In this document: positions 1-64,000 of the stretch, piece after piece
Numbering within the stretch: the stretch's first letter is position 1
Layout of the letters: the number at the start of each line of letters is the position of its first letter
NCBI RefSeq assembly: GCF_013122565.1
Contig: NZ_CP053258.1
Direction: 5' to 3' (one strand)
DNA length: 64,000 nucleotides
Source of the DNA: Escherichia coli
GTDB taxonomy: Bacteria; Pseudomonadota; Gammaproteobacteria; Enterobacterales; Enterobacteriaceae
Translations under genes and position numbers: made by a program
Notes under the pieces: model-generated
Database searches by the model: none
What the model saw: the letters and a program-made list of their open reading frames with translations, nothing else
Told to the model about the DNA's origin: nothing

Positions 1-111
1 CGTAAAGGTGAGGAAACGGGCAAAACCTATGCCGTCTGGCTACATGATTTTAACGTTCGCTGGCGCGTCACCGACGCAGGTTTTGAAGTCTTTGCGCTGG
101 AACCGCGTTAA
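1..111 (+). CDS. tsaA: TsaA (YaeB) C-terminal fragment; 5' end outside window
   Basis: Open frame enters from the window edge (...DAGFEVFALEPR, TAA at 109-111) directly upstream of proS as in E. coli; product name rests on synteny. Confidence 0.5.
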   Translation, partial: RKGEETGKTYAVWLHDFNVRWRVTDAGFEVFALEPR

Positions 112-221
112 ATTCACGCCCTTCTCTTTTGACATTTCTTTTGCACTGGTAAACTAAATCACTTTTTTTGTCCCAGGCTCGCCTTGAGCCTGTTCTACCT
201 TCCAACTGGAACCGTAACAAC

Positions 222-1940
222 ATGCGTACTAGCCAATACCTGCTCTCCACTCTCAAGGAGACACCTGCCGACGCCGAGGTGATCAGCCATCAGCTGATGC
301 TGCGCGCCGGGATGATCCGCAAGCTGGCCTCCGGGTTATATACCTGGCTGCCGACCGGCGTGCGCGTTCTGAAAAAAGTCGAAAACATCGTGCGTGAAGA
401 GATGAACAACGCCGGTGCAATCGAGGTGTCGATGCCGGTGGTTCAGCCAGCCGATTTGTGGCAAGAGAGTGGTCGTTGGGAACAGTACGGTCCGGAACTG
501 CTGCGTTTTGTTGACCGTGGCGAGCGTCCGTTCGTACTCGGCCCAACTCATGAAGAAGTTATCACTGACCTGATTCGTAACGAGCTTAGCTCTTACAAAC
601 AGCTGCCGCTGAACTTCTATCAGATCCAGACCAAGTTCCGCGACGAAGTGCGTCCGCGTTTCGGCGTCATGCGTTCCCGCGAATTCCTGATGAAAGATGC
701 TTACTCTTTCCATACTTCTCAGGAATCCCTGCAGGAAACCTACGATGCAATGTATGCGGCCTACAGCAAAATCTTCAGCCGCATGGGGCTGGATTTCCGC
801 GCCGTACAGGCCGACACCGGTTCTATCGGTGGCAGCGCCTCTCACGAATTCCAGGTGCTGGCGCAGAGCGGTGAAGACGATGTGGTCTTCTCCGACACCT
901 CAGACTACGCAGCGAACATTGAACTGGCAGAAGCTATCGCGCCGAAAGAACCGCGCGCTGCTGCTACCCAGGAAATGACGCTGGTTGATACGCCGAACGC
1001 GAAAACCATCGCGGAACTGGTTGAACAGTTCAATCTGCCGATTGAGAAAACGGTTAAGACTCTGCTGGTTAAAGCGGTTGAAGGCAGTAGCTTCCCGCTG
1101 GTTGCGCTGCTGGTGCGCGGTGACCACGAGCTGAACGAAGTTAAAGCAGAAAAACTGCCGCAGGTTGCCAGCCCGCTGACTTTCGCGACCGAAGAAGAAA
1201 TTCGTGCCGTGGTTAAAGCCGGTCCGGGTTCACTGGGTCCGGTAAACATGCCAATTCCGGTGGTGATTGACCGTACCGTTGCGGCGATGAGTGATTTCGC
1301 TGCTGGTGCTAACATCGATGGTAAACACTACTTCGGTATCAACTGGGATCGCGATGTCGCTACCCCGGAAATTGCTGATATCCGCAACGTGGTGGCTGGC
1401 GATCCAAGCCCGGATGGCCAGGGTACGCTGCTGATCAAACGTGGTATCGAAGTTGGTCACATCTTCCAGCTGGGTACCAAGTACTCCGAAGCACTGAAAG
1501 CCTCCGTACAGGGTGAAGATGGCCGTAACCAAATCCTGACGATGGGTTGCTACGGTATCGGGGTAACGCGTGTGGTAGCTGCGGCGATTGAGCAGAACTA
1601 CGACGAACGCGGCATCGTATGGCCTGACGCTATCGCGCCGTTCCAGGTGGCGATTCTGCCGATGAACATGCACAAATCCTTCCGCGTACAAGAGCTTGCT
1701 GAGAAACTGTACAGCGAACTGCGTGCACAAGGTATCGAAGTGCTGCTGGATGACCGAAAAGAACGTCCGGGCGTGATGTTTGCCGATATGGAACTGATCG
1801 GTATTCCGCACACTATTGTGCTGGGCGACCGTAACCTAGACAACGACGATATCGAATATAAATATCGTCGTAACGGCGAGAAACAGTTAATTAAGACTGG
1901 TGACATCGTCGAATATCTGGTGAAACAGATTAAAGGCTGA
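222..1940 (+). CDS. proS: Prolyl-tRNA synthetase
   Basis: 572-aa ORF starting [20 protein letters not shown]; class II aaRS with editing domain; ORF-track start at 168 is an upstream over-extension. Confidence 0.95.
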
Positions 1941-1949
1941 TGCCAGAAA

Positions 1950-1977
1950 GGGTCCTGAATTTCAGGGCCCTTTTTTA
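1950..1977 (+). terminator. Intrinsic terminator after proS
   Basis: GGGTCCTG-aattt-CAGGGCCC stem (one G-U pair) followed by TTTTTT, 10 nt after the proS stop. Confidence 0.7.
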
Positions 1978-1992
1978 CATGGATTGTATAAA

Positions 1993-2817
1993 ATGGATAA
2001 ACCAAAGGCGTACTACCGCCTGCTTCTCCCCAGCTTTCTTTTACTTTCGGCCTGTACCGTTGATATCAGCCAGCCAGACTCCTCTGCCACAGCGGTAGAT
2101 GTCGAGGCAAAAACATGGGCTGTCAAATTCCAGCATCAAAGCTCTTTCACCGAACAATCAATAAAAGAAATAACGGTACCTGATCTCAAACCCGGCGATT
2201 TGCTGTTCTCCTCAAGCCTGGGGGTAACCTCATTTGGGATCCGCGTTTTCAGCACTTCCTCTGTGAGTCACGTTGCAATCTATCTGGGTGAAAATAACGT
2301 TGCAGAAGCGACAGGCGCTGGCGTCCAGATTGTTTCCCTTAAAAAAGCGATGAAGCATAGTGATAAACTTTTCGTCTTACGAGTCCCGGATCTTACCCCG
2401 CAACAAGCCACAGAAATCACCGCGTTCGCCAATAAAATCAAAGATAGCGGTTATAACTATCGCGGCATTGTCGAATTTATTCCCTTTATGGTGACTCGCC
2501 AGATGTGCTCACTGAATCCGTTCTCCGAGGATTTTCGCCAACAGTGCGTCAGCGGCCTGGCGAAAGCGCAGTTAAGCAGTGTGGGCGAAGGAGACAAAAA
2601 GTCGTGGTTTTGTTCGGAATTTGTCACTGATGCATTTGCCAAAGCCGGGCATCCGCTTACGCTGGCGCAATCGGGCTGGATTAGCCCTGCCGATCTGATG
2701 CATATGCGTATTGGTGATGTCTCTGCGTTTAAGCCAGAAACGCAGTTACAGTATATTGGACACCTGAAGCCTGGGATTTATATTAAAGCGAGTCGCTTCG
2801 TTGGGCTGACTCGGTGA
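1993..2817 (+). CDS. yaeF: Putative lipoprotein YaeF (predicted peptidase-like)
   Basis: 274 aa, MDKPKAYYRLLLPSFLLLSAC lipobox-type signal; position between proS and nlpE. Confidence 0.75.
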   Translation: MDKPKAYYRLLLPSFLLLSACTVDISQPDSSATAVDVEAKTWAVKFQHQSSFTEQSIKEITVPDLKPGDLLFSSSLGVTSFGIRVFSTSSVSHVAIYLGENNVAEATGAGVQIVSLKKAMKHSDKLFVLRVPDLTPQQATEITAFANKIKDSGYNYRGIVEFIPFMVTRQMCSLNPFSEDFRQQCVSGLAKAQLSSVGEGDKKSWFCSEFVTDAFAKAGHPLTLAQSGWISPADLMHMRIGDVSAFKPETQLQYIGHLKPGIYIKASRFVGLTR

Positions 2818-2841
2818 TAAAAGCCAGCCTCGTGCACAAAA

Positions 2842-2942
2842 TGCCGGAGGCGGCGTGAACGCCTTATCCGGCCTACAAAATCGTGCTAATTCAAAATGTT
2901 GCATTATATGCTGTAGGCCTGATAAGCGCAGCGCATCAGGCA
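2842..2942. repeat. REP/BIME palindromic elements between yaeF and nlpE
   Basis: Two inverted REP-type units, TGCCGGAGGCGGCGTGAACGCCTTATCCGGCCTAC and GTAGGCCTGATAAGCGCAGCGCATCAGGCA. Confidence 0.8.
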
Positions 2943-2972
2943 ATTTTGCGTTTGTTTCTGCCTTAAGCAGGT

Positions 2973-3683
2973 TTACTGCCCCAAACTACTGCAATCCTTG
3001 TTTGGGTAAAATTTACCTGCCGTATCGGGCGCTAATACTTTGGTTGGCGCACCGGTATCCGGATTAGCCTCAAGCGTAAAGTGACCTTCTACTGACAGTA
3101 ACACCGGTTTTTCACTGTGACCGCGCGCAGCCAGGTAGCCACGCTCCAGCTCTGCGTTATTCGCTACCATGAAACGTTTTCCGGTCGCGCAATCAGTGAA
3201 GGTCGCCGCATCAGCCATATAAAAATACATGCCCCGCAGGGTCATCGGCGTCATGGGTAAACTGGATTGTGCCGGTTCCAGCGTATAGTTGAACTGCGAT
3301 TCAATCGGATTACCTTCACGATCGAGCATCTCCAGCGCATCTCCTTTCGCCCGATAATATGACTTTTCACCTTTGCTGTCGGTTAATACCAACTTGTCAG
3401 CGGTTCGCGCCCATGTACCGTAGGAAGCGAAAGAGGAAGGTTCTTCACGAGCACCGAGATAACGCTCATTCATCACCCATGTTCCGTCTTTTTCGAGGAA
3501 CAGAGAGGTTTCGATTCCTTCGCAATCGGCACACGGCAGCACGCCGCGCCAACTTTGCGGCATCGGTTTCAGTTCGGCAGCCTGCGCCGGAGAAAGCGTA
3601 TCGACTTCGGCCCGATTATTACAACCCATCAGAGTAAAGAGGCTGATTACAGCCATCGCTGTCACTATCGCTTTTTTCACCAT
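2973..3683 (-). CDS. nlpE: Outer-membrane lipoprotein NlpE (CutF), Cpx surface sensor
   Basis: 236 aa, signal plus lipobox LMGC, CxxC motif (PCADCEG); synteny. Confidence 0.9.
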   Translation of the reverse strand: MVKKAIVTAMAVISLFTLMGCNNRAEVDTLSPAQAAELKPMPQSWRGVLPCADCEGIETSLFLEKDGTWVMNERYLGAREEPSSFASYGTWARTADKLVLTDSKGEKSYYRAKGDALEMLDREGNPIESQFNYTLEPAQSSLPMTPMTLRGMYFYMADAATFTDCATGKRFMVANNAELERGYLAARGHSEKPVLLSVEGHFTLEANPDTGAPTKVLAPDTAGKFYPNKDCSSLGQ

Positions 3684-3696
3684 CCATTCCTTCTTT

Positions 3697-4119
3697 TTAT
3701 TCCCGACCGCTGCGCACTTTGCCGCGCATCGCCTTTACGCTTGATTTTTGTGCTTTCGATGCCAGCCTGCGCTCTTTCGATGCACGGGTGGGCCGCGTGG
3801 GTCGTCGGGCTTTTTGTTCTGTTGTTAATTCTTTAATCACAGCCACCAGCCGGGCCAGAGCGGCTTCGCGGTTCAGTTCCTGACTGCGGTATTCCTGTGC
3901 CTTAATGACAATCACTCCGTCACTGCTGATCAAATGATGGCTGGCGGCGAGCAGACGCTCTTTGTAATACTCTGGCAGGCTGGACGCCCGAATGTCAAAA
4001 CGCAGATGAATAGCCGTTGAGGTCTTATTAACATGCTGCCCGCCCGCGCCCTGCGCACGAATGGCGGTGATCTCAAGCTCACCATCGGGAATAGCAACAT
4101 GTCGGGAAATCACAATCAT
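3697..4119 (-). CDS. arfB: Peptidyl-tRNA hydrolase ArfB (YaeJ), ribosome rescue factor
   Basis: 140 aa with GGQ motif ([12 protein letters not shown]) and basic C-terminal tail. Confidence 0.9.
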
Positions 4120-4661
4120 GAAGGTTGTTGCCAGGCGGTTAAGTTCACTTCCAGAGTATTCTTATCATCCGATAACCAGATCACGCCATCCTGAACCGTT
4201 GCCTGCAGCGTCATGGTACGATCGGCAAAGGCGCTTACTTTCGCCAGTTGTTCATCGTCCAGATACCAGACGGAAAGATTGGCAAACTGCGCACATTTGC
4301 TCTGATTTTGCTGCCACCAGATTTGCGCCGCCCAACTATTATAGGTAAACAGCGCCACTTCTGCGGCCTGGGTGCAGGCTTTCTTAATTCGTCGCTCATC
4401 CGGCAGCCCCAACTCAATCCACAAATCAATGCCCAGGTGATCGTTACGCAGCCACGCTTCCGGCTCATCATCGGCACACAAACCACGGGTAAATTGCAGA
4501 CGTTCATCAGCATATTTCAGCCACGCCAGCAAGCGCAGCATCATACGCTCCTGGGTTTCTGAAGGATGGCGCGCCAGCGTCAGAGAGGCATCGAGAAACT
4601 GGTTGCGGTCGAGATCGGCCACATTAACCGTCGCTTTATAAATTGTCGCTTTAAGCGCCAT
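4116..4661 (-). CDS. yaeQ: YaeQ family protein
   Basis: 181-aa ORF, 4-nt overlap with arfB start; synteny. Confidence 0.8.
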
Positions 4662-4826
4662 AAGAAAACTCCTTTCGAATCAGGAGGCCATTGTAACGGA
4701 ATACGTGCAGTTGCGGCGCTGATATTGCAGAAATGAGTGTGGTATAGTCACCTTGCGAAACAGAGTTTATCTTCGTAGGCTTAGACTTGCATCCACGGTT
4801 AAGTCAGAGTGCTGACAGGAGGGCAT

Positions 4827-5027
4827 GTGGAAAAATATTGTGAGTTAATACGCAAGCGGTACGCGGAAATCGCCAGCGGAGACTTAGGATACGTTCCGGA
4901 CGCGCTGGGCTGCGTTTTGAAAGTGCTGAATGAAATGGCTGCCGACGACGCCCTTTCTGAGGCTGTCAGGGAAAAAGCAGCATACGCTGCGGCAAACTTA
5001 CTGGTGAGCGATTATGTCAATGAATGA
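4827..5027 (+). CDS. yaeP: Small protein YaeP (UPF0253)
   Basis: 66 aa from in-frame GTG (V7 of track ORF) giving [25 protein letters not shown]...; overlaps rof. Confidence 0.7.
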
Positions 5028-5274
5028 TACGTATCAACCAATCAATTGTGATGATTACGATAATCTTGAGCTCGCCTGCCAGCATCATTTAATGCTGACA
5101 CTTGAGCTGAAAGATGGCGAAAAATTGCAGGCAAAAGCCAGTGATTTAGTCTCCCGCAAAAATGTGGAGTATCTGGTCGTCGAGGCCGCTGGCGAAACCC
5201 GTGAGCTACGTCTGGATAAAATTACCAGCTTTAGCCACCCGGAAATCGGTACGGTGGTGGTGAGCGAGTCCTGA
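5014..5274 (+). CDS. rof: Rho-binding anti-terminator protein Rof (YaeO)
   Basis: 86-aa [28 protein letters not shown]; synteny next to tilS. Confidence 0.8.
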
Positions 5275-5283
5275 TTGACTTTC

Positions 5284-5316
5284 GCCGGATGCGACGTTTG
5301 ATGCGTCTTATCCGGC
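5284..5316. repeat. REP-like palindrome between rof and tilS
   Basis: GCCGGATGCGACGtttgATGCGTCTTATCCGGC, in a convergent intergenic region. Confidence 0.65.
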
Positions 5317-5322
5317 TTTCAC

Positions 5323-6621
5323 TTAACTAAGCGTTTTCTGCCAGACAAAACTTACGCCATTCTCACCTTCAGCCACACCTTCTTGCGTCACAAATACCCC
5401 TGCCGCCGCAATCAGCGTTTCGCCATAAAACAGCAGTGGCGTGGTGTCACGTAGCCACGGCGGCACGCCCAGCTCTTGCCAGATTTTCTTTAACTTGCGC
5501 CCACCGTTGCGCCCGACAATATGCAGCAATCCTGGCGCTTTGAAACGCACGCTGACCGTTTCATCTGCACGCGGAGGGCGAATATCGCCTCCCGCTGTAA
5601 GCTGTACACTTCCCAGCCCCGCCGGTAATTCCAGCGGTTGTAGCCACGTCTGCCACGGCACAATGGTTTCGCTTTGCCCGGTGACGGATTTAATCCACCA
5701 CAGTTGCGACTGATAGCGGCGGATTTCAAACGCGCCCAAGCGTAAACAGGGGGAGGCATCTTCCCGCGCCAGCGCCACTTCCTGCCAGATCCGCACCAGC
5801 GCGTCGCGGGAAGGCATCGGTGCATTCTGCTCTGCCAGCCAGCGGCGGATAATTGCCGCGCGACGGGCATCACTCATCGCCAGCATTGGCGCAATCTGCA
5901 GCGTCCCCTGCGGCGTTTGGCAGTGCGCTAAATCATCTGCCAGCAATTCATCCAGCAGGCTCTCTTGTTCAGCACAAAGTGCGGCGCTGCGGGCCGTTGC
6001 TTCGGCAAAATGCGGCCAACGCTGCTGCAATAACGGCACTACGCGCAGGCGCAGGAAGTTACGATCGTATGAGTCGTCCTGATTACTTTCGTCTTCAATC
6101 CAGCGTAAACCATGCGCCAATGCCCACTGCTCCAGTTCCCCCCGCGTGCGGGCGAGCAACGGGCGGATAAGCCGTGTTCCGGCAAACTCCGAAACTTCCC
6201 CCATAGCCGAAAGCCCGGCAGGACCGCTACCGCGTTTTAGCGCCAGCAGAAAGGTTTCACATTGATCGTCGAGATGTTGCGCGGTGACCAGCACTTCACC
6301 GGGCAACAAGGTGCGGGCAAATGCCTGATAACGTGCCTGCCGCGCCTGGGCCTCAATCCCCAGCCCCTCTTGCGCAAGTTGTACGCGTTCGACCACCAGC
6401 GGCACCTGCCATTGTTGGCAGATGTTTTCGCAATGCATAACCCAGGCGTCGGCATTGGCACTTAAACCGTGATGCACATGAATAGCGCGCAGAGCAACGC
6501 CCGGATTTTCCGCCCGCCACTGCACCAACTGATGCAGCAGAACGGTGGAGTCAAGCCCGCCGCTAAAGGCCACCAGAATCTGGCGTGAGGTGAGAAGTTG
6601 TCTATTGAGCGTGAGTGTCAT
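5323..6621 (-). CDS. tilS: tRNA(Ile)-lysidine synthetase
   Basis: 432 aa with PP-loop SGGxDS motif ([13 protein letters not shown]). Confidence 0.9.
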
Positions 6622-6685
6622 GATGGTGCGATTTTACAGTAGCAATGCCCGGCACGTTACCGGGCAAATGCGGCGATGACAAGCC

Positions 6686-7075
6686 TTACTGCTCATACAG
6701 TTCCAACGGCAGCCCGTCCGGATCGTTAAAGAACGTGAAGCGTTTTTGCGTGTATGGATCGACACGGATGGCTTCACACTTCACGTTATGGCTTTCAAGG
6801 TGCGCCACTGCCGCATCGATATCATCAACGCTAAAAGCCAGATGACGCAGGCCGCAAGCTTCCGGTCGGCTGGGGCGCTCCGGCGGGAACGGAAATGAGA
6901 AAAGCTCAATCACATATTGCCCATTAAGCGCCAAATCCCCTTTCCACGAGTCGCGCGCTTCGCGATAGACTTCGCTTTGCAGCGTGAAACCAAGAATATC
7001 GCAGTAGAAAGCTTTGCTCACCGCATAATCCGTCGCAATAATCGCAATATGGTGAACCTGTTTTAAACCCAGCAT
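6686..7075 (-). CDS. yaeR: Glyoxalase/VOC-family protein YaeR
   Basis: 129 aa from MLGLKQVHHIAIIATDY (M10 of track ORF); synteny. Confidence 0.75.
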   Translation of the reverse strand: MLGLKQVHHIAIIATDYAVSKAFYCDILGFTLQSEVYREARDSWKGDLALNGQYVIELFSFPFPPERPSRPEACGLRHLAFSVDDIDAAVAHLESHNVKCEAIRVDPYTQKRFTFFNDPDGLPLELYEQ

Positions 7076-7131
7076 AACGTCTCCTTTATTTGTTAACAGC
7101 ACGTTACTCGCCCGGAAGCCGCTCTGGCAAG

Positions 7132-9273
7132 TTATCCCGCCATTTTTAGGACTCGTACGCGGTAAACGCCGTCTTCGTCCTGTTTCGCGCCGTGAATATC
7201 CGTTTCAAAACCGGGGTAATGTTGCCCCACTGAACAAAGCATTAGCAGAAAATCGAGTACTGTGCGGCTCTCTTTGGTCAGCATTTCTCCTGGCATCAGC
7301 AACGGTACGCCCGGTGGATAAGGCAGGATCATATTTGCCGATACTCTACCGACCAGTTGTTCCAGCGCAATGGTTTCTACTTCACCTTTAATCTGTCTCT
7401 GCCATGCCTGATGTGGCGTCATGATCATCTCCGGCAAAGTATCGAATGCCCGCAACATCAAACCGGGAAGATCGTGTTTACGAATCAGCTTATGGATCCC
7501 TTGCGCCAGATCCTGAATACGCATATTGCGGTAGAAATCGGGATCTTCAGCATAGAGATCGGGCAGCATATTTTTGATCCGCAGATTGAGATCGTAAGAG
7601 CGCTTAAATTCCGTCAACCCACGCAATAATCCCATTGCTTTGGTTTTATCGATGCCAATACTAAAGAGAAACAGCAGGTTATAAGGGCCGGTTTTCTCTA
7701 CTACGATCCCACGTTCGTCGAGGAATTTTGCCACCAGCGCCGCCGGGATCCCCTCCTCACTCATATTGCCCTGTTCGTCCATCCCCGGTGTCAAAATAGT
7801 GACTTTAACCGGATCGAGAAACATATGATCGGCATCCGCATCGTTAAAGCCGTGCCACTCTTCGCCAGGCGCAACGGGCCAGCATTCGGCTTCATCCACC
7901 TGCGGCGGTTGCCAGATATCGAAAAACCAACCGTCAGACTCTTCCCGCAGCCGCTGGACCTCTTTGCGAAAATGCAGCGCCCGCTCCACCGAACGGTTAA
8001 TCAGCCGTTTGCCCGGATTACCACGCAGCATCGCCGCCGCCGTCTCAACCGAAGCAACAATGGGATAACTGGGCGAGGTGGTGGTATGCATCATAAAGGC
8101 TTCGTTAAACGCCTCTTCGTCATACTCGCCTTTAATGTGGATCAGCGAAGCCTGCGATAACGCCGCCAGCATTTTGTGGGTAGATTGCGTTTCGAAGATC
8201 ACTTTTCCCGCAACACGCTCGCCGCTCATACCACTTTTACCCTGGTAGATCGGATGAAAATGGGTGTACGGCACCCAGGCAGAATCGAAGTGAATCGACG
8301 GGACATCCAGCGTCTGTTTGATCCAGTCGGTGTTGTAGAGCAAGCCATCATAGGTGGAGTTGGTAATCACCGCATGAACCGGCCATTGTGCTTGCGTGGT
8401 AGCAGCGACTTTCTCTTCGATGCTGTCACGAGTAAATTCACGGCGCGGGATCCCACCAAGAATCCCCAACGCATTACGCGTCGGTTTCAGCCAGACTGGC
8501 ACTACATCGTTCATCATCAACAGATGCGCCAGTGATTTATGGCAGTTGCGGTCGATCAACAGCGTACTGCCGGATGGCGCGGCGTACATACCCACAATTT
8601 TGTTCGACGTCGATGTTCCGTTGGTAACGATATAACTCTGTTCCGCGCCAAAAGTCCGCGCGATGTACTCTTCCGCTTCCAGATGTGGCCCGGTGTGGTC
8701 GAGCAACGAACCAAGCTCGGTGACCGAAATAGAGACATCAGCCTTAAGGGTATTCCCGCCGAAAAAATCATAAAACAGACAGCCAACCGGGCTTTTTTGA
8801 TATGCGGTGCCGCCCATATGACCCGGCGTACAAAAGGTGTACTTCCGCTCTTTGACGTAGGTAAACAAGGCTTTCGTGAACGGCGGTGTAATGTTATCAA
8901 GATATTCGTCGGTGTACTGACGCATACGAATGGCGATATCTTCCGCCTGCCCAAGCGCATATTCAAAAAACCAGAGCGCCATCCGCATATCCTGCACGCT
9001 GACATCCATCGTCGAGTGGGTGTTGATGAAGGCATAAAGCGGGAGATATTCATTAAGTTGATTGATATCGCTACATAAATCGAGACTGTACTCATCCCAG
9101 TCAAAAATCACGCCGCAAATTCGAGGGTTATGTTCGATAAATTTAAGCAAATCAACGCTGTTTTGTGGCCAGATAATCTGAAAGCCTTGCGCCACCAGCG
9201 CCGACTCCAGTTCTTTGATGGGCTCATCTTTATAAAAGACGCCATGCGGTCCCATAATGGCAATGATGTTCAT
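7132..9273 (-). CDS. ldcC: Lysine decarboxylase, constitutive (LdcC)
   Basis: 713-aa PLP-dependent Orn/Lys/Arg decarboxylase; location next to accA identifies ldcC rather than cadA. Confidence 0.9.
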   Translation of the reverse strand: MNIIAIMGPHGVFYKDEPIKELESALVAQGFQIIWPQNSVDLLKFIEHNPRICGVIFDWDEYSLDLCSDINQLNEYLPLYAFINTHSTMDVSVQDMRMALWFFEYALGQAEDIAIRMRQYTDEYLDNITPPFTKALFTYVKERKYTFCTPGHMGGTAYQKSPVGCLFYDFFGGNTLKADVSISVTELGSLLDHTGPHLEAEEYIARTFGAEQSYIVTNGTSTSNKIVGMYAAPSGSTLLIDRNCHKSLAHLLMMNDVVPVWLKPTRNALGILGGIPRREFTRDSIEEKVAATTQAQWPVHAVITNSTYDGLLYNTDWIKQTLDVPSIHFDSAWVPYTHFHPIYQGKSGMSGERVAGKVIFETQSTHKMLAALSQASLIHIKGEYDEEAFNEAFMMHTTTSPSYPIVASVETAAAMLRGNPGKRLINRSVERALHFRKEVQRLREESDGWFFDIWQPPQVDEAECWPVAPGEEWHGFNDADADHMFLDPVKVTILTPGMDEQGNMSEEGIPAALVAKFLDERGIVVEKTGPYNLLFLFSIGIDKTKAMGLLRGLTEFKRSYDLNLRIKNMLPDLYAEDPDFYRNMRIQDLAQGIHKLIRKHDLPGLMLRAFDTLPEMIMTPHQAWQRQIKGEVETIALEQLVGRVSANMILPYPPGVPLLMPGEMLTKESRTVLDFLLMLCSVGQHYPGFETDIHGAKQDEDGVYRVRVLKMAG

Positions 9274-9325
9274 GTGTTCCTCCTGGAAAATCCTTCCTTA
9301 ATCATAGCCTGCTCAAACCGTGGCG

Positions 9326-9351
9326 ATAAAAAAGGGCCACCGAAGTGACCC
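9326..9351 (-). terminator. Intrinsic terminator after accA
   Basis: Minus-strand RNA GGGUCAC-UUCG-GUGGCCC followed by UUUUUU, about 20 nt after the accA stop. Confidence 0.7.
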
Positions 9352-9371
9352 TTTTTCAGAACTTTTGCGGA

Positions 9372-10331
9372 TTACGCGTAACCGTAGCTCATCAGGCGCT
9401 GATAACGACGATTTTTTAAATCTTCAGTGCTTAACACGTCGAGATCGGCCAGATCCGCCAGCAGTTGCGCTTTCAACGATGCCGCCATCGCTTCCGGGTT
9501 ACGGTGAGCGCCACCCAGCGGTTCCGGGATGATGGAGTCGATCAGTTTCAGCTCTTTCAGACGCGGAGCGATGATACCCATCGCTTCAGCCGCCAGCGGC
9601 GCTTTGTCGGCGCTCTTCCACAGAATGGACGCACAACCTTCCGGCGAGATAACGGAATAGGTGCTGTATTGCAGCATATTCACTTTATCGCCCACGCCAA
9701 TCGCCAGCGCGCCGCCAGAACCACCTTCACCGATAACGGTACAAATAGTCGGTACGCTAAGGCGAGACATTTCACGCAGGTTGCGTGCAATGGCTTCAGA
9801 CTGACCGCGCTCTTCTGCGCCCACGCCCGGATAAGCCCCCGGGGTGTCGATAAAGGTGATGATTGGCATCTTAAAGCGTTCAGCCATTTGCATCAGACGC
9901 AGTGCTTTGCGGTAACCTTCTGGCGCTGGCATACCAAAGTTACGGCGAATTTTTTCTTTGGTTTCACGACCTTTTTGATGACCAATGATCATCACCGGAC
10001 GACCATCGAGACGGGCGATACCACCGACGATAGCTTTATCGTCTGCATACGCGCGGTCGCCAGCCAGTTCGTCAAATTCATCAAATGCCAGGCGAACGTA
10101 ATCCAGGGTATAAGGACGCTGTGGATGGCGTGCCAGTTGCGCAATCTGCCATGCACCGAGATCGGCGAAGATTTTACGCGTCAGTTCTACGCTTTTTTCA
10201 CGCAGACGATGCACTTCTTCATCGATGTTAATATCCAGTTTCTCATCCTGACGGCTAACCGCAGTCAGAGAATCGATTTTCGCTTCCAGCTCTGCAATCG
10301 GCTGTTCAAAATCAAGGAAATTCAGACTCAT
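9372..10331 (-). CDS. accA: Acetyl-CoA carboxylase carboxyltransferase alpha subunit
   Basis: 319 aa [22 protein letters not shown]...; 12 bp downstream of dnaE. Confidence 0.95.
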
Positions 10332-10343
10332 AGTATTCCTGTA

Positions 10344-13300
10344 TTAGTCAAACTCCAGTTCCACCTGCTCCGAACCAATGAGGCCACGGAGATCGTTTAA
10401 TAAACGATCGCTCGGAGAGACACGCCACGTCGCGCCAAAACGCAACCGCGCGCGTGCATCCGCCCTCTGATAGTAGAGATGTACTGGAATTGTCCCAGAG
10501 CGGTGGGGTTCCAGAGACTGACGGAGTCGGTTTAAAAGCTGGTCATCAATTTGCCTGTCCGTCAGCGAGATAGCAAGCCCGCGAGCATATTTTTCCCGGG
10601 CTTCGTCAATATCCATCACTTCGCGAGCGGTCATTTTAAGCCCACCGCTGAAGTCATCAAAGCTGACCTGTCCGCTGACGATAAGTATGCGGTCTTTTTC
10701 CAGCAATTGCTGGTATTTATCCAGGGCGTCAGTAAACAACATCACTTCCAGCCGCCCGGAACGGTCATCCAGCGTGCAGATACCGATACGATTGCCGCGC
10801 TTGGTGACCATAACCCGCGCGGCAACAACGAGCCCCGCAGCCGTGATGACTTTACCACGTTCTGTCGGGTGCATGTCTTTCAGCCTTACGCCTCCGACAT
10901 AACGCTCAATCTCTTTTAAATACTGGTTGATAGGGTGTCCGGTCAGGTACAGGCCTAACGTTTCACGTTCCCCATCTAATACCACCTGCTCCGGCCACGG
11001 TTGGCAGCTGGCGTAGGATTGTTCAATTTGTTCCGGTTCTTCGGCCAGCACGCCGAACATATCGGCCTGACCGATAGCTTCCGCTTTCGCGTGTTGATCT
11101 GCCGCTTTTAACGCATCACCCAGCGAGTTCATCAGCGCCGCGCGGTGTGGCCCAAGACGGTCAAACGCCCCGGACATGATCAGTTTTTCCAGCACCCGCC
11201 GGTTTAACTTTTTGGTATCGGTTCGGGCGCAGAGATCAAACAGTTCGCGGAAGTAGCCGCCTTTATTACGGGCTTCGATGATCGCCTCAATCGGACCTTC
11301 ACCGACCCCTTTGATCGCGCCAATACCATACACGATTTCGCCGTCGTCGTTGACGTGGAAATGGTAAAGACCGGAGTTTATATCTGGTGGCAGGATTTTC
11401 AGCCCCATCCGCCAGCACTCATCCACCAGGCCCACCACCTTCTCGGTATTGTCCATATCGGCGGTCATTACCGCCGCCATAAACTCCGCCGGATAGTGCG
11501 CTTTCAGCCATAACGTTTGATATGACACCAAAGCATAGGCCGCAGAGTGCGATTTGTTAAATCCGTAACCAGCGAATTTCTCCACCAGGTCGAAGATTTT
11601 CATCGCCAGTTCGGCGTTGATTCCGTTCTTTTCTGCACCTTCAGCAAATACAGAACGCTGCTTAGCCATCTCTTCCGGCTTTTTCTTACCCATCGCACGG
11701 CGCAGCATATCCGCGCCACCGAGGGTATAACCAGAAAGCACCTGGGCAATCTGCATGACCTGTTCCTGATACAGGATGATGCCGTAGGTTGGCTCCAGTA
11801 CCGGTTTCAGGCTTTCATGCTGCCACTGTACGTCCGGATAGGAGATCTCTTCGCGACCATGTTTACGGTCGATAAAGTTATCCACCATTCCTGATTGCAA
11901 CGGACCAGGGCGGAACAATGCCACCAGTGCGATCATATCTTCGAAGCAGTCAGGTTGCAGACGCTTGATCAGGTCCTTCATGCCGCGCGATTCAAGCTGG
12001 AATACCGCCGTGGTTTCCGAGCGTTGCAGCATGTCGAAGCTTTTCTTGTCATCCAGCGGGATCGCGGCGATATCCAGCGGCGGCTCGCCATTCTTCGCCC
12101 GCCGCTTGTTGATCATCTCCAGCGCCCAGTTGATGATGGTGAGCGTACGCAAACCAAGGAAGTCGAACTTCACCAGTCCGGCGTATTCAACGTCGCTTTT
12201 ATCAAACTGGGTGACCGGATGTTTGCCCTCTTCATCGCAGTAAAGCGGCGCAAAATCGGTAATTTTGGTCGGCGCGATAACCACCCCACCGGCGTGCTTA
12301 CCGGCGTTACGGGTGACCCCTTCCAGTTTGCGCGCCATGTCGATCAGCGCCTTAACTTCTTCATCCGCTTCGTAGATTTCCGGCAGCTGCGGCTCGGCTT
12401 CAAACGCTTTCGCCAGCGTCATCCCCGGATCGGGCGGGATCAGTTTCGAGATACGATCGACAAAGCCGTACGGATGCCCCAGCACGCGGCCTACGTCGCG
12501 GATCACCGCTTTCGCCGCCATCGTACCGAAGGTGATGATCTGCGATACCGCATCACGACCGTACATGTCCGCCACGTGTTCGATAACCTGATCGCGTTTC
12601 TCCATACAGAAGTCAACGTCGAAGTCAGGCATGGAGACACGTTCCGGGTTAAGGAAACGTTCGAACAGCAGGTCAAATTCCAGCGGATCGAGGTCAGTGA
12701 TTTTCAGCGCGTAGGCCACCAGTGAACCCGCACCGGAGCCACGGCCTGGCCCTACCGGTACGCCGTTATCTTTCGACCACTGGATAAATTCCATAACGAT
12801 GAGGAAGTAGCCCGGGAAGCCCATCTGGTTGATAACCTGAAGTTCAGTCTCCAGACGTTCGTCATATTCCGGGCGGCGCTTCAGACGTTCTTCCTCGTCA
12901 GGGAATAAAAAGGCCAGACGCTCTTCCAGGCCCTCTTTTGCACGCTTGACCAGATAATCTTCGGTGCTCATGTCCCCGGTCGGGAACTGCGGCAGGAAGT
13001 ATTCACCAAGACGCACGGTTACGTTACAGCGTTTGGCGATCTCAACGGTGTTGGCAAGGGCTTCGGGGATGTCGGCAAACAGCTCACACATCTCCTCTTC
13101 GCTACGCATATATTGCTGCGGCGAATAGTTACGCGGGCGTTTAGGATCGTCGAGGGTAAAGCCGTCGTGGATCGCGACGCGGATTTCGTGTGCGTCAAAG
13201 TCGCTGCTGTCGATAAAGCGCACATCATTGGTCGCCACGACGGGCAAACCGCGCGCTTCCGCCAGTTCCACCGCCGCGTGCAGATAGCTTTCTTCGTCCG

Positions 13301-13826
13301 GCCTGCCGGTGCGGATCAGCTCGAGAAAATAGCGATCCGGGAAGTGTTCTTCATAAAACGCGACACACTCATCTACCAGCGCGCTGTTACCACGCAAAAG
13401 ACTGCGTCCGACGTCGCCCATGCGCCCGCCGGAAAGAAGGATCAACCCTTCGTTTAATTCGATAAGCCAGTCGCGATCGATGATCGGCCCGGCGGCACCG
13501 TACCCGCGCTGATACGCTTTTGAGATCAGCAACGTCAGATTCTGATAGCCGGTATTGTTCGCCGCCAGTACCGTCAGGTGGGTTAACTCATCACCCAGCA
13601 GGTCGCACTGGACGTTAAAATCTGCCCCGACGATAGGCTTAATCCCTGCGCCATGTCCCGCTCCGTAGAACTTCACCAGACCGCAAAGGTTGGTGAAATC
13701 GGTGATCGCCAGTGCTGGCATACCCAACGCCGCCGCCTTTTTTACCAGCGGTGCGGTTTTGGCCAGGCCATCGATCATCGAGTAGTCGCTGTGCACCCGC
13801 AGGTGTACGAAACGTGGTTCAGACAT
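10344..13826 (-). CDS. dnaE: DNA polymerase III alpha subunit
   Basis: 1160 aa [23 protein letters not shown]..., PHP and polymerase core domains. Confidence 0.97.
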
Positions 13827-13862
13827 CTTCAGATTCCGGTTTACTTAATCTCGACACAAGAA

Positions 13863-14459
13863 TCAGGACGCAAGTCCCAGTGCGCGTTTGACAGGCCCAA
13901 AGCTGCGACGATGATGTTCAGTCGCGCCATATTCAGCCAGTTTTTCCAGATGAAAAGCGGTTGGATACCCTTTGTGTTGGGCAAAACCATATTGCGGGAA
14001 AACAATATCCAGCGCCGCCATTTCGGCGTCACGCGTCACTTTCGCCAGGATAGAAGCGGCACTGATTTCCGGTACGCGGCTATCGCCTTTCACCACAGCC
14101 ATCGCAGGCATCGGTAATTTCGGGCAGCGGTTACCATCAATCAACACATATTCCGGCGCAATATGCAGCCCAGCGACGGCACGCTGCATCGCCAGCATGG
14201 TCGCATGTAAAATATTCAGTTCGTCGATTTCGTGAGGTTCCGCGCGGCCCAGACTCCAGCTCAACGCTTTCTCTTTGATCTCTTCACAGAGCGCCAGACG
14301 GCGTTTTTCGCTCAGCTTTTTGGAATCATTCAGCCCGGCAATCGGGCGCGCCGGGTCGAGGATCACCGCAGCGGTGACGACCGCGCCAACTAACGGCCCG
14401 CGTCCGACTTCATCCACACCCGCAACCAGGTGCGTGTGCGGATAAACAAATTCGATCAT
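13863..14459 (-). CDS. rnhB: Ribonuclease HII
   Basis: 198 aa [28 protein letters not shown]; 4-nt overlap with lpxB stop. Confidence 0.9.
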
Positions 14460-15604
14460 TGTGCTAACTCCAGAACGGCTTGTGCCGCCTGCTCATCGGC
14501 ATTGCAGCGGATCTGCTGATGCAGTTCACGGAAGGTATCGTGCATCGCGTGGCTGGTTTTCCCGTTCGCCAACAGCGGTAACAGCGCCGCAGCCAGTTTT
14601 TGCGGCTCACACTCTTCCTGCAATAATTCTTTGACTAACTCTCTGCCCGCCAGCAGGTTTGGCAGCGAGACATAATCAGTTTTCACCAGTCGCTTCGCCA
14701 GCCAGAAGGTGAAAGGCTTCATGCGATATCCCACCACCATCGGGCATTTCGCCAGCATACATTCCAGTGCTGCCGTACCCGACGCCAGTAGCGCCGCATC
14801 GCTGGCGACCATCGCCTCACGGCCCATCCCATCCAGCAAATGAACCGACAGGTCTGGCGCAACTTCAGCTTTGATGCGTTCAAACTGCTCGCGGCGTTTG
14901 GCATTCACCAGCGGCACCACGATTTCGAGATCCGGATATGTCTGGCGCAAAAGCTGGGCCGTTTTCAGGAAATCGGCACTAAGCATTTCGACTTCTGCAC
15001 CACGGCTGCCCGGCAACAATGCCAGGCAGTGGGCATCGTGAGGGATCCCCAGCACATCACGGGCGGCATTTTTATCTGGATCTAATGGCATGGCATCAGC
15101 CATGGTATGACCGATAAAGCGGCACGGTACGTTATATTTGTCATAAAACGCTTTTTCGAAAGGCAGAAATGCGAGCACCAGGTCGGTGGCTCTGCCTATT
15201 TTGAAAACACGTTTCTGTCGCCACGCCCAGACTGACGGACTGACGTAATGAATGGTTTTGATACCCTGCTTTTTGAGGTTACCTTCAAGAGTAATATTGA
15301 AGTCAGGCGCATCAATGCCGACAAAAACATCTGGCTTCAGTTCGCCAAAACGCTTTGTCAGATCGGCACGAATATGCAATAAGCGACGCAGACGACCGAG
15401 CACTTCAACAATGCCCATCACTGCCAGTTCTTCCATTTCGTACCAGGCTTCGCAGCCTTCAGCCTGCATTCGTGGCCCGGCAACACCAACAAAGCGGGCG
15501 TTGGGCACACGTTCTTTCAGAGCGCGGATTAAACCGGCCCCCAGGATATCGCCGGAGGTTTCTCCGGCGACCAGGGCAATCGTTAATGGACGCTGTTCAG
15601 TCAT
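14456..15604 (-). CDS. lpxB: Lipid-A-disaccharide synthase
   Basis: 382-aa ORF in the lpxD-fabZ-lpxA-lpxB cluster. Confidence 0.9.
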
Positions 15605-16392
15605 TAACGAATCAGACCGCGCGTTGAGCGTGCAAAGAAATCGGTAAAGGCTTTCACTTCCGGATATGTTTCCGCCAGTTCAGCAATTTCCGGTTTCACT
15701 TCATCGAGCGTTTTACCGCTACGATAAATCAGCTTATACGCATTGCGGATAGCGGTAATCGCCTCACGGCTGAATCCGCGGCGCTTCAGCCCTTCGATAT
15801 TGACACCGAACGGCGTTGCGTGGTTACCCTGCGCAATGACATAAGGAGGGACGTCCTGCGCCACACCGGAGCAGCCGCCAACCATCACATGCGCACCAAT
15901 GATGCAGAACTGATGGACTGCGGTCATGCCGCCGATGATCGCGAAGTCGTCAACCGATACGTGACCCGCCAGCGTTGCGTTGTTGGCGAGAATACAGCGG
16001 TTACCTACCGTACAATCGTGCGCAATGTGCGCGTTGATCATCAGTAAGTTGTCGCTGCCCACCTTCGTCAATCCACCGCCCTGGACTGTGCCACGATGAA
16101 TGGTGACGCTTTCGCGAATGCGGTTACGATCGCCGATTTCCACGCGGGTCGGTTCGCCAGCATATTTCAGATCCTGGTTAACTTCGCCGATGGAGGCGAA
16201 CTGATAAATCTCATTATCGCGGCCAATTTTAGTATGACCATTCACGACAACGTGAGATTTCAGTACGGTACCCTCACCAATTTCGACATGGGGTCCAACG
16301 ATACAAAAAGGACCAATGTGAGCGTTCGCGCCAATCGACGCGCCCTCTTCCACAATGGCGGTTGGATGCACAAAGGCGGATTTATCAATCAC
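15604..16392 (-). CDS. lpxA: UDP-N-acetylglucosamine O-acyltransferase
   Basis: 262 aa, left-handed beta-helix hexapeptide repeats; 1-nt overlap with lpxB. Confidence 0.9.
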
Positions 16393-16395
16393 GTA

Positions 16396-16851
16396 TCAGG
16401 CCTCCCGGCTACGAGCACACATCATCGTTGCTTCGCAAACTACTTTACCGTCGACCAGAGCAACCCCTTTAAAACGGGTCAGGCCGCGGCGCGTTTTTTC
16501 GAAAGTGACTTCCATGATCATTTGATCGCCAGGCACGACCGGGCGCTTGAAGCGCGCTTCGTCAATACCAGCGAAATAGTACAGCTCACCCGGTTCCAGT
16601 TTTCCTACGCTTTTAAACGCCAGAATACCTGTTGCCTGTGCCATTGCTTCCAGAATCAGCACACCCGGGAAAATCGGTTTTCCAGGGAAATGGCCCTGAA
16701 AGAATGGCTCATTGACAGAGACATTTTTTACTGCGCGCAGAAAACGACCTTCTTCAAAATCCAGCACGCGATCCACCAGTAAGAACGGGAAACGGTGCGG
16801 CAGAAGTTCTAAAATCTCTTCAATCTGCAGAGTATGAGTGTTAGTAGTCAA
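16396..16851 (-). CDS. fabZ: 3-hydroxyacyl-ACP dehydratase FabZ
   Basis: 151 aa from in-frame TTG giving (M)[28 protein letters not shown]; track ORF is over-extended 5'. Confidence 0.85.
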
Positions 16852-16955
16852 GATACTCTTCCTGTCAAAATATAAGAAACGACAATAATAACACGGCCTG
16901 CCGCAATCGTAAGAATGAGACAGGCCGTAAAGTTTGGCGAACAAAAGATGGAACG

Positions 16956-17981
16956 TTAGTCTTGTTGATTAACCTTGCGCTCAAGCGATTTCAGACGCTT
17001 GCTCATGTCATCAATGTTCATCACCAGTGCAGCGGTTTTGCGCCAGACTTTGTTGGGTTGCAGCGGAATGCCTGAGGAATAGACGCCTGGTTCAGTGATG
17101 GGACGCATCACCATACCCATGCCCGTAACCGTCACTTTGTCGCATATTTCCATATGCCCGTTGATTACGCTGGCTCCGCCGATCATGCAGTAACGACCAA
17201 TTTTCAGGCTGCCCGCCATAATGACGCCACCGGCAACCGCCGTATTGTCGCCAATCACGACGTTATGTGCAATCTGGCACTGGTTATCAATGATCACGCC
17301 ATTGCCAATAACAGTGTCATCCAGCGCGCCGCGATCGATGGTAGTGCAGGCACCGATCTCCACGCGATCGCCAATAATTACGCGACCAATCTGTGGGATC
17401 TTCACCCAGTTACCACGATCGTTGGCATAACCAAAGCCGTCTGCGCCTACCACTGTTCCGGACTGGATCAGGCAATTCTGACCGATCTGGATCTCATGGT
17501 AAATGGTTACGTTCGCCCAAAGACGCGAACCTGCACCGATTTTGCTGTTTTTACCTACGAAGCAACCGGCACCGATAATCACGTTATCGCCCAGTTCAAC
17601 GCCGGACTCAATCACCGCGTTAGCGCCAATCGATACGTTGTTACCCAGCTTCGCCGTCGCGTCGATCACTGCACTGGGTGCAATGTTCTGCGCGGGCTGC
17701 GGCGTGGTATCTAAAATTTGCGCCATGCGCGCGTAAGTCAGGTAGGGATTCTTCACTACCAGCGCGGCACTTTTCGCGAAAGGAAGATCGTCCTGGGTCA
17801 TGACAACCGCGGACGCCTGGCACAAGCCTAAATGCTCACGGTATTTTGGGTTAACCATGAACGTAATGTGACCTGTTTGTGCAGATTGCATGGACGCAAC
17901 GCCGGTGATGACGATATCGCCATCACCGTGTAGTTCTGCATCCAACTGCTGCGCTAAATCAGCCAGTCGAATTGAAGGCAT
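16956..17981 (-). CDS. lpxD: UDP-3-O-(3-hydroxymyristoyl)glucosamine N-acyltransferase
   Basis: 341 aa [21 protein letters not shown], hexapeptide repeats. Confidence 0.9.
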
Positions 17982-17984
17982 TAC

Positions 17985-18470
17985 TTATTTAACCTGTTTC
18001 AGTACGTCGGCAGTGATGTCTTTTACATCGCTGCTGTTGTAAGCAACGGCGTTTGCATCAACAACCAGATCGATATCCTGGCTGTTGGCAACGGATTTCA
18101 CAGCAGTCTGGATACGAGTAACCAGTTTACCGCGTTCTTCGTTGGAACGACGTGCGCGATCCTGCTCAAAAGCCTGCGCTTTCTGAGCAAAAGTCTGGCG
18201 CTGAGCCATCACGTCTTTTTCCAGCTTAGTGCGATCGCTGCCCGCTTTCATGGACTGCAGCTTTTTCATTTTAGCCTGCAGATCGGTTTCCATACGCTGC
18301 AGTTCGCTGGCACGGCCTTTGAACTCATTTTCCAGCGTGTTAGAAACACCGGTTTTCTGCGCTACCTGCTGGAACAGGCTGCCCATGTTGACGATTGCAA
18401 TTTTGTCAGCCGCCTGAGCAGAAGTTGCCAGTGCTAAACCGAGACCTGCCGCTAATAACCACTTTTTCAC
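17985..18470 (-). CDS. skp: Periplasmic chaperone Skp (OmpH)
   Basis: 161 aa [35 protein letters not shown]. Confidence 0.9.
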
Positions 18471-18591
18471 AATAAACTCCTTACCATCCCATTTGCACCG
18501 GAGGGTGCAGTTCTTTGCGTGGCCCGGCGATCTTATATTGATCGCCTAAAGTCATCGCTACACTACCACTACATTCCTTTGTGGAGAACAC

Positions 18592-21042
<2,451 letters not shown>

Positions 21043-21053
21043 CTAACTAACTC

Positions 21054-22406
21054 TCATAACCGAGAGAAATCATTGAAAAGTGCAAGCCCCATTAACAGCA
21101 CCAGCAGAATCGAGCCAATGCGATAACAAAAGTCTTGAACCCGCTCGGATACCGGTCCGCCCTTGATCTTTTCGATCGCAAGGAACAGCAGATGCCCCCC
21201 GTCAAGTACGGGCAACGGAAACAGGTTAATTATCCCTAAGTTCACGCTAATAAGCGCAAGAAACGGCAGGTAATAAACTACCCCGAGTTCCGCTGTCATC
21301 CCAGCCCCCTTGGCGATAGAGATCGGCCCACTGAGGTTGTTCAGTTTCACATCACCGGTGATCAATTTTCCCAGCATACTGACCGTCAGCTTCATCAGCT
21401 GCCACGTTTTGTCCGTGGCTTCGACAATGGCGTTGAACGGCCCATACTGGCGTACAATTTTATACTCATCTGGCAAAGGAATGACTTTCGGCTCAATACC
21501 GACAAAACCAATCGCTTTACCATTACCCGGTTTACTCTCCGGGATTAATGTCAAAGACAAGGGACTTCCCTGCCTTTCGATTTCTAACGCTAAGGATTTA
21601 CCCGGGTTATCCCGGACAAGCATCACAAAGGTCACCCACTGCGTTAAGGGCTGACCATCGACTTTAACGATCCTGTCGCCTGCTTGCAAACCTGCCTTGC
21701 TTGCCGCCGAGTTTGGCTGCACATTTTCCAGTACAGGTTCAATTTGCGGCCCACGAGGACGAATCCCCAGCGAAGATACCGGATCTTCTTTATCAGGCTC
21801 AAACGCCCAGTGACGTAAATCGAGCTTTACATCCCGCCGTTGGTCGCTGCCAAATGGCGCTACCGTAATGGTGGTGCTTTCATCGCCAATTTTATCGACC
21901 AACTGCAAACGCACGGCATCCCAATCAGGCGTTTCGATACCATCTACGGCTTTTAGTTCCGTACCTGGTGCAATTTGTGCTTCCGCAGCTATCGAATTGG
22001 CTGCTATTTCACCAACCACCGGACGTACGCCAGGCACACCAATAATAAAAACCAGCCAGTAGGCAAAGATAGCAAAAATGAAGTTTGCAACCGGACCTGC
22101 GGCAATAATCGCCGCTCGTTGGCCGACAGATTTATTATTGAAGGCATGGTGGCGGAGTTCCGGAACGACCGGTTCTGCGCGCTCATCCAGCATTTTGACA
22201 TAACCGCCCAACGGGATCAGGGCGATAACATATTCGGTGCCGAGCTTATCAGTTCGCCGCCAGAGCGCCTTACCAAACCCTATTGAGAAACGCTCAACGC
22301 GAACACCACAACGCCGGGCAACCCAGAAATGACCAAATTCATGCACGGTGATGAGTACACCCAGTGCAACGATGAACGAAGCCAAATCCCAGAGAAAACT
22401 CAGCAT
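21054..22406 (-). CDS. rseP: Regulator of sigma-E protease RseP (site-2 protease)
   Basis: 450 aa from [27 protein letters not shown] (HExxH); track ORF over-extended by 15 codons. Confidence 0.9.
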
Positions 22407-22417
22407 ATTACCTTCCG

Positions 22418-23275
22418 TTAAAGCGTCCTGAATACCAGTAACAACAAGCAAGCAAAGACCGGTACCGCAGCCGTCAGGCTATCAATACGATCTAAAATAC
22501 CACCGTGTCCTGGAATTAGATGACCGCTGTCCTTAATTCCTGCTTCACGCTTAAACATACTCTCGGTCAGATCGCCGAGCACTGAGGCTAACGCTGCGAC
22601 AATAGAGCAAATGAGTAAGGTGACGGGAGCGACGTCGAGATTCGCCCACATGCCATAGCCCCATGAGATTACCGCTGCGGTCGCGAGTCCACCGATAAAG
22701 CCTTGCCAGGTTTTACCCGGAGAAACCTTCGGTGCCAGTTTATGTTTACCAAACAATTTGCCAAACATATATGCGCCAGAGTCAGCGCCCCATACCAGGA
22801 TCATGACATAGAGCAGCCATATTGCGCCACTGTAATGATTCTCGTCGTAGTGCCAGGCCCGTAACGCCAGCATGCCCCAGAAGAAGGGAACAATGGTTAG
22901 CACGCCAAAAATAATGCGCAATGTTTTAGAGTTACGCCAGATTGCTGCGGAACCTGGGTAAAACAGCACCAGCAATAGCGCGACAATCCACCAACCCAGC
23001 GAAGCCCAAAGTGAGATTTCGACCAGCGGTTGATGAATATTTCGGTGATATTCCGGCAACAGAAAAAGCATCAGCGCCAACAATAACCCGCACAGCACCG
23101 CCAGCCATACTCGCTGCGAGCGAGTGGTAAAACCGCTAAGCTGTCCCCATTCCCACGCTGCCAGCATGCAGACCACCAGCGTTACAATGGCGAACCCCAC
23201 CGGCGGCAACAGAAACAACGCCGCGATGACGACGGGTATTAACACAAAAGCAGATATCAGGCGATACTTCAGCAA
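22418..23275 (-). CDS. cdsA: CDP-diglyceride synthetase
   Basis: 285-aa polytopic membrane [26 protein letters not shown]. Confidence 0.9.
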
Positions 23276-23287
23276 AAGCGACCCCCA

Positions 23288-24049
23288 TCAGGCTGTTTCA
23301 TCACCGGGCTCGGTGCCGCCGAAACGACGCTCTCGATTAGCAAAGGCATTTAACGCCCCTTCAAAGTCTTGTTCATCGAAATCGGGCCAGAGAACATCTG
23401 TAAAGTAAAGTTCGGCATAGGCAATTTGCCAAAGCAAAAAGTTACTAATGCGATGCTCCCCCCCAGTCCTAATTACTAAATCTACAGGGGCCAGTTCATG
23501 CATACAGACATGCTGGTTTAGCATCTCTTCATCTATCTGATCTGGTTGCAGGTTTCCTTGCTGCACCTTTTCAGCCAGTTGCCTGACTCCCTGGACTATA
23601 TCCCAACGTCCACCGTAGTTCGCCGCAATATTCAGCGTCAGACCGGTATTCCCGGCTGTTAGCGCTTCAGATTTACGAATACGTTCTTGCAAACGCGAGT
23701 TAAAGCGACTGGTATCGCCAATAATACGCAGACGCACGTTATGTCGGTGCAGACTTTTTACTTCGCTATCGAGCGCCCACACAAACAGTTCCATTAACGC
23801 ACTGACTTCCTGCGCTGGTCGGTTCCAGTTTTCACTACTAAAGGCATACAGCGTTAACGCCTCAATACCGTTGTTGGCCGCAAAAGAGACAGCCCGGCGG
23901 ACGGATTTTGCCCCGGCTTTATGCCCAAAGGCACGAATCTTCCCTTGCTTTTTTGCCCAGCGACCATTGCCGTCCATAATGATCGCAACATGACGACAGC
24001 CATGCGCTGGCAATTTTTCGCTAAGTGGTTGAGTAGCAGACAACATCAC
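23288..24049 (-). CDS. uppS: Undecaprenyl-diphosphate synthase
   Basis: 253 aa with HVAIIMDGNGRWAK motif. Confidence 0.9.
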   Translation of the reverse strand: MMLSATQPLSEKLPAHGCRHVAIIMDGNGRWAKKQGKIRAFGHKAGAKSVRRAVSFAANNGIEALTLYAFSSENWNRPAQEVSALMELFVWALDSEVKSLHRHNVRLRIIGDTSRFNSRLQERIRKSEALTAGNTGLTLNIAANYGGRWDIVQGVRQLAEKVQQGNLQPDQIDEEMLNQHVCMHELAPVDLVIRTGGEHRISNFLLWQIAYAELYFTDVLWPDFDEQDFEGALNAFANRERRFGGTEPGDETA

Positions 24050-24103
24050 GCGTTTCTTATTCCCTGACAGGGTTTACGGTACTCAGGAATACTGAAGCCT
24101 ATA

Positions 24104-24130
24104 CAAAAAAAAGCCGTGTAAAACCACGGC
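24104..24130 (-). terminator. Intrinsic terminator after dxr
   Basis: Minus-strand RNA GCCGUG-guuuua-CACGGC followed by an 8-U tract. Confidence 0.7.
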
Positions 24131-24234
24131 ATACCTGACCTTATAAAGCCAACTAATTACGATCAGATGGCGCAGACTATATCACTGAAGCCCTACGCTA
24201 ACAAATAGCGCGACTCTCTGTAGCCGGATTATCC

Positions 24235-25431
24235 TCAGCTTGCGAGACGCATCACCTCTTTTCTGGCGACTTCACGCGCGTTCGCATCAACAGATAACAC
24301 ATCGTCCACACATTGTGGTTCGCGCATATCCATTTTTTCCAGTACGGATAAATTCAACGCAGCGATATCCGTAAAGCGGATTTGTTGCGCAAGAAAAGCA
24401 GCAACGGTGATTTCGTTTGCGGCATTCAATGCTGTCGTCGCTGCCTGACCTTGTTCGAACGCCTCCATCGCCAGTTTCAGGCATGGATAACGATCATAAT
24501 CCGGTGCGGCAAATGTCAACGCACTCAGTTTGCAAAAATCGAGCGGCTTCACACCAGAGTTCACGCGATTCGGCCATGCCATGGTGTGGGCAATTGGCGT
24601 ACGCATATCCGGTTCACCCAACTGCGCCAGAACACTGCCGTCCTGGTAGCGCACCATTGAGTGAATCACTGACTGCGGGTGAATCAGCACTTCCATCTGG
24701 CTGGCGCTGGCATTAAACAACCAACGTGCTTCAATGTATTCCAGACCTTTGTTCATCATGGTAGCCGAATCGACAGAAATTTTACGTCCCATCGACCAGT
24801 TCGGATGACGGCAGGCTTGATCAGGCGTCATTGTTGCCAAATCACGCAATGGCGTCTCACGGAAAGGGCCACCAGACCCGGTAAGTAAAATGGACACCAC
24901 GCCATTTTGCTCAAGGTCAGCGTATCCCAGATTATGCTGGATAGGTTGCGGTAAACTCTGAAAAATGGCGTTATGTTCGCTATCGACCGGTAACAATTGC
25001 GCTTTGCTCTGCTTTACGGCGTCCATAAACAGACGTCCGCAGGTAACCAGTGATTCTTTATTGGCCAGCAAAATGGTTTTACCTGCGCGGATCGCAGCAA
25101 GCGTAGGTAACAGCCCAGCTGCGCCAACAATGGCTGCCATCACCTGATCAACATCCTCAAGCGCTGCCATATCGCAAGCGGCTTGTTGCCCACTTAAGAC
25201 TTCGGTGCGGCTCCCCTGTTGCTGTAGCATCGTTTTAAGAAGTTTCGCACTCGCTTCATCGTCCATTACGGCATAGCGGGGAGAGAATTCCAGGCACTGT
25301 TCTACCATGCGAGTGACATTTTTGCCTGCCACTAGCGCAACTACGCGGAAGTGTTCGGGATTATGGCGCACCACGTCCAGCGTGCTGCAACCAATCGAGC
25401 CGGTCGAGCCCAGAATGGTGAGTTGCTTCAT
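24235..25431 (-). CDS. dxr: 1-deoxy-D-xylulose-5-phosphate reductoisomerase
   Basis: 398 aa [21 protein letters not shown]. Confidence 0.92.
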
Positions 25432-25451
25432 GAAACATCCAGAGTTGAGAC

Positions 25452-25508
25452 AGAATAAAAAGCAAAACGCCGCCAGCCGATCCGCAAGGATCTACTGAGC
25501 GGCGTTTT
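25452..25508 (-). terminator. Structured terminator after frr
   Basis: AAAACGCCGC ... GCGGCGUUUU arms enclosing an inner GAUCC/GGAUC hairpin, followed on the minus strand by UUUUGCUUUUUAUU. Confidence 0.55.
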
Positions 25509-25522
25509 TGTCGTTCAAGAAA

Positions 25523-26080
25523 TCAGAACTGCATCAGTTCTGCTTCTTTGTCTGCCAGCGCCGCTTCAATTTTCTTGATTGCAGCATCAGTCAGTTTCTG
25601 TACATCGTCCTGAGAACGGCGATCGTCGTCTTCGCTGATCTCTTTATCTTTCAACAGTGCTTTCACTTTGTCGTTCGCGTCACGACGCACGTTACGTACT
25701 GCAACACGCGCTTGTTCTGCTTCACCACGAACGATTTTGGTCAGATCTTTACGACGTTCTTCCGTCAGCGGCGGCAGCGGAACACGGATGTCGCTACCCG
25801 CAGAGTTCGGGTTCAGGCCAAGATCGGACGCCATAATCGCTTTTTCAACGGCCGGAGACATTGAACGATCAAACACGTTGATTTTCAGAGTACGGGAATC
25901 CTCTACCGTTACGCTTGCCAGCTGACGCAGCGGCGTCGGCGTGCCGTAATATTCCACGACAATGCCATCCAGCAGGCTGGGAGAAGCACGACCCGTGCGT
26001 ATTTTGCTGATTTGGGTTTTGAACGCTTCTACGCATTTGTCCATGCGTACTTCAGCATCTTTTCTGATATCGCTAATCAC
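25523..26080 (-). CDS. frr: Ribosome recycling factor
   Basis: 185 aa [34 protein letters not shown]. Confidence 0.95.
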
Positions 26081-26229
26081 GTTACGAATCCTTGAAAACT
26101 TGTCTCAGTCAGACCAGACAGTCACACACAGTGGAAGTGTGCTAAGTATAGCCCTGATTAAACATATTACGGGTAAGATCCCCCGCGATACTTACGCGGA
26201 ATCTTACCCTTATTTATCCATCACGGGAA

Positions 26230-40981: not shown

Positions 40982-41008
40982 ATGTGCCGGATAGTTTATC
41001 CGGCACAT
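40982..41008. terminator. Bidirectional terminator hairpin between yadS and erpA
   Basis: GTGCCGGATA-gtt-TATCCGGCAC perfect 10-bp stem between convergent stops. Confidence 0.6.
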
Positions 41009-41018
41009 GAACAACAGA

Positions 41019-41363
41019 TTAGATGCTAAAGGAAGAACCGCAACCGCAGGTGCTTTTCGCGTTCGGGTTGGTCACGATGAAACGAGAACCTTCCAGTCCT
41101 TCGGTATAGTCAACGGAACCGCCGACCAGATATTGCAGGCTCATCGGATCAACCACCAGGCCAACGCCCTGTTTTTCGATGGTCATATCGCCTTCGTTCA
41201 CCTGATCATCAAAGGTGAAACCATACTGGAAGCCGCTGCAACCGCCACCGGTGATATACACGCGTAATTTCAGATTCGGGTTATCTTCGTCAGCGATCAG
41301 GCTTTTAACTTTGTTGGCTGCTGCGTCGGTAAACTCCAGCGGCAGTGCTACGTCATCACTCAT
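41019..41363 (-). CDS. erpA: Iron-sulfur cluster insertion protein ErpA
   Basis: 114 aa from [23 protein letters not shown]-terminal CGCGSSF motif. Confidence 0.85.
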
Positions 41364-41444
41364 ATTTTGCTCCAAACGACATCGGCAATTGGGCAAATTC
41401 TAACCCAATAATAATCGCCATTATCTAATACCCTGGTATTTCGT

Positions 41445-42884
<1,440 letters not shown>

Positions 42885-43090
42885 TCATACAAATAAGATG
42901 ACGGCATTTTACTCGCACGTTCCATGAAAATCCTTTGCAAAGCGTAATGTTTCAAATGCACAAAACTTTTATACTCTAAGAAATCAGGATTGCACCAGTA
43001 CAAGCAGCCTGATGTTTGACGAGTATTTAACTTGTTATGAATAACATAGAATAGCAGCCATTCACTTTTTCTACGAATCAGGAACCCTCC

Positions 43091-44371
43091 ATGAGTAAGT
43101 CTGAAAATCTTTACAGCGCAGCGCGCGAGCTGATCCCTGGCGGTGTGAACTCCCCTGTTCGCGCCTTTACTGGCGTGGGCGGCACTCCACTGTTTATCGA
43201 AAAAGCGGACGGCGCTTATCTGTACGATGTTGATGGCAAAGCCTATATCGATTATGTCGGTTCCTGGGGGCCGATGGTGCTGGGCCATAACCATCCGGCG
43301 ATCCGCAATGCCGTGATTGAAGCCGCCGAGCGTGGTTTAAGCTTTGGTGCACCAACCGAAATGGAAGTGAAAATGGCGCAACTGGTGACCGAACTGGTCC
43401 CGACCATGGATATGGTGCGCATGGTGAACTCCGGCACCGAGGCGACGATGAGCGCCATCCGTCTGGCCCGTGGTTTTACCGGTCGCGACAAAATTATTAA
43501 ATTTGAAGGATGCTACCACGGTCACGCTGACTGCCTGCTGGTGAAAGCCGGTTCTGGCGCACTCACGTTAGGTCAGCCAAACTCGCCGGGTGTTCCGGCA
43601 GATTTCGCCAAACATACCTTAACCTGTACTTATAACGATCTGGCTTCTGTACGCGCCGCGTTTGAGCAATACCCGCAAGAGATTGCCTGTATTATCGTCG
43701 AGCCGGTGGCAGGCAATATGAACTGTGTTCCGCCGCAGCCAGAGTTCCTGCCAGGTCTGCGTGCGCTGTGCGACGAATTTGGCGCGTTGCTGATCATCGA
43801 TGAAGTGATGACCGGCTTCCGCGTGGCACTGGCTGGCGCACAGGATTATTACGGCGTAGTGCCAGATTTAACCTGCCTCGGCAAAATCATCGGCGGTGGA
43901 ATGCCGGTAGGCGCATTCGGTGGTCGTCGTGATGTAATGGATGCGCTGGCCCCGACGGGTCCGGTCTATCAGGCGGGTACGCTTTCCGGTAACCCGATTG
44001 CGATGGCAGCGGGTTTCGCCTGTCTGAATGAAGTCGCGCAGCCGGGCGTTCACGAAACGCTGGATGAGCTGACAACACGTCTGGCAGAAGGTCTGCTGGA
44101 AGCGGCAGAAGAAGCCGGAATTCCGCTGGTCGTTAACCACGTTGGCGGCATGTTCGGTATTTTCTTTACCGACGCCGAGTCCGTGACGTGCTATCAGGAT
44201 GTGATGGCCTGTGACGTGGAACGCTTTAAGCGTTTCTTCCATATGATGCTGGACGAAGGTGTTTACCTGGCACCGTCAGCGTTTGAAGCGGGCTTTATGT
44301 CTGTGGCGCACAGCATGGAAGATATCAATAACACCATCGATGCTGCACGTCGGGTGTTTGCGAAGTTGTGA
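43091..44371 (+). CDS. hemL: Glutamate-1-semialdehyde 2,1-aminomutase
   Basis: 426 aa [26 protein letters not shown]. Confidence 0.95.
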
Positions 44372-44380
44372 TCCAGCATG

Positions 44381-44500
<120 letters not shown>

Positions 44501-44528
44501 AGGCGTTCAGGGCCGTTATATGGAAAAA

Positions 44529-46511
44529 TTAACGGCTCTGCTTTCTCAACAAATAGATAAAATATGGCGCGCCGATAAAGGTCGACAGCAGCCCCGCCGG
44601 GATCTGGAATGGAAACAGCACCATCCGTCCACACCAGTCAGCGAATACCAGCAGTAAACCACCCACCAGCGCCGAAATTACGATGTGTGGCATCGTCCGT
44701 CGAAAACCCATCATCCGCGCAATATGCGGTGCCATTAAACCAACAAAACTCAACGGTCCAATAGTCATCGTCGCGGTCGCCGTCAGGCAAGCCGCTAATA
44801 GCAGCAGCGCAATTCGCGTCGGCGTCAGCGCCATTCCTACGGCTCGTGCGGTATCACCACCCAGCGGTAAAATGGTCAGCCAGCGGCGGTACAGCGGGGT
44901 AATCGCCAGCAAAATCACCATCACAATTCCGGTACGCCAGACCTGCGCATCGGTCGCGTTGTAGGTCGAACCGGAAATCCAGGTCAGCACTTGCGCCATT
45001 CGCGGGTCACCGCTCGCCTGCAACATCATCAAAAGCATGGTGAATGCGGTACTTAACGCCATCCCCGCCAGTAACATACGGTGTGGGGAAAATCCACCGC
45101 GGCCGGCGGCGATCATAATGATCAACAGCGTCACCGCCGCCCCGATACTGCCCGCGGGTAACAGCCAGCCAAAGGCATTACCCGGCACCAGAAACAGCAT
45201 TAACACCACGCCAAACGCCGCGCCGGAGCTAATCCCCAGCACTTCCGGGCTTGCCATCGGGTTTCCGGTCAGCCGCTGAATAATACAGCCCACCACCGCC
45301 AGCATGACGCCCGCAAACAGCGCCGCCATAATTCGCGGCCAGCGCCAGGGCATCAAATCATCGAGCAACGCCCCGCTCGCCCACGTCCAGCCGTGCGCAT
45401 CACGACCAAACGACAGCGCCACCACCACAGCCATCAACAGCAGCACGCCGCCCGCGAGGGCAAACGCCAGCACATGTTGGCGTTCAGCCGCGACACGATC
45501 GTTGACCTTCATATCCGGCGCGCTAATGCTGCGTAAACGCGGCAGCAACCACAGTAGCAGCGGCGCACCGATCAACGCAGTGACCGAACCGGTGGACACT
45601 TCCATCCACACGCGAGTCAGCCAGAGGATGATTTGATCGGAAAGCCAGAGGATCAGCGCACCAATCAGCGACGCCAGCATCAACCGTGGCAGCAGACGCC
45701 GCGCCCCCAGCATTTTTGCCAGCAACGGCGCGAACAAACCGATAAAGCCGATAATCCCCACCGCGTTCACCAGCAGCGCACTGATGACAATAGCCAGCGA
45801 CAGCGCCGCCAGACGCGCGAGCGACAAGGCCAGCCCGAGATTGCGCGCCACGCCATCATCAAGCCCCATCAGGGTTAACGGACGAAGTAGCAATAACGTC
45901 AGCATCACGCCGCCCAGCAGCTGCGGCCATAAACGCTCAACGCCGCCCCAGTCGGTTTGCGTCAGCGTTCCGGTGCTCCACAGGAACATGCTTTGCAACT
46001 GGTCATGATGGAAGATAACCAGTAACTGATTGATTGCCCCACAATAAAGGCTCACTACCAGCCCCGCGAGAATCAGCGTTACCGGCGACAGCCGTTTCCC
46101 CCACGCGACGCCAAAGACAATTAAGCCAACAACGCAAGCCCCTGCCAGCGCAGCAAACTGGCTCGCCATAGCACCTGGGATCGCCCAGAGCGTAGTGACG
46201 GTAATCCCCAGTTGCGCGCCTGTAGCAACGCCAAGTGTCGTCGGTTCCGCCAGCGGGTTACGCAGCACTTGCTGAAACAGCACGCCCACCAGCCCCAGGC
46301 CCGCGCCCACCAGCAGCGAAATCGCCAGACGCGGCAACAAGCTGTAGTGAAAAATCATCTGCTCGATGACATCGATATCCGGCGACCAGGCGGCCTGCGC
46401 CCACTGGCTGCGCGGCAGCGCCTGTGAGAAGTTCATCCAGGTGAGCACCGTAGCGACAATCACCAATAGCGCCAGCAATAATGCCGGGAAAAGCGCAATT
46501 CGTTTACTCAC
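44529..46511 (-). CDS. fhuB: Ferric hydroxamate ABC transporter permease FhuB
   Basis: 660-aa duplicated permease; fhuACDB operon order. Confidence 0.9.
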   Translation of the reverse strand: MSKRIALFPALLLALLVIVATVLTWMNFSQALPRSQWAQAAWSPDIDVIEQMIFHYSLLPRLAISLLVGAGLGLVGVLFQQVLRNPLAEPTTLGVATGAQLGITVTTLWAIPGAMASQFAALAGACVVGLIVFGVAWGKRLSPVTLILAGLVVSLYCGAINQLLVIFHHDQLQSMFLWSTGTLTQTDWGGVERLWPQLLGGVMLTLLLLRPLTLMGLDDGVARNLGLALSLARLAALSLAIVISALLVNAVGIIGFIGLFAPLLAKMLGARRLLPRLMLASLIGALILWLSDQIILWLTRVWMEVSTGSVTALIGAPLLLWLLPRLRSISAPDMKVNDRVAAERQHVLAFALAGGVLLLMAVVVALSFGRDAHGWTWASGALLDDLMPWRWPRIMAALFAGVMLAVVGCIIQRLTGNPMASPEVLGISSGAAFGVVLMLFLVPGNAFGWLLPAGSIGAAVTLLIIMIAAGRGGFSPHRMLLAGMALSTAFTMLLMMLQASGDPRMAQVLTWISGSTYNATDAQVWRTGIVMVILLAITPLYRRWLTILPLGGDTARAVGMALTPTRIALLLLAACLTATATMTIGPLSFVGLMAPHIARMMGFRRTMPHIVISALVGGLLLVFADWCGRMVLFPFQIPAGLLSTFIGAPYFIYLLRKQSR

Positions 46512-47398
46512 GCTTTACCTCCGATGGCGTTATCCAGAACGCGCACAAAGTGCATTGCCGAGAGCGTCGCACCATAAAACCAGACTGCGGGTACGCGCTG
46601 AAAGCGTCCGGCGCGGACAAACGGCATGGCCTGCCACAGCGGCGTTGCCATTAGCGCATCCATGTCTTTGCTGTTGTCGTGATCAAAACAGAGCACATCA
46701 ACGTCTTTATACGCTGCCAGACGATCGATGCTGACGGCGGTACTGCCCCAGAAGTTGGTTTCCCCTTGCCAGGCATTTGGGATGCCGTACTCATCAAGAA
46801 TTTCCTGGAACAAGCTGTTTGGACCGAAGACCAGCATATGGCGCGGATCGATAAGCGTCGTCAGCAATAACGGACGCGCACCACGCTTCACAAAGCGGGG
46901 TTTCATGCTGCGGATAAAGTCTTCATATTGCGCTAAATGCGTTTCTGCTGCGCTTTGCAGGTTAAGTAAATCCGCCATTTCCGTCAGCGATTTACGCGCC
47001 ATCGCCAGCGGCTGTTTGCCGTCACTGAAGTCAAATCCGCGACCCGGCGCAATACGTGCCAGCATTTCTGGTGAAGGGCCATATCCTGCCGACCAGACCA
47101 TAAACGACGGTTTCATTTCGGTCAGCAATTCAAGGTTAGGTTCTGTACGCAAACCGACGTCAATCACTGAGTCCGGCAATGGTGGTTCGCTGACCCACAG
47201 GCGATAGTTGATGGTGTCCGCCACGCCGTAAGGCACGATGCCGAGCGCCAGCAGTAATTCCACCGGCAACCACTCCAGCGCCACAATACGATTGGGGTCA
47301 ATAGCCGCCGCGTGGGCGGTATTCATCTGCCATAACAACGGAGAAAGCGCCATCGCCGTTAACAGTCGACGGCGCGAAATAAGAGGTAAGCCGCTCAT
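46508..47398 (-). CDS. fhuD: Ferric hydroxamate periplasmic binding protein FhuD
   Basis: 296 aa from MSGLPLISRRRLLTAMALSPLL (Tat-like RRRLL signal). Confidence 0.88.
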   Translation of the reverse strand: MSGLPLISRRRLLTAMALSPLLWQMNTAHAAAIDPNRIVALEWLPVELLLALGIVPYGVADTINYRLWVSEPPLPDSVIDVGLRTEPNLELLTEMKPSFMVWSAGYGPSPEMLARIAPGRGFDFSDGKQPLAMARKSLTEMADLLNLQSAAETHLAQYEDFIRSMKPRFVKRGARPLLLTTLIDPRHMLVFGPNSLFQEILDEYGIPNAWQGETNFWGSTAVSIDRLAAYKDVDVLCFDHDNSKDMDALMATPLWQAMPFVRAGRFQRVPAVWFYGATLSAMHFVRVLDNAIGGKA

Positions 47399-48195
47399 CA
47401 ATAAACAAAACTCACAGGTGCAGCACCCGCCGGATGCGGCAAAATACCCATCGGGATGCCATAAATCATTTCGAGGGTTTCGCCGCGCATAATTTCCGCA
47501 GGCGTTCCCTGAGCAATCATTTCACCGCCGCGCAGGGCGACCAGATAATCACAGTAGCGTGCCGCCATATTGATATCGTGCAGCACGGCAATCACCGTCA
47601 GGCCACGTTCCTGACTTAAACGGTGCACCAGCGCCAGCACATCAACCTGGTGGGCGATATCCAACGCCGAAGTCGGTTCGTCGAGCAACAGACAACGGCT
47701 ATCCTGCGCCACCAGCATGGCGATCCACGCCCGCTGACGTTCGCCGCCAGAGAGACTATCGACCAGCCGATGCGCCAGCGGTTTTAAGCCAACCAGCGAG
47801 ATAGCTTCCTCGACCTTTTCGCGATCTGCCGCACCAAAGCGCCCTAGTGCGCCATGCCAAGGGTAACGACCAATCGCCACCAGTTCACGCACGGTCATCC
47901 CTTCTGCCGGAGGAAGCTGCTGCGGTAAATAAGCCACTTTGCGGGCAAACGCTTTGCTGCTCCAGCTTTCCAGCGGCTGGGCATCAAGAAGAATCTCACC
48001 TTCCGACGGTGGCTGATGACGGCCAAGCATTTTGAGCAGAGTGGATTTACCAGAACCGTTGTGACCAATCAGACCGGTCACTTTCCCGGCAGGAAAGGTT
48101 AACGACAGTGGATGCAAAAGCGTGCGCCCGGGCACACGAAAGGAGATATTACGCAGTGCAAAAGTGGTATCGGAATGATTCGTGTATTCCTGCAT
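47398..48195 (-). CDS. fhuC: Ferric hydroxamate ABC transporter ATPase FhuC
   Basis: 265 aa from MQEYTNHSDTTFALRNISF, Walker A GHNGSGKST. Confidence 0.9.
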   Translation of the reverse strand: MQEYTNHSDTTFALRNISFRVPGRTLLHPLSLTFPAGKVTGLIGHNGSGKSTLLKMLGRHQPPSEGEILLDAQPLESWSSKAFARKVAYLPQQLPPAEGMTVRELVAIGRYPWHGALGRFGAADREKVEEAISLVGLKPLAHRLVDSLSGGERQRAWIAMLVAQDSRCLLLDEPTSALDIAHQVDVLALVHRLSQERGLTVIAVLHDINMAARYCDYLVALRGGEMIAQGTPAEIMRGETLEMIYGIPMGILPHPAGAAPVSFVY

Positions 48196-48246
48196 AACAG
48201 CCAACTTGTGAAACGGGCACGGAAATCCGTGCCCCAAAAGAGAAAA

Positions 48247-50490
48247 TTAGAAACGGAAGGTTGCGGTTGCAACGACCTGACGTTCTGCGCCCCAGAAACA
48301 GCCATAAGTGTTAAAGCAGCTGGCGACGTATTCACGATCGAACAGGTTGTTGACATGCAGCGCCACGTTGGAGCCCGCCATGCCGACTCGCGCCAGATCA
48401 TAACGCACTAACGCATCCACGACCGTATAACTTCCCACTTTAAAGGAGTTAGCCGGATCACCATAGCTGGAGCCAGTATAACGACCACCGGTGCCCAGCG
48501 TCAGACCTGAAAGTGGACCGTCAAAGAAGGTATAGTCAGCCCACAGCGAAGCCATGTGTTTTGGCACCTGTGCAGGCGTATTGCCTTTATAGGTAGTATC
48601 GGTGGTGTATTCCGCATCGGTGTAAGTATAAGAACCGACTACGTTAACACTCGCCGACAGCGCCGCTTTCGCTTCGATTTCTACGCCACGAGCGCGGATC
48701 TCACCACCTTCAACCGAGAAGAAGGAACCCTCAGGGTCCGCCATCAGGTTGTTGGTTTTAGTGAGATTATACACGGCACCAGTAACTACAATCGGACGAT
48801 CTTCCGGTACATATTTCACGCCGACTTCATACTGCTTACCTTTAGAGGGTGCAAAAATATTACCATCCTTCCCAACTTGCGAAGAAGGTTCAAACGATTC
48901 GCTATAGCTGAAGTAAGGTGTTACACCATTATCAAACAGGTAGTTAACACCACCACGCCAGGTAAACTGTTTGTCATCACGTTTATCGGTCGTTCCCGCT
49001 ACGCGGTTAAGAGATTCTTGATCTGCCCAGTCGTAACGCCCGCCCAGGGTGACCAGCACTTTATCCCACTGCGCCTGATCCTGAACATAAACGCCCGTTT
49101 GTTTCTGCTTATTCAGAATGCGGTAAGGACCGGAGTTTGCCGGATCTTTGGCATTGAAGTCGAAATCGGTATTCACCGGATTGTACAGATCGAGCAGCGG
49201 CACAGAGTCGTCGTAACCAAACCAGGCGTTGATGTCATTACGCATACGCATAAAGTCGACACCGGTCAGCAGGGTGTGGTCGATATCGCCAGTGGCAAAC
49301 TTGCTCTGCAACTGGGTATCAACGGAGAAGTTTTGCAGCTTCTCATCATCAACGACGTATTTACGTGCCAGATAATGGCCTTTATCCGCTGGCGCTAATG
49401 CCGCACACTGTTTGCTGTAAGCATTCGCCGGATCGGAGCAGACGCCGTAACCATAAACGCTGTTTTGCGAAGTTTTGTTTTCAGCAAAGCGCAGGTTCTG
49501 ACGCACAGTAAAGGTGTCGTTAAATTCGTGATCGAAGCTGTAGCCCACCATCTTCTCATTACGAGAATAGGTGTTGTTCTTCGCCCCTTCGTTAAAGTCT
49601 GTCGGCAGACGCTTACCGTTCGGCAGCGGCTCAACAGTTCCCTCTTTCGGCAACCAGCCGTAATAACCGGTTTCCGGCTCGTTCTGGAAGTAAGAAAGGA
49701 AGGTGAAATTGGTTTTATCGTCCGGACGCCAGGTAAACGCTGGCGCAATGGCATAACGCTGCTCTTCCGCGCCCTTTTGCTGGGCATTGGCAGAGCGCGC
49801 AAGACCGGTCAGACGATAAGAGTAAACGCCGTCATCATCCAGCGCATCGCTGAAGTCAAAACCGGTCTGGAAGAGGCTGTCAGTCCCGGCCTTAAACTGA
49901 ACTTCTTTCAACGGTTCAGTGGTCGGGCGCTTGCTGACCATATTCAACAGACCGCCAGGACTGCTTTTACCGTAAAGCACGGAAACCGGGCCACGCATAA
50001 TTTCAGCGCGTTCCAGCATATACGGGTCAATGACCGCATCGTTATAGAAGTTGCCCTGCAACTTCAGGCCATTCAGATAGTTATTCTGACTTTGGCCTTC
50101 TGCCGCAAAACCGCGAATGATCAGGTGGTCATAGGTGTTGGATGCGCCACGCGTACCAACAGAGACACCCGGCGTGTAGCTGAGCGCCTCTTTTACTGAC
50201 TTCGGCTGATGTAGCGCCATCTCTTCGGCGGTCACAACAGAAATAGACTGTGGCACTTTTTGAATCGGCGTATCGGTTTTAGTGCCGGTAGCAGACTGTC
50301 GCGCCGCAATAGTTGCAGCCGGCCCCCATGCGCTTTCTTGCGGCGCAGGTGCAGCGGTAACGGTGATAGTGTCTTCTTTCGGTTCAACCGCTGCCTGTGC
50401 ATAAACAGACATGCCGCTAACCGCTGTGGCTACTACAACTGCGATTTTACGCAGTGAGTGTTTTGGCTGAGCAGTTTTGGAACGCGCCAT
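48247..50490 (-). CDS. fhuA: TonB-dependent ferrichrome outer-membrane receptor FhuA
   Basis: 747 aa, signal peptide, TonB box, C-terminal ...ATFRF. Confidence 0.95.
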   Translation of the reverse strand: MARSKTAQPKHSLRKIAVVVATAVSGMSVYAQAAVEPKEDTITVTAAPAPQESAWGPAATIAARQSATGTKTDTPIQKVPQSISVVTAEEMALHQPKSVKEALSYTPGVSVGTRGASNTYDHLIIRGFAAEGQSQNNYLNGLKLQGNFYNDAVIDPYMLERAEIMRGPVSVLYGKSSPGGLLNMVSKRPTTEPLKEVQFKAGTDSLFQTGFDFSDALDDDGVYSYRLTGLARSANAQQKGAEEQRYAIAPAFTWRPDDKTNFTFLSYFQNEPETGYYGWLPKEGTVEPLPNGKRLPTDFNEGAKNNTYSRNEKMVGYSFDHEFNDTFTVRQNLRFAENKTSQNSVYGYGVCSDPANAYSKQCAALAPADKGHYLARKYVVDDEKLQNFSVDTQLQSKFATGDIDHTLLTGVDFMRMRNDINAWFGYDDSVPLLDLYNPVNTDFDFNAKDPANSGPYRILNKQKQTGVYVQDQAQWDKVLVTLGGRYDWADQESLNRVAGTTDKRDDKQFTWRGGVNYLFDNGVTPYFSYSESFEPSSQVGKDGNIFAPSKGKQYEVGVKYVPEDRPIVVTGAVYNLTKTNNLMADPEGSFFSVEGGEIRARGVEIEAKAALSASVNVVGSYTYTDAEYTTDTTYKGNTPAQVPKHMASLWADYTFFDGPLSGLTLGTGGRYTGSSYGDPANSFKVGSYTVVDALVRYDLARVGMAGSNVALHVNNLFDREYVASCFNTYGCFWGAERQVVATATFRF

Positions 50491-50530
50491 TGGTATATCT
50501 CTGATGTAAAGTGAATGATAACGTAAACGA

Positions 50531-50559
50531 GAATGATTATTATAAAGATAAGATAATAT
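50531..50559 (-). promoter_or_regulatory. Fur-box-like iron-regulation site in the fhuA promoter region
   Basis: gaATGATtATtATaaaGATAAgATAAT, AT-rich GATAAT/ATTATC-type hexamer repeats 40-70 bp upstream of the fhuA ATG. Confidence 0.5.
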
Positions 50560-50709
50560 TCGAAACGCTGGCGGGTTCGCAAGCGGTACGCAATCTGAGC
50601 GTTCCTGAAGGGTTAATAAACAACCAGATGAAAAGAAAGGGTTAATACTTTAGGTGGGATGTTATTTTACCGGATGGCAACTCGCCATCCGGTATTTCAC
50701 GCTTAGATG

Positions 50710-53244
50710 TTAATTACTACCAAACATATCCTTAATCCAACCGGCTACACCGTCGCTATCTTTCTGCTCTTGCTGGGCAGGTTGCTGTTGCGGCTGTTGC
50801 TGCGGCTGTGAAGACTGATCAAACGGATTGCCTGACGGCTGCTGCTGCATCTCACTCTGCTGGCACAGCGATTGCGGATCGCTGGTCCAGACCGGCAAGA
50901 CACGCATGCCACCGCTGCAAACAAAGTTGCCGTCGTAGTCCACGCCCATATCTGCAATATCTTCTGGCGGAACAAGATTCAGCGGTGTTGGCGTCTGGTT
51001 AGCCAGATAACGCTGATAAATCGACATTGCCCCGCTGGCACCATACAGTTTGGTCGGCTGGTTGTTATCACGGCCTACCCAGGTGATGGTCACCGTGCTG
51101 CCGTCAATGCCCGCAAACCAGGTATCTACGTTATTGTTGGTAGTCCCTGTTTTCCCTGCCAGATGCAGGTTCGGGTATTTCGCCCCAAGCTGACGACCCG
51201 TACCGCGTTGTACCACCTGCTGCATGGTCCATAGTGTCAGATACGCCGCCTGCGCCGGAACAGCGCGTTCCGCCTGCGGGAAGCTCTGATACAGCACTTT
51301 GCCATCTTCCGCAATTACCGAACGCAGCGCAGAAAGCGGTGCACGGTTACCGCCGCTGGCGATAGTCTGGAATGCCTGCGCCACTTCGATTGGCGTTAAG
51401 TTCAACGCCCCCAGCAGCATCGCCGGAACCGGATGCAGCTGATCTTTCGGTACGCCCAGTTTAATCCAGGTCTCCGTAACCGCAGGCAGCCCCAGCGCCA
51501 TCCCCAGATTTACCGTCGGCACGTTCATCGAACGGGTCAACGCATCCACCAGCATCACTCTGCCGCTTTCGCTATAACGACGGTCATCGTTCTGCGGTGA
51601 CCAGACCTGGCCATTCGGCTGACGTAGCGCGATTGGCGCATCCGCAATCCACGTATTCAGACGATAGATTTTCGGCTGGCTTAAGGCCGTCAGATAAGTC
51701 GCTGGTTTTGCAAGAGAACCAATCGAACGACGCGCCTGCATCGCACGGTTGTAGCCCGCAAACTGCGGCTCAGAACCACCGACCATCGCACGAACTTCAC
51801 CACTAAAGCGGTCGACGACCACAATCGCAGTTTCAAGATCGCTCAGCTTACGCTGTTTCTTCAGTGCCGGAATGCCTTCCACGGCGGCTTTTTCTGCCGC
51901 GTCCTGTGCCACCGAGTCAAAGGTAGTGAAGATCTTCACGCCGGAGAGATCTTTTACCTTATCGCCCAGTTTTGCCTGCAACTCCTGACGCACCAGCTGC
52001 ATAAAGGCTGGCTGAGGAGAGATCACCCCACCGCGCGGCTGAACACCCAGCGGACGTGCACTCAACATGTCATAGAGTTCTTGATCAATAATCTGTTGCT
52101 GTTGCAGCAGACGCAGCACCAGATTACGTCGCTCCAGCGCCAGTTTTGGGTTACGCCACGGGTTGTAGATGGACGCCCCTTTCACCATGCCGACTAACAG
52201 CGCCTGCTGGTCGAGGCTTAGCTCTTCTACCGGGCGACCAAAGTAATACAAGCTCGCCAGCGGGAAGCCGCGGATTTCGTTGTCGCCGCTCTGACCGAGA
52301 TACACCTCGTTCATATACAGCTCAAGAATACGGTCTTTGCTGTAACGCGCGTCCATGATCAGCGCCATGTAAGCTTCGTTCGCTTTACGCCAGTAAGAGC
52401 GCTCGCTGGAGAGGAACAGGTTTTTCACCAGCTGTTGCGTCAGCGTACTCGCCCCCTGCACCGTGCGACCTGCGGTCAGGTTTGCCAGCACCGCACGTCC
52501 GATGGAGTAGAGACTGATTCCATCATGCTCGTAAAAATGACGGTCTTCTGTCGCCAGCAAAGTATCCACCAGCAAATCAGGGAAACCACTGCGCGGCACA
52601 AACAGACGCTGCTCACCGTTTGGCGAGGAGATCATGGTGATCAGGCGCGGATCAAGACGGAAGAAGCCGAACTGACGGTTGTTCTCCATATTGACGATGG
52701 TCGCCAGATGATCGCCATCAAAGGTCAGACGCGCACGCACCTGCCCTTCTTTACTGTCCGGGAAATCAAACGGACGGCGGATCATCTCAATGCTGTTGGC
52801 CTGCACGGTAAATTCGCCAGGACGGGTCATTTTCGACACCTGACGATACTGGGTAGCCTCCAGCAGCTTCACCATCTCGTTCTTGCTGATGGTCATATCT
52901 GGCTCAAGGTTGACCATTCGGCCATAAACTGCCGCAGGCAGTTGCCAGACCTTGCCATCAATACGGCTACGAATTTTTTGATCGAGATAAACACCGTAAA
53001 TGGCGATCAGCACGGCAAAAACGATAGCCAGTTTTAGCAGTAGCCATAGCCAGCCGCGTTTGCCACGAGGCTTACGCCCTTTGCCTTTGCCCTTACCTTT
53101 GCGCGGCATCGGTTCTTCATCCTCATAGTCATCATAATCGTCGTAATCATCGTCATCTTCGTAACGACGACGGCTTACCTTTTGTTTGACCGGACGCGTC
53201 GGTTTCCCTTTGCGTCCAATTGGCTCGCGGTCATTCCCGGCCAT
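50710..53244 (-). CDS. mrcB: Penicillin-binding protein 1B (bifunctional transglycosylase/transpeptidase)
   Basis: 844 aa from [21 protein letters not shown], acidic and KGKG-rich cytoplasmic tail, GT and TP domains. Confidence 0.9.
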
Positions 53245-53337
53245 GCTTTTTCTCCGCAATATTCAGGCGCAAAAGCCCGATTTTCTGTTCTTCTGTTGCA
53301 AGACAGAAGAAGATATCTCTCAAATTTGCTTTGGTCT

Positions 53338-55767
53338 TCACGAATACTTTTTCGTCCGTCGCGTCGGTGCCGTGTTTGCCGGGTCATCCGGCCAGACGTG
53401 TTTGGGATAACGCCCTTTCATCTCCTTTTGCACCTCACGATACGCCCCTTTCCAGAAGGCCCCCAAATCACGCGTGATTTGCAGCGGCCTTTGGGCAGGG
53501 GAAAGCAACTCCAGCACCAGCGGCACGCGCCCCTGGGCGATCGTCGGATTGGTGGCCTCGCCAAACATCTCTTGCATTCTCACCGCCAGCGCGGGCGGGT
53601 TATCTTCATGATAACGAATGGCGATCCGGCTTCCCGTCGGCACAGTGTAATGCGCAGGCAATTCACTATCCAGACGTTGCTGCATTCCCCAATCAAGTAA
53701 TCCGCGTAGTGCCTGATAAATGTCGAGTGATTTCAGGCCGCGTAGTGAATGTACACCGGCCATATGTGGCAGCAGCCACGTTTCCAGCGTCGCCAATAAA
53801 CTTTCATCATCAACCGCTGGCCAGTCATATTCTGGCAACCACTTTGCGGCGCATAACAAACGCAAGCGTAGCTGTTCCGCTTCCGCCGTCCAGTTGAGCA
53901 CGCTTAAACCTTTATCACGAATGCCGTTAAGCATCGCCTGATGCAACTCGTCTTCTGACGGTTTCGCCAGTGGCTGCACTTTCACCGTCAACTGACCGAT
54001 TTGCAGCCGACGCCAGGCTTTCAGCGTACCTTGCGCGTCATCCCATTCCACGGTGTCAGATTGCTGCACCAGCTGCGGACAGCGTTGTACTAATTCATCA
54101 ATATCGACCGGTAGCGCCAGTAAAATCCGCGCATCCGGCGAGGCGCTGCCCTGCAATAATAACGGTGCGATCAACCATTCGTGGCGGCTTAGCGCGTCGT
54201 CGGCATCGAGCATCGCTCCCATGCCGTTTGCCAGTTGATAGCGTCCATCTTGCCCACGGCGACGAGCAATGCGATCGGCAAACGCCCCGGCAAGTAGCGG
54301 CGCGATAAGCGAACTGTCTGCCTCACCGCCGCGTACGTTTAAGTGTTTTAACAGTTGCTGACTACGTTGCTGCCAGGCTGGTTGATTGCGCGAAAACGCC
54401 ACGCCCAGGTCACTATTGCCCATCCGTGGCGGCTCTTCGAGAATGGCGGCAATTTTTGCCGCGGTAGCAGCTTCGTCGTCGCTCTTTGCGCTAACCAGCA
54501 TTGCCGCTAAACGCGGATCGTTACCCAGCGCTGCCATTTTTTGCCCTTGCGCACTAAGCCGTTCACCGTCCAGCGCCCCTAGCATCTTTAACAGGCGTTT
54601 CGCGGCCAGTAAATTCACTGCTGGCGGTTGATCCAGCCAGCTCATCTGCGCCGGATCGCTGCATCCCCATTGCAGTAATTCCATCAGCAAACCGGAAAGA
54701 TCGCTTTGTAAGATCTCCGGTTCACTTTGCGCGGCAGCGCGTTCTGCTTGTTCTTTGGCGATTAAATGTAGGCAGATACCCGGCTCCAGACGCCCGGCAC
54801 GCCCGGCACGCTGCGTCATCGACGCCTGACTGATTCGCTGAGTAATCAACCGCGTAAGCCCTGTTCGCGGATCAAAACGCGCCACCCTTTCCTGGGCACA
54901 ATCCACCACCAGACGAATACCTTCGATGGTTAAACTGGTTTCAGCAATATTGGTCGCCAGCACCACTTTGCGCATCCCTTGCGGTGCCGGGAGGATCGCT
55001 TTTCGCTGATCGTTTAGCGACAACGCGCCATACAGCGGGCAGAGCAACACATCACTGCCGATGCGCGAAGCCAGTTGTTCCTGCACACGCTGAATTTCTC
55101 CGACGCCAGGTAAAAATAACAGTAATGATCCACTTTCCTGACGCAGCATTTCGGCGGTGGCAACCGCGACGGCTTCGTCAAAACGCTGATGCGCGGGCAG
55201 CGGTAAATAACGGCGTTCAACCGGAAACGAGCGCCCTTCTGAGATGACGACGGGCGCTTCTGGCAGCATTTGCTGCAAGCGGTCGTTGTCCAGCGTAGCC
55301 GACATAATCAGCAGTTTAAGGTCATCACGCAGACCTTGTTGCACATCGAGTAACAACGCCAACGCCAAATCCGCCTGCAAGCTGCGCTCATGAAATTCAT
55401 CAAGGATCACCAATCCAACACCGCTCAGTTCCGGGTCACGCTGGATCATCCGCGTCAGCACGCCTTCGGTAACCACTTCCAGGCGGGTATTCGGCCCGAC
55501 GCAGTTTTGCGCACGCATCCGGTAGCCAACGGTATCGCCTGGCTTTTCGTTAAGCAGCTCCGCCAGCCGTTGCGCGACGTTACGCGCCGCCAGACGACGC
55601 GGCTCCAGCAGGATAATTTTCCCGTTAATGCCGGGATGCGCCAGCAGTTGCAGCGGCAGCCAGGTTGATTTCCCGGCCCCGGTCGGCGCACTTAATAACA
55701 CCTGCGGCGCACAATCGAGAGCGGTAAGTAATTCAGGTAAGACGGCAGCAACGGGCAACGACGACAC
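53338..55767 (-). CDS. hrpB: ATP-dependent RNA helicase HrpB (DEAH-box)
   Basis: 809 aa if started at in-frame GTG (V16 of track ORF); Walker A APTGAGKST, DEFHER motif. Confidence 0.85.
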   Translation of the reverse strand: MSSLPVAAVLPELLTALDCAPQVLLSAPTGAGKSTWLPLQLLAHPGINGKIILLEPRRLAARNVAQRLAELLNEKPGDTVGYRMRAQNCVGPNTRLEVVTEGVLTRMIQRDPELSGVGLVILDEFHERSLQADLALALLLDVQQGLRDDLKLLIMSATLDNDRLQQMLPEAPVVISEGRSFPVERRYLPLPAHQRFDEAVAVATAEMLRQESGSLLLFLPGVGEIQRVQEQLASRIGSDVLLCPLYGALSLNDQRKAILPAPQGMRKVVLATNIAETSLTIEGIRLVVDCAQERVARFDPRTGLTRLITQRISQASMTQRAGRAGRLEPGICLHLIAKEQAERAAAQSEPEILQSDLSGLLMELLQWGCSDPAQMSWLDQPPAVNLLAAKRLLKMLGALDGERLSAQGQKMAALGNDPRLAAMLVSAKSDDEAATAAKIAAILEEPPRMGNSDLGVAFSRNQPAWQQRSQQLLKHLNVRGGEADSSLIAPLLAGAFADRIARRRGQDGRYQLANGMGAMLDADDALSRHEWLIAPLLLQGSASPDARILLALPVDIDELVQRCPQLVQQSDTVEWDDAQGTLKAWRRLQIGQLTVKVQPLAKPSEDELHQAMLNGIRDKGLSVLNWTAEAEQLRLRLLCAAKWLPEYDWPAVDDESLLATLETWLLPHMAGVHSLRGLKSLDIYQALRGLLDWGMQQRLDSELPAHYTVPTGSRIAIRYHEDNPPALAVRMQEMFGEATNPTIAQGRVPLVLELLSPAQRPLQITRDLGAFWKGAYREVQKEMKGRYPKHVWPDDPANTAPTRRTKKYS

Positions 55768-55840
55768 AAAACGCTCCAGAGGGTTAACATTCTTCGCGCC
55801 ACATTGTAGCATCGCGGTAATTCATAACCGAGTGCCTCAC

Positions 55841-57090
<1,250 letters not shown>

Positions 57091-57267
57091 TAAAGTATGT
57101 AACTGGTTAATTTACATTCTGGTCGCGTGCGCAAATACGCTTTTCCTCACACAGTTGTCAAGTGTTACGTTTAGATAATTGCTATCCGGAAAAGCATCTG
57201 CTATTTATAGCGGCCTCATTTTTCCCCCGAACATGGGGATCGATAGTGCGTGTTAAGGAGAAGCAAC

Positions 57268-57723
57268 ATGCAAGAAGGGCAAAACCGTAAAACATCGTCC
57301 CTGAGTATTCTCGCCATCGCTGGGGTGGAGCCATATCAGGAGAAGCCGGGCGAAGAGTATATGAATGAAGCCCAGCTGGCGCACTTCCGTCGTATTCTGG
57401 AAGCATGGCGTAATCAACTCAGGGATGAAGTCGATCGCACCGTTACACATATGCAGGATGAAGCAGCCAACTTCCCGGACCCGGTAGACCGTGCAGCCCA
57501 GGAAGAAGAGTTCAGCCTCGAACTGCGTAACCGCGATCGCGAGCGTAAGCTGATCAAAAAGATCGAGAAGACGCTGAAAAAAGTGGAAGACGAAGATTTC
57601 GGCTACTGCGAATCCTGCGGTGTTGAAATTGGTATTCGCCGTCTGGAAGCGCGCCCGACAGCCGATCTGTGCATCGACTGCAAAACGCTGGCTGAAATTC
57701 GCGAAAAACAGATGGCTGGCTAA
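57268..57723 (+). CDS. dksA: RNA polymerase-binding transcription factor DksA
   Basis: 151 aa from [25 protein letters not shown]4 zinc finger ([25 protein letters not shown]), AAGGAG Shine-Dalgarno upstream. Confidence 0.95.
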
Positions 57724-57751
57724 TTACAGCCGTTCCATCACGTTTACCACA

Positions 57752-57779
57752 GGCGGGAAATGCTCCCGCCTTATTTTTT
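57752..57779 (+). terminator. Intrinsic terminator after dksA
   Basis: GGCGGGA-aatgc-TCCCGCC followed by TTATTTTTT, 29 nt after the dksA stop and just before the gluQ ATG. Confidence 0.75.
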
Positions 57780-57789
57780 GTTCAAAGAG

Positions 57790-58686
57790 ATGACAGACAC
57801 ACACTATATTGGCCGCTTCGCCCCCTCTCCTTCCGGCGAGCTTCATTTTGGTTCTCTGATTGCTGCGCTTGGCAGCTATTTGCAGGCTCGCGCCCGGCAA
57901 GGTCGCTGGCTGGTACGCATTGAAGATATCGACCCGCCTCGTGAAGTTCCCGGTGCCGCAGAAACTATCCTGCGCCAGCTGGAACATTACGGTCTGCACT
58001 GGGACGGCGATGTTCTCTGGCAATCGCAACGTCACCACGCCTATCGCGAAGCACTCGCCTGGTTACATAAACAAGGACTAAGTTATTACTGCACCTGCAC
58101 GCGTGCGCGTATTCAAAGCATTGGTGGTATTTACGACGGTCATTGCCGGGAATTGCATCATGGACCAGATAACGCCGCAGTGCGTATCCGCCAGCAGCAT
58201 CCGGTCACCCAGTTTACTGACCAGCTGCGCGGCATTATTCACGCCGAAGAAAAACTGGCGAGGGAAGATTTTATTATTCATCGCCGTGATGGTTTGTTTG
58301 CCTATAACCTGGCGGTGGTGGTGGATGATCACTTCCAGGGCGTGAGCGAAATTGTCCGCGGGGCAGATTTGATCGAACCGACAGTGCGGCAAATCTCGCT
58401 GTACCAGCTTTTTGGCTGGCAAGTGCCAGATTACATTCATCTGCCGCTGGCGCTTAATCCACAAGGCGCTAAACTTTCCAAGCAGAATCATGCGCCTGCG
58501 TTGCCGAAAGGCGATCCACGCCCGGTACTAATCGCGGCACTTCAATTTCTGGGGCAGCAGGCAGAAGCACACTGGCAGGATTTCAGCGTCGAGCAAATCC
58601 TTCAGTCAGCCGTCAAAAACTGGATGCTGACCGCCGTGCCTGAGTCGGCAATTGTAAATTCAACATTCTCAAATGCGTCATGCTGA
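57790..58686 (+). CDS. gluQ: Glutamyl-Q tRNA(Asp) synthetase (GluRS paralog YadB)
   Basis: 298 aa from [22 protein letters not shown]; track ORF starts 10 codons earlier at 57760, inside the dksA terminator hairpin. Confidence 0.8.
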
Positions 58687-58745
58687 GCTATGATTAGCCG
58701 CTATTTTTTTGTCCTGAATGATGTTTGACACTACCGAGGTGTACT

Positions 58746-60143
58746 ATTTTTACCCGAGTCGCTAATTTTTGCCGCAAGGTGCTAAGCCGCGAGGAAAGCG
58801 AGGCTGAACAGGCAGTCGCCCGTCCACAGGTGACGGTGATCCCGCGTGAGCAGCATGCTATTTCCCGCAAAGATATCAGTGAAAATGCCCTGAAGGTAAT
58901 GTACAGGCTCAATAAAGCGGGATACGAAGCCTGGCTGGTTGGCGGCGGCGTGCGCGACCTGTTACTTGGCAAAAAGCCGAAAGATTTTGACGTAACCACT
59001 AACGCCACGCCTGAGCAGGTGCGCAAACTGTTCCGTAACTGCCGCCTGGTGGGTCGCCGTTTCCGTCTGGCTCATGTGATGTTTGGCCCGGAGATTATCG
59101 AAGTTGCGACCTTTCGTGGACACCACGAAGGTAACGTCAGCGACCGCACGACCTCCCAACGTGGGCAAAACGGCATGTTGCTGCGCGATAACATCTTCGG
59201 CTCCATCGAAGAAGACGCCCAGCGCCGCGATTTCACTATCAACAGCCTGTATTACAGCGTAGCGGATTTTACCGTCCGTGATTACGTTGGCGGCATGAAG
59301 GATCTGAAGGACGGCGTTATCCGTCTGATTGGTAACCCGGAAACGCGCTACCGTGAAGATCCGGTACGTATGCTGCGCGCAGTACGTTTTGCCGCCAAAT
59401 TGGGTATGCGCATCAGCCCGGAAACCGCAGAACCGATCCCTCGCCTCGCTACCCTGCTGAACGATATCCCACCGGCACGCCTGTTTGAAGAATCGCTTAA
59501 ACTGCTACAAGCGGGCTACGGTTACGAAACCTATAAGCTGCTGTGTGAATATCATCTGTTCCAGCCGCTGTTCCCGACCATTACCCGCTACTTCACGGAA
59601 AATGGCGACAGCCCGATGGAGCGGATCATTGAACAGGTGCTGAAGAATACCGATACGCGTATCCATAACGATATGCGCGTGAACCCGGCGTTCCTGTTTG
59701 CCGCCATGTTCTGGTACCCACTGCTGGAGACGGCACAGAAGATCGCCCAGGAAAGCGGCCTGACCTATCACGACGCTTTCGCGCTGGCGATGAACGACGT
59801 GCTGGACGAGGCCTGCCGTTCACTGGCAATCCCGAAACGTCTGACGACGTTAACCCGCGATATCTGGCAGTTGCAGTTGCGTATGTCCCGACGTCAGGGT
59901 AAACGCGCATGGAAACTGCTGGAGCATCCTAAGTTCCGTGCGGCTTATGACCTGTTGGCCTTGCGAGCTGAAGTTGAACGTAACGCTGAATTGCAGCGTC
60001 TGGTGAAATGGTGGGGTGAGTTCCAGGTTTCCGCGCCACCAGACCAAAAAGGGATGCTCAACGAGCTGGATGAAGAGCCGTCACCGCGTCGCCGTACTCG
60101 TCGTCCACGCAAACGCGCACCGCGTCGTGAGGGTACCGCATGA
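58746..60143 (+). CDS. pcnB: Poly(A) polymerase I
   Basis: 465 aa if initiated at in-frame ATT ([22 protein letters not shown]...); first in-frame ATG is ~50 codons further in. Confidence 0.85.
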
Positions 60144-60619
60144 CATTGGCGTATATTGCCATAGGCAGCAATCTGGCCTCTCCGCTGGAGCAGGTCAATG
60201 CTGCCCTTAAAGCATTAGGCGATATCCCTGAAAGCCGCATTCTTGCCGTTTCTTCGTTTTACCGCACCCCACCGCTGGGGCCGCAAGATCAACCCGATTA
60301 CCTCAACGCCGCCGTGGCGCTTGAAACTTCGCTCGCCCCGGAAGAGTTACTCAACCATACACAGCGCATAGAACTGCAACAGGGTCGTGTTCGTAAAGCT
60401 GAACGCTGGGGACCACGCACGCTGGATCTCGACATCATGCTGTTTGGTAATGAAGTGATAAATACCGAACGCCTGACCGTTCCGCACTACGATATGAAGA
60501 ATCGTGGATTTATGCTATGGCCGCTGTTTGAGATTGCACCGGAGTTGGTGTTTCCTGATGGGGAGACGTTGGCGACAAGGCTCACCAATTTGAACGCCTT
60601 ATGCCCACAACGCTGGTGA
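60140..60619 (+). CDS. folK: 2-amino-4-hydroxy-6-hydroxymethyldihydropteridine pyrophosphokinase
   Basis: 159 aa [35 protein letters not shown]; 4-nt overlap with pcnB stop. Confidence 0.9.
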
Positions 60620-61023
60620 ACTTGCTATAGCAAAGAGTAAATTCATTCAGCGTTTTCTTTACGTTTTTTTAATATTAATTCTTTCTCAAATCTAAGCATA
60701 ATATTTAATAAAACGCATTTCATAGCTTTCGTGTTTTTGTCTGTGCGCTAACTATTCCGACAATAGATTAGTTAAAAAGCCTTCACCACCTTATTGATAC
60801 ATTAAAAGAATAACAGATGTAAAAATACAGACTTTTAAACGCCCAATTAATAAAAACATCATTCAAACAAATAATTAAAGATTATAAATACACACAATGA
60901 ATATTATTTATTTTCTCGCCCCCTTACATTCACCAGATCTATTTTTATTCCATTTGCATAAGCTTTATAATTTGCTGAGGTGACTCTTCTCACCTCTCTA
61001 TTATTTTTATAAGGACATTAAAT
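60620..61023 (+). promoter_or_regulatory. AT-rich regulatory region upstream of the fimbrial operon
   Basis: About 400 bp, visibly AT-rich with many A/T tracts (ttttttaatattaatt, aataattaaagattataaatac), between folK and the fimbrial subunit gene. Confidence 0.5.
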
Positions 61024-61596
61024 ATGTTAAAGAAAAGCGCTATTGCTGCGGCATTAGTTATGTTTACCAGTTCGGCCTTCGCGCTGGATGGCGGCCAGCT
61101 GGATTTCGCAGGTTTGGTGAGTGACAACACGTGTATCCTGCACGTCAACGGTGGTGCACAGGATGGACAAATTAATCTTGCAACCGCCACAACGGCTGAA
61201 GTTACAGGTGCTGGCGTAGTCAATGCAGCCAGTGTCGGCGCGAAACCTGAACCGTTCTCTATTACAGTGGATTGCTCAGCAAACACGCCTGCCGCCGCTG
61301 AAGCCAATCTGAATATGAGCTCAGTTTTCTTCAGTAACAGCCAGGGCACCCTGAATAACGATATGTCCGTAAGCCAGGCGGCAAGCGGCGTCGCTATTGC
61401 CGTTCACTATGTACCAAGCGCCGGCACTTTCGAGCAGGTCAAAATCAATGACAGCACCGATATTAAAAACCTCACGTTAACCAACGGTAAAGGGACCTGG
61501 AACTTCCAGGCATCTTACGTTAAGCAGGCAGCGTCGATTCCTGTCGTTGCCGGGTTTGTGAAAACCAACGCGGCTTATACGATCACTTACCCGTAA
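61024..61596 (+). CDS. yadN: Fimbrial major subunit (YadN-like, chaperone-usher family)
   Basis: 190 aa with signal peptide MLKKSAIAAALVMFTSSAFA, Cys pair, T/A/G-rich pilin-like composition; first gene after AT-rich region downstream of folK. Confidence 0.7.
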   Translation: MLKKSAIAAALVMFTSSAFALDGGQLDFAGLVSDNTCILHVNGGAQDGQINLATATTAEVTGAGVVNAASVGAKPEPFSITVDCSANTPAAAEANLNMSSVFFSNSQGTLNNDMSVSQAASGVAIAVHYVPSAGTFEQVKINDSTDIKNLTLTNGKGTWNFQASYVKQAASIPVVAGFVKTNAAYTITYP

Positions 61597-61658
61597 TTCA
61601 GATACAGACCAGGCAGTCGATGTCGGGCTGCCTGTATGACTTTAATAAGGACATCATT

Positions 61659-62402
61659 ATGACCAGGACGCGTCAGTTACTCCTTGCTTCACTTTTCACC
61701 TGCGCAGGTGCATTAGCCAGCTTTTCCGCCTGTGCCGATATTGTGCTTTCCGGCACGCGTATTATTTACAACGCAAGTCAGAAAGAAGTCTCCCTGCGTA
61801 TGGAAAACAAAGGCAGCCGCCCGCTGCTGGTACAAACGTGGATCGATACCGGGAGTGAAAACGCGGATCCCAGCACCATCACCGTGCCTTTTACCGTCAC
61901 GCCACCGGTCTCTCGTGTGGACGGTAAACGTGGGCAGACGGTGAAAATCGCCTGGAATACCAGCCAAACGTTGCCCGCCGATCGCGAAAGTGTTTTCTGG
62001 TTCAATGCGCTGGAAGTCCCCCCCAAAATGAGCGAGACCGAGGCTCAGGGGAAAAATATCCTGCAACTGGCGTTCCGCACCCGCATCAAGCTGTTTTATC
62101 GCCCGGCTAACCTGGTCGGCAGCGCCCCGGACGCCCCCAAACAACTGACCTGGCATCTGCAATCCTCTGGCGGGAAAGTTGTGCTTCAGGCCACTAACCC
62201 AACGCCATTCCACGTCTCTTTTAGCGGTATTAGCCTGATTTCGGGCGGAAAAAAATACGCCGTCGACGCCACGATGGTCTCCCCGAAAAGCAGCGCTGAC
62301 ATGACGGTGAAAGGTCTGAGCACAGCGCCCGCTGGCGCGACGATTGACTATATCGCCATTAACGACTTCGGCGGCGCCATTGAAGGCAAAGTGAAGCTTT
62401 GA
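61659..62402 (+). CDS. yadV: Periplasmic fimbrial chaperone (YadV/EcpD-like, PapD family)
   Basis: 247 aa from MTRTRQLLLASLF, conserved PapD-like blocks (GTRIIY, PLLVQTWID, FWFNALEVPP, LAFRTRIKLFYRP, AINDFGG). Confidence 0.8.
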   Translation: MTRTRQLLLASLFTCAGALASFSACADIVLSGTRIIYNASQKEVSLRMENKGSRPLLVQTWIDTGSENADPSTITVPFTVTPPVSRVDGKRGQTVKIAWNTSQTLPADRESVFWFNALEVPPKMSETEAQGKNILQLAFRTRIKLFYRPANLVGSAPDAPKQLTWHLQSSGGKVVLQATNPTPFHVSFSGISLISGGKKYAVDATMVSPKSSADMTVKGLSTAPAGATIDYIAINDFGGAIEGKVKL

Positions 62403-62432
62403 CGCGCTGAATAACCACGCAGGGATTGCACA

Positions 62433-64000
62433 ATGACGACGCCTTTCAACGGCACAAAATTTCCCCTCTCTCCACTCGCTTGTCTGGTGGCGTGCAGTCT
62501 GCTGCCCTGCGCGTACAGCGCCATGGCGGCAGAGGAAGCCGTTGAATTTGATAACACCTTCCTGATGGGGGCCGGTGCCAGGAATATCGACGTCAATCGC
62601 TACAGTGATGGCAACCCCGCGTTACCTGGTCGTCACGACGTTAGTGTGTTTATCAACAATAAGCCGACCAGCAATCTGTCCATCGAGTTTATTGAAATAG
62701 CGAATAGCCGTAGCGCCCAACCCTGTATTTCTGCCAGCACCCTGCTCCAGTTGCATATTCGCCTGCCGGATAATCTCGACGATACGGCGATTTTGCAGAA
62801 ACGGGACAGTACCGCGCAGGACTGTCTTAATCTTGAGGTCGCCATTCCCCAGTCCAGCCTCACCTATAACAGTAACGATCAGCGGCTGGACATTAATGTG
62901 CCTCAGCTGTGGTTGCAAAAAACTTACGCTAACTATGTGGATCCTTCCCTGTGGGACGAAGGGATCAACGCAGCCATGTTTTCTTACACGCTGAATGGCT
63001 GGCGCAGTGAGTCGCCCAATCAAACCGCAGAAAGTACCTATGCCGGGCTGATGGGCGGCTTTAATTTATGGGGATGGCACTTCCGGTCGCACGGCAACTA
63101 TTCATGGGACAAAGAGAGTGGCGGCAGTTTCGAGTTCCAGGACAAGTACCTGCAACGTGATATCGTCAAACTGCGGTCGCAGCTGGTTGTCGGTGAAACC
63201 AACACCACGGGGGAGACCTTTGATTCCGTTCGTATTCGCGGGGTTCGTCTCTACAGCGAAAGCCGCATGCTGCCACCGACGCTCGCCTCTTACGCGCCGG
63301 TGATCCGTGGGGTCGCAAACTCCAACGCCAAAGTAACGATTACCCAGAACGGCTACAAGATTTACGAAACGACGGTGCCGCCAGGCCCCTTTGCTATCGA
63401 TGACTTATCGCCAGCCGGATTTGGTGCCGATCTCGAAGTCACGGTCACCGAATCTGACGGCTCACAGCGAACATTCACCCAGGCCTATTCATCGGTGATC
63501 CAGATGATGCGCCCCGGCGTGGGCAAATGGGACATCAGCGCGGGTGAAGTCAAAAAGGATGAGCTAAAGGACAATCCCAACCTGATACAGGGAACGTACT
63601 ACTACGGGTTAAGCAATACGTTTACCGGCTATACCGGCCTGCAAATGACCGATAACGGCTACTGGGCCGGGTTGTTAGGGCTTGGGATGAACACCTCATT
63701 GGGGGCATTTTCCCTGGATGTGACGCAGTCGCACACCGAAATTCCCAACGATAAAACCTATGAGGGCCAGAGCTACCGTATTTCGTGGAACAAATATTTT
63801 GCACCGACCGAAACGTCACTCAACATTGCGGCCTATCGCTACTCGACAAAAAACTATCTCGGCCTGAACGATGCCTTAACGCTGATTAACTCCGCTAACC
63901 ATCCTTATGATGATGGCTACAAGGGAATCGTCTCCTATGGGCGTATGAAAAACCAGTTCAGCGTCAGCCTCAACCAGACGTTAAAAAATGGCGAGCGGGA
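62433..64000 (+). CDS. htrE: Fimbrial outer-membrane usher (HtrE-like); 3' end outside window
   Basis: Open frame from ATG 62433 to window end, signal peptide MTTPFNGTKFPLSPLACLVACSLLPCAYSAMA, usher motifs (RLYSESRMLPPTLASYAPVIRGVANSNAKVTITQNGYKIYETTVPPGPFAIDDL); not in track because no stop reached. Confidence 0.8.
   Translation, partial: MTTPFNGTKFPLSPLACLVACSLLPCAYSAMAAEEAVEFDNTFLMGAGARNIDVNRYSDGNPALPGRHDVSVFINNKPTSNLSIEFIEIANSRSAQPCISASTLLQLHIRLPDNLDDTAILQKRDSTAQDCLNLEVAIPQSSLTYNSNDQRLDINVPQLWLQKTYANYVDPSLWDEGINAAMFSYTLNGWRSESPNQTAESTYAGLMGGFNLWGWHFRSHGNYSWDKESGGSFEFQDKYLQRDIVKLRSQLVVGETNTTGETFDSVRIRGVRLYSESRMLPPTLASYAPVIRGVANSNAKVTITQNGYKIYETTVPPGPFAIDDLSPAGFGADLEVTVTESDGSQRTFTQAYSSVIQMMRPGVGKWDISAGEVKKDELKDNPNLIQGTYYYGLSNTFTGYTGLQMTDNGYWAGLLGLGMNTSLGAFSLDVTQSHTEIPNDKTYEGQSYRISWNKYFAPTETSLNIAAYRYSTKNYLGLNDALTLINSANHPYDDGYKGIVSYGRMKNQFSVSLNQTLKNGER

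Follow-up and report, generated by a model that had tools for sequence, protein, structure and literature searches.

A probable single-copy BIME-1 element between the convergent genes yaeF and nlpE of Escherichia coli and its alleles across the species

Genes and repeat units of the yaeF-nlpE spacer

In the 64,000-nucleotide stretch of E. coli DNA analyzed here (the window), the convergent genes yaeF and nlpE are separated by an extragenic spacer bounded by two stop codons, with that of yaeF ending at 2817 and that of nlpE, on the reverse strand, at 2973–2975. These coordinates leave 155 bp (2818–2972), the length given in the initial annotation. The encoded lipoprotein NlpE activates the Cpx envelope stress response, and arfB and yaeQ come after nlpE in the window. 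RefSeq annotates a yaeF of 825 bp at the corresponding position of PapRG-04-4, a nearly identical strain; in YF-1, 97-3250 and F070, yaeF is annotated as a frameshifted pseudogene. The features of the locus are as follows.

168–1940, + strand: proS, the first gene of the window
1993–2817, + strand: yaeF, a permuted papain-like enzyme, the upstream gene (open reading frame 1984–2817)
2818–2972: yaeF-nlpE intergenic spacer, 155 bp
2842–2876, + strand: Y-type REP (palindromic unit), TGCCGGAGGCGGCGTGAACGCCTTATCCGGCCTAC, 35 nt, 33/35 to the published Y reference
2849, + strand: private T to G change in the Y stem, GCCGGAG in place of GCCGGAT
2877–2912, + strand: probable L-type long linker of BIME-1, 36 nt
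2889–2901, + strand: IHF-consensus-like core, ATTCAAAATGTTG, 12/13 to WATCAANNNNTTR
2913–2941, − strand: Z1-type REP (short Z), GCCTGATGCGCTGCGCTTATCAGGCCTAC, 29 nt, 28/29 to the short Z reference
2913–2923, − strand: natural IS621 target 11-mer, ATCAGGCCTAC, exact match, unoccupied in the window, its CT core being AG at 2915–2916 on the + strand
2973–3683, − strand: nlpE, Cpx-activating lipoprotein, the convergent gene

Comparison with the reference sequences for E. coli REP Y and Z units (PMC11208160) identified the second unit as a short Z, for which the spacer scores 27 against only 19 for the long Z. A REP, or palindromic unit, is an imperfect palindrome 30–40 nt long whose foot carries a conserved GTAG/CTAC tetranucleotide; the two units of the spacer have CCTAC/GTAGG at their ends and form hairpins, and the Z1 unit is inverted relative to Y, so that its GTAG end faces the CTAC end of Y across the linker. 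Inverted-repeat detection found the internal Y palindrome (I2) as well as pairing between the Y and Z1 tails over 15 nt with 93% complementarity. The two inverted REP units that had been proposed to lie between the convergent genes are thus borne out by both reference matches and inverted repeats.

The REP family comprises roughly 600 copies in E. coli. With up to two mismatches allowed, the window holds 6 copies of the REP tail motif CTTATCMGGCCTAC, where 0.41 would be expected; this count was reached in 0 of 100 shuffles, and both exact copies lie inside the yaeF-nlpE spacer. With the spacer sequence as query, a median of 23 matching places is found per E. coli genome. The inverted REP pair is genuine and clearly exceeds chance. 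The window has another REP cluster, of a different type, at 44384–44502. There a Y unit (44384–44418) is separated by 15 nt of linker from an inverted Z2 of the long type (about 44434–44470), after which comes a degenerate partial Y; this cluster is BIME-2-like, not BIME-1.

Alleles in K-12, across E. coli and in related genera

The spacer of K-12 MG1655, between the end of nlpE at 215,979 and the start of yaeF at 216,179, measures 199 bp, so that the figure of about 199 bp given in the initial annotation was exact. Identity of the two spacers had been named there as the outcome that would speak against a strain-variable element, and the alignment shows that they are not identical. Read in the orientation of the window, the K-12 allele consists of a degenerate Y 3′ half, a long Z2 in inverted orientation (35/36), 11 nt of linker, a Y unit (35/35 to the reference) and an L linker, after which just GGCCTG stands in place of the Z1 unit. 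Relative to the window, K-12 has an extra inverted Z2 with the Y remnant on the yaeF side and lacks Z1 on the nlpE side, only Y and L being common to both; it is a chimera of BIME-1 and BIME-2 (an "atypical" BIME) with one Z2-Y pair. The accompanying suggestion that REP copy number may differ fails for this pair of strains, each allele holding two intact REPs, and stands for other alleles, the 29-bp spacer described below having none. The RefSeq annotation of K-12 lists no repeat features across 42 kb and is uninformative on REPs.

Over 29 kb the window is about 98% identical to K-12. Within this comparison, an insertion of about 146 bp in the pyrH-frr spacer of K-12 (window 26176–26180) and another of about 125 bp in its rpsB-tsf spacer (window 28071–28082), the latter with an ERIC/IRU-like core CACTTACTGATGTAAGCTCCCGGGAATTC, are absent from the window, and these are further small-repeat presence/absence polymorphisms.

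A census of 5,426 complete E. coli genomes was made with whole-spacer queries, for which a coverage of at least 80% is only possible for the matching allele. The following classes were obtained.

Window-type Y-L-Z1, 155 bp: 2,021 genomes (37%)
K-12-type, 199 bp: at least 1,918 genomes (35%)
IS621 inserted in the Z1 tail: 694 genomes (13%)
REP-free spacer, 29 bp: 522 genomes (10%)
Hybrid of 173 bp with inverted Z2, L and Z1 but no Y (e.g., ATCC 8739): 127 genomes (2%)

Together the five classes account for at least 5,282 of the 5,426 genomes (97%), which confirms the expectation that the spacer varies between strains; among the matches listed, 144 genomes (2.7%) lie outside all five classes. 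Presence/absence of BIME-1 among isolates has a published precedent from 1997 (PMC1187871), and BIME strain variation of this kind has been known since the 1990s. The 29-bp spacer consists of one perfect hairpin with a 12-bp stem, TGAAAGCCGGAGAATGCTCCGGCTTTCAA, of −21.3 kcal/mol. Identity within the window-type class ranges from about 90 to 99.5%, while nearly all K-12-type spacers are at least 99% identical, and the wider range suggests that the window-type allele is the older of the two.

Across 2600–3200, identity of at least 99% to the window was found in only 1 of the 5,426 genomes, that of PapRG-04-4 (baboon stool, Gambia), the next best reaching about 97%. Since PapRG-04-4 is alone at this level and the window is about 98% identical to K-12, the window comes from a sparsely sampled E. 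coli lineage. The PapRG-04-4 spacer differs from that of the window by a single base, the T to G change at 2849 in the window, a position that is T in every other allele aligned.

A scan of species-representative genomes with one degenerate DNA pattern returned 50 loci, with E. fergusonii, E. marmotae and E. ruysiae lying outside the loci recovered by this pattern. The distribution of yaeF is patchy: besides E. coli, the gene occurs in E. whittamii, in Escherichia sp. E1V33 and in a few members of Citrobacter and Klebsiella. E. albertii, Salmonella and most Citrobacter, Kluyvera and Trabulsiella have no yaeF, and their nlpE lies directly next to proS. E. albertii and Salmonella are therefore uninformative on the ancestral allele. 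Citrobacter species with yaeF have a spacer of 47–78 bp containing a simple terminator hairpin and no REP, and in K. oxytoca and K. michiganensis there is zero spacer between the two genes. E. whittamii (about 94% flank identity) and Escherichia sp. E1V33 (about 96%) both carry, at the same site, a Y-L-Z1 element with decayed Y units, and the 155-bp spacer length is common to the window, PapRG-04-4, E2348/69 and these two genomes. The occurrence of the element in both E. whittamii and E1V33 indicates that the BIME-1 at this locus is old and predates the diversification of E. coli.

The REP-free 29-bp allele also occurs in E69 (CP089930.1), which is labelled E. coli. Over proS-yaeF-nlpE-arfB its identity to the window is about 94.5%, a divergence equal to that of E. 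whittamii, and judging by this distance it is probably a cryptic-clade Escherichia carrying an E. coli label. With the 29-bp allele in E69 and BIME-1 in E. whittamii, the outgroups would fit a change from REP-free to BIME-1 as well as the reverse. The 155-bp and 29-bp alleles have about 10 nt in common on the left (TRAAAGCCRG) and unrelated right ends, which rules out a clean insertion with the 29-bp allele as its empty site; the filled and empty alleles are related by replacement of about 143 nt against about 20 nt.

Assignment to BIME-1 and competing explanations

BIME-1 elements, also known as RIP or RIB, were reportedly described by Gilson, Bachellier and Hofnung, and by Boccard and Prentki in 1993. 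A BIME-1 consists of one Y and one Z1 unit with a long conserved L linker, often contains an IHF site and occurs as a single copy; a BIME-2 consists of tandem Y/Z2 units with short linkers, and atypical BIMEs are chimeras (PMC3333891; PMC1187871). We equate the long Z unit with Z2 and the short one with Z1 because the definition of naRNA4, which comes from REP325, is Y-l-Z2 (PMC4550694) and its consensus in Rfam displays a long Z hairpin. The short Z of the window is therefore Z1, and the arrangement Y-L-Z1 is that of a canonical BIME-1.

The spacer contains exactly one Y and one inverted Z1, with just these two REPs in 155 bp and no tandem repetition. Its linker aligns with the Rfam ES036 consensus and with the linkers of the yiiX-metJ and K-12 yaeF-nlpE spacers, the core GTGCnAATTCAAnAnnTTG being common to the window and the latter two. 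The score against ES036 (RF02751), whose consensus is essentially the L motif plus a REP tail, is 30.1 bits (E = 3e-4) with a gathering score of 37.6, which denotes similarity without formal membership. The sequence ATTCAAAATGTTG is the only IHF-like core in the spacer and is positioned as in the linker family consensus; by analogy with established BIME-1 linkers, IHF probably binds there. The yiiX-metJ BIME-1 of K-12 has the same Y-L-Z1 layout, with inverted units, a linker of about 35 nt containing GTGCnAATTCAAnAnnTTG and an IHF-like site. Nothing essential distinguishes the window copy from such elements; its own features are the private Y stem mutation at 2849 and a linker whose 3′ third departs from the consensus of Rfam and yiiX-metJ. 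BIME-2 clusters such as REP325 (the gyrase-binding source of naRNA4) belong to the same REP family and contain the Y unit also found in the window, but they are built of tandem Y/Z2 pairs with short linkers of the S, s, l or r type, whereas the window spacer has a long L linker and neither a Z2 (long Z) nor tandem Y/Z2 pairs. We therefore consider it very probable that the spacer holds one canonical single-copy BIME-1 with an IHF-type linker, situated at the shared 3′ end of two convergent units.

The proteins YaeF and YiiX carry the same annotation, permuted papain-like enzyme, and the genes of both adjoin a Y-L-Z1 BIME-1. As the element is downstream of yaeF but 5′ of yiiX, this is probably a coincidence.

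In folding predictions, the Y hairpin has −18.5 kcal/mol and the Z1 hairpin about −13 on either strand, with z-scores of about −3; without the T to G change at 2849, the Y hairpin would reach −21.3 kcal/mol. Compared with shuffled sequences, the entire spacer folds better on the + strand (z −3.3) and only marginally better on the − strand (z −2.0). The full-length fold does not contain two separate REP hairpins; in the minimum-energy structure of the + strand (2855–2929), the Y 3′ half pairs with the GTAG end of Z1 in one long hairpin around the L linker. A cruciform or a long hairpin spanning the entire BIME-1 is thus a predicted alternative structure, and given this pairing of the two tails, the RNA may not form two separate hairpins in vivo. 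No Rho-independent terminator (GC-rich stem plus T-run) was found on either strand in 2600–3200, and no promoter-like site within the spacer, the one site found (2757–2784) lying inside yaeF. Apart from the REP hairpins, no strong structure is predicted at the 3′ end of either convergent transcript.

The established properties of the BIME family (PMC3333891, PMC2817692) suggest what the element may do at this position. The yaeF transcript would run into the BIME-1 element and the nlpE transcript would enter it from the opposite side, and both probably end in or traverse the REP hairpins, which probably act as barriers to 3′ exonucleases and/or as termination aids. At the DNA level, the REPs may serve as substrates for RAYT, IS621 and homologous recombination, which would generate variation between strains. 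A literature search for yaeF, nlpE and IHF together found no paper on the locus, and the remarks on mRNA stability and recombination in the initial annotation are established literature, not something shown by the sequence itself.

Could the spacer instead be a small RNA gene, ES036/CssrF-like or naRNA4/CssrE-like, with a function of its own and only secondary similarity to REPs? Both families match in Rfam, naRNA4 (RF02564) with 37.2 bits (E = 2.5e-5) and ES036 with the score given above, and transcription has been reported for about 80% of REP elements (PMC4550694). However, both scores fall below their gathering thresholds (59.5 and 37.6, respectively), and the naRNA4 alignment is made up of the Y hairpin and a fortuitous second stem in the 3′ end of yaeF, while naRNA4 needs Y-l-Z2 and the spacer has no Z2. 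The spacer also lacks a promoter-like site, and the region is missing altogether from the 522 genomes with the 29-bp allele and interrupted by IS621 in 694 others. The two sub-threshold matches reflect the REP and L motifs and are no evidence of an sRNA gene, and we regard this explanation as very unlikely.

We give still less credence to a currently mobile, non-autonomous transposon, that is, a RAYT-mobilised BIME that arrived recently at the site. It has been proposed that RAYT/TnpA-REP mobilises BIMEs as non-autonomous elements (PMC2817692, PMC3333891), and the presence/absence polymorphism within E. coli would fit recent movement. The same-position 155-bp element in E. whittamii and E1V33 is, however, older than the diversification of E. 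coli, the spread of window-type alleles over about 90–99.5% identity likewise points to an old element, and filled and empty alleles differ by a replacement and not by a clean insertion with recognisable ends. Lastly, that the spacer is a mere bidirectional intrinsic terminator with locus-specific palindromes outside any repeat family, as its place between convergent genes and the single strong hairpin of the REP-free allele and the Citrobacter spacers (a hairpin being the default solution at this position) might suggest, is already refuted as an exclusive explanation by the 33/35 and 28/29 matches to genome-wide Y and Z1 references, the recurrence of the sequence at a median of 23 places per genome and the lack of a stem plus T-run, and its remaining probability is very low. 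Compared with such simple terminator hairpins, which occupy the same position and presumably have the same role, the BIME-1 of the window is a composite of dispersed repeats without the T-run signature.

IS621 and exchange between BIME-1 loci

IS621 is a member of the IS110 family with a bridge-RNA-guided recombinase. Its natural target in REPs, with a CT core, has been published (PMC11208160), and the target at this locus lies in the Z1 tail, where it is empty in the window and occupied in the 694 genomes counted above. In the occupied alleles the junction reads GTAG–IS621–AGGCCTGATAAG, precisely at the published target and with the core dinucleotide on both sides. The three IS621-bearing alleles inspected have three different L linkers, an otherwise conserved Y and an identical IS621 junction.

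In YF-1, the segment of the yaeF-nlpE spacer comprising the Y tail, the L linker and the IS621 junction is identical in 91 of 91 positions to the IS621-occupied yiiX-metJ BIME-1 of M8, and the same linker is found, without IS621, at yiiX-metJ in K-12. Over 1,378 bp, YF-1 and M8 differ by only 2 mismatches, one within the Y unit and one within the Z1 unit. To judge from the alignment, this match looks like an ectopic conversion tract with its ends inside the REPs, and it suggests exchange between loci. Together, the IS621 insertions and the linker common to two loci lend direct support to the description of such elements as recombination hotspots. A more general proposal, that IS621 copies in REPs act as portable homology and so promote gene conversion from one BIME-1 locus to another, is speculative and on balance unlikely; if it did hold generally, an element with a bridge-RNA recombinase would reshape the 3′ regions of unrelated genes, including the Cpx sensor gene nlpE, species-wide. 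Equally speculative is that selection on the expression of nlpE or yaeF could lie behind the long persistence of both REP-free and BIME-1 alleles.

The element and its polymorphism are of an ordinary, already known kind; our results matter little beyond annotation and leave the knowledge of REPs and BIMEs unchanged. The locus is a clean and well-populated example of known BIME-1 presence/absence and rearrangement and of REPs as targets of IS621, and its spacer is a handy marker for strain typing. The natural allelic series, in which the spacer holds zero, two or two different REPs with or without IS621, would be usable for studying the effects of REP hairpins and IHF sites on nlpE 3′ ends and expression.

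What the first reader, a model, noticed from the sequence alone, without database searches (positions are those of the whole stretch)
4827..5274. Overlapping small genes yaeP and rof, with a GTG start for yaeP
Two small ORFs (66 and 86 aa) overlap by 14 nt in different frames. yaeP has no in-frame ATG and must start at GTG 4827. The pair is followed by a REP palindrome at 5284-5316 and faces tilS convergently. Overlap of this kind suggests translational coupling, and Rof is a Rho modulator, so expression of this pair may be tightly controlled.
Basis: partly seen in the sequence, partly recalled or inferred. Interest (0 to 1): 0.2.

Follow-up and report, generated by a model that had tools for sequence, protein, structure and literature searches.

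The report
Known overlapping yaeP–rof gene pair
This is the already annotated and published E. coli yaeP–rof two-gene operon (a small protein of unknown function followed by the Rho inhibitor Rof), so the finding is ordinary; the only open detail is which of two neighbouring ATGs starts Rof.

Summary
Window 4827-5027 (+) is yaeP (66 aa, GTG start, Pfam UPF0253, crystal structure 5H1N). Window 5014/5020-5274 (+) is rof (Rho-binding antiterminator, Pfam ROF, structures 1SG5, 8W8D, 8PTM). A REP palindrome lies at 5284-5316 and tilS converges from 5323. The locus is in 5424 of 5426 complete E. coli genomes.

The overlap, its conservation in Enterobacteriaceae, the REP elements and the coupling idea are already published (Said et al. 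2024; Morita et al. 2022). The ATGTG context of the yaeP start is also published (Kohl et al. 2022).

Corrections:
- yaeP does have an in-frame ATG (4935), but it is internal and not conserved.
- The overlap is 14 nt only if rof starts at ATG 5014, as NCBI's automatic annotation (PGAP) has it. Curated K-12 uses ATG 5020 (84 aa, 8 nt).

My comparison of 80 Enterobacteriaceae species plus distant relatives favours ATG 5014:
- It is never lost, while ATG 5020 is lost in three lineages.
- The 21 nt at 4998-5018, including an SD-like GGTGA, are invariant at every synonymous site.

Translational coupling remains plausible but untested. Novelty: already known. Interest is low.

The parts
4719..4748 (+). 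Putative yaeP-rof promoter: -35 CTGATA (4719-4724), 18-nt spacer, extended -10 TG (4740-4741) and TATAGT (4743-4748). The inferred transcription start is near 4755.
   Evidence: Consensus scan, 9 of 12 matches with TG. TGnTATAGT is conserved in all 78 unique Enterobacteriaceae sequences and in the distant Enterobacterales L084, L089 and L090. The start site is inferred, not measured.
4749..4783 (+). Conserved non-coding leader block of unknown function. It has two near-invariant boxes, CACCTTGC[G/T]AAAC (4749-4761) and ATCTTCGTAGGCTTA (4769-4783).
   Evidence: At least 90% column identity across genera, while sequence upstream of about 4718 cannot be aligned. Single copy and unannotated in E. 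coli genomes. No Rfam hit.
4803..4816 (+). Small hairpin GTCAG-AGTG-CTGAC immediately 5' of the yaeP Shine-Dalgarno sequence.
   Evidence: The stem is kept and the loop varies in most of 44 species. Changes are mainly to G-U pairs, with one compensatory case. It is part of the minimum-free-energy fold. Its function is not shown.
4817..4822 (+). yaeP Shine-Dalgarno sequence AGGAGG, 4 nt upstream of GTG 4827.
   Evidence: Duplex with the 16S 3' end is -10.8 kcal/mol, in the top 1% of windows. GGAGG is invariant in 81 species. Listed by Kohl et al. as AGGAGG with aligned spacing 12.
4825..4848 (+). Out-of-frame ATG overlapping the yaeP GTG (ATGTG). It opens a 7-codon ORF (MWKNIVS) that ends at TAA 4846-4848.
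   Evidence: Read from the sequence. The ATGTG context is present in 74 of 81 species but absent in distant relatives. Kohl et al. 2022, Table 2, predict no start ambiguity for yaeP.
4827..5027 (+). yaeP coding sequence: GTG start, 66 aa, TGA stop. The product is a three-helix protein of unknown function (UPF0253).
4998..5018 (+). Invariant 21-nt block inside the 3' end of yaeP. I read it as the rof translation initiation region: SD-like GGTGA (5003-5007), a 6-nt spacer, and ATG 5014.
   Evidence: Third-codon-position entropy is 0 for yaeP codons 58-64 in 78 unique sequences, against a mean of 0.89 bits elsewhere in yaeP (2 of 56 positions at zero). The nucleotide string is kept in L090/L091 although the yaeP frame over it has shifted.
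5014..5274 (+). rof coding sequence (Rho-binding antiterminator): 86 aa from ATG 5014, with an alternative in-frame start at ATG 5020 (84 aa). The stop TGA is at 5272-5274.
   Evidence: In-frame TGA 5005 excludes any start further upstream. Start-codon conservation is, and INRI-seq peaks at both ATGs.
5284..5316 (.). REP palindrome between the convergent rof and tilS genes.
   Evidence: Escherichia, Salmonella and Citrobacter carry REP-type repeats at this position, where most other genera have a GC-rich hairpin followed by a T-run. Said et al. draw it as an 'insulating' REP.
5323..6621 (-). tilS, the convergent neighbour (context only).

Best explanation
This is the chromosomal yaeP-rof bicistronic operon of E. 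coli.

**Transcription (inferred).** It starts from a conserved extended -10 promoter (TGgTATAGT, 4740-4748). It ends in the 48-nt spacer before convergent tilS. E. coli carries a REP hairpin in that spacer, where most other genera carry an intrinsic terminator.

**yaeP.** It is translated from GUG 4827, which a strong AGGAGG places close to the optimal spacing. The overlapping out-of-frame AUG 4825 sits too close to the SD to compete.

**rof.** Its translation initiation region lies entirely inside the last 30 nt of yaeP: a weak SD-like GGUGA (5003-5007), AUG 5014, a second in-frame AUG 5020, then the yaeP stop UGA 5025-5027.

**My best reading.**
- AUG 5014 is the conserved, principal start, giving 86 aa and a 14-nt overlap.
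- The site can recruit ribosomes on its own, but only weakly.
- Ribosomes finishing yaeP, 5-11 nt downstream, probably raise rof translation by keeping the site open and by re-initiating. This would tie the amount of the toxic Rho inhibitor to translation of yaeP.

**Shown:** the gene identities, the positions of the starts and stop, the conservation pattern, and weak independent initiation in vitro.

**Inferred:** the transcription start, the choice between the two AUGs in vivo, and the coupling itself.
For: **Identity**
- 5424 of 5426 complete E. coli genomes hold the stretch, annotated yaeP and rof.
- Pfam PF06786 and PF07073 match. PDB entries 5H1N, 1SG5, 8W8D and 8PTM match.

**yaeP start**
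- In-frame stop at 4800. AGGAGG pairs with the 16S 3' end at -10.8 kcal/mol.
- The start codon is GTG in 79 of 81 species and ATG at the same codon in the other 2.
- Kohl et al. list yaeP as an atGTG gene at 94.5 ppm, with no predicted ambiguity.

**rof start**
- Only ATG 5014 and ATG 5020 are possible, because TGA 5005 closes the frame upstream.
- ATG 5014 is kept in 81 of 81 species and in four distant loci.
- ATG 5020 is ACG in L014 and L022. It is absent in L090/L091, where Rof reads MSISNDEYQP.
- Positions 4998-5018 are invariant at seven consecutive synonymous sites. The background is 0.89-1.08 bits, with only 3 of 137 third positions invariant.
- In L090/L091 a 4-nt insertion shifts the yaeP frame, yet ACTGGTGAGCGcTcATGTCAAT is retained. 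There YaeP is 39% identical to E. coli YaeP and Rof is 63% identical.

**Independent initiation**
- INRI-seq gives footprint peaks of 8-13 in 5 of 5 replicates at ATG 5020, and up to 7.9 in 4 of 5 replicates at the -6 ATG. The fragment lacks the yaeP start.

**Overlap conservation**
- All 81 species and the distant Enterobacterales keep an overlap.
- Said et al. report the same for Enterobacteriaceae.
Against: - The curated K-12 record and UniProt-style numbering use ATG 5020 (84 aa). Said et al. state that rof lacks an SD and overlaps yaeP by 8 nt.
- GGUGA is a weak SD. Its duplex energy of -7.6 kcal/mol is only in the top 7% of random windows. Its aligned spacing to ATG 5014 is longer than optimal by my count.
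- INRI-seq peaks 6 nt apart may not be resolved from each other, and the peak at the annotated ATG was slightly higher.
- In vivo Ribo-RET signal was 0 at both ATGs, so there is no in-vivo start mapping.
- The invariant block could serve something other than initiation.
- No held text reports that stopping yaeP translation lowers Rof.
- The species compared are related, so the counts are not independent events.
Confidence: 0.6

Rival explanations
1. rof starts at the second ATG (5020, 84 aa, 8-nt ATGAATGA overlap) and has no Shine-Dalgarno sequence. It is made only by ribosomes that terminate at the yaeP stop and re-initiate 5 nt upstream. This is the picture in the curated K-12 annotation and in Said et al. 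2024.
For: The K-12 MG1655 record gives rof at 213678-213932, an 8-nt overlap. Said et al. say rof lacks an SD. The 84-aa form is active and was used for the cryo-EM structure 8W8D. The INRI-seq peak at this ATG reached 8-13 in 5 of 5 replicates, slightly above the -6 site. A short distance to the stop favours re-initiation (general knowledge of termination-reinitiation).
Against: This ATG is lost in L014 and L022 (ACG) and in L090/L091, while ATG 5014 is never lost. A pure re-initiation model does not explain invariance of 16 nt upstream of ATG 5014 at synonymous sites. INRI-seq shows initiation without any yaeP translation.
Confidence: 0.2
2. Both ATGs are used, giving 86-aa and 84-aa Rof proteoforms in a ratio that may depend on whether the ribosome arrives de novo or from yaeP.
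For: INRI-seq called both sites. Both ATGs are conserved in 79 of 81 species. Said et al. note that two alternative starts are possible and built both constructs.
Against: The two peaks are 6 nt apart and may be one unresolved signal. The second ATG is dispensable in three lineages. No proteoform data were found.
Confidence: 0.15
3. The overlap is incidental compaction. The two genes are translated independently, with no functional coupling and no special control.
For: Short overlaps in these phases are common in bacterial operons (general knowledge). The rof site initiates on its own in vitro. YaeP overexpression had no effect in the readthrough assay in which Rof was active. In Vibrio-like genomes yaeP and rof are unlinked.
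Against: An overlap is kept in every Enterobacterales locus examined, including one where yaeP has shifted frame and diverged to 39% identity yet still ends inside rof. Independent initiation is weak: peaks of 8-13 against 56-83 for nlpE and above 500 for yaeR in the same assay.
Confidence: 0.05

Closest known systems
E. coli K-12 yaeP (b4406) - rof (b0189) operon, as described by Said et al. 2024 (PMC11018626) and Morita et al. 2022 (PMC9765468)
   Same: It is the same locus: same genes, same order (nlpE-arfB-yaeQ divergent from yaeP-rof, tilS convergent), same REP elements and the same overlap. The junction sequence is identical to the K-12 oligo used for INRI-seq.
   Different: Nothing biological. 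My comparison favours the former and finds a conserved SD-like GGTGA where Said et al. say there is no SD.
yaeQ-arfB pair in the same locus (4-nt ATGA overlap)
   Same: A small upstream gene of unknown function overlaps a downstream stress-related gene that is said to lack an SD. The coordinates are 4116-4119 in this window.
   Different: The overlap is 4 nt with a single start codon, on the opposite strand. I did not analyse its conservation.
Classical translationally coupled gene pairs, where a ribosome terminating at the upstream stop re-initiates at a nearby start
   Same: Same strand, the stop of gene 1 lies within or next to the start of gene 2, and the downstream initiation region is weak.
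   Different: Dependence of rof translation on yaeP translation has not been shown. Here there are two candidate starts 5 and 11 nt upstream of the stop, and measurable independent initiation in vitro.
atGTG / AUGUG start sites catalogued by Kohl et al. 2022 (PMC9841429)
   Same: yaeP is listed there by name. Its GUG start overlaps an out-of-frame AUG, and an AGGAGG places the GUG nearer the optimal spacing.
   Different: None. Kohl et al. predict no ambiguity for yaeP, and I found no evidence for use of the 7-codon out-of-frame ORF.

Membership tests
Rof / YaeO (Pfam PF07073, Rho-binding antiterminator) | Sequence match to the family model above its curated threshold | tested here: met
   99.7 bits against a cut-off of 27.6, E = 1e-28, covering model positions 1-80 of 80.
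Rof / YaeO (Pfam PF07073, Rho-binding antiterminator) | Identity to the experimentally characterised E. coli protein, including Rho-contact residues N9, C10, D11, Y13, D14 (84-aa numbering) | tested here: met
   Full-length alignment to the 86-residue chain 1SG5 (E = 1.2e-53) and alignment of residues 3-86 to the 84-residue chain 8W8D (E = 2.2e-52). The translation reads [15 protein letters not shown]. The contact residues are named in PMC11018607.
Rof / YaeO (Pfam PF07073, Rho-binding antiterminator) | Binds Rho and inhibits Rho-dependent termination | not testable with these tools
   Taken from the literature for the identical protein (PMC11018626, PMC11018607).
YaeP / UPF0253 (Pfam PF06786) | Sequence match to the family model above its curated threshold, full length | tested here: met
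   116.3 bits against a cut-off of 27, model positions 1-65 of 65. Matches PDB 5H1N over residues 1-66, E = 1.4e-38. The predicted three-helix fold (pLDDT 90) matches only 5H1N, TM-score 0.92.
REP (repetitive extragenic palindromic) element | Imperfect palindrome of about 35 nt with the core GCCGGATG...CATCCGGC-type arms, located outside genes | tested here: met
   Arms 5284-5296 and 5304-5316, 85% complementary, inside the 48-nt rof-tilS spacer. Folds at -23.2 kcal/mol, z = -5.5.
REP (repetitive extragenic palindromic) element | Member of a dispersed repeat family in the same genome | tested here: met
   Two further copies of the REP consensus lie in the window, at 2843-2872 and 44385-44414, against 0 expected. 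Weak hits to the REP-derived Rfam family naRNA4. REP-type repeats occupy the same spacer in Salmonella and Citrobacter.
Translationally coupled gene pair | Same strand and transcript, with the stop of the upstream gene overlapping or abutting the downstream start | tested here: met
   TGA 5025-5027 lies 5 and 11 nt downstream of the two rof ATGs. The overlap is kept in 81 of 81 species and in distant Enterobacterales. A single transcript is inferred, not measured.
Translationally coupled gene pair | Downstream translation depends on translation of the upstream gene | not testable with these tools
   A relevant construct (yaeP delta-ATG + rof_HA) is listed in Said et al.'s source data, without a stated outcome. 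INRI-seq shows weak initiation without yaeP translation.

The most novel reading that the evidence does not exclude
The Rho-inhibitor operon may carry two cis elements that I did not find described in the papers I read.

1. A near-invariant leader just downstream of the -10 element, made of the boxes CACCTTGC[G/T]AAAC (4749-4761) and ATCTTCGTAGGCTTA (4769-4783).
2. An invariant 21-nt rof initiation region inside yaeP (4998-5018).

Together they would set when and how much Rof is made. The true Rof protein would be the 86-aa form, not the curated 84-aa form. If so, yaeP would act at least partly as a leader cistron for a toxic regulator.
Probability: 0.3. Interest if true: 0.4.

Novelty: already known. 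Interest (0 to 1): 0.12.

Why it matters
Rof switches off Rho, an essential termination factor, and is toxic when overproduced. How its synthesis is limited is therefore a real question, and Said et al. say the triggers are unknown. The finding as written adds nothing to the record: the genes, the overlap, its conservation, the REP and the coupling hypothesis are all in print. What could matter in a small way:
- **The Rof start.** It affects residue numbering and constructs, and an N-terminal His-tag abolishes Rof toxicity (PMC11018626).
- **The conserved elements.** The leader and the intragenic initiation region are concrete targets for testing how rof is regulated.

Tried and rejected
- **Hairpin over the rof start.** The minimum-free-energy fold pairs 5002-5015 with 5024-5040. 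Across 46 species there are no compensatory changes, and the variable 3'-arm positions are mostly unpaired. The region's z-score is only -1.05. I do not claim it.
- **Leader inverted repeat.** TAAAC-AGA-GTTTA as an operator or RNA hairpin: the 3' half varies without compensation. Rejected as a conserved palindrome.
- **Long-range pairing in the leader.** CCUU (4751-4754) with the yaeP SD was predicted by RNAalifold. It is invariant and so cannot be tested, and it probably lies upstream of the transcription start. Not claimed.
- **Leader peptide.** The 20-codon TTG ORF at 4753-4815 has no SD, and indels between genera break its frame. Rejected.
- **YaeP-Rof fusion by frameshifting.** rof is in the +1 frame, but there is no slippery sequence or suitably placed SD at GAA-TGA. 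Rejected on sequence grounds only.
- **Alternative yaeP starts.** GTG 4809 has no SD (-4.6 kcal/mol) and lies in a variable region. INRI-seq called a CTG -15 site (4812) with a peak of 71.8. It is unexplained and is more likely an assignment effect next to the strong SD.
- **In-vivo start evidence.** I searched the supplements of an N-terminomics paper and a combined ribosome-profiling/proteomics paper on N-terminal proteoforms and the Ribo-RET preprint. There is no entry for rof or yaeP.
- **YaeP function from its fold.** The only structural match is its own crystal structure.
- **Alignment query.** The first related-loci query failed because the alignment was too diverse. A narrower alignment worked, but the 80 loci kept are all Enterobacteriaceae.

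Full report
**1. What is in the sequence**

- **yaeP.** Window 4827-5027 (+) is a 201-nt ORF of 66 codons plus TGA, beginning with GTG.
- **rof.** Window 5014-5274 (+) is an 86-codon ORF in the +1 frame. It shares 14 nt with yaeP.
- **rof starts.** In the rof frame a TGA at 5005 closes the frame. Only ATG 5014 and ATG 5020 can serve as starts.
- **yaeP starts.** In the yaeP frame the nearest upstream stop is TAA 4800. The start-like codons after it are GTG 4809, CTG 4812 and GTG 4827. The only in-frame ATG is internal, at 4935.
- **REP.** A 33-nt palindrome at 5284-5316 folds at -23.2 kcal/mol (z = -5.5) and has the REP core. Two more REP copies lie elsewhere in the window.
- **tilS.** It runs 5323-6621 on the minus strand.

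**2. Identity**

- The 661-nt stretch is present at 95% identity or more in 5424 of 5426 complete E. coli genomes. It is annotated there as yaeP (YaeP family protein) and rof (Rho-binding antiterminator).
- Pfam gives PF06786 (UPF0253) and PF07073 (ROF), both far above threshold.
- Both proteins have solved structures: YaeP as 5H1N; Rof as 1SG5, 8W8D and 8PTM-8PTP.
- An AlphaFold model of YaeP is a three-helix bundle (pLDDT 90). It matches only 5H1N, so the fold gives no functional lead.

**3. What is already published**

- **Said et al. 2024 (PMC11018626).** They draw this locus. They state that rof overlaps yaeP, that the overlap is always present in Enterobacteriaceae, and that the genes are unlinked in Vibrio cholerae. 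They show REP elements bracketing the locus. They note that two alternative Rof starts (84 and 86 residues) are possible. Their source data list constructs with yaeP, yaeP lacking its start codon, and 84-aa and 86-aa Rof. The held text gives no outcome for these.
- **Morita et al. 2022 (PMC9765468).** They tested yaeP and rof together because the overlap suggested that yaeP modulates rof expression. Rof, not YaeP, caused the phenotype.
- **Kohl et al. 2022 (PMC9841429).** They list yaeP among genes whose GUG start sits in an AUGUG motif: 94.5 ppm protein, SD AGGAGG, no predicted ambiguity.

The finding is therefore already known in all its parts.

**4. The yaeP start**

- AGGAGG (4817-4822) lies 4 nt before GTG 4827 and pairs with the 16S 3' end at -10.8 kcal/mol. 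GTG 4809 has nothing comparable, at -4.6 kcal/mol.
- In 80 Enterobacteriaceae species plus the window, the homologous codon is GTG in 79 and ATG in 2 (Phytobacter massiliensis and Enterobacter sp. Bisph1). This fixes the start position.
- The ATGTG context is present in 74 of 81 species. It is absent in more distant relatives, which still use GTG.
- The out-of-frame ATG 4825 opens only a 7-codon ORF.

**5. The rof start and the junction**

Two annotations coexist. NCBI's automatic annotation pipeline (PGAP) gives 86 aa and a 14-nt overlap. Curated K-12 gives 84 aa and 8 nt. The comparative data favour the first ATG:

- **Start codon retention.** ATG 5014 is kept in 81 of 81 species. ATG 5020 is ACG in two species, L014 and L022.
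- **Synonymous-site invariance.** I used 78 unique sequences. Third-codon-position entropy averages 0.89 bits in yaeP codons 2-57 and 1.08 bits in rof codons 6-86. Only 3 of those 137 positions are invariant. Entropy is zero at every position of yaeP codons 58-64, window 4998-5018. That block ends with ATG 5014 and contains GGTGA (5003-5007), which is complementary to UCACC near the 16S 3' end.
- **Distant relatives.** More distant Enterobacterales keep GGTGAG-N5-ATG (L084, L089).
- **A shifted frame.** In L090/L091 a 4-nt insertion shifts the yaeP frame across this block. The nucleotide string is still retained, yaeP ends at a new TAA inside rof, and only the first ATG remains. In that lineage YaeP is 39% identical to E. 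coli YaeP while Rof is 63% identical.

Where yaeP is not followed by rof (Vibrio-like L085), the corresponding codons differ and carry no GGTGA.

**Caveats.**
- GGTGA is a weak SD, with a duplex energy of -7.6 kcal/mol, only in the top 7% of windows.
- The species are related, so counts are not independent events.
- Cell-free INRI-seq called both ATGs with similar small peaks. In vivo Ribo-RET showed none.

**6. Coupling**

The geometry fits termination-reinitiation, with the stop 5 and 11 nt downstream of the two starts, and the overlap is universally conserved. Dependence is not demonstrated in any text I could read. The INRI-seq fragment carried only about 25 nt upstream of rof and no yaeP start. 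It still gave reproducible initiation, though at roughly one-sixth of the nlpE level and below 2% of yaeR. I therefore read rof as having a weak site of its own that yaeP translation probably boosts.

A predicted hairpin over the site has no covariation support.

**7. Surroundings**

- **Promoter.** The extended -10 (TGgTATAGT, 4740-4748) with -35 CTGATA is conserved even in distant Enterobacterales.
- **Leader.** Downstream of the -10, two near-invariant boxes (4749-4761 and 4769-4783) stand out against an otherwise unalignable intergenic region. They are single-copy and unannotated in E. coli and have no Rfam match.
- **Hairpin.** A small hairpin at 4803-4816 abuts the SD.
- **3' end.** After rof, most genera have a GC-rich hairpin plus a T-run. 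Escherichia, Salmonella and Citrobacter have REP-type palindromes in its place. This suggests the REP takes over the 3'-end role.

**8. Verdict**

This is a correctly recognised, fully annotated and published gene pair. Coupling remains inferred.

The only increments from this work are comparative evidence that ATG 5014 (86 aa) is the conserved start with a conserved upstream element, and the notice of a conserved leader.

Novelty: already known. Interest: 0.12.

Noticed in passing
window 4749-4783 (with promoter 4719-4748): A strongly conserved non-coding leader lies just downstream of the yaeP -10 element. It has two near-invariant boxes, CACCTTGC[G/T]AAAC and ATCTTCGTAGGCTTA, across Enterobacteriaceae genera. 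The rest of the yaeQ-yaeP intergenic region cannot be aligned. It has no Rfam match, is single copy and is unannotated. Its function is unknown.
   Followed up: partly
window 5275-5322 compared with L005-L082 downstream of rof: In most genera the rof-tilS spacer holds a GC-rich hairpin followed by a T-run (ACGGGCAGC...GCTGCCCGTTTT, terminator-like). In Escherichia, Salmonella and Citrobacter that position holds REP-type palindromes instead.
   Followed up: partly
L090 / L091, 1501-1949: In this lineage a 4-nt insertion shifts the yaeP reading frame near its 3' end. YaeP has diverged to 39% identity while Rof stays at 63%. yaeQ is called at only 91 aa in L090, against 186 aa in L091. The upstream ORF still overlaps rof by 10 nt and the rof initiation string is kept. 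This may be a decaying genome that still keeps an upstream ORF translated.
   Followed up: partly
L085 2001-2398 (also L087, L088): In a Vibrio-like genome yaeP is not next to rof. Instead it abuts a 63-aa DUF4250 gene through a TAATG stop/start overlap. Two short metagenome contigs also have a small ORF about 55 nt downstream of yaeP (63 codons in L088; cut by the contig end in L087).
   Followed up: no
window 4812 (K-12 214139): INRI-seq (PMC9825163, Table S3) calls a non-annotated in-frame CTG start 15 nt upstream of the yaeP GTG, with a peak of 71.8 in 5 of 5 replicates. It has no SD and sits in the 3' arm of the hairpin next to the strong SD. It is possibly a peak-assignment effect.
   Followed up: no
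window 4116-4119 (minus strand): yaeQ and arfB overlap by 4 nt (ATGA), a second overlapping pair in the same locus. Said et al. also note it.
   Followed up: no
window 2843-2872 and about 2912-2940: A REP copy and an inverted partner (GCCTGATAAGCGCAGCGCATCAGGC) lie downstream of nlpE. Together they look like a clustered REP element at the other edge of the five-gene locus.
   Followed up: no
window 4836-4844: Synonymous sites of yaeP codons 4-6 (TAT TGT GAG) are nearly invariant across 78 sequences, and so is the third position of codon 17 (AGC). The first three lie just after the start and within the 7-codon out-of-frame ORF. The cause was not examined.
   Followed up: no

Follow-up and report, generated by a model that had tools for sequence, protein, structure and literature searches.

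A probable leaky terminator hairpin with a tail that doubles as an extended -10 promoter upstream of the TTG-initiated fabZ gene of Escherichia coli

Introduction

The closest described system to the locus studied here is fabZ (b0180) of E. coli K-12, which lies in the bamA-skp-lpxD-fabZ-lpxA-lpxB-rnhB-dnaE cluster and is annotated with a TTG start. Our locus is identical to it in sequence, coordinates and gene order, and no difference was found. The junction between lpxD and fabZ also belongs to familiar classes of element, namely leaky intra-operon terminators and internal promoters. According to reviews, FabZ and the enzymes of lipid A synthesis compete for one acyl-ACP precursor, so that the balance of their expression bears both on the integrity of the envelope and on resistance to LpxC inhibitors.

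Two features of the junction are already known: the TTG start, from standard annotation, and the transcript boundaries, from public datasets. Genome-wide tables list the junction under no label other than 'orphan 3' end' or 'novel TTS', and it carries no annotation in RefSeq. We found no description of the junction, as a hairpin combined with a promoter, in the searchable literature. Here, we tie the published ends and starts to a conserved hairpin fused to a putative extended -10 promoter and follow this arrangement across Enterobacterales.

We analyzed a 64,000-nt stretch of E. coli DNA (the window), for which an original prediction had proposed that fabZ starts at a TTG within a tightly packed cluster and that the lpxD-fabZ spacer could hold an internal promoter. 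Coordinates, the start codon, conservation and RNA structure were determined in the present analysis, and RNA 3' ends, transcription starts, read-through fractions and RpoE binding were taken from published genome-wide data. Taken together, they make it highly probable that translation of fabZ begins with the TTG at 16851 and that the spacer contains a leaky terminator hairpin whose tail doubles as the extended -10 promoter of fabZ.

Results

Organization of the cluster

The features of the cluster and of the lpxD-fabZ junction are collected in Table 1. The spacer length of 104 nt given in the original prediction is exact by sequence, and the RefSeq annotation of the identical sequence (strain C41(DE3)) leaves the same gap. 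The spacing claimed for the other junctions also agrees with the sequence, with a 3-nt gap between fabZ and lpxA, a 1-nt overlap of lpxA and lpxB at 15604, and a 4-nt overlap of lpxB and rnhB at 14456-14459. The gap between skp and lpxD is likewise 3 nt.

Table 1. Coordinates of genes, sequence elements and published transcript boundaries in the window.
Feature	Position	Strand	Remarks
bamA	21024-18592	minus	
skp	18470-17985	minus	GTG start
lpxD	17981-16956	minus	ORF and RefSeq annotation
lpxD-fabZ intergenic spacer	16955-16852	minus	104 nt
Upstream in-frame TTG	16944-16942	minus	Would give 182 aa; sole upstream in-frame start before next stop
Sigma-E-type promoter (tentative)	16935-16910	minus	AAACTT 16935-16930, 15-nt spacer, TCTTA 16914-16910
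Conserved RNA hairpin	16928-16893	minus	ACGGCCUGUC...GGCAGGCCGU; invariant 7-bp outer stem and covarying inner stem
Putative extended -10 element	16893-16885	minus	TGTTATTAT (TGn + TATTAT); overlaps U-rich tail of hairpin
Published RNA 3' ends	16890-16888	minus	K-12 202062-202064; 3-5 nt past hairpin
Main fabZ transcription start	16880-16878	minus	K-12 202072-202074; 5' UTR 27-29 nt
Ribosome-binding block	16866-16853	minus	GACAGGAAGAGTAT; invariant or nearly invariant columns in 71-sequence alignment
fabZ (3-hydroxyacyl-ACP dehydratase)	16851-16396	minus	TTG start; 151 aa plus stop
fabZ TTG initiation codon	16851-16849	minus	fabZ stop codon 16398-16396
lpxA	16392-15604	minus	GTG start at 16392
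lpxB	15604-14456	minus	ATG start overlaps lpxA stop
rnhB	14459-13863	minus	
dnaE	13826-10344	minus	

The region is nearly uniform within the species: 401 nt around the fabZ start are present at ≥99% identity in 5423 of 5426 complete E. coli genomes. Three genomes gave no match to the region, and 3 of the 5423 matches fell in plasmid-labelled records; both groups are probably assembly or labelling oddities.

Among the 56 annotated genes that match the window, 47 start with ATG, six with GTG, two with TTG (fabZ and cdsA, the latter at 23275 on the minus strand) and one with ATT (pcnB, at 58746 on the plus strand). Non-ATG starts, which account for nine of the 56, are unusually frequent in the envelope and lipid genes here (GTG in skp and lpxA, TTG in fabZ). 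Elsewhere in the window, Rfam matches above gathering score were obtained for t44 RNA (83.5 bits; 28841-28927, minus), upstream of rpsB, and for the HtrA 5' UTR thermometer (77 bits; 37084-37129, minus), upstream of degP. The latter adjoins the known sigma-E promoter motif of degP, AACTT-N16-TCTGA, at 37135-37160.

The fabZ start codon and its conservation

The original prediction held that the TTG at 16851 is the start of fabZ and gives the canonical 151-aa protein, and several lines of evidence bear this out. RefSeq places the start at the same codon, and the 151-aa product is 100% identical to residues 4-154 of chain A of PDB entry 6N3P (E. coli FabZ). The product also scores above the cut-offs of both FabZ equivalog profiles of NCBIfam (NF000582, 208.6 bits against a cut-off of 113; TIGR01750, 200.6 bits against 155), which match within residues 8-146. 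The extent of these profiles and the conservation of the TTG (see below) point to the same start. As had also been claimed, no ATG occurs in frame near the N-terminus; the first in-frame start downstream of the TTG in E. coli is a GTG at codon 26. A Shine-Dalgarno-like sequence, AGGAAGAG, occupies 16863-16856 and ends 4 nt ahead of the TTG. Thus fabZ combines a TTG at the conserved N-terminus, a Shine-Dalgarno-like sequence at working distance and the lack of a competing start, the sequence features expected of a gene that initiates at UUG, and these support the TTG at 16851 as the real start. The FabZ protein is said to have been characterised in the original fabZ paper by Mohan et al. in 1994.

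To follow the junction beyond E. coli, we assembled the 80 closest loci, one genome per species, and added E. coli C41 for a total of 81. The 81 loci belong to Enterobacteriaceae, Erwiniaceae and Yersiniaceae. A separate protein search listed matches of ≥77% identity, and the range covered is Enterobacterales. The TTG is kept in all 81 loci (the 80 closest among those listed, and C41), where it is preceded by the nearly invariant GACAGGAAGAGTAT. At the four-fold degenerate sites of fabZ, a median of 46% differ from E. coli (range 14-64%) and 4 of 80 are invariant, indicating that conservation of the TTG does not stem from low divergence. Among deeper branches, Pectobacterium, Leminorella and the reduced endosymbionts Blochmannia and Baumannia retain TTG, and it is also found in Yersinia enterocolitica.

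We considered in-frame alternatives on both sides of the TTG. A mechanical listing of open reading frames reaches the upstream TTG at 16944, and gene callers often give a longer FabZ (157-208 aa) in other species, but initiation there or at a downstream in-frame codon is extremely unlikely. The upstream TTG is confined to the window, C41 and E. albertii, and 56 of the 81 loci contain no in-frame ATG, GTG or TTG at all between the nearest upstream stop and the conserved TTG. It also sits 5' of the main fabZ transcription start, translation from it would have to cross the hairpin described below, and the 31-aa extension that it would add matches no FabZ profile, the equivalog profiles starting at residue 8-9. 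We therefore reject a start at 16944. On the other side, the next downstream in-frame start in the 81 loci lies at codon 14 or beyond, mostly at codon 24 or 29, and its use would remove a conserved N-terminal segment of the protein.

In Y. enterocolitica, the annotated FabZ has 196 aa and begins at an ATG inside the hairpin loop (positions 701-835 of that locus), with the conserved TTG 45 codons downstream; this annotation translates through both the hairpin and the Shine-Dalgarno block. Over-extension of this kind, with the TTG missed, seems to underlie many FabZ entries in databases that are 157-208 aa long, and overlooking the TTG start thus yields over-long FabZ annotations in other species.

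The three Morganellaceae loci (Photorhabdus, Xenorhabdus and Arsenophonus) have a different start. Here, the fabZ start is an ATG located one codon past the position of the TTG; in Photorhabdus and Xenorhabdus, that position is occupied by TAG. The hairpin is kept in this family, and the block upstream of the start is kept in Photorhabdus and Xenorhabdus. The lpxA gene of Morganellaceae has ATG in place of GTG, so that both non-ATG starts of the cluster have changed in one family. Because Morganellaceae use an ATG one codon downstream, the TTG is not indispensable.

Its persistence elsewhere suggests that the TTG may be kept to tune the level of FabZ. It is possible, if somewhat unlikely in our judgement, that the codon has no such role and is a historical state that is tolerated, persisting only because the ribosome-binding site around it already provides a suitable output. 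The shift to ATG in Morganellaceae, with TAG at the TTG position of two genera, the upstream block and the operon layout preserved and the lpxA start changed likewise, is what one would expect of a codon without a tuning role. Against it, a single T-to-A change would turn the TTG into ATG, yet this change occurs in none of the 86 loci outside Morganellaceae, including those of Blochmannia and Baumannia.

A conserved hairpin in the lpxD-fabZ spacer

The original prediction rightly foresaw an internal promoter in the spacer but overlooked a conserved hairpin at which some upstream transcripts end. All 81 loci have a spacer, which ranges from 99 to 278 nt in length. Its 5' part is free to vary, while the last ~75 nt contain a hairpin with the outer stem CGGCCUG...C(A/G)GGCCG followed by GUGUUAUUAUUG. 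The distance from the hairpin to the start codon is 39-41 nt in most close loci and 38-52 nt overall. The E. coli hairpin has a minimum free energy of -23 kcal/mol, with a z-score of -5.7 relative to shuffled sequences.

The two parts of the stem are conserved in different ways. The 7-bp outer stem is invariant in 84 aligned sequences, save for one position that alternates between U-A and U-G, and the GUGUU that follows it does not differ between families; the inner stem, by contrast, covaries. The inner stem differs in sequence, and even in register, between genera; nevertheless, when each sequence was folded separately it proved self-complementary in 63 of 63 distinct variants (mean z-score -2.75 relative to a shuffled inner segment). 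When 89 sequences were searched with a covariance model derived from 22, all but those of Blochmannia and Baumannia (87 in total) had a single sense-strand copy, located at this position. In the resulting alignment 88.6% of cells are paired, compared with ≤45% in slid controls, and 7 of the 15 hairpin pairs show compensatory double changes, with a covariation score reached by 0 of 500 shuffles; these values come from an alignment guided by the model and hence biased towards the structure, and the independent per-sequence folding agrees with them. A plain MAFFT/RNAalifold alignment recovered only the invariant outer stem and missed the covariation of the inner stem because the latter shifts register.

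RNAalifold also predicted a mini-hairpin between the Shine-Dalgarno sequence and the start codon. Its five weak pairs are essentially invariant, with one G-U/G-C change, so that the alignment is neutral and speaks neither for nor against this structure.

A search of Rfam over 16000-19000 with E-values up to 10 gave no credible match for the spacer hairpin, and RefSeq annotates no feature under it. We also considered membership in a REP-type repeat family and rejected it, as the hairpin occurs once in the window (0.01 copies expected by chance) and once per E. coli genome.

The invariance of the outer stem exceeds what a terminator stem needs. This raises the question of whether a protein or small RNA reads the stem to modulate read-through or the expression of fabZ, which would link the output of LpxD and FabZ. 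Such a factor-binding element would account for an outer stem (CGGCCUG paired with C(A/G)GGCCG) and a GUGUU that are fixed across families although neutral sites are near saturation, a degree of constraint that a plain terminator would not require. We nonetheless consider it quite improbable: there is no known candidate factor, the hairpin belongs to no Rfam family and is not described in the literature corpus searched, and the combined, overlapping constraints of stem, promoter and U-tract may suffice to hold the sequence fixed.

Published RNA 3' ends place a leaky transcript end at the hairpin

Published K-12 coordinates were converted to the window by the relation window = 218952 - K12, which put five published 3'-end contexts in register. 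Term-seq detected 3' ends at 202063 and 202064, classed as 'orphan' (Adams et al. 2021, PMC7815308). They fall between GGCCGUGUUA and the next U, 4-5 nt past the stem. SMRT-Cappable-seq, which reads whole primary transcripts, found molecules from the skp promoter that run from 200398 to 202062 and cover skp and lpxD, and their end was labelled a 'novel TTS' (Yan et al. 2018, PMC6131387). These skp-promoter transcripts ending at 202062 indicate that the hairpin marks a real but leaky transcript end. In M9 medium, 172 reads start at skp; 13 of them stop at the site, 90 continue through it and another 8 stop within 50 bp (PMC6131387), which corresponds to termination of ~12% (13 of the 111 reads reaching the site). 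The row for rich medium (202 reads; 24, 3, 147) gives ~14% if its last two columns are swapped relative to M9, as neighbouring rows suggest.

The hairpin is followed by the U-rich tail UGUUAUUAUU, an interrupted tract with 7 U in 10 positions, and a consensus scan reports a terminator-like site at 16905-16892. A stable GC-rich hairpin and a U-rich tract, with in vivo 3' ends a few nucleotides beyond, are the hallmarks of an intrinsic terminator, and we infer that intrinsic termination is the probable source of these ends. The same ends could in principle be left by 3'-to-5' exonucleases that digest skp-lpxD RNA, after cleavage or Rho-dependent termination, as far as a protective stem, in which case the hairpin would be an element of RNA stability or processing. 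Consistent with trimming are the imperfect U tract, the small share of transcripts that end at the hairpin, and the fact that Term-seq alone cannot separate termination from trimming. However, two independent methods put the ends 3-5 nt past the stem, the hairpin with its U-rich tail occurs in the sense orientation only, and the hairpin is conserved together with the tail. On balance, trimming seems an improbable origin of the ends, and termination at a leaky intrinsic terminator the likely one.

The terminator tail overlaps a putative extended -10 promoter

The internal promoter anticipated for the spacer agrees with published mapping by both Cappable-seq and SMRT-Cappable-seq, which place a strong start site 27-29 nt 5' of the TTG. 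In Cappable-seq, the start at 202074 has a score of 56.7, second in the cluster after that of skp at 200399 (80.8) (Ettwiller et al. 2016, PMC4782308). In SMRT-Cappable-seq, 306 reads from M9 and 472 from rich medium begin at 202072, and the transcripts cover fabZ-lpxA (Yan et al. 2018, PMC6131387). These counts exceed those from the skp start. The 27-29 nt leader includes the Shine-Dalgarno block.

The original prediction went too far in allowing room for a promoter in the spacer alone, as weaker start sites map inside the skp, lpxD, fabZ and lpxA reading frames, at 200691 (score 39.7), 201790, 202518 and 203230, respectively (Ettwiller et al. 2016, PMC4782308).

Promoter prediction within 16852-16955 had been proposed as a check on the spacer. 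A two-hexamer sigma-70 scan returned a match on the antisense strand only, with none on the gene strand, and site counts were at the level of shuffled sequence. An extended -10 element can, however, be read directly from the sequence: in TGTTATTAT, a TGn is followed by TATTAT, which matches TATAAT at five of six positions, A2 and T6 among them. Transcription was mapped as starting 5-7 nt beyond it, within the 5-9 nt expected for an extended -10 element (TGn plus hexamer). The two-hexamer scan is blind to this promoter because there is no -35 element here. We favour a sigma-70 promoter of this type as the probable origin of the fabZ message. As TGTTATTAT overlaps the U-rich tail of the hairpin, one set of bases would serve both as terminator tail and as promoter -10 element. 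Genomic SELEX has shown that RpoD holoenzyme binds the spacer, and its authors proposed other hexamers.

A tail of the TGTTATTAT type is found in most Enterobacteriaceae loci, and is replaced by TATTGA or TGTTGA in Erwiniaceae and Yersiniaceae. Since the element degrades in these two families, the promoter reading fails to account for conservation of the tail outside Enterobacteriaceae.

A tentative sigma-E-type promoter

Genomic SELEX also reported a strong peak of RpoE holoenzyme in the lpxD/fabZ spacer, with an intensity of 30.9. A weak Cappable-seq start at 202048 (window 16904, within the hairpin; score 2.5) (PMC4782308) sits 6 nt downstream of AAACTT-N15-TCTTA. Motifs of this type occur at chance level in the window (7 matches, 6.6 expected) in a search that recovered the known degP promoter as a positive control, and we reject the motif as stand-alone evidence on account of this chance frequency. 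The motif is conserved neither in Erwiniaceae nor beyond part of Enterobacteriaceae. The assignment of AAACTT-N15-TCTTA as a sigma-E promoter is accordingly tentative. Compared with promoters of the sigma-E regulon, such as that of degP at 37135-37160, it resembles GGAACTT-N16-TCnnA, lies in a spacer bound by RpoE holoenzyme in vitro and has a weak start 6 nt downstream, but its spacer is one base short and the motif is at chance frequency.

Downstream junctions

The close packing seen downstream of fabZ is widely shared: the fabZ-lpxA gap is 3 nt in 83 of 87 loci, lpxA starts with GTG in 84 of 87, and the lpxA/lpxB junction most often reads TAATG. Gaps of 3 nt and overlaps of 1 and 4 nt are the geometry of translationally coupled pairs, and judged from this geometry only it is plausible that the tight junctions couple translation.

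A second RNA 3' end is found 61 nt into lpxB, just past the hairpin CGCCGGAGAAACCUCCGGCG (window 15543-15575, minus strand). It was detected by Term-seq at 203409 (PMC7815308) and by SMRT-Cappable-seq at 203408 (PMC6131387). Of 306 transcripts from the fabZ promoter in M9, 55 end at this site and 165 pass it (PMC6131387). That 55 of 306 end inside lpxB means that part of the fabZ-lpxA message never spans lpxB, despite the 1-nt overlap of lpxA and lpxB.

Discussion

Our results suggest the following model for the lpxD-fabZ junction. The stable hairpin and the U-rich UGUUAUUAUU would act as a leaky terminator that stops a minority of the transcripts from the skp promoter and so produces a skp-lpxD unit. 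In the DNA, the tail would serve as the extended -10 element TGTTATTAT, with transcription restarting 5-7 nt downstream, and this promoter would provide most of the fabZ-lpxA message, carrying a leader of 27-29 nt. On this message, AGGAAGAG, ending 4 nt upstream, would position the ribosome so that the TTG at 16851 is read as fMet to give the 151-aa dehydratase. A weak sigma-E-type promoter may also fire within the hairpin. If this model is correct, the cluster is not one uniform operon, since a leaky terminator fused to a promoter separates skp-lpxD from fabZ-lpxA.

A more far-reaching possibility is that the hairpin is a recognised regulatory RNA, in which a bound protein or small RNA sets how much upstream transcription reaches fabZ and which, together with the weak TTG, makes up a control point for the ratio of FabZ to LpxD and LpxA. 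We regard this as a long shot; were it true, the hairpin and the TTG would govern the balance between phospholipid and lipopolysaccharide synthesis. For the terminator-promoter model that we prefer, the practical value is modest and current understanding is left unchanged.

Set against the systems it most resembles, the junction falls into known classes. It shares with leaky intra-operon intrinsic terminators a GC-rich stem-loop, a U-rich tail, 3' ends 3-5 nt after the stem and partial read-through, but it differs in its interrupted tail, its low efficiency and an outer stem that does not vary between families. In contrast to leaky intra-operon attenuators, it has no leader peptide, riboswitch or known factor attached to it. 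Its likeness to extended -10 (TGn) sigma-70 promoters lies in the match of TGTTATTAT to TGnTATAAT and in starts 5-7 nt downstream; a -35 element is usually absent in this class, and none is recognisable here. What sets the fabZ promoter apart from that class is that its element would double as the tail of a terminator and is not conserved in Erwiniaceae and Yersiniaceae.

Follow-up and report, generated by a model that had tools for sequence, protein, structure and literature searches.

The inverted repeat downstream of pyrH in Escherichia coli carries the -10 box of an upstream frr promoter in its 5' arm and is interrupted by a dispersed repeat in K-12-type strains

The stretch of DNA analyzed here (64,000 nucleotides; hereafter, the window) belongs to E. 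coli: a 601-bp probe matched 5424 of the 5426 complete genomes of the species, with an identity of at least 99% in all but one. According to the list of open reading frames, the genes tsf, pyrH, frr and dxr follow each other in this order on the minus strand. The features of the pyrH-frr boundary considered below, in the direction of transcription, are as follows:

26230-26955, minus strand: coding sequence of pyrH (UMP kinase), taken from the open reading frame list; the region is annotated as pyrH in 5424 E. coli genomes
26230-26232, minus strand: stop codon TAA of pyrH
26081-26229, minus strand: pyrH-frr spacer of 149 bp, the short allele (the MG1655 orthologue has 291 bp)
26224-26229, minus strand: -35-like hexamer TTCCCG of the upstream frr promoter (P2), 17 bp upstream of TAAGAT, with a 3/6 match to the consensus
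26171-26209, minus strand: stem-loop, with the 5' arm at 26194-26209, the loop at 26187-26193 and the 3' arm at 26171-26186
26201-26206, minus strand: -10 hexamer TAAGAT of P2, within the 5' arm of the hairpin and identical in K-12
26193, minus strand: predicted start of P2, an A in the hairpin loop, equivalent to K-12 position 192617 (coordinate mapped through the K-12 sequence)
26177-26179, minus strand: insertion site of K-12-type strains, in which the ATC of the 3' arm is replaced by 145 bp (net +142 bp)
26145-26150, minus strand: -10 hexamer TATACT of the major frr promoter (P1), with the start at 26138 and a minor start equivalent to 26155
25523-26080, minus strand: coding sequence of frr (ribosome recycling factor), with a GTG start

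The ends of the two genes place the spacer at exactly the 149 bp given in the preliminary description of this DNA, which had also pointed to a nested inverted repeat about 20 nt after the pyrH stop. Both the position of the repeat and its distance from the stop were confirmed. On the transcribed (minus) strand it reads GGGUAAGAUUCC-G-CGU [AAGUAUC] GCG-G-GGGAUCUUACCC (loop in brackets), a hairpin of 39 nt that starts 21 nt past the stop codon and has a stem of 12 + 3 base pairs and a 7-nt loop. The label of a 14-bp palindrome, under which it had been described, was loose: the structure is an interrupted stem of 15 bp and not a perfect palindrome of 14 bp. Its minimum free energy is -25.5 kcal/mol, compared with -10.9 +/- 2.9 kcal/mol in dinucleotide shuffles (z = -5.1), and none of 200 shuffles folded as well. 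Rarity was gauged by sliding-window folding, as a gapless listing of inverted repeats was judged to be an unfair test; of the 51-nt windows taken from the two strands of the whole 64 kb, only 0.12% fold this strongly. In the same sliding-window folding, the frr terminator reaches -30.4 and the tsf terminator -24.3, and the hairpin belongs to the same class of strength as these two.

The G+C-rich stem, within the length range of about 5-15 bp, and the short loop are those of an intrinsic terminator. On the sense strand, the 8 nt past the stem (GUAAUAUG) contain 3 U, fewer than the 5 U in 8 nt required of a U-run, in agreement with the earlier remark that a clear U-tract is absent, and a terminator scan around the hairpin called only an off-register sub-stem of 5 bp. 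Having no U-tract, the hairpin would not be an efficient intrinsic terminator. The covariance models of Rfam 15 gave no relevant match in this region of the window (E-value threshold 10) or at the K-12 locus (threshold 1). A 50-mer across the hairpin is present in one copy per genome (median 1, highest 1, in complete E. coli genomes); therefore, the sequence is not a REP-type or other dispersed repeat.

The 5' arm of the hairpin, GGTAAGATTCCGC, carries the hexamer TAAGAT, and a conserved TTTCCG/TTCCCG block directly follows the pyrH stop. From these two conserved blocks and their fixed spacing of 17 bp, the promoter P2, with a start about 7-8 nt further on, was predicted before the published start sites were looked up. 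Among the Cappable-seq starts listed for this part of MG1655 is one on the + strand at 192617, with a score of 93.9; the listed scores of pyrHp (191812) and of the major frr start (192814) are 22.9 and 868.8, respectively (Ettwiller et al., 2016; PMC4782308). Position 192617 is position 37 of the spacer, the first A of the hairpin loop UAAGUAU, 8 nt downstream of TAAGAT. By SMRT-Cappable-seq, full-length capped RNAs were found to extend from 192616 to 193491, that is, to the frr terminator, and longer frr-dxr-ispU(-cdsA) RNAs also begin at the P2 start (Yan et al., 2018; PMC6131387). The 5' arm of the repeat carries the -10 box of an upstream frr promoter that is mapped in K-12 in two datasets. 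As far as we found, this promoter has apparently been recorded so far in high-throughput data alone.

The promoter is a weak one. Its -10 hexamer matches the consensus at four of six positions, including the A at position 2 and the T at position 6, and the total sigma-70 match is 7/12, which lies below the threshold of the promoter scan, so that P2 was not called. Since the window is identical to K-12 from the pyrH stop to spacer position 50, 13 nt beyond the P2 start, we infer that P2 works in this strain too. In an alignment of 21 sequences, not a single indel falls between the pyrH stop and column 62, although columns 32-38 vary freely and indels are common downstream. The motif GGTA(A/T)NAT stands at the same place in Erwiniaceae, Pectobacterium, Brenneria, Photorhabdus and Arsenophonus, and in the last two it is accompanied by a good -35 (9/12 overall). 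With the -10 box in the 5' arm and the start in the loop, the element is more than a mere RNA signal following pyrH. An RNA started at P2 has the 3' arm only and cannot form the hairpin, which would thus fold solely in RNA coming from pyrH. When folding of the P2 leader onto the ribosome-binding site of frr was tested, the leader showed no significant structure (z = -1.35).

Downstream of the hairpin, the sequence CTATACTTAGC at P1 is invariant across the 21 sequences. The frr starts listed there by Cappable-seq are the major one at 192814 and a minor one at 192797, with a score of 39.7 (PMC4782308), and the P1 start is given as 192813 by SMRT-Cappable-seq (PMC6131387). A second hairpin, GCACAC-UUCCACU-GUGUGU, lies at 26124-26142 (minus strand), with the major frr start (26138 equivalent) within its 5' arm; as with the hairpin that follows pyrH, its formation requires RNA that enters from upstream. 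The major frr mRNA has a leader with unusually little structure (z = +1.9).

Read-through RNAs from pyrH into frr exist in K-12. Between 192581 and 192870, the searchable Term-seq table for K-12 has no 3' end, and the SMRT-Cappable-seq data for K-12 list no transcript confined to pyrH (PMC6131387); both negative results concern a strain with a disrupted hairpin and say nothing direct on the intact allele. The literature, including Term-seq in pathogenic strains, yielded no usable 3'-end data for any short-allele strain.

Disruption of the hairpin in K-12 is evident from the comparison of the two alleles. The spacer of MG1655, between the end of pyrH at 192580 and the start of frr at 192872, measures 291 bp; the length of about 290 bp given for K-12 in the preliminary description was correct, and the alignment (149 vs 291 bp) confirms that a block of about 140 bp separates the two forms. 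The alleles differ only within the 3' arm of the hairpin, the short one reading ...CGCGGGGG-ATC-TTACCCG and the long one ...CGCGGGGG-(145 bp)-TTACCCG. A 50-mer across the short junction, which cannot seed on the long allele, was found in 1905 of the 5426 complete E. coli genomes (35%), including O157:H7 isolates and NC101. The long allele is carried by K-12, C, MC4100 and E24377A and by about 65% of complete genomes. In some long alleles (strain UTME-3), a 17-bp segment (GCGTAAGTATCGCGGGG) flanked by two GCGTAAGT direct repeats is absent, so that most of the hairpin remnant is gone, and with it the position of the K-12 start 192617. The O145 strain RM9872 carries the long allele, unlike the O157:H7 isolates. 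O145:H28 is close to O157:H7, and given this kinship the difference would suggest recombination or repeated gain and loss.

The 145-bp block is a dispersed repeat found at 1-8 places per genome (median 5; six in K-12). Its other copies include those in the intergenic regions pheM-pheS and qseG-qseE. It is an imperfect palindrome with inverted ends and folds as a single long hairpin. At pyrH-frr the ATC is replaced, the unoccupied pheM-pheS site is longer by two bases (AT), and no unambiguous target duplication is seen. Rfam scans of the pheS and qseG loci were without relevant hits, and no Rfam family was found for the repeat. The RSA family has elements of about 150 bp, with six copies in K-12, and the K-12 insert presumably belongs to this family (RSA, also BEE95), a name that should be taken as a lead. 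The title of one reference equates BEE95 with RSA. With RSA, ERIC and IRU elements the insert shares a size of about 125-145 bp, imperfect palindromy, terminal inverted repeats, an intergenic location, about six copies in K-12 and presence or absence among strains; it differs from them in that its junctions are not clean and lack an obvious target duplication. The similarity to the ERIC primer sequences is only patchy. Of the complete E. coli genomes, 4781 have the pheM-pheS copy, situated about 20 nt past the pheST attenuator terminator, and about 645 lack it. A partial right end of the repeat, about 50 bp long, lies on plasmid pEGY2 (NZ_CP023144.1, 64631-64679), between genes for an MBL-fold hydrolase and an ABC transporter.

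To polarize the two alleles, outgroup loci were gathered with the Frr protein from contigs of one genome per species; Salmonella, Citrobacter, E. albertii and E. fergusonii were not among the matches listed. Among these matches, most Enterobacteriaceae outgroups have spacers of 133-172 bp with the same hairpin, and 19 metagenome sequences have the same compact layout of the spacer. The 3' arms of the Enterobacteriaceae relatives read (T/A)ATCTTACC, including the ATC that is absent from the long E. coli allele. An exact-protein look-up of Frr returned only E. coli-type loci, with spacers of either 149 or 291 bp. Because the outgroup spacers are short and have an intact, ATC-bearing 3' arm, the short form is ancestral, and it is the K-12-type strains that gained an insertion. 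Judging from these sequences, the intact hairpin is the ancestral form and the K-12 allele the derived one.

The suggestion in the preliminary description that an element of about 140 bp may be missing here did not find support, in view of the short outgroup spacers and the dispersed nature of the 145-bp block. Loss of a normally present element by this strain would agree with the longer spacer of K-12 and of about 65% of complete genomes. However, excision would need to have re-created the ATC exactly, the ATC is part of the intact 3' arm of the short outgroup spacers, and the block itself is multi-copy and dispersed, being also present in some genomes and absent from others at pheM-pheS. The outgroup sequences contradict a deletion, which we consider very improbable. 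Independent, ERIC-like palindromic insertions of about 125 bp occur in the pyrH-frr spacer of RIT691 (Enterobacteriaceae) and of Kluyvera genomosp. 1; they lie at two different points, one before and one after the GGTAAGAT block.

The two arms of the hairpin are conserved differently: across genera the 5' arm is invariant and the 3' arm is variable yet complementary. The metagenome sequences were picked by a pattern that fixes the 5' arm, so that their invariance there follows from the design of the selection, and only the genome set is unbiased. Pairing of the outer stem, GGUAAG/CUUACC, is retained by about 19 of 20 Enterobacteriaceae sequences. Only one stem pair is changed on both sides (G-C vs A-U, columns 45/83), and 21-24 of 500 column shuffles reach the observed covariation scores. 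Rosenbergiella and Pantoea have different sequences in the hairpin arms. When the duplex energy of the -10 segment was compared with that of shuffled downstream sequence, pairing reached significance in 7 of the 17 taxa, most of them Enterobacteriaceae proper; these taxa are not independent, which makes the combined p-value optimistic. Pairing is lost in the relatives L010, L011 and L016 and is mostly not significant outside Enterobacteriaceae. The asymmetric conservation fits, to a modest degree, a promoter arm with a partner that may be kept for pairing.

RNAalifold did not recover the hairpin from the alignment of the whole spacer, a result of the gappy 3' arm, and paired the end of pyrH with ATTCCG of the 5' arm instead. 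An attenuator-like three-way alternative involving the end of pyrH, the first conserved block and the 5' arm was rejected, as a local hairpin around the stop codon should win and the terminating ribosome covers both partners. This small hairpin (26222-26239, minus strand) encloses the pyrH stop, CACGG-AAUAAUUC-CCGUG, and reads ACGGAA/UUCCGU in relatives. Both of its sides are changed in L016 (ACUGAA/UUCAGU), and in the relative L099 the partner is shifted. Its 3' half is the -35-like block of P2.

The same conservation could be that of a DNA operator on either side of the P2 start. Its half-sites would be GGTAAGA (about -17 to -2) and TCTTACC (about +7 to +23), and a putative dimeric regulator bound there would control the upstream frr promoter. 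Such a site would be consistent with a repeat centered on the mapped start, and the conservation of the sequence of both cores (GGTAAG/CTTACC, about 19/20), with little true covariation, fits a protein site no less than an RNA stem. The half-sites, however, lie at distances that range from about 17 to 25 nt in different genera, and the sequence between them often makes an inner stem of its own, which is atypical of a dimeric operator. Changes in the arms are complementary, as in columns 45/83 and in the arms of Rosenbergiella, and no regulator is known. We regard an operator as improbable.

Read on the opposite strand, the repeat could be an intrinsic terminator for antisense transcription entering pyrH from the frr side. 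The + strand of the window forms a stem of -21.6 kcal/mol (z = -5.9) followed by TTATTTAT, in which 6 of 8 positions are T, enough for a U-run, against 3 U of 8 on the sense side; the AAAT that precedes the stem on the sense strand is conserved (columns 39-42 of the 21-sequence alignment). No antisense promoter or start was found, though, and the Cappable-seq starts listed here are only on the K-12 + strand. The genes pyrH and frr are co-directional, so that no convergent gene would need a terminator. An antisense terminator would also leave unexplained both the invariant 5' arm and the sense start in the loop, and we hold it to be slightly more doubtful than an operator.

A third alternative is that the pairing has no function, the 5' arm being kept as a promoter and the 3' arm being a leftover or a product of chance, for example, the relic of an old palindromic element. 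The weak covariation statistics would agree with this, as would the three lineages that lost pairing with no obvious consequence and the breakage of the hairpin by the insertion in about 65% of E. coli genomes. On the other hand, the core of the 3' arm is kept across genera in which neutral sites are saturated, and the single-copy hairpin sequence is not a repeat. Of the 1905 genomes with the short-allele 50-mer, 1892 have it in identical form, whereas several SNPs and a 17-bp deletion mark what remains of the hairpin in long alleles; this difference hints at constraint on the intact hairpin, population (phylogenetic) structure confounding the comparison. Pairing without a function seems unlikely to us, although a little less so than the operator.

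The reading that best joins the mapped promoter, the insertion with its polarity and the conservation of the arms is that the boundary of pyrH and frr holds an intact, ancestral two-in-one element, made of a promoter arm and a stem-loop at the 3' end of pyrH. We consider it the probable explanation, with confidence that only slightly exceeds an even balance. At the DNA level, the 5' arm provides the -10 box (TAAGAT) of the weak promoter P2, and TTCCCG is placed 17 bp upstream, right after the pyrH stop. Transcription from P2 would begin at the loop A and give transcripts with the 3' arm alone. RNA from the rpsB, tsf or pyrH promoters would contain both arms and fold into the 15-bp stem-loop 21 nt past the stop. 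This stem-loop may serve as the 3' end of the pyrH mRNA. In that position it may block 3' exonucleases following Rho-dependent termination or processing, and/or act as a leaky pause site or terminator that would shield the frr promoters from incoming polymerases, as an insulator. It is the position of the pairing, together with its conservation, that suggests such a function in RNA. In K-12-type strains, the palindromic repeat of 142 bp has entered the 3' arm, 14 nt into the P2 transcript, where it destroys the old hairpin and puts a much longer one in its place.

A stronger form of the two-in-one element would be a dual-use switch, in which the -10 box is deliberately situated in the 5' arm, so that RNA entering from pyrH folds and is stopped or trimmed, and RNA started at the promoter cannot fold. 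We think it improbable that the element works in this manner. If it did, it would allow cells to adjust the amount of UMP kinase relative to that of ribosome recycling factor, and insertion of the repeat would have rewired this control in about 65% of E. coli, with frr expression differing among phylogroups.

All parts of the element are of known kinds, namely an internal promoter, a 3' stem-loop and a palindromic dispersed repeat, and the difference between the alleles is ordinary natural variation. Like 3'-UTR stem-loops, leaky terminators and REP stabilizers, the hairpin is a strong G+C stem-loop about 20 nt past a stop codon, between co-transcribed genes with read-through, and its strength is comparable to that of the tsf and frr terminators. 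Unlike them, it has no U-tract, is single-copy and has a 5' arm that doubles as a -10 box. P2 resembles the internal sigma-70 promoters of the rpsB-tsf-pyrH-frr region in its -10 box with A2 and T6, its 17-bp spacer and the capped end 8 nt on, and in being a second promoter upstream of the main one. It differs from them in its very weak -35 (3/6), in being embedded in an inverted repeat and in beginning at the first base past the pyrH stop.

The interest of the locus lies mainly in the compact overlap of these parts and in the reference strain having the derived allele. An apparent "terminator-like hairpin" can be half promoter. The locus also represents a simple natural test case of a small palindromic repeat inserted in a promoter-proximal hairpin at an essential gene. 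Both frr and pyrH are essential, and their boundary is derived and disrupted in K-12, whereas about one-third of E. coli have the ancestral compact form. Conclusions on pyrH-frr transcription that are based on K-12 may not transfer to strains with the short allele.

Follow-up and report, generated by a model that had tools for sequence, protein, structure and literature searches.

Many E. coli mRNA ends are stem-loops that lack a U-tract. In the class described by Dar & Sorek 2018 (PMC6061677), Rho-dependent transcripts end in stable stem-loops with little U and no upstream A-tract, C is mildly enriched over G downstream, and the stem-loops shield the RNA against PNPase and RNase II. A hairpin of the REP type also stands at an RNA end, the 3' terminus of lspA, among the entries of Bar et al. 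2023 (PMC10687069), whose maps cover K-12 (a strain other than the one analysed here) grown in LB or minimal medium without iron starvation.

The second system with which the present locus has to be compared is the iron-regulated promoter of fhuA. Chen et al. 2007 (PMC2189734) described three Fur sites clustered over 31 bp (19.5 bits, K-12 167439) and confirmed them by gel shift, and fhuA is a member of a Fur iModulon listing. In Salmonella, Jo et al. 2019 (PMC6397515) reported HypT footprints on TTACGTTATCATTCA (+7 to +21) and on AACCCTTCCTTTTCA (-111 to -97). Here, we describe the spacer between mrcB and fhuA, which serves two separate and ordinary purposes, both for genes on the minus strand: it holds the Fur operator of fhuA and the 3'-end stem-loop of mrcB. 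Both are already documented, and neither is new.

The spacer between mrcB and fhuA

The window (the whole 64-kb stretch of E. coli chromosome that was analysed) carries the two genes in the same orientation, as follows.

48247-50490, minus strand: fhuA coding sequence (ferrichrome outer-membrane transporter), from the open reading frame list and the RefSeq annotation of near-identical E. coli records
50710-53244, minus strand: mrcB coding sequence (PBP1b), with its stop TAA at 50710-50712 and its start mapped from K-12 164730

An earlier note on this DNA, made from the sequence, had described a spacer of 219 bp upstream of fhuA. It does run from 50491 to 50709, between the fhuA ATG (50490, minus strand) and the mrcB stop, and it has the same length in K-12 (167265-167483), from which it differs at 3 positions, 0 of them in the hairpin or the promoter. 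Coordinates were transferred by alignment, a window position x corresponding to K-12 167484 + (50490 - x). A 401-bp query round the site matched 5421 of 5426 complete E. coli genomes, the best at 99.8% identity, with mrcB and fhuA as the annotated genes. The open reading frame list holds no plus-strand gene at the spacer, and an Rfam scan of 50000-51200 on both strands returned chance-level matches alone (E above 0.2), so that this interval contains no known RNA family.

Fur operator and promoter of fhuA

The promoter-proximal part of the spacer and its conserved upstream region contain the following elements.

50512-50547, minus strand: Fur operator cluster (C/T)ATAATAATnATTCTCGTTTACGTTATCATTCA, from the consensus scan, Chen et al. 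2007, conservation and the HypT footprint
50539-50544, minus strand: TATAAT, the fhuA -10 box as used by Jo et al. 2019, from the sequence and their numbering
50553-50558, minus strand: TATTAT, a -10-like hexamer in which TAnnAT is invariant in the 45-species alignment
50577-50582, minus strand: TTGCGA, a -35-like hexamer 18 bp upstream of TATTAT, with CTTGC invariant in 45 species
50512-50526, minus strand: proximal HypT site TTACGTTATCATTCA, by homology with the Salmonella footprint at +7 to +21
50629-50643, minus strand: distal HypT footprint AACCCTTTCTTTTCA, by homology with the Salmonella footprint at -111 to -97
50600-50645, minus strand: conserved upstream block ATTAACCC..TTTTCATCTGGTTrTTTCTTAACCC from the 45-species alignment, which holds the distal HypT footprint

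A scan of the window with the 19-bp Fur consensus GATAATGATAATCATTATC gave its best match in the spacer, 14/19, at 50529-50547, as part of a series of matches (50517, 50523, 50529 and 50535) that overlap in 6-bp phase. The plain consensus scan discriminates poorly, with eight 14/19 matches in the window; cluster scoring, conservation and the literature were therefore used. By cluster score the spacer ranks second in the 64 kb, and 0 of 2000 spacer shuffles reached the observed value. The strongest Fur-like cluster in the window, at 53106-53169, was rejected as an artefact of coding GAT repeats in mrcB, repeats that presumably encode an acidic 11-residue segment of the mrcB product.

The operator core was placed at 50512-50547 from the conservation across 45 species and the published site centre, K-12 167439, which corresponds to window 50535 and lies 45 bp ahead of the start codon. 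In the alignment of 45 Enterobacteriaceae, a 33-bp operator block is nearly invariant; it lies upstream of fhuA, over the -10 box TATAAT and over the transcription start, which the numbering of Jo et al. 2019 would place at window 50532. The earlier note had assigned Fur repression to AT-rich repeats at 50531-50559. These repeats (GATAAG/GATAAT and ATGATTATTAT) are found there and belong to the published, gel-shift-tested fhuA operator, but the interval lies about 15-20 bp upstream of the core. It comprises the distal half of the operator, a non-conserved CTTATC and the conserved TATTAT hexamer, which is the GATAAT of the earlier note when read on the plus strand. Taken together, the published site, the conserved block and the HypT mapping show that 50531-50559 overlaps the distal half of a known operator. 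Fur control of fhuA is thus correct, and already established.

From the -35 box to the ATG, the sequence is identical to that of the K-12 fhuACDB promoter and Fur operator, with no difference between the two. The region at about 50512-50582 is the sigma-70 promoter of fhuACDB with the Fur operator over its -10 box and start; Fe2+-Fur turns this promoter off, and the two HypT sites flank it.

A stem-loop behind the mrcB stop codon

At the other end of the spacer stands a stable hairpin, at which a 3' end of mrcB mRNA has been mapped in K-12.

50668-50694, minus strand: stem-loop UACCGGAUGGC-GAGUU-GCCAUCCGGUA, with an 11-bp stem (including the flanking T/A pair) and a 5-nt loop; the 3'-end structure of mrcB mRNA
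50658-50669, minus strand: steady-state mrcB mRNA 3' terminus in K-12, the peak at 167305-167316 among the entries of Bar et al. 2023, with coordinates transferred by alignment

The hairpin that had been pointed out in the spacer, ACCGGATGGC-aactc-GCCATCCGGT, is present exactly at 50669-50693 and, as was also said, follows the mrcB stop closely, beginning 16 nt after it. Folding yields -18.8 to -20.9 kcal/mol (z about -5 to -6), a stability that 0 of 200 shuffled sequences match. With 3 mismatches allowed, it is the sole match to itself in the window, where 0.00 are expected by chance. Among 11 Escherichia sequences, 0 of 22 stem columns vary versus 12 of 48 other intergenic columns (one-sided Fisher p = 0.0065), and 3 of the 5 loop columns vary. 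When covariation was sought in the Escherichia stem, zero stem changes were found, which leaves no compensatory pairs to be counted, and the hairpins of other genera are non-homologous and unalignable. Selection on the RNA stem is nevertheless suggested by its invariance across these sequences.

The earlier note had taken the T-runs that flank the hairpin on the plus strand as the sign of a terminator for antisense transcription. On the plus strand the arrangement is TTATTTT-stem-ATTTCACGCTT (in RNA, UUAUUUU before the stem and AUUUCACGCUU after it), and on the mrcB strand it is GTGAAAT-stem-AAAATAACAT, with the tail AAAAUAACAU after the hairpin. A U-rich tract directly after the stem is absent on the mrcB strand (AAAAUAAC), and the plus strand offers only (A)UUUCAC, which is marginal. 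A terminator score of the d'Aubenton-Carafa type, valid for comparison only, came to +6 to +21 on the plus strand versus -15 to -2.5 on the mrcB strand, and a simple terminator consensus scan called the hairpin on neither strand. The plus-strand score being modest and the scan calling neither strand, the asymmetry is real but weak: the better U tail does belong to the plus strand, but the longer T-run sits 5' of the stem, where it has no part in termination. Folds of the whole spacer are dominated by the hairpin and have an equal z of about -4.8 on both strands, favouring neither.

The mapped 3' end of mrcB

Supplementary Data 2 and 3 of Bar et al. 2023 (PMC10687069) list an mrcB 3' terminus on the mrcB strand as 'Primary'. 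In the LB RNAtag-seq entry, the terminus spans 167306-167315 with a dominant position of 167312 (signal 0.972, rank 356; adjusted p = 0, 4e-41 and 4e-33), and the accompanying fold, given as UACCGGAUGGCGAGUUGCCAUCCGGUA, has -20.9 kcal/mol and a longest U-run of 2. In two more sheets of the same source the dominant position is 167310, with signals of 0.83 and 0.98. The hairpin of K-12 is identical to that of the window, where the two dominant positions become 50664 (K-12 167310) and 50662 (K-12 167312) on the minus strand, that is, 4-6 nt past the stem and within the tail AAAAUAA. In the rows adjoining the mrcB terminus (K-12 160,101-173,365), no terminus is entered for the opposite strand. A match to the mrcB 3' end was also sought in TERMITe and none was found, and a full-text literature search for mrcB with Term-seq, or for mrcB, fhuA and terminator, found no paper.

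As far as the entries of Bar et al. 2023 go, the antisense reading is not supported: the published K-12 ends at the hairpin are on the minus strand, which is the outcome that the earlier note had named beforehand as speaking against it. That mrcB mRNA ends at this hairpin is documented, and since the hairpin has no U-tract, we place it in the known class of U-less terminal stem-loops. A hairpin whose T-runs suggest the wrong orientation can nonetheless form the genuine 3' end of the gene upstream.

It is very improbable that the hairpin instead terminates plus-strand transcription coming from the fhuA side, and does not serve mrcB. Several observations point that way: (i) UUU follows the stem immediately on the plus strand, which also has the higher of the two scores given above; (ii) the 3' end of fhuA itself, as mapped among the entries of Bar et al. 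2023 (PMC10687069), consists of a hairpin followed by the same AUUUCAC tail; (iii) a twin of the hairpin elsewhere in the genome (see below) is entered there as the ygiC 3' end in the orientation that matches the plus strand of the window; and (iv) a plus-strand promoter-like site lies within the Fur operator, at 50515-50543. Apart from the mapped terminus, what argues against this reading is that the site has neither a plus-strand gene nor an Rfam family, that the longer T-run lies on the wrong side of the stem, that relatives hold mrcB-strand terminators at the same place, and that the promoter-like match is the AT-rich Fur box read backwards. We give almost no credence to a bidirectional variant in which the hairpin would also end a plus-strand transcript of about 145 nt, starting at 50515-50543 and made only when Fur is off under iron starvation.

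The twin occupies the 37 bp that separate ygiD from ygiC, two convergent genes, and is near-identical, with the same 11-bp stem and the loop GAGT where mrcB has GAGTT; neither copy has a U-tract. Bar et al. 2023 (PMC10687069) enter it as the primary terminus of ygiC, followed by AUUGUUA (U-run 2), with the end 6 nt past the stem. Unlike the mrcB hairpin, the twin has convergent genes on its two sides, and it is used the other way round. As the same stem marks RNA ends in either orientation and without a U-tract, a block to exonucleases fits better than a directional terminator. Use in either orientation also means that the sequence by itself leaves a plus-strand function possible, and a secondary role on that strand is conceivable under conditions other than those mapped. 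It is a related and equally remote possibility that the two copies represent a tiny family of orientation-independent, U-less 3'-end elements.

How the 3' end may be formed

Our preferred reading, which we hold with considerable confidence, is that the hairpin is a U-less 3'-end stem-loop of mrcB, that RNA polymerase would be released downstream by Rho with subsequent trimming of the RNA, and that the element may have originated from a REP pair. Of this, the structure itself, its invariance, the K-12 end mapped at it and its location in a conserved terminator slot are shown. With the class of Dar & Sorek 2018 (PMC6061677), the mrcB hairpin shares a stable stem-loop at a precise 3' end, the lack of a U tail and A-tract, and an excess of C over G downstream; the difference is that for mrcB we infer Rho dependence and exonuclease trimming. 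The downstream excess concerns one candidate element.

50591-50667, minus strand: candidate rut region, C-rich and G-poor (19 C versus 9 G across the 78 nt that run from 50668 to 50591)

The C/G ratio of 2.1 over the 78 nt after the hairpin is a mild bias, at the 93rd percentile of 78-nt windows in the 64 kb. On this model, RNA polymerase would most likely leave the template beyond the hairpin, probably through the action of Rho on the C-rich, G-poor tract, after which 3'-to-5' exonucleases would trim the mrcB RNA back until the stem stops them, which would give the stable mrcB-strand transcripts the ends observed 4-6 nt past the stem. The hairpin would in this way set and protect the mrcB 3' end and, together with termination, may insulate the iron-regulated fhuA promoter from mrcB transcription. 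In Adams et al. 2021, neither a Rho-termination (bicyclomycin-sensitive) region nor a curated 3' end is listed at K-12 16727x-16738x; mrcB is weakly expressed, which leaves that data set with low power here, and this absence is consequently weak evidence against Rho.

It is also possible, though on the whole unlikely, that the hairpin is a direct, factor-independent terminator of mrcB, in which the stable stem and an all-A/U tail (UAAAAUAA, giving a weak RNA:DNA hybrid) release the polymerase with neither Rho nor trimming. The tail is indeed 100% A/U, the report of Adams et al. 2021 is in keeping with such a terminator, and the ygiC twin, as entered by Bar et al. 2023 (PMC10687069), has the same geometry. 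The 3' end 4-6 nt past the stem likewise resembles that at the thrL attenuator, the one true intrinsic terminator compared, for which the same source gives a similar spacing between stem and end; because of this similarity the spacing does not tell trimming from direct termination. Against direct release stand the negative score on the mrcB strand and the terminator scan, which does not call the hairpin. Intrinsic terminators of E. coli normally need a U-rich tail. Furthermore, Dar & Sorek 2018 (PMC6061677) place U-less terminal stem-loops with Rho-dependent transcripts.

The slot after mrcB in relatives

With the MrcB C-terminus as the query, 80 Enterobacteriaceae loci were fetched, 75 of them from outside Escherichia. 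Within the 3.5 kb fetched downstream of mrcB, fhuA was present in 61 of the 80, with a spacer of 214-359 nt in 60 and of 2049 nt in the remaining one (L023). Across the 80 loci, a hairpin lies within the first 15-100 nt after the mrcB stop. In 64 of the 75 non-Escherichia loci it is a canonical mrcB-strand terminator (within the first 10-100 nt), with a GC stem, 5-9 T and a score of 17-73. From one genus to the next the sequences of these terminators show no relationship, for example cccgcttcggcggg followed by TTTTTC in Citrobacter, ccccttcccgggaagggg followed by TATTTTTT in Enterobacter and ccccttaatacgaaagtattaagggg followed by TTTTTTT in Klebsiella. REP pairs fill the slot in Salmonella arizonae and diarizonae, in C. 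amalonaticus and in one further genome (L056), and the U-less hairpin fills it in Escherichia (E. coli, E. whittamii and two further clades).

The sequence that follows the Escherichia hairpin, AAATAACATyCCA..TAA.TT-ATTAACCC, is homologous to the sequence past the terminators or REPs of Citrobacter and Salmonella; the hairpin thus fills a variable slot between the mrcB stop and the conserved fhuA upstream region. The terminators of Citrobacter, Enterobacter, Klebsiella, Kluyvera, Kosakonia and others occupy the same slot, 10-60 nt past the mrcB stop and upstream of the fhuA control region, and have a similar stem stability. They differ from the Escherichia hairpin in that they have 5-9 T on the mrcB strand and often an A-tract before the stem, whereas Escherichia has AAAATAAC, and the two share no sequence.

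A further occupant was met within E. coli, where the hairpin is missing in about 570 of 5426 genomes. In both of the hairpin-less genomes examined (2), a four-gene chaperone-usher fimbrial operon lies between mrcB and fhuA, and homology to the K-12-type spacer picks up again near window 50645; E. albertii has a fimbrial operon at this location too. A different 10-bp hairpin, CGCTCTCCGC-ttat-GCGGAGAGCG, follows mrcB in one of the two genomes (DA33135), in a further E. coli contig (L008) and in E. albertii; it is also U-less, with the tail TAATGAAA. That two unrelated stable hairpins are found at one place speaks for a requirement for a terminal stem-loop at this point. The terminator slot has been refilled repeatedly, by unrelated hairpins, REP pairs and the hairpin of the island strains, while the Fur/HypT region of fhuA has stayed almost unchanged. 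We regard this as a tidy case of terminator turnover that involves no new mechanism and matters little outside annotation.

Relationship to REP elements

The mrcB hairpin resembles REP/BIME elements in being a GC-rich palindrome just past a stop codon, in its CCGGATG core and in matching the outer arms of the REP pair found at the orthologous site in C. amalonaticus. It differs from them in its perfect and short stem, where a REP is an imperfect palindrome of about 35 nt, in the missing end tetranucleotide GTAG/CTAC and in its few copies, where REPs number in the hundreds per genome: a 39-nt query spanning the hairpin found a median of 2 and a maximum of 3 places per E. coli genome, and 1 in the window. 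Against the REP Y and Z consensus, the hairpin scored 11-14, equal to random hairpins (12.5 +/- 2.4), and NC_000913.3 has no REP annotation at the site. The absence of CTAC, the random-level consensus score, the 2-3 places per genome and the lack of a REP annotation together mean that it is not a REP by definition. REPs reportedly stabilise 3' ends.

The likeness to C. amalonaticus was noticed before it was scored, and the figures are to be read as a post hoc comparison: 12 nt are identical to an outer arm of the REP pair, which gives a score of 24-26, and of 5000 composition-matched random hairpins only 1 reaches an alignment as good. The arms of the E. coli hairpin are the same as the outer arms of that pair (GCCGGATGGC ... 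GCCATCCGGTA; TAAccgccgtGCCGGATGGC ... GCCATCCGGTAatgac). Together with the REP pairs in the slot of Salmonella arizonae, diarizonae, C. amalonaticus and L056, this would suit a leftover, without function, of a REP pair (BIME) formerly located after mrcB, with the RNA end as a passive by-product. We consider a remnant without function improbable: the stem is invariant where neighbouring bases vary, an unrelated hairpin takes the slot in the island-carrying strains, and a strong 3' end forms at the hairpin according to the entries of Bar et al. 2023 (PMC10687069). An origin from a REP pair and a present function can go together, and, judged from the sequence, the functional mrcB 3'-end stem-loop may itself be a collapsed REP pair.

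A widespread repeat family was considered as well and rejected. A metagenome scan for CCGGATGGC-N4-5-GCCATCCGG gave more than 120 matches, which were mostly unrelated hairpins or coding sequence, at 38-77% GC; as the 9-bp core occurs in many unrelated organisms over that range of GC content, it is no signature of a family.

A twin of the mrcB hairpin and turnover of the mrcB 3' slot

The U-less stem-loop at the 3' end of the mrcB mRNA (50668-50694) has a twin in the gap that separates the convergent ygiD and ygiC genes (positions 1504-1530 of L003, the fetched ygiD/ygiC locus; about 3181590-3181620 in K-12), with an identical 11-bp stem and the loop GAGT vs. GAGTT after mrcB. The primary 3' end of ygiC maps to this twin (Bar et al. 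2023, PMC10687069). A chance origin of two such copies is unlikely (rough estimate, about 1e-3), and a third match occurs in some genomes, including K-12-like ones.

Among loci from other Enterobacteriaceae fetched with the MrcB C-terminus (L012-L086), the slot up to 100 nt past the mrcB stop holds a canonical terminator in each genus, and these terminators are mutually unrelated; in some of these loci it is replaced by REP pairs, and in L059, L065, and L086 another repeat, ccctcaccctaaccctctcc..., stands in its place. The mrcB 3' slot is a site of terminator turnover across genera. Two canonical REP pairs (BIMEs) also lie elsewhere in the window, at 2841-2950 and 44380-44472.

The hrpB-mrcB spacer of K-12 (590-660 of L001, the K-12 locus) contains the repeat element CCCTCACCCTAACCCTCTCC...GGGAGAGGG, which forms the mapped 3' end of hrpB in that strain (Bar et al. 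2023, PMC10687069). This element is absent from the strain of the window, where 53245-53340 was compared with L001:590-660, and is found after mrcB in some Enterobacter-like genomes.

An alternative allele between mrcB and fhuA

Among the 5426 complete genomes of E. coli, the K-12-type hairpin is absent from about 570. In both of the two hairpin-less genomes examined, a four-gene chaperone-usher fimbrial operon lies between mrcB and fhuA. In DA33135 (L006), in the E. coli contig L008, and in E. albertii (L009), the hairpin that follows mrcB, CGCTCTCCGC-ttat-GCGGAGAGCG, is likewise U-less but differs from the K-12 type. Homology to the K-12-type spacer picks up again ~130 bp upstream of fhuA.

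Features of the mrcB-fhuA gap
Gap of the two hairpin-less E. coli genomes examined: operon of fimbrial protein, chaperone, usher, and a second fimbrial protein
Between 50645 and 50712: site of difference in other strains (L004, L005, and L006; L008 and L009)
50600-50645, upstream of the fhuA promoter: conserved block ATTAACCC..TTTTCATCTGGTTrTTTCTTAACCC
50539-50582, minus strand: two overlapping candidate fhuA promoters
Candidate 1: TTGCGA-18 bp-TATTAT, both hexamers conserved in 45 species, predicted start near 50546
Candidate 2: TATAAT box of the literature (Jo et al. 2019, PMC6397515), start at 50532

The fhuA upstream region and 3' end

The conserved block includes a direct repeat of TTAACCCTT, its copies about 29 bp apart, and the inverted repeat GGTTA-N5-TAACC; the distal HypT footprint known from Salmonella explains only part of it. 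The TATAAT-based candidate promoter has a poor -35 region. Of all Fur-consensus clusters in the window, the strongest (53106-53169) is a false positive; it falls within GAT/TAT repeats of mrcB, which presumably encode an acidic segment of its product, [11 protein letters not shown].

The mapped 3' end of fhuA lies at about 48209 (K-12 169765), at the hairpin GGGGCACGGAUUUCCGUGCCC followed by AUUUCACA, and is classed as "Alternative primary in TU" (Bar et al. 2023, PMC10687069). Read on the plus strand, the mrcB hairpin is followed by this same short AUUUCACA tail.

Follow-up and report, generated by a model that had tools for sequence, protein, structure and literature searches.

The window, by which we mean the whole 64-kb stretch of Escherichia coli DNA that was analysed, carries on its minus strand an open reading frame (ORF) that runs from the ATG at position 53244 to position 50710. 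The mechanically generated list of ORFs lets this one begin at a TTG five codons before that ATG. We prefer the ATG because a GGAG lies 7 nt 5' of it and because all matching E. coli records annotate it as the start. The gene is mrcB (ponB), which encodes PBP1b: residues 1-843 of the ORF score 1734.8 bits against the NCBIfam equivalog NF007061 (cutoff 1120), the ORF reaches 1247.6 bits against TIGR02071 (cutoff 717.75), and its Pfam domains follow each other in the order PBP1_TM (residues 1-79), UB2H (113-197), Transgly (209-379) and Transpeptidase (473-714). The equivalog score and the annotation together bear out the location that the first-pass annotation had given for a repeat segment, namely the 5' end of mrcB. 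On the same strand, an 824-aa ORF lies upstream and a 747-aa ORF downstream; the matching E. coli records place hrpB upstream and fhuA downstream of mrcB, and this hrpB-mrcB-fhuA context was found here too. A scan of the hrpB-mrcB spacer for promoters and terminators returned none. Among 5426 complete E. coli genomes, all but two (5424) contain an annotated mrcB that the window DNA matches.

PBP1b is made in E. coli as two isoforms, gamma starting 46 codons downstream of alpha (PMC13423804, Nat Microbiol 2026). The same study, which terms the tail an N-terminal intrinsically disordered domain, found that enrichment and activity at the division site belong to alpha only and depend on its extended disordered N-terminus. 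Recruitment of alpha probably proceeds via binding of FtsA by a conserved peptide at the very N-terminus (the first ~14 residues), in which R6 is critical; conservation of this N-peptide extends through Enterobacteriaceae (PMC13423804). The peptide of residues 1-60 printed in that paper is identical to the tail sequence encoded in the window. The gene, its charged tail and the site at which gamma begins internally are decades-old knowledge, and the isoforms too are already known; in our literature search the repeat motifs were found discussed nowhere and appeared only as a methods sequence.

The elements of the tail are collected in Table 1. Across 26 aligned sequences, M1 and D5 of the N-terminal peptide are invariant, and conservation at G3 and R6-K12 is 90% or higher. 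Further downstream, window positions 53077-53160 encode PBP1b residues 29-56 on the minus strand, with the acidic tract and the (KG)4 tract lying on either side of Met46. The earlier reading of this DNA had left out Met46, the gamma start that the tract flanks. The (KG)4 tract is part of a basic juxtamembrane cluster of 17 residues. A 22-residue hydrophobic sequence then follows as the transmembrane segment and falls inside the Pfam PBP1_TM match; its boundaries are approximate and are presumed here from the general topology of PBP1b.

Table 1. Position of mrcB and of the elements of its 5' region in the window.
Feature	Position	Strand	Basis or remark
mrcB (ponB) CDS, PBP1b alpha isoform, 844 aa + stop	50710..53244	-	ORF and translation, NCBIfam, Pfam, annotation
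Codons 1-14, conserved N-terminal peptide of the alpha isoform	53203..53244	-	Conservation in alignment
Acidic D/E/Y tract, codons 29-44, alpha isoform only	53113..53160	-	Overlaps the TRF period-9 and period-18 arrays
Perfect tandem GATGAT (D32-D33)	53146..53151	-	One GAT missing in 183 + 11 E. coli genomes
GATTACGAC, one 9-bp DDY unit between GATTA direct repeats	53140..53148	-	Placement within the repeat ambiguous
GAGG, Shine-Dalgarno-like, from acidic-tract codons GAG GAT	53121..53124	-	11 nt upstream of the Met46 ATG
Met46 ATG, internal start of the PBP1b gamma isoform	53107..53109	-	Position from sequence; start per PMC13423804
(KG)4 tract, codons 49-56, both isoforms	53077..53100	-	Corresponds to the TRF period-6 array
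Perfect tandem GGCAAAGGCAAAGG	53078..53091	-	One GGCAAA missing in 132 + 11 E. coli genomes
Hydrophobic transmembrane segment, approx. residues 64-87, closing the cytoplasmic tail	52984..53055	-	Sequence inside the Pfam PBP1_TM match

The layout of a dual-start gene is present, with an in-frame ATG at codon 46 and the Shine-Dalgarno-like GAGG upstream of it at an interval of 11 nt. This GAGG is invariant in two alignments of the mrcB tract. Through it, the acidic tract may plausibly double as the ribosome-binding region of gamma; codons rich in GAN also yield Shine-Dalgarno-like motifs through composition alone. All PBP1b chains in the PDB start at residues 53-58, and none starts before residue 53. 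Compositional bias, absence from solved structures and variation in length were all found for the tail, and together they would mark it as an indel-tolerant, disordered, low-complexity linker.

The first-pass annotation had described the DNA of this region as short imperfect tandem repeats and had listed the peptides that they encode. Both descriptions hold. On the plus strand, 53078-53102 reads CCTTTGCCTTTGCCCTTACCTTTGC and encodes 11 residues (48-58) on the minus strand, while 53130-53157 reads CATCATAATCGTCGTAATCATCGTCATC and encodes 16 residues (29-44), likewise on the minus strand; the translations agree with those given before. Tandem Repeats Finder (TRF) reported three arrays: period 6 with 4.2 copies at 53078-53102 (score 36), period 9 with 4.0 copies at 53129-53164 (score 44) and period 18 with 2.7 copies at 53117-53164 (score 54). 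Matches within the arrays amount to 76-78%. Only the period-18 array passes the usual threshold of 50, and its score is the highest in the whole 64-kb window, so that the tandem-repeat search proposed earlier did return a significant array. In 300 rounds of dinucleotide-preserving shuffling, the 93-nt segment never attained the observed TRF score or the observed in-frame lag-match statistic, and the repetition is thus beyond chance at the level of DNA.

A different picture emerges when the peptide is kept and synonymous codons are redrawn from the codon usage of mrcB itself. Such resampling gave a TRF score of 52.4 ± 8.7 against 52 observed, and a longest perfect in-frame tandem of 17.4 ± 5.6 nt against 14 nt observed, the latter corresponding to 2.3 copies of a 6-nt unit. 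Since synonymous resampling reproduces the TRF score, the DNA repeat is the footprint of a low-complexity peptide. The repeats are weak, they follow from the peptide and are not a feature of the DNA in its own right, and they carry no sign that the repeat itself is maintained.

To compare the length of the tail within the species, we used the 5424 complete E. coli genomes with an annotated mrcB. A 150-nt query was placed over the tract, matches in the band of at least 99% identity were taken to share its length and to differ from it by no more than one SNP, and allele-specific queries followed; the resulting classes leave out 8 of the 5424 genomes. The length allele of the window, used here as the reference, was found in 5089 genomes (94%). 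One GAT is lost, turning DDDD into DDD, in 179 genomes, and the same loss occurs on a distinct haplotype in 4 more, making 183 for both haplotypes. One GGCAAA is lost in 132 genomes, which reduces four KG units to three, and 11 genomes lack both the GAT and the GGCAAA. A single genome, that of strain CFS3292, has lost GATTACGAC, i.e. one DDY unit. Altogether, at least 327 of the 5424 genomes (6.0%) carry a shorter in-frame allele, and there are at least four shorter length alleles when the two -3 haplotypes are taken as one. The earlier suggestion that in-frame length variants exist between strains was therefore correct, and the comparison of N-terminal length that it had proposed did reveal polymorphism.

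All of the indels are multiples of three (-3, -6, -3 with -6, and -9 nt), and the frame stays open in the variants, whose ORFs measure 843, 842 and 841 aa. Each indel falls on a tandem duplication: the GATGAT, the GGCAAAGGCAAAGG tandem, or the pair GATTACGAC/GATTATGAT with its 9-bp period. Both features, the multiples of three and the position on short tandem duplications, are what slippage predicts. Synthetic alleles expanded by one GK or one D had no match in the complete E. coli genomes, the best full-coverage match to an expansion-allele query being the reference allele at 96.2%. The 132 apparent matches at 99% or above to such a query were rejected, as they were partial local alignments to the -6 genomes.

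Length differences in low-complexity DNA can also arise in sequencing or assembly, given that such DNA can be mis-assembled, and some of the alleles are indeed rare (one genome for the -9 allele, 4 for the GAT loss on the distinct haplotype). We consider this source negligible here. The -3 and -6 alleles were recovered from 179 and 132 complete genomes that come from many laboratories, hosts and countries, the changes are always multiples of three and are tied to specific flanking SNPs, and the repeats are far too short to trouble assemblers.

Tandem repeats at the 5' end of a gene, accompanied by length variants, also call to mind simple-sequence contingency loci, in which mrcB would be switched or modulated at high frequency through the number of repeats. 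This is a very remote prospect. The units of 3, 6 and 9 nt lie inside the ORF and every change keeps the frame; the repeats are imperfect, with the longest perfect tandem covering only 14 nt (~2.3 copies), and repetition does not exceed the synonymous-codon expectation. One allele accounts for 5089 of the 5424 genomes, the variants follow haplotypes instead of varying within them, and neither a +D nor a +GK expansion was found. Long repeats, frame shifts or changes in promoter spacing, and high variability are all lacking, and a phase-variable contingency locus is effectively refuted. The length variants are lineage-linked, not hypervariable.

The direction of the changes can be read from related species. 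The majority peptide is also encoded by E. albertii, E. whittamii and Escherichia sp. E1V33, and since these carry the majority allele, the short alleles of E. coli are the derived state, produced by contraction. Three KG units are found in Citrobacter, Salmonella and Enterobacter, which implies an expansion to four KG units on the Escherichia stem.

The number of origins is harder to read from trees. Haplotypes flanking the tract are mosaic, and the tree of nt 190-1250 and that of the complete 4.6 kb place the -3 strains differently. Because of this mosaicism gene trees are unreliable for the mrcB tract, and origins were instead judged from the haplotypes at the nearest sites and from a predicted intermediate allele. 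The -6 alleles carry 235A on a B2-type haplotype common to CFT073 and E2348/69; the double-deletion alleles carry 99C, 126A, 208T, 276T and 279T. Identity-band arithmetic predicted an intermediate with the haplotype of the double deletion, in which GAT is lost and four KG units are still present, and a direct query recovered it in 4 genomes. As this four-KG intermediate belongs to the double-deletion haplotype, apart from the B2-type haplotype, the loss of GGCAAA is most simply explained by at least two events. A similar argument applies to the 9-bp loss. CFS3292 carries this loss on a tract that matches the reference at every other position; E69, a divergent lineage, has it together with the GK loss and two SNPs. 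These different backgrounds point to recurrence. Both the GGCAAA and the 9-bp losses hence look recurrent, while some of the apparent recurrences could be short recombination tracts instead. The -3 allele may have arisen just once. The alleles of the two divergent lineages, E69 and SCPM-O-B-8794, are absent among the RefSeq complete-genome set.

We further compared indels along the gene and across species. In 19 full-length Escherichia mrcB sequences, indels occur only in the N-terminal tract (nt 94-96 and 154-159) and in the Q-rich C-terminal tail (nt 2437-2453), the latter being shortened by 12 nt in E1V33 and by 9 nt in SCPM-O-B-8794. Indels in mrcB are thus confined to its two low-complexity tails. 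For the wider comparison, the degenerate pattern MAG[ND]DREPIGRKG retrieved 120 species genomes, of which 115 had a tail with the YGxYLD anchor and were analysed. The anchor lies anywhere from position 76 to 91, the acidic tract has 10-26 residues (median 16), and the (K/R)G units number 0-4 (mode 3). Behind the acidic tract, 96 of the 115 species have an internal Met, and in 93 of these 96 a Shine-Dalgarno-like 4-mer lies upstream of it. The order of the parts is conserved, running from the N-peptide through a basic block, the acidic tract, P-M-P-R and the basic KG block to the transmembrane helix. Across enterobacterial species the architecture is conserved and the lengths of the tracts drift.

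Taken together, we hypothesize, with a probability of about 0.85, that the length alleles arise by slippage at short tandem duplications within a charged, disordered linker in which losing one to three residues is tolerated. The tract would encode the disordered, highly charged middle of the cytoplasmic tail of PBP1b, in which an alpha-only acidic D/E/Y spacer is followed by the Met46 start of gamma and then by the basic (KG)4 juxtamembrane cluster. The imperfect DNA repeats would be a passive outcome of a few codon types encoding a low-complexity peptide. Where adjacent units happen to be identical (GATGAT, GGCAAAGGCAAA, GATTAC GAC/GATTAT GAT), replication slippage would occasionally delete one of them; slippage as the mutational mechanism is suggested by the position of the indels and the size of the units. 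Such losses would be tolerated, since every unit spans whole codons and the segment serves as a flexible linker; they would persist as lineage-linked alleles of low frequency, and they could add up to the differences in length seen between species. We infer that the length variants are nearly neutral. The acidic tract itself probably serves, in alpha only, as a flexible spacer that separates the FtsA-binding peptide from the membrane. As for the KG block, it would contribute to a juxtamembrane cluster that obeys the positive-inside rule before the transmembrane helix, with ample charge left after the loss of one GK.

The length alleles might instead be functional and under selection, tuning in some lineages the recruitment of alpha-PBP1b to the divisome or the ratio of alpha to gamma. 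The location of the tract lends itself to this, as it separates the membrane anchor from the N-peptide that septal recruitment requires, and it flanks the start of gamma; the GGCAAA loss, 18 nt downstream of the Met46 ATG, could affect gamma initiation, and the -6 allele is concentrated on the B2-type haplotype of CFT073 and E2348/69. We nevertheless find such tuning unlikely. The -3 and -9 deletions are upstream of the GAGG and leave the spacing between the Shine-Dalgarno-like motif and the ATG unchanged, the changes amount to 1-3 residues against a range of 15 in tail length among species with the same architecture, and one allele is common to 94% of E. coli genomes. In addition, the word 'acidic' is absent from the main text of the paper on the function of the tail (PMC13423804). 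For the -6 allele, confinement to one haplotype group and linkage to a Leu-to-Met change in the transmembrane helix leave hitch-hiking and selection inseparable. That tail-length alleles, notably the B2-type GK loss and the D and DDY losses, are non-neutral by altering the reach or electrostatics of the alpha FtsA-binding peptide or the alpha:gamma translation ratio is in our estimate quite improbable; if true, it would bear on lineage-specific fortification of septal peptidoglycan and on osmotic or beta-lactam tolerance.

With slippage in a tolerant linker as the preferred reading, the tract displays ordinary behaviour for low-complexity sequence in a textbook gene, and by itself it matters little. 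The contribution of this analysis is descriptive, and consists of the census of alleles, the confinement of indels to the two tails and the wide range of acidic and KG lengths in Enterobacterales. The alleles account for the differing annotated lengths of mrcB, 841-844 aa, among strains. The 2026 paper gave a role to the first residues of the tail (PMC13423804), and the natural alleles are ready spacer-length variants for studying the reach of alpha-PBP1b to FtsA.

Compared with known systems, the closest is PBP1b of E. coli K-12 itself. The first 85 residues, including the 14-residue N-peptide, the acidic tract, Met46 and (KG)4, are identical in the window, K-12, H10407 and O157. Relative to K-12, the window differs here by synonymous and flanking SNPs only, and is without a ~100-bp insertion in the hrpB-mrcB spacer. 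Pfam PF14812 (PBP1_TM) treats the region as a domain, and residues 1-79 cover the whole 85-position model at 88.4 bits (cutoff 27.8); in our data, however, the middle part is variable in length and biased in composition, not a conserved fold. Class A PBPs of Firmicutes that bind GpsB likewise use a disordered cytoplasmic N-terminal extension for localisation to the division site (PMC13423804), but their sequence and partner are unrelated to those of PBP1b, and acidic or KG repeats are not reported there. With the contingency loci of Haemophilus and Neisseria, the mrcB tract shares short tandem units in 5' coding sequence whose copy number changes, presumably by slippage. In contrast to those loci, its units are multiples of three, imperfect and of very low copy number, its changes cause no frameshift, and a single allele dominates.

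In Escherichia whittamii and Escherichia sp. E1V33 (comparison loci L079 and L101), the KGKGKGKG peptide of the PBP1b cytoplasmic tail is unchanged but is encoded by different codons (AAA GGA AAG GGC AAA GGA AAA GGG), and because of this codon choice the perfect GGCAAAGGCAAA duplication, the site of the deletion in E. coli, is absent from both. Comparison with the tract of these two species offers a natural control for how far the indel depends on identity at the DNA level. All examined alleles with the 6-nt deletion (loss of one GK pair; L003, L009 and L136-L138) also carry C235A, a substitution at nucleotide 235 of mrcB (codon 79) that replaces Leu with Met within the transmembrane helix of PBP1b. 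The double-deletion alleles, in which the GK pair and one Asp are both lost, are without C235A.

Upstream of mrcB, the window shares the length of its hrpB-mrcB spacer with CFT073, E2348/69, and the strains carrying either the 3-nt or the 6-nt deletion. The spacer is approximately 195 nt long in K-12, H10407, O157, and the double-deletion strains, owing to a G+C-rich insertion of ~100 bp. This insertion, probably one of the small repetitive extragenic elements, contains a palindromic sequence of the CCCTCTCCC...GGGAGAGGG type; the version found in the double-deletion strains is closer to that of the divergent Escherichia lineage SCPM-O-B-8794 than to that of K-12. Shortly downstream of the hrpB stop codon, the spacer of the window holds a perfect inverted repeat that is not followed by a T-run, and a scan of the spacer found no terminator and no sigma-70 promoter consensus. 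In the wood-wren isolate E. coli A10 (NZ_CP028764.1), the hrpB gene adjoining mrcB on its upstream side (L134, 35-2463) is annotated as a frameshifted pseudogene.

Features in and around mrcB, with positions in the window
Feature	Position	Strand	Extent	Loci compared
Q/P-rich tail, second low-complexity segment, mrcB 3' end	~50790-50830	minus	codons ~805-830	
hrpB-mrcB spacer	53245-53337		93 nt	L141 2267-2461, L142, L144, L139, L140
Perfect inverted repeat TTCTTCTGT / ACAGAAGAA	53288-53311		9 bp, 6-nt loop	

The Q/P-rich tail was not flagged by TRF in the window scan, and its length is constant in all 16 E. coli sequences compared (the window and 15 fetched strains). It is 12 nt shorter, by one QQQP unit, in Escherichia sp. 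E1V33 and 9 nt shorter in SCPM-O-B-8794. All solved PBP1b structures end by residue 804, with this tail lying beyond that point.

A record titled Chryseobacterium sp. 18061 (L111, CACSKA010000010.1) has an mrcB 5' end of the Enterobacteriaceae type, very similar to those of Pluralibacter sp. UBA7423 and Enterobacter sp. CC120223-11 (L047, L103), and probably comes from a contaminated or mislabelled assembly. Within the ecoli_genomes collection, the mrcB 5' region had no match in 2 of 5426 complete E. coli genomes and matched three plasmid-labelled records; possible explanations are deletions, assembly problems or replicons assigned wrongly.

The internal Met at which the gamma isoform starts is missing in 19 of the 115 species (L022, L032, L028, L049, L057, L075, L089, L098, and others), a count that took Met codons, and not GTG or TTG, as starts. 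Examples of sequences without this Met are P-V-P-R/K in Leclercia, Shimwellia, Silvania, and a Klebsiella MAG, A-P-A-P-R in Pseudescherichia vulneris, and K-P-R-S-R in Kluyvera. Judged from these tails, the two-isoform arrangement of PBP1b may not be universal in Enterobacteriaceae.

Follow-up and report, generated by a model that had tools for sequence, protein, structure and literature searches.

We consider it highly probable that translation of pcnB, the gene for poly(A) polymerase I (PAP I), starts at an AUU codon at positions 58746-58748 of the window (the whole stretch of 64,000 nucleotides of Escherichia coli DNA that was analyzed), that this codon is placed by a strong Shine-Dalgarno (SD) sequence, and that the inefficient start keeps PAP I scarce and gives a product of 465 amino acids. 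The AUU start of pcnB is already known, having been published in 2002, and it is already annotated. Its use in vivo and its limiting effect on expression are taken here from the literature, that is, from Binns and Masters (2002) through the papers that cite it. Our own analysis supplies the anatomy and annotation of the start, the conservation of the ATT codon and of its SD sequence, the point at which coding constraint begins, and the absence of an alternative conserved start.

The pcnB gene and its candidate start codons

The pcnB coding sequence occupies positions 58746-60143 of the + strand (465 codons and the stop; the features described below lie on this strand unless stated otherwise), and the gene order in the window is sfsA-dksA-gluQRS-pcnB-folK. 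The gene was identified by its RefSeq annotation, by a protein family model and by the identity of its product with that of strain K-12. The RefSeq annotation, made by PGAP, begins the CDS exactly at ATT 58746 and gives the 465-amino-acid protein WP_010723084.1. In the closest genome and in K-12 MG1655, the RefSeq pcnB start was found at locus position 1947, which maps to 58746 of the window. When translated from ATT, the window PcnB showed no amino acid difference from K-12 PcnB, and from this identity with the characterised enzyme we infer that it would add poly(A) without a template. The PcnB equivalog model of NCBIfam, NF008634, gave 997.1 bits (cut-off 702), covered residues 1-464 and was aligned from residue 1; the TIGR01942 model gave 523 bits (cut-off 305.65), and the protein was under the cut-off for all models of the homologous CCA-adding enzymes. 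The domain architecture, precomputed for the 100%-identical 465-amino-acid cluster P0002, was PF01743 + PF12627 + PF12626 (PolyA_pol, PolyA_pol_RNAbd and PolyA_pol_arg_C). The orthologous context dksA-gluQRS-pcnB-folK was found around the window pcnB, and the same order was present in the distant loci L085 and L087. Over 1 kb around the start site, 5,424 of 5,426 complete E. coli genomes matched the window with 95-99.4% identity.

The reading frame was then analyzed codon by codon. Direct reading confirmed an in-frame TGA at 58719-58721 as the stop after which the pcnB frame opens; the frame ends at the stop codon TGA at 60141-60143. The in-frame candidate starts are, in order, TTG 58725, the near-cognate ATT 58746, GTG 58779, GTG 58830, GTG 58836 and ATG 58899. 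The protein would have 472 amino acids if read from TTG (58725-58727) and has 465 if read from ATT, the length that a preliminary description of this DNA had given for the ATT start. That description was also correct in placing the TTG in frame at 58725 and the first ATG about 59 codons into the frame: ATG 58899-58901 (Met52) is codon 59 counted from TTG and codon 52 counted from ATT. Two of its statements had to be amended. It placed a GTG at 58782, which is the next codon, CTA; the GTG, encoding Val12, lies at 58779-58781, and a protein started there would have 454 amino acids. It also took the TTG, this GTG and the ATG to be the sole canonical in-frame starts, and missed GTG 58830 and GTG 58836, which both precede the first ATG.

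The SD sequence of pcnB is GAGGTG at 58736-58741; ATT begins 4 nt past this hexamer and 6 nt past its GAGG core. The energy of the duplex with the 3' end of 16S rRNA was -9.8 kcal/mol for ATT, -2.3 kcal/mol for TTG 58725, -0.1 kcal/mol for GTG 58779 and -4.0 kcal/mol for ATG 58899. When compared with random positions in the window, the value for ATT ranked in the top 2.5%, and it was stronger than that of neighbouring dksA (-9.2 kcal/mol). Over the 80 species described below, the energy at ATT averaged -9.7 kcal/mol, and the same pattern, with a strong SD at ATT and not at TTG or GTG 58779, was seen in all of them. The weak SD that the preliminary description had expected upstream of 58746 was thus not borne out, and the primary sequence does not show the "poor ribosome-binding site" with which pcnB is described in PMC3561954 and PMC9764084. 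Since the SD is strong, the throttle would be the AUU codon itself and not the sequence of the ribosome-binding site.

The choice of start codon has consequences for the databases. A protein homologue search (relatives of at least 86% identity) showed that PcnB versions of 472, 454 and 447 amino acids coexist with the correct 465-amino-acid form, because gene callers accept only ATG, GTG or TTG. The practical point is therefore one of annotation, as wrong-length PcnB entries stand beside the correct form.

The neighbouring sequence was also examined. The folK start ATG (60140-60142) overlaps the pcnB stop codon as ATGA, which is the usual arrangement for translational coupling. The upstream gene gluQRS ends with the stop codon TGA at 58684-58686. 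For its start (region 57760-57792), the mechanical ORF begins at ATG 57760 (308 amino acids) and the RefSeq CDS at ATG 57790 (298 amino acids); the RefSeq start is preceded by hardly any SD (-1.7 kcal/mol), and 8 of 78 species have a codon other than ATG at the aligned start position. Within gluQRS, 17 differences from K-12 were counted in the 83 nt of 58305-58387 (about 20%), and zero differences in 58642-59077; judged by its nucleotide differences, the gluQRS patch looks like a mosaic or recombined segment. A mechanical ORF on the antisense strand, 58694-59026, was without support.

Conservation of the start and alternative start sites

The start region was compared among 80 Enterobacteriaceae species, with one genome for each species and 86-100% PcnB identity; these were 80 of the 452 pcnB relatives in the species-representative scan. 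The alignment of PcnB N-termini across the family, which had been proposed as a check on the AUU start, placed ATT at the homologous codon in all 80 species, and over all the loci aligned ATT was present at this codon in 82 of 82. The sequence GAGGTG was found in 80 of 80 species, and variation was confined to the 4-nt spacer between it and the ATT. The upstream in-frame stop ranged from 5 to 59 codons before ATT. Between ATT and the GTG at codon +11, only five alignment columns were variable; all five were third positions, and all the changes were synonymous. The probability that five variable columns would all be third positions by chance, without a reading frame, is (1/3)^5 = 0.004. The codon directly before ATT varied non-synonymously, encoding T, I, P, A or N depending on the species, and the amino acids were invariant over codons 0-12 in the 80 species. 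Protein-coding constraint begins at ATT.

Within E. coli, the 80-nt block 58716-58795 was 100% identical in 5,413 of 5,424 complete genomes, and the kilobase flanking it differs by 2-3% from most E. coli genomes. One variant of the block was inspected and showed a change at 58787. An otherwise identical block with ATG or ATC in place of ATT was found in 0 of the 5,424 genomes. With 5,413 genomes carrying the identical block, the start sequence is not an error, and the idea that a corrected sequence would reveal a hidden in-frame ATG upstream was ruled out.

The start was also followed into more distant relatives. The sequence of Candidatus Erwinia haradaeae (L084, 62% identity) is TGAGGTG-tcct-ATT, with GTC at codon +11, and that of L085 (GCA_014218195.1, 67% identity) is CGAGGTG-tacc-ATT, followed by the changed residues F-S-Q-I-A-N-F-C-R-K. 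The metagenomic locus L086 (55% identity) has GAGGA-N7-ATT ATT ACA AAA GTC, with TTA at codon +11. In L087 (54% identity, with the gene order unchanged), an in-frame TAG precedes CTG GGA CGG ACC ACT ATC AGA CGC GTT; its motif, read from ATC, is I-R-R-V-I-E-L-C-K-K-V-I, no ATG, GTG or TTG is present between the in-frame TAG and this motif, and the codon aligned with Val12 is GTC. The comparison as a whole adds modest data to what was known, namely that neither ATT nor its SD varies among the 80 species and that ATT or ATC persists down to about 54% protein identity.

A search among 50% representatives showed that Met-initiated distant PcnB proteins share a short basic motif with a hydrophobic pattern (MNTIITFIKKLL, MLIIKKLFKKIF, MLQFLKKVF and MINQFIRRIL), and that their Met aligns 0-4 residues from the ATT position. 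Because the motif recurs in these homologues, the peptide encoded between ATT and GTG 58779 is a real and ancient part of PcnB. We annotated 58746-58796 as a conserved basic N-terminal peptide, which is followed by a variable linker (about codons 17-27). Over 58746-58826, residues 1-17 make up the conserved basic motif, and the linker of residues 18-27 is highly variable. The PcnB structures 3AQK-3AQN span residues 28-442 and are uninformative on the N-terminus because their crystal constructs start only at residue 28.

Two relatives had peculiarities of their own. The PcnB of Thorsellia kenyensis (L088, 62% identity; 1201-1500 of the locus) lacks the conserved N-terminal motif and carries instead about 75 residues of low-complexity extension, with GTG as the annotated start; with its different, long N-terminal extension it was set aside as a lineage-specific exception and not used as a guide to the E. 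coli start. In L085 (1501-2998 of the locus), the annotation splits pcnB into two parts, of 316 and 150 amino acids, which would reflect either a frameshifted pseudogene or an assembly error; the upper part is annotated as starting at a TTG further upstream and reads through the SD and the ATT.

A start at the downstream GTG 58779 would turn the conserved stretch between ATT and GTG into an untranslated leader. All 80 Enterobacteriaceae species have GTG at this codon, many database entries take it as the start and give a protein of 454 amino acids, and the reported mature N-terminus adjoins it: according to PMC9764084, a 17-residue N-terminal leader of PcnB is cleaved post-translationally, and because of this cleavage the N-terminus of the purified protein would lie near GTG 58779 and would not display the AUU start. 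However, the GTG has no SD in any species (about -0.1 kcal/mol), and the 10 codons before it vary only at synonymous third positions in the 80 species, as expected of translated sequence. In the distant relatives, these upstream codons show conservative replacements (R/K, V/I and F/L), whereas the GTG itself has become GTC in L084 and L087 and TTA in L086. The motif upstream of the GTG is the one found in distant Met-initiated homologues, and the publications assign the start to AUU and not to this GTG (PMC2939334, 10.1101/063800, PMC3561954). We regard translation from GTG 58779 as very improbable. Translation from the upstream TTG 58725, an older view that is still repeated in some introductions, is scarcely credible. 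The TTG is the first canonical codon past the in-frame stop, PcnB versions of 472 amino acids exist in databases, and the introduction of PMC3561954 names UUG, but the discussion of the same paper and all the other papers name AUU. In addition to its lack of an SD (-2.3 kcal/mol), a canonical codon is present at its position (-7) in only 28 of 80 species (TTG in 26 and ATG in 2 more), in 43 of the 80 the frame contains no canonical start codon from the upstream stop to ATT, and some species have in-frame stops only 5-6 codons before ATT. The "codons" between TTG and ATT also include the SD, and the last of them, codon -1, is the one that varies non-synonymously.

A different proposal is that transcripts of the internal sigma-S promoter pS1 give an extra, shorter isoform from ATG 58899, as a second product beside the AUU product. 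According to PMC2939334, pS1 works in vitro and, when conditions are special, also in vivo, and anti-PAP I western blots show two bands, but the authors of that paper themselves term the isoform unproven. A second dip in synonymous variation (H3 0.39) was seen at 58866-58895 (codons 40-49), in the region of the published pS1 and just upstream of the ATG. However, only 23 of 80 species have ATG at this codon, its SD is weak (-4.0 kcal/mol), and the product would lose residues 28-51 of the crystallised core. ATG 58899 is reportedly the start proposed by Liu and Parkinson in 1989. We consider this isoform improbable and, if it is made, minor at most; AUU 58746 is the start that we prefer.

The putative upstream promoter and the near-invariant initiation block

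A sigma-70-like promoter match, TTCTCA-17-TATGAT, was found at 58666-58694, where it straddles the end of gluQRS. It was the sole promoter-like site found in 58300-59000, and it probably corresponds to pB, the major pcnB promoter of the literature, which PMC2939334 locates upstream of the pcnB ATT. The block GAGCTATGATTAGCCGCTATTTTTTTGTCC (58684-58715), with the -10-like TATGAT right after the gluQRS stop, was conserved in most genera and was replaced by unrelated sequence (...CATAGAGTA...) in Salmonella, Klebsiella, Raoultella, and some Citrobacter and Kluyvera. On sequence comparison, this replacement suggests that the promoter has turned over upstream of an initiation region that is itself invariant.

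The initiation region itself, 58736-58781 (about 46 nt, from the SD through codon 12), was near-invariant in the 80 species, synonymous sites included. The mean third-position entropy of codons 0-9 was 0.15 bits in the 80 species, as against about 1.0 bits in the rest of pcnB. In the same loci, the first ten codons gave 1.10 bits for gluQRS and 1.14 bits for folK; dksA was frozen throughout, which is expected because it is highly expressed. The rare Arg codon CGA at pcnB codon 3 was invariant in the 80 species.

We also analyzed the predicted RNA structure of this region. A small, speculative hairpin was predicted at 58735-58756, in which the SD (C.G-GGUG) pairs with codons 2-3 (UACCCG) and the AUU lies in a 9-nt loop, with an energy of -4.5 kcal/mol. 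It was present in both the MFE structure (RNAfold) and the RNAalifold consensus, and the SD bases were paired with a probability of at least 0.95. RNAalifold gave 0 compensatory pairs in the hairpin over the 80 species, because every pair is invariant. The 112-nt region folded worse than its shuffles (z = +1.29). The hairpin partner was lost in L085, other folds were predicted for L084-L087, and the hairpin was not preserved in L085-L087. A search of the region against Rfam on both strands gave no family matches. On these four results, that is, the covariation count, the z score, the loss in relatives and the Rfam search, the SD hairpin was rejected as an established feature. The predicted hairpin might explain why pcnB is said to have a "poor ribosome-binding site" despite its strong SD. 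It is conceivable, though unlikely, that the block 58736-58781 is a conserved translational operator, either an SD-sequestering hairpin or a protein or sRNA site, which makes PAP I synthesis regulated. If that were true, PAP I synthesis would not simply be low but would be under regulation, with growth rate or IF3 as examples of the signal, and the wording of the literature would be reconciled with an SD that is strong on paper. We record the frozen block as an unexplained local constraint on the initiation region and not as a finding.

AUU initiation of pcnB and comparison with known systems

The sequence properties of an AUU-initiated gene were found in pcnB: no canonical start is present at its conserved N-terminus, AUU or AUC is present there, an SD stands at functional spacing, and the arrangement is conserved across species. 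The suggestion in the preliminary description that the locus fits the published AUU initiation, which limits translation of the gene, is supported by the RefSeq start, by the citing literature and by the comparative tests. PMC2939334, 10.1101/063800, PMC3561954 and PMC5499595 cite Binns and Masters 2002 (Mol Microbiol 44:1287) as the source for the statement that the AUU start limits how much PAP I is made, and the citing papers, including PMC9764084, give as its result AUU initiation of pcnB and higher expression when AUU is changed to AUG. The 64-codon study (10.1101/063800) names infC and pcnB as the only confirmed AUU starts in E. coli, and found that, in reporters, initiation from near-cognate codons such as AUU reaches 1-2% of that from AUG. 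According to PMC3561954, phylogenetic evidence for AUU in many Proteobacteria had been reported previously, a cell contains about 30-50 molecules of PAP I, and overproduction of the enzyme is toxic. Our literature search for initiation-site profiling (retapamulin, ribosome profiling) or N-terminal proteomics of E. coli pcnB returned nothing usable. The biology was settled in 2002: a weak start keeps the toxic RNA-tailing enzyme PAP I low.

IF3 discriminates against AUU initiation complexes, and this general property is the basis of the role proposed here for IF3 at pcnB. The sigma-70 promoter at the end of gluQRS would make a short pcnB leader, on which the strong GAGGUG SD (58736-58741) would set the 30S subunit on AUU 58746. 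The initiator tRNA would pair imperfectly with AUU, and IF3 would reject most such complexes. The output of pcnB would be low and would be expected to track IF3 activity. The product would have 465 amino acids, of which the first 17 or so would form the conserved basic N-terminal peptide. PAP I would thus be scarce, despite an adequate promoter and SD, because AUU is poorly read by the initiator tRNA and is discriminated against by IF3.

The window pcnB was compared with E. coli K-12 pcnB, Enterococcus faecalis ebpA and infC. K-12 pcnB encodes the same protein, with 0 amino acid differences, and has the same 80 nt at the start, the same synteny and the same annotated ATT. The two do not differ in the start region, and only 15 synonymous substitutions deeper in pcnB and the divergent patch in gluQRS distinguish them. 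According to PMC4447247, ebpA of E. faecalis also has a rare ATT start that attenuates expression, and the gene was likewise mis-annotated from a downstream ATG; however, its product, a pilus tip adhesin, is unrelated to PcnB, and the host is Gram-positive. The infC gene, which encodes IF3, resembles pcnB in that its AUU start is preceded by an SD and conserved across species, and in that IF3 discrimination limits expression (PMC5499595). The same paper reports that IF3 discriminates against and represses AUU mRNAs, and that this is general for AUU mRNAs in vitro. Unlike PcnB, the product of infC is the very factor that discriminates, so that the AUU or AUC start is autoregulated by IF3 in a closed feedback loop. 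PAP I has no known effect on the initiation of its own synthesis, and therefore the AUU of pcnB would be a throttle, one that should make PAP I synthesis sensitive to IF3 activity.

What the first reader, a model, noticed from the sequence alone, without database searches (positions are those of the whole stretch)
60620..64000. Chaperone-usher fimbrial operon with AT-rich upstream region directly after folK
After folK come a ~400-bp AT-rich region and three co-directional genes: a 190-aa pilin-like subunit, a PapD-like chaperone and an usher that runs off the window. This is the position of the cryptic yadN-ecpD-htrE operon in E. coli. The AT-rich upstream block is the kind of sequence typically silenced by H-NS. 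The proteins look like divergent alleles rather than the K-12 versions as I remember them, but I cannot quantify this. This is the only clearly accessory, horizontally variable module in the window; tip adhesin genes would lie beyond the 3' edge.
Basis: partly seen in the sequence, partly recalled or inferred. Interest (0 to 1): 0.45.

Follow-up and report, generated by a model that had tools for sequence, protein, structure and literature searches.

The report
Rare Yad-type fimbrial operon allele
This is the first part of an ordinary chaperone-usher fimbrial (adhesive hair) operon at the well-known E. coli "yad" site, but in a rare version that is almost identical to the operon of another genus, Pseudocitrobacter, so the whole adhesin cassette was probably swapped in by recombination.

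Summary
After folK there is a 404-bp spacer with 27.7% G+C, the lowest value in the window. Three co-directional genes follow: a 190-aa pilin, a 247-aa PapD-like chaperone and an usher cut off by the window edge. The site is the folK-panB "yad" locus of E. coli.

An identical public contig supplies the rest of the operon: usher of 873 aa, three minor pilins, a 406-aa adhesin, then panB.

At least three deep allelic clades occupy this locus in E. coli. The window's type occurs in 8 of 5,426 complete genomes, at 96.4% identity.

Unexpectedly, the operon is about 95% identical in DNA (94-98% in protein) to that of Pseudocitrobacter corydidari. The flanking core genes are only about 76% identical. 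This indicates an inter-genus cassette replacement, with junctions near the folK 3' end and inside the panB 5' end.

This allelic clade shares a conserved TATAAT and an invariant palindrome, GGTGA-N6-TCACC, upstream of the pilin gene.

H-NS silencing is plausible but untested. It is a known kind of system with an interesting history.

The parts
60140..60619 (+). folK (HPPK). The last ~16 codons (from ~60572) belong to the variable segment.
   Evidence: ORF. Identity to K-12 is 97-98% up to 60571 and then collapses. The FolK C-terminal tail differs with each fimbrial allele type.
60572..60963 (+). 'Orphan' left-junction segment: the folK tail plus most of the AT-rich spacer. It is shared only with E. 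coli genomes that carry the same allele.
   Evidence: Sensitive blastn matches only L010 (100%) and ET201 (94.5%). K-12 and P. corydidari do not match.
60620..61023 (+). AT-rich intergenic/regulatory region (27.7% G+C), a candidate H-NS-bound silencing region.
   Evidence: H-NS motif density is not above the compositional expectation. There is a single GATC and no switch-like inverted repeats.
60966..60971 (+). Conserved -10-like hexamer TATAAT, 58 nt before the start codon. It is the putative promoter of the operon and has no good -35.
   Evidence: TTTATA(A/C)T is conserved in 7 clade-C upstream regions that otherwise diverge. The consensus scan did not flag it because the -35 is poor.
60979..60994 (+). 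Invariant palindrome GGTGA-N6-TCACC (7-bp stem 60977-60996 in this copy). It is a candidate operator overlapping the predicted transcript start, or a 5'-terminal RNA hairpin.
   Evidence: The arms are identical in 7 sequences while the loop and flanks vary. It folds at -13 kcal/mol with z = -2.5. Five of 7 pairs never vary, so covariation gives no support for an RNA stem. It is absent from the K-12-type and ATCC 8739-type alleles.
61011..61015 (+). Ribosome-binding site AAGGA for the pilin gene.
   Evidence: ATAAGGA is invariant in all clade-C upstream regions.
61024..61596 (+). Major pilin at the YadN position, 190 aa.
   Evidence: Pfam Fimbrial. Signal peptide, Cys37-Cys84 pair and C-terminal ...YTITYP. 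Identity is 51% to K-12 YadN, 98% to ET201 and 96% to the second pilin gene of P. corydidari.
61610..61634 (+). Intercistronic stem-loop (9-bp stem) between the pilin and chaperone genes. It could be a partial terminator or an mRNA stabiliser.
   Evidence: -16.5 kcal/mol centroid, but z = -0.97, so it does not stand out against shuffles. The function is inferred only.
61659..62402 (+). Periplasmic PapD-like chaperone at the YadV/EcpD position, 247 aa.
   Evidence: PapD_N and PapD_C. Passes the NCBIfam equivalog NF007398 (354 bits, cut-off 285). The best solved structure is YadV, 5GHU, at 4e-82. Arg8 and the conserved Lys are present. Identity to K-12 YadV is 55%.
62433..64000 (+). Outer-membrane usher at the HtrE position. 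The first 522 of 873 codons are in the window; the gene is cut by the window edge.
   Evidence: PapC_N and Usher. The full-length copy in L010 has PapC_C and passes NCBIfam NF007337 (1356 bits, cut-off 830). Identity is 62% to K-12 HtrE over the first 522 aa. It matches FimD and PapC structures.

Best explanation
The region is the promoter-proximal half of a Yad/Sta-family chaperone-usher fimbrial operon at the conserved folK-panB locus of E. coli.

Mechanism, inferred from family membership: the pilins are exported by Sec. The PapD-like chaperone folds and caps them by donor-strand complementation. The usher polymerises them by donor-strand exchange, in the order tip adhesin (406 aa), three adaptor/minor pilins, then a rod of the 190-aa major pilin.

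The allele belongs to a deep lineage ("clade C") that differs by 40-60% in protein sequence from the K-12 yad genes. In this E. coli lineage the cassette is almost identical to that of Pseudocitrobacter corydidari. It most likely arrived by homologous replacement from a Pseudocitrobacter-like donor. The right junction lies in the first ~200 bp of panB. The left junction lies at the folK 3' end and spacer.

Transcription probably starts at a conserved TATAAT 58 nt upstream of the pilin gene. It is probably silenced by H-NS on the 72% A+T spacer. A clade-specific palindrome, GGTGA-N6-TCACC, at the transcript start probably adds a further control.
For: Shown:
- Domain content and motifs of all seven genes.
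- Synteny with the yad locus in K-12 and seven other E. coli genomes.
- Chaperone and usher pass the NCBIfam equivalog models that cover YadV and HtrE. The best PDB hit for the chaperone is YadV.
- Three allelic clades at the locus, with 43-64% aa identity between clades.
- The allele is present at 96.4% identity in 8 of 5,426 complete E. coli genomes, at 75.8% in 13 more, and at <=67% in the rest.
- The operon (chaperone to minor pilin 3) is 95.2% nt identical to P. corydidari. ET201 is 97.7% identical to P. corydidari. The adjacent core genes hrpB-pcnB are only 76% identical. Per-gene aa identity is 94-98%, against 87-90% for folK and pcnB.
- Sliding identity puts the start of P. corydidari-like sequence at ~60964-60985. 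K-12-like sequence returns ~200 bp into panB.
- The promoter-proximal motifs are conserved in 7 clade-C sequences.

From the literature:
- Yad corresponds to Salmonella Sta at an identical locus and is core-associated (PMC3559732).
- yad is repressed by H-NS (PMC13245861).

Inferred: the assembly mechanism, the promoter, H-NS silencing and the direction of transfer.
Against: - No expression or assembly data exist for this allele.
- The spacer has no H-NS motif excess beyond composition.
- The consensus promoter scan found no more sites than chance and did not pick the TATAAT.
- Direction of transfer is not proven. The operon's GC3 (52-65%) fits E. coli core genes at least as well as Pseudocitrobacter core genes (65-67%).
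- Sampled Pseudocitrobacter copies carry an extra upstream pilin gene and a different spacer, so the immediate donor is unsampled.
- ET201 is closer to P. corydidari (97.7%) than to the window (95.4%). More than one exchange, or an exchange in the opposite direction, is therefore needed.
Confidence: 0.85

Rival explanations
1. It is simply the known K-12-type yadN-yadV-htrE operon with ordinary strain-level variation.
For: Same locus, same gene order and same domain content.
Against: Identity to K-12 is only 51/55/62% aa and about 66% nt, and only in patches. The flanking genes are 97-100% identical. The upstream region shows no detectable similarity.
Confidence: 0.02
2. The allele is an ancient polymorphism inherited vertically within Escherichia (trans-species balanced lineages). 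Its resemblance to Pseudocitrobacter reflects shared ancestry, or E. coli was the donor rather than the recipient.
For: - Deep clades coexist at the locus in E. coli. E. albertii and a second E. coli type also belong to clade C.
- Wurpel et al. regard Yad/Sta as ancestral.
- The operon's GC3 resembles E. coli core genes.
- The left-junction spacer is unique to E. coli copies.
Against: - Vertical descent cannot give 95-98% operon identity when the adjacent core genes are 76% identical.
- In E. coli the type is rare, 8 of 5,426 complete genomes.
- It is present in P. corydidari, in a second lineage whose flanking genes are 95% identical to P. corydidari (L014/L015), and in proteins labelled 'unclassified Pseudocitrobacter'.
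- The E. coli copies nest inside that diversity. L014 is the outgroup at 92%.
Confidence: 0.2
3. The operon is a decaying, non-functional relic (a cryptic pseudo-operon).
For: Yad fimbriae are poorly expressed in laboratory conditions (PMC3559732, PMC13245861). One E. coli copy of this allele carries an IS1.
Against: All seven reading frames are intact, with signal peptides and conserved assembly motifs. The proteins are 94-98% conserved between two genera, with most nucleotide change silent (95% nt against 98% aa for the usher).
Confidence: 0.08
4. The junction of E. coli core DNA with Pseudocitrobacter-like DNA is an assembly or contamination artefact.
For: None beyond the abrupt change in relatedness.
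Against: - The same arrangement is found in 8 independently finished E. coli chromosomes.
- An independent Logan assembly is 100% identical to the window.
- The exact proteins are on a 4.82-Mb E. coli GenBank contig.
Confidence: 0.01

Closest known systems
Yad fimbriae of E. coli K-12/UPEC (yadN-yadV(ecpD)-htrE-yadMLKC)
   Same: Identical chromosomal site (folK-panB). Same seven-gene order and orientation. AT-rich upstream spacer of similar size and G+C (26.6% against 27.7%). The chaperone and usher pass the same NCBIfam equivalog models. The chaperone's best solved relative is YadV.
   Different: Protein identity is only 34-62%: pilin 51%, chaperone 55%, usher 60-62%, minor pilins 34-42%, adhesin 38%. 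The upstream region is unrelated in sequence and carries a clade-specific TATAAT and palindrome. The FolK C-terminal tail also differs.
yad-like operon of Pseudocitrobacter corydidari (CP087880.1) and related Pseudocitrobacter
   Same: Same locus. Gene lengths are identical (873, 190, 198, 190, 406 aa). Identity is 94-98% aa and ~95% nt. The same palindrome lies upstream of the matching pilin gene.
   Different: Pseudocitrobacter has an additional tandem pilin gene (191 aa) upstream, and a different folK tail and spacer. The host core genome is ~24% diverged.
Sta fimbriae of Salmonella (staA-G)
   Same: Reported as the Salmonella counterpart of Yad at the identical locus (PMC3559732). The best NCBIfam models for the pilin and the first minor pilin are StaA and StaD. 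Salmonella pilins are 53-59% identical.
   Different: All the Sta models score below their curated cut-offs (for example StaA 147 bits against a cut-off of 230), so the genes are not Sta orthologues in the strict sense.
Type 1 fimbriae (FimA/FimC/FimD), the structural paradigm
   Same: The usher aligns end to end with the FimD structures (3.5e-117) and the chaperone with FimC (about 1e-28). The domain set is the same.
   Different: There is no fimB/fimE recombinase and no invertible promoter element. The locus, the adhesin and the number of minor subunits all differ.

Membership tests
Chaperone-usher fimbrial operon | Outer-membrane usher with an N-terminal domain, a pore domain and a C-terminal domain | tested here: met
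   PapC_N at 2e-40 and Usher at 5e-103 in the window fragment. PapC_C is present in the full-length copy on the identical contig L010. It aligns with FimD over residues 23-851.
Chaperone-usher fimbrial operon | Periplasmic two-domain PapD-like chaperone with the conserved cleft Arg and Lys | tested here: met
   PapD_N at 1e-43 and PapD_C at 1e-18. Mature Arg8 is present, and so is the Lys in RTRIKLFYRP.
Chaperone-usher fimbrial operon | Secreted pilin subunits with a signal peptide, a disulfide pair and a C-terminal beta-strand with penultimate Tyr | tested here: met
   Pfam Fimbrial. Cys37/Cys84...YTITYP and a hydrophobic N-terminus ending AFA. No dedicated signal-peptide predictor was available.
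Chaperone-usher fimbrial operon | Assembly of surface fimbriae | not testable with these tools
   Needs expression and microscopy.
Yad fimbriae as defined by Wurpel et al. 2013 (locus position plus usher phylogeny) | Operon located between folK and panB | tested here: met
   The window is collinear with K-12 up to folK. The identical contig continues to panB.
Yad fimbriae as defined by Wurpel et al. 2013 (locus position plus usher phylogeny) | Usher groups with HtrE/StaC rather than with other usher types | tested here: met
   The usher scores 1356 bits on NCBIfam NF007337 (cut-off 830). The next model scores 562 bits and falls below its own cut-off. No explicit tree was built.
Yad fimbriae by the operational criterion of PMC13245861 (usher >=80% identity and length to HtrE of EC958) | >=80% aa identity to reference HtrE | tested here: not met
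   60-61% identity to the HtrE proteins of K-12 and of the phylogroup-B2-type strain NU14. EC958 itself was not fetched. This allele would be scored 'Yad-negative' in that survey.
Yad fimbriae (regulation) | Transcription silenced by H-NS | not testable with these tools
   Only the A+T content (72.3%) can be shown. H-NS motif density equals the compositional expectation.
fim-type invertible-promoter phase switch | Short inverted repeats flanking a ~300-bp promoter element, plus adjacent tyrosine recombinase genes | tested here: not met
   There is no recombinase ORF between folK and the pilin gene. The only long-range inverted repeat is 71% complementary over 24 nt.
pap-type Dam/Lrp methylation switch | Two GATC sites about 100 bp apart upstream, plus papI/papB-like regulator genes | tested here: not met
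   There is a single GATC in the spacer, at 60936, and no small regulator ORFs.
Salmonella Sta fimbriae | Proteins reach the curated NCBIfam Sta equivalog cut-offs | tested here: not met
   StaA 147 bits (cut-off 230), StaD 86 (cut-off 228), StaE 145 (cut-off 213).

The most novel reading that the evidence does not exclude
The folK-panB fimbrial locus may behave like an antigen/adhesin "cassette" site, comparable to O-antigen or flagellin loci. Ancient allelic lineages would be kept and exchanged across genera (Escherichia, Pseudocitrobacter, E. albertii) by homologous recombination in the flanking essential genes. Each cassette would bring its own regulatory module: in clade C, the invariant GGTGA-N6-TCACC operator-like palindrome at the transcript start. 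A swap would then change adhesin specificity, surface antigen and regulation all at once.
Probability: 0.35. Interest if true: 0.5.

Novelty: new member of a known kind. Interest (0 to 1): 0.3.

Why it matters
Yad fimbriae have recently been tied to bloodstream and urinary virulence. Their prevalence is being estimated with identity thresholds anchored on K-12 or UPEC sequences. Alleles like this one, at 50-62% protein identity, are invisible to such thresholds, so "Yad-negative" strains may in fact carry a different Yad cassette with another adhesin and another promoter region.

The near-identity to a Pseudocitrobacter operon shows that a locus regarded as core-associated is open to replacement from another genus. 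The junctions lie inside or next to essential genes. This is relevant to adhesin typing, to vaccine and antigen choice, and to how recombination crosses large sequence divergence.

The system itself is a standard chaperone-usher fimbria.

Tried and rejected
- H-NS consensus-motif density: not above the compositional expectation. The H-NS idea therefore rests on A+T content and the literature only.
- Consensus sigma-70 and terminator scan of 60400-62500: no more promoter-like sites than in shuffles. The terminator-like hit at 60977-60996 is the conserved palindrome, but the T-run after it is not conserved in other clade-C loci.
- Rfam at gathering threshold and at E<=1 over 60500-61700: nothing.
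- RNA-hairpin reading of the palindrome: five of 7 pairs are invariant, one pair has a compensatory change and one sequence breaks a pair. This does not differ from shuffles. The stem is real in this sequence (z = -2.5), but conservation is of sequence rather than of pairing, which leans towards a protein-binding site. The core GTGA-N6-TCAC resembles a CRP site, yet only ~11 of 22 positions match the CRP consensus by my own count, and the site sits at the predicted transcript start. I do not claim a CRP site.
- Invertible element and Dam switch: rejected.
- PDB sequence search for the pilin and the adhesin: no hits.
- Scan of species-representative genomes with the pilin: it found only P. faecalis (75%). 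The exact-peptide method missed P. corydidari, which was found through the protein database instead.
- GC3 as an indicator of donor: not decisive.
- Literature search for Pseudocitrobacter fimbriae and for yad recombination: nothing relevant in the held library.
Full report
**1. What is in the sequence.**

The end of the window reads gluQ (57760-58686), pcnB and folK (60140-60619), all on the + strand.

Next comes a 404-bp spacer, 60620-61023, with 27.7% G+C. The window mean is 52.5%. No 404-bp stretch of the 64-kb window is lower.

Three co-directional reading frames follow.
- 61024-61596 (190 aa) hits Pfam Fimbrial at 1.3e-10.
- 61659-62402 (247 aa) hits PapD_N at 1e-43 and PapD_C at 1e-18.
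- 62433 to the window edge (522 aa) hits PapC_N at 2e-40 and Usher at 5e-103.

All three begin with a basic and then hydrophobic signal-like segment ending in a small-x-small motif. The pilin has the usual Cys pair (37/84) and a penultimate Tyr. The mature chaperone starts DIVLSGTR, which gives Arg8, and keeps the Lys of RTRIKLFYRP.

I prefer 61659 to 61620 as the chaperone start. It has an AAGGA ribosome-binding site, it gives a normal signal peptide, and it is the start annotated in the homologous RefSeq loci.

**2. Where it sits.**

The window is collinear with E. coli K-12 from 218,997 down to 157,301 at 96.6-99.3% identity. The only gene-content difference is the absence of yaeI.

Homology to K-12 stops at window 60571, about 16 codons before the end of folK.

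In K-12 the next genes are yadN-yadV-htrE-yadMLKC, followed by panB. All eight E. coli genomes I fetched have a 6-7-gene chaperone-usher operon in exactly this place.

Wurpel et al. define fimbrial types by locus position plus usher phylogeny. They list Yad as core-associated and as the counterpart of Salmonella Sta at the identical locus (PMC3559732).

**3. How divergent it is.**

Against K-12, the pilin is 51% identical, the chaperone 55% and the usher fragment 62%. The flanking PcnB, PanB and PanC are 99-100% identical.

The chaperone and the full-length usher still pass the curated NCBIfam equivalog models NF007398 (354 bits, cut-off 285) and NF007337 (1356 bits, cut-off 830). The pilins and the adhesin fall below every cut-off. 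Their best models are Sta, YadL or the YadC-like "fimbrial-like adhesin" models. The chaperone's closest solved structure is YadV, 5GHU, at 4e-82.

A pairwise matrix over nine loci shows three deep clades at this one locus.
- Clade A: K-12, NU14, MEI003, ECCNB12-2.
- Clade B: 27_141091, ATCC 8739.
- Clade C: the window, ET201, MFDS1022581.

Identity is 72-98% within clades and 43-64% between them.

The last ~17 residues of FolK change with the clade, so the variable block begins inside folK.

**4. How common it is.**

Megablast of 60620-64000 against 5,426 complete E. coli genomes finds 8 genomes at 96.4% and 13 at 75.8%. It finds nothing else. The sensitive search shows the remaining ~5,200 genomes at <=67%, in patches.

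No complete genome carries the window's exact variant. The exact proteins are nevertheless in GenBank as E. coli QJU25496, QJU25498 and QJU25502, on a 4.82-Mb contig. One pilin variant of the same 90% cluster is seen on 620 contigs.

A recent survey scored strains as Yad-positive only at >=80% identity to HtrE of EC958, and reported 70% prevalence and no Yad in phylogroup E (PMC13245861). At 60-61% identity to the K-12 and NU14 HtrE proteins, this allele would be counted as absent.

**5. The rest of the operon.**

An exact-sequence look-up of the pilin found one contig, a Logan assembly of SRR11451224, held here as L010. It is 100% identical to window 51024-64000.

It supplies the 873-aa usher with its PapC_C domain, three minor pilins (190, 198 and 190 aa), a 406-aa adhesin, and then panB and panC.

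**6. The unexpected part.**

The protein search showed that the nearest non-E. coli pilin belongs to Pseudocitrobacter corydidari.

Its locus, L013, lies between the same flanking genes. Apart from one extra pilin gene (below), its gene lengths are identical to the window's operon.

Per-gene identity to the window's operon is as follows.

| Gene | aa identity to P. corydidari |
|---|---|
| Pilin (vs second pilin gene) | 96% |
| Chaperone | 98% |
| Usher | 98% |
| Minor pilin 1 | 94% |
| Minor pilin 2 | 97% |
| Minor pilin 3 | 94% |
| Adhesin | 94% |
| PcnB (flank) | 90% |
| FolK (flank) | 87% |
| PanC (flank) | 90% |

In DNA, the chaperone-to-minor-pilin-3 block is 95.2% identical. ET201 against P. 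corydidari is 97.7%. The adjacent hrpB-pcnB block is only 76% identical. Vertical descent cannot produce that contrast, so the cassette has moved between genera.

Sliding-window identity gives the boundaries.
- P. corydidari-like sequence begins at about 60964-60985.
- It persists to roughly 200 bp inside panB.
- After that point identity to K-12 returns to 97-100%.

The stretch 60572-60963 (the folK tail and most of the spacer) matches neither K-12 nor any Pseudocitrobacter locus. It is shared only with ET201-type E. coli.

Pseudocitrobacter copies also have an extra pilin gene upstream. The immediate donor is therefore unsampled.

On direction, I favour Pseudocitrobacter-like donor to E. coli, at about 0.65. 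The reasons are these.
- The type is rare in E. coli.
- It is present in P. corydidari and in a second lineage, L014/L015, whose flanking genes are 95% identical to P. corydidari.
- L014/L015 is the outgroup to the E. coli and P. corydidari alleles, at 92%.

GC3 does not discriminate. ET201 is closer to P. corydidari than to the window. The adhesin lectin domain is also mosaic: for residues 121-180 the window matches P. corydidari at 58 of 60 positions but ET201 at only 41 of 60. More than one exchange has therefore occurred.

P. faecalis (72% nt), E. albertii (76%) and the E. coli MFDS type (75%) are further, roughly equidistant members of clade C. The clade is old and is distributed across genera.

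**7. Regulation.**

The spacer is as A+T-rich as the K-12 yadN upstream region (27.7% against 26.6% G+C).

H-NS represses yad in K-12, CFT073 and EC958 (PMC13245861). H-NS silencing here is a fair inference. However, the sequences are unrelated, and H-NS motif matches are exactly what composition predicts (10 observed, 10.3 expected).

Aligning seven clade-C upstream regions shows that only the last ~110 bp are conserved, as discrete blocks:
- ATTC(A/G)(C/A)C;
- TATTTTT;
- TTTATA(A/C)T (TATAAT at 60966-60971);
- an invariant palindrome GGTGA-N6-TCACC (60979-60994);
- ATAAGGA.

With a -10 at 60966-60971 the transcript would start at the palindrome.

As RNA the palindrome forms a 7-bp hairpin (-13 kcal/mol, z = -2.5). 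Five of its 7 pairs never vary, although the loop and flanks do, and the covariation measures do not exceed shuffles. Conservation of sequence rather than of pairing points to a protein-binding operator.

This motif set is absent from clades A and B. A cassette swap therefore also swaps the control region.

There is no sign of a fim-type invertible element or of a pap-type GATC pair. No Rfam family matches.

**8. Verdict.**

The thing itself is a standard chaperone-usher fimbrial operon of the Yad/Sta family. Its proteins are already in public databases under generic names.

What is new is descriptive.
- This is a rare, deeply divergent allele of the yad locus.
- It is shared almost unchanged with Pseudocitrobacter.
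- Its recombination junctions lie at or inside essential flanking genes.
- It has a clade-specific promoter-proximal palindrome.

I rate it a new member of a known kind, of moderate to low interest.

Noticed in passing
window 33600-33727: yaeI (phosphodiesterase, 813 bp in K-12) is absent. Here 128 bp replace K-12 184245-185088, so dapD lies next to yaeH. The top-matching complete E. coli genomes show the same dapD-yaeH arrangement.
   Followed up: partly
window 28841-28927 (-) and 37084-37129 (-): Rfam gathering-level hits to t44 (tff) RNA upstream of rpsB and to the HtrA (degP) 5'-UTR thermometer. Both lie where K-12 synteny predicts.
   Followed up: no
window 28082-33599 and 60270-60370: The map-glnD-dapD segment is only 96.6% identical to K-12, against 98-99% for neighbouring segments. 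The interior of folK dips to 80-91% against K-12 and 84-86% against ET201. These are signs of a mosaic, recombined backbone.
   Followed up: partly
window 36000-60500: No complete RefSeq E. coli genome is closer than 98.3% over these 24.5 kb. Short pieces reach 99.6%, and the exact fimbrial proteins are recorded on a 4.82-Mb E. coli GenBank contig. The source strain seems to belong to a poorly sampled or highly mosaic lineage.
   Followed up: partly
window 60572-60619 (folK 3' end): The last ~16 codons of the essential gene folK co-vary with the fimbrial allele type. Nine loci give eight different C-terminal tails, all ending in W or WY. The hypervariable block therefore starts inside folK.
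   Followed up: yes
window 60581-60604 and 60956-60979: An imperfect 24-nt inverted repeat (71% complementary) brackets the 'orphan' spacer segment that matches neither K-12 nor Pseudocitrobacter. It is probably chance in A+T-rich DNA.
   Followed up: no
window 61610-61634: A 9-bp stem-loop lies between the pilin and chaperone genes, where other fimbrial operons have a partial terminator or stabiliser. Its energy does not stand out against shuffles (z = -0.97).
   Followed up: partly
L013 10001-11350; L014 10001-11349; L015 7846-9195: Pseudocitrobacter copies of the operon carry two tandem major-pilin genes (191 and 190 aa; about 92% nt identical except for the first ~60 nt). E. coli copies have only the second. 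The conserved palindrome precedes the second gene, not the first.
   Followed up: partly
L010 15815-17035 vs L002 15219-16439: The adhesin is the most variable gene within this allele type: 87% aa between the window's strain and ET201. The differences concentrate in residues ~60-240, the presumed lectin domain, where the window's strain is closer to P. corydidari than to ET201.
   Followed up: partly
L007 (E. coli MEI003), L002-type copy in strain VE-T9: The MEI003-type yad locus has six genes, one minor pilin fewer. The VE-T9 copy of the window's allele is interrupted by an IS1.
   Followed up: no
L003 (E. coli MFDS1022581): In this strain the core genes next to the locus are only 94% identical to the window and to ET201. 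Its operon is closest to that of E. albertii (80% nt). The flank may itself be imported.
   Followed up: no
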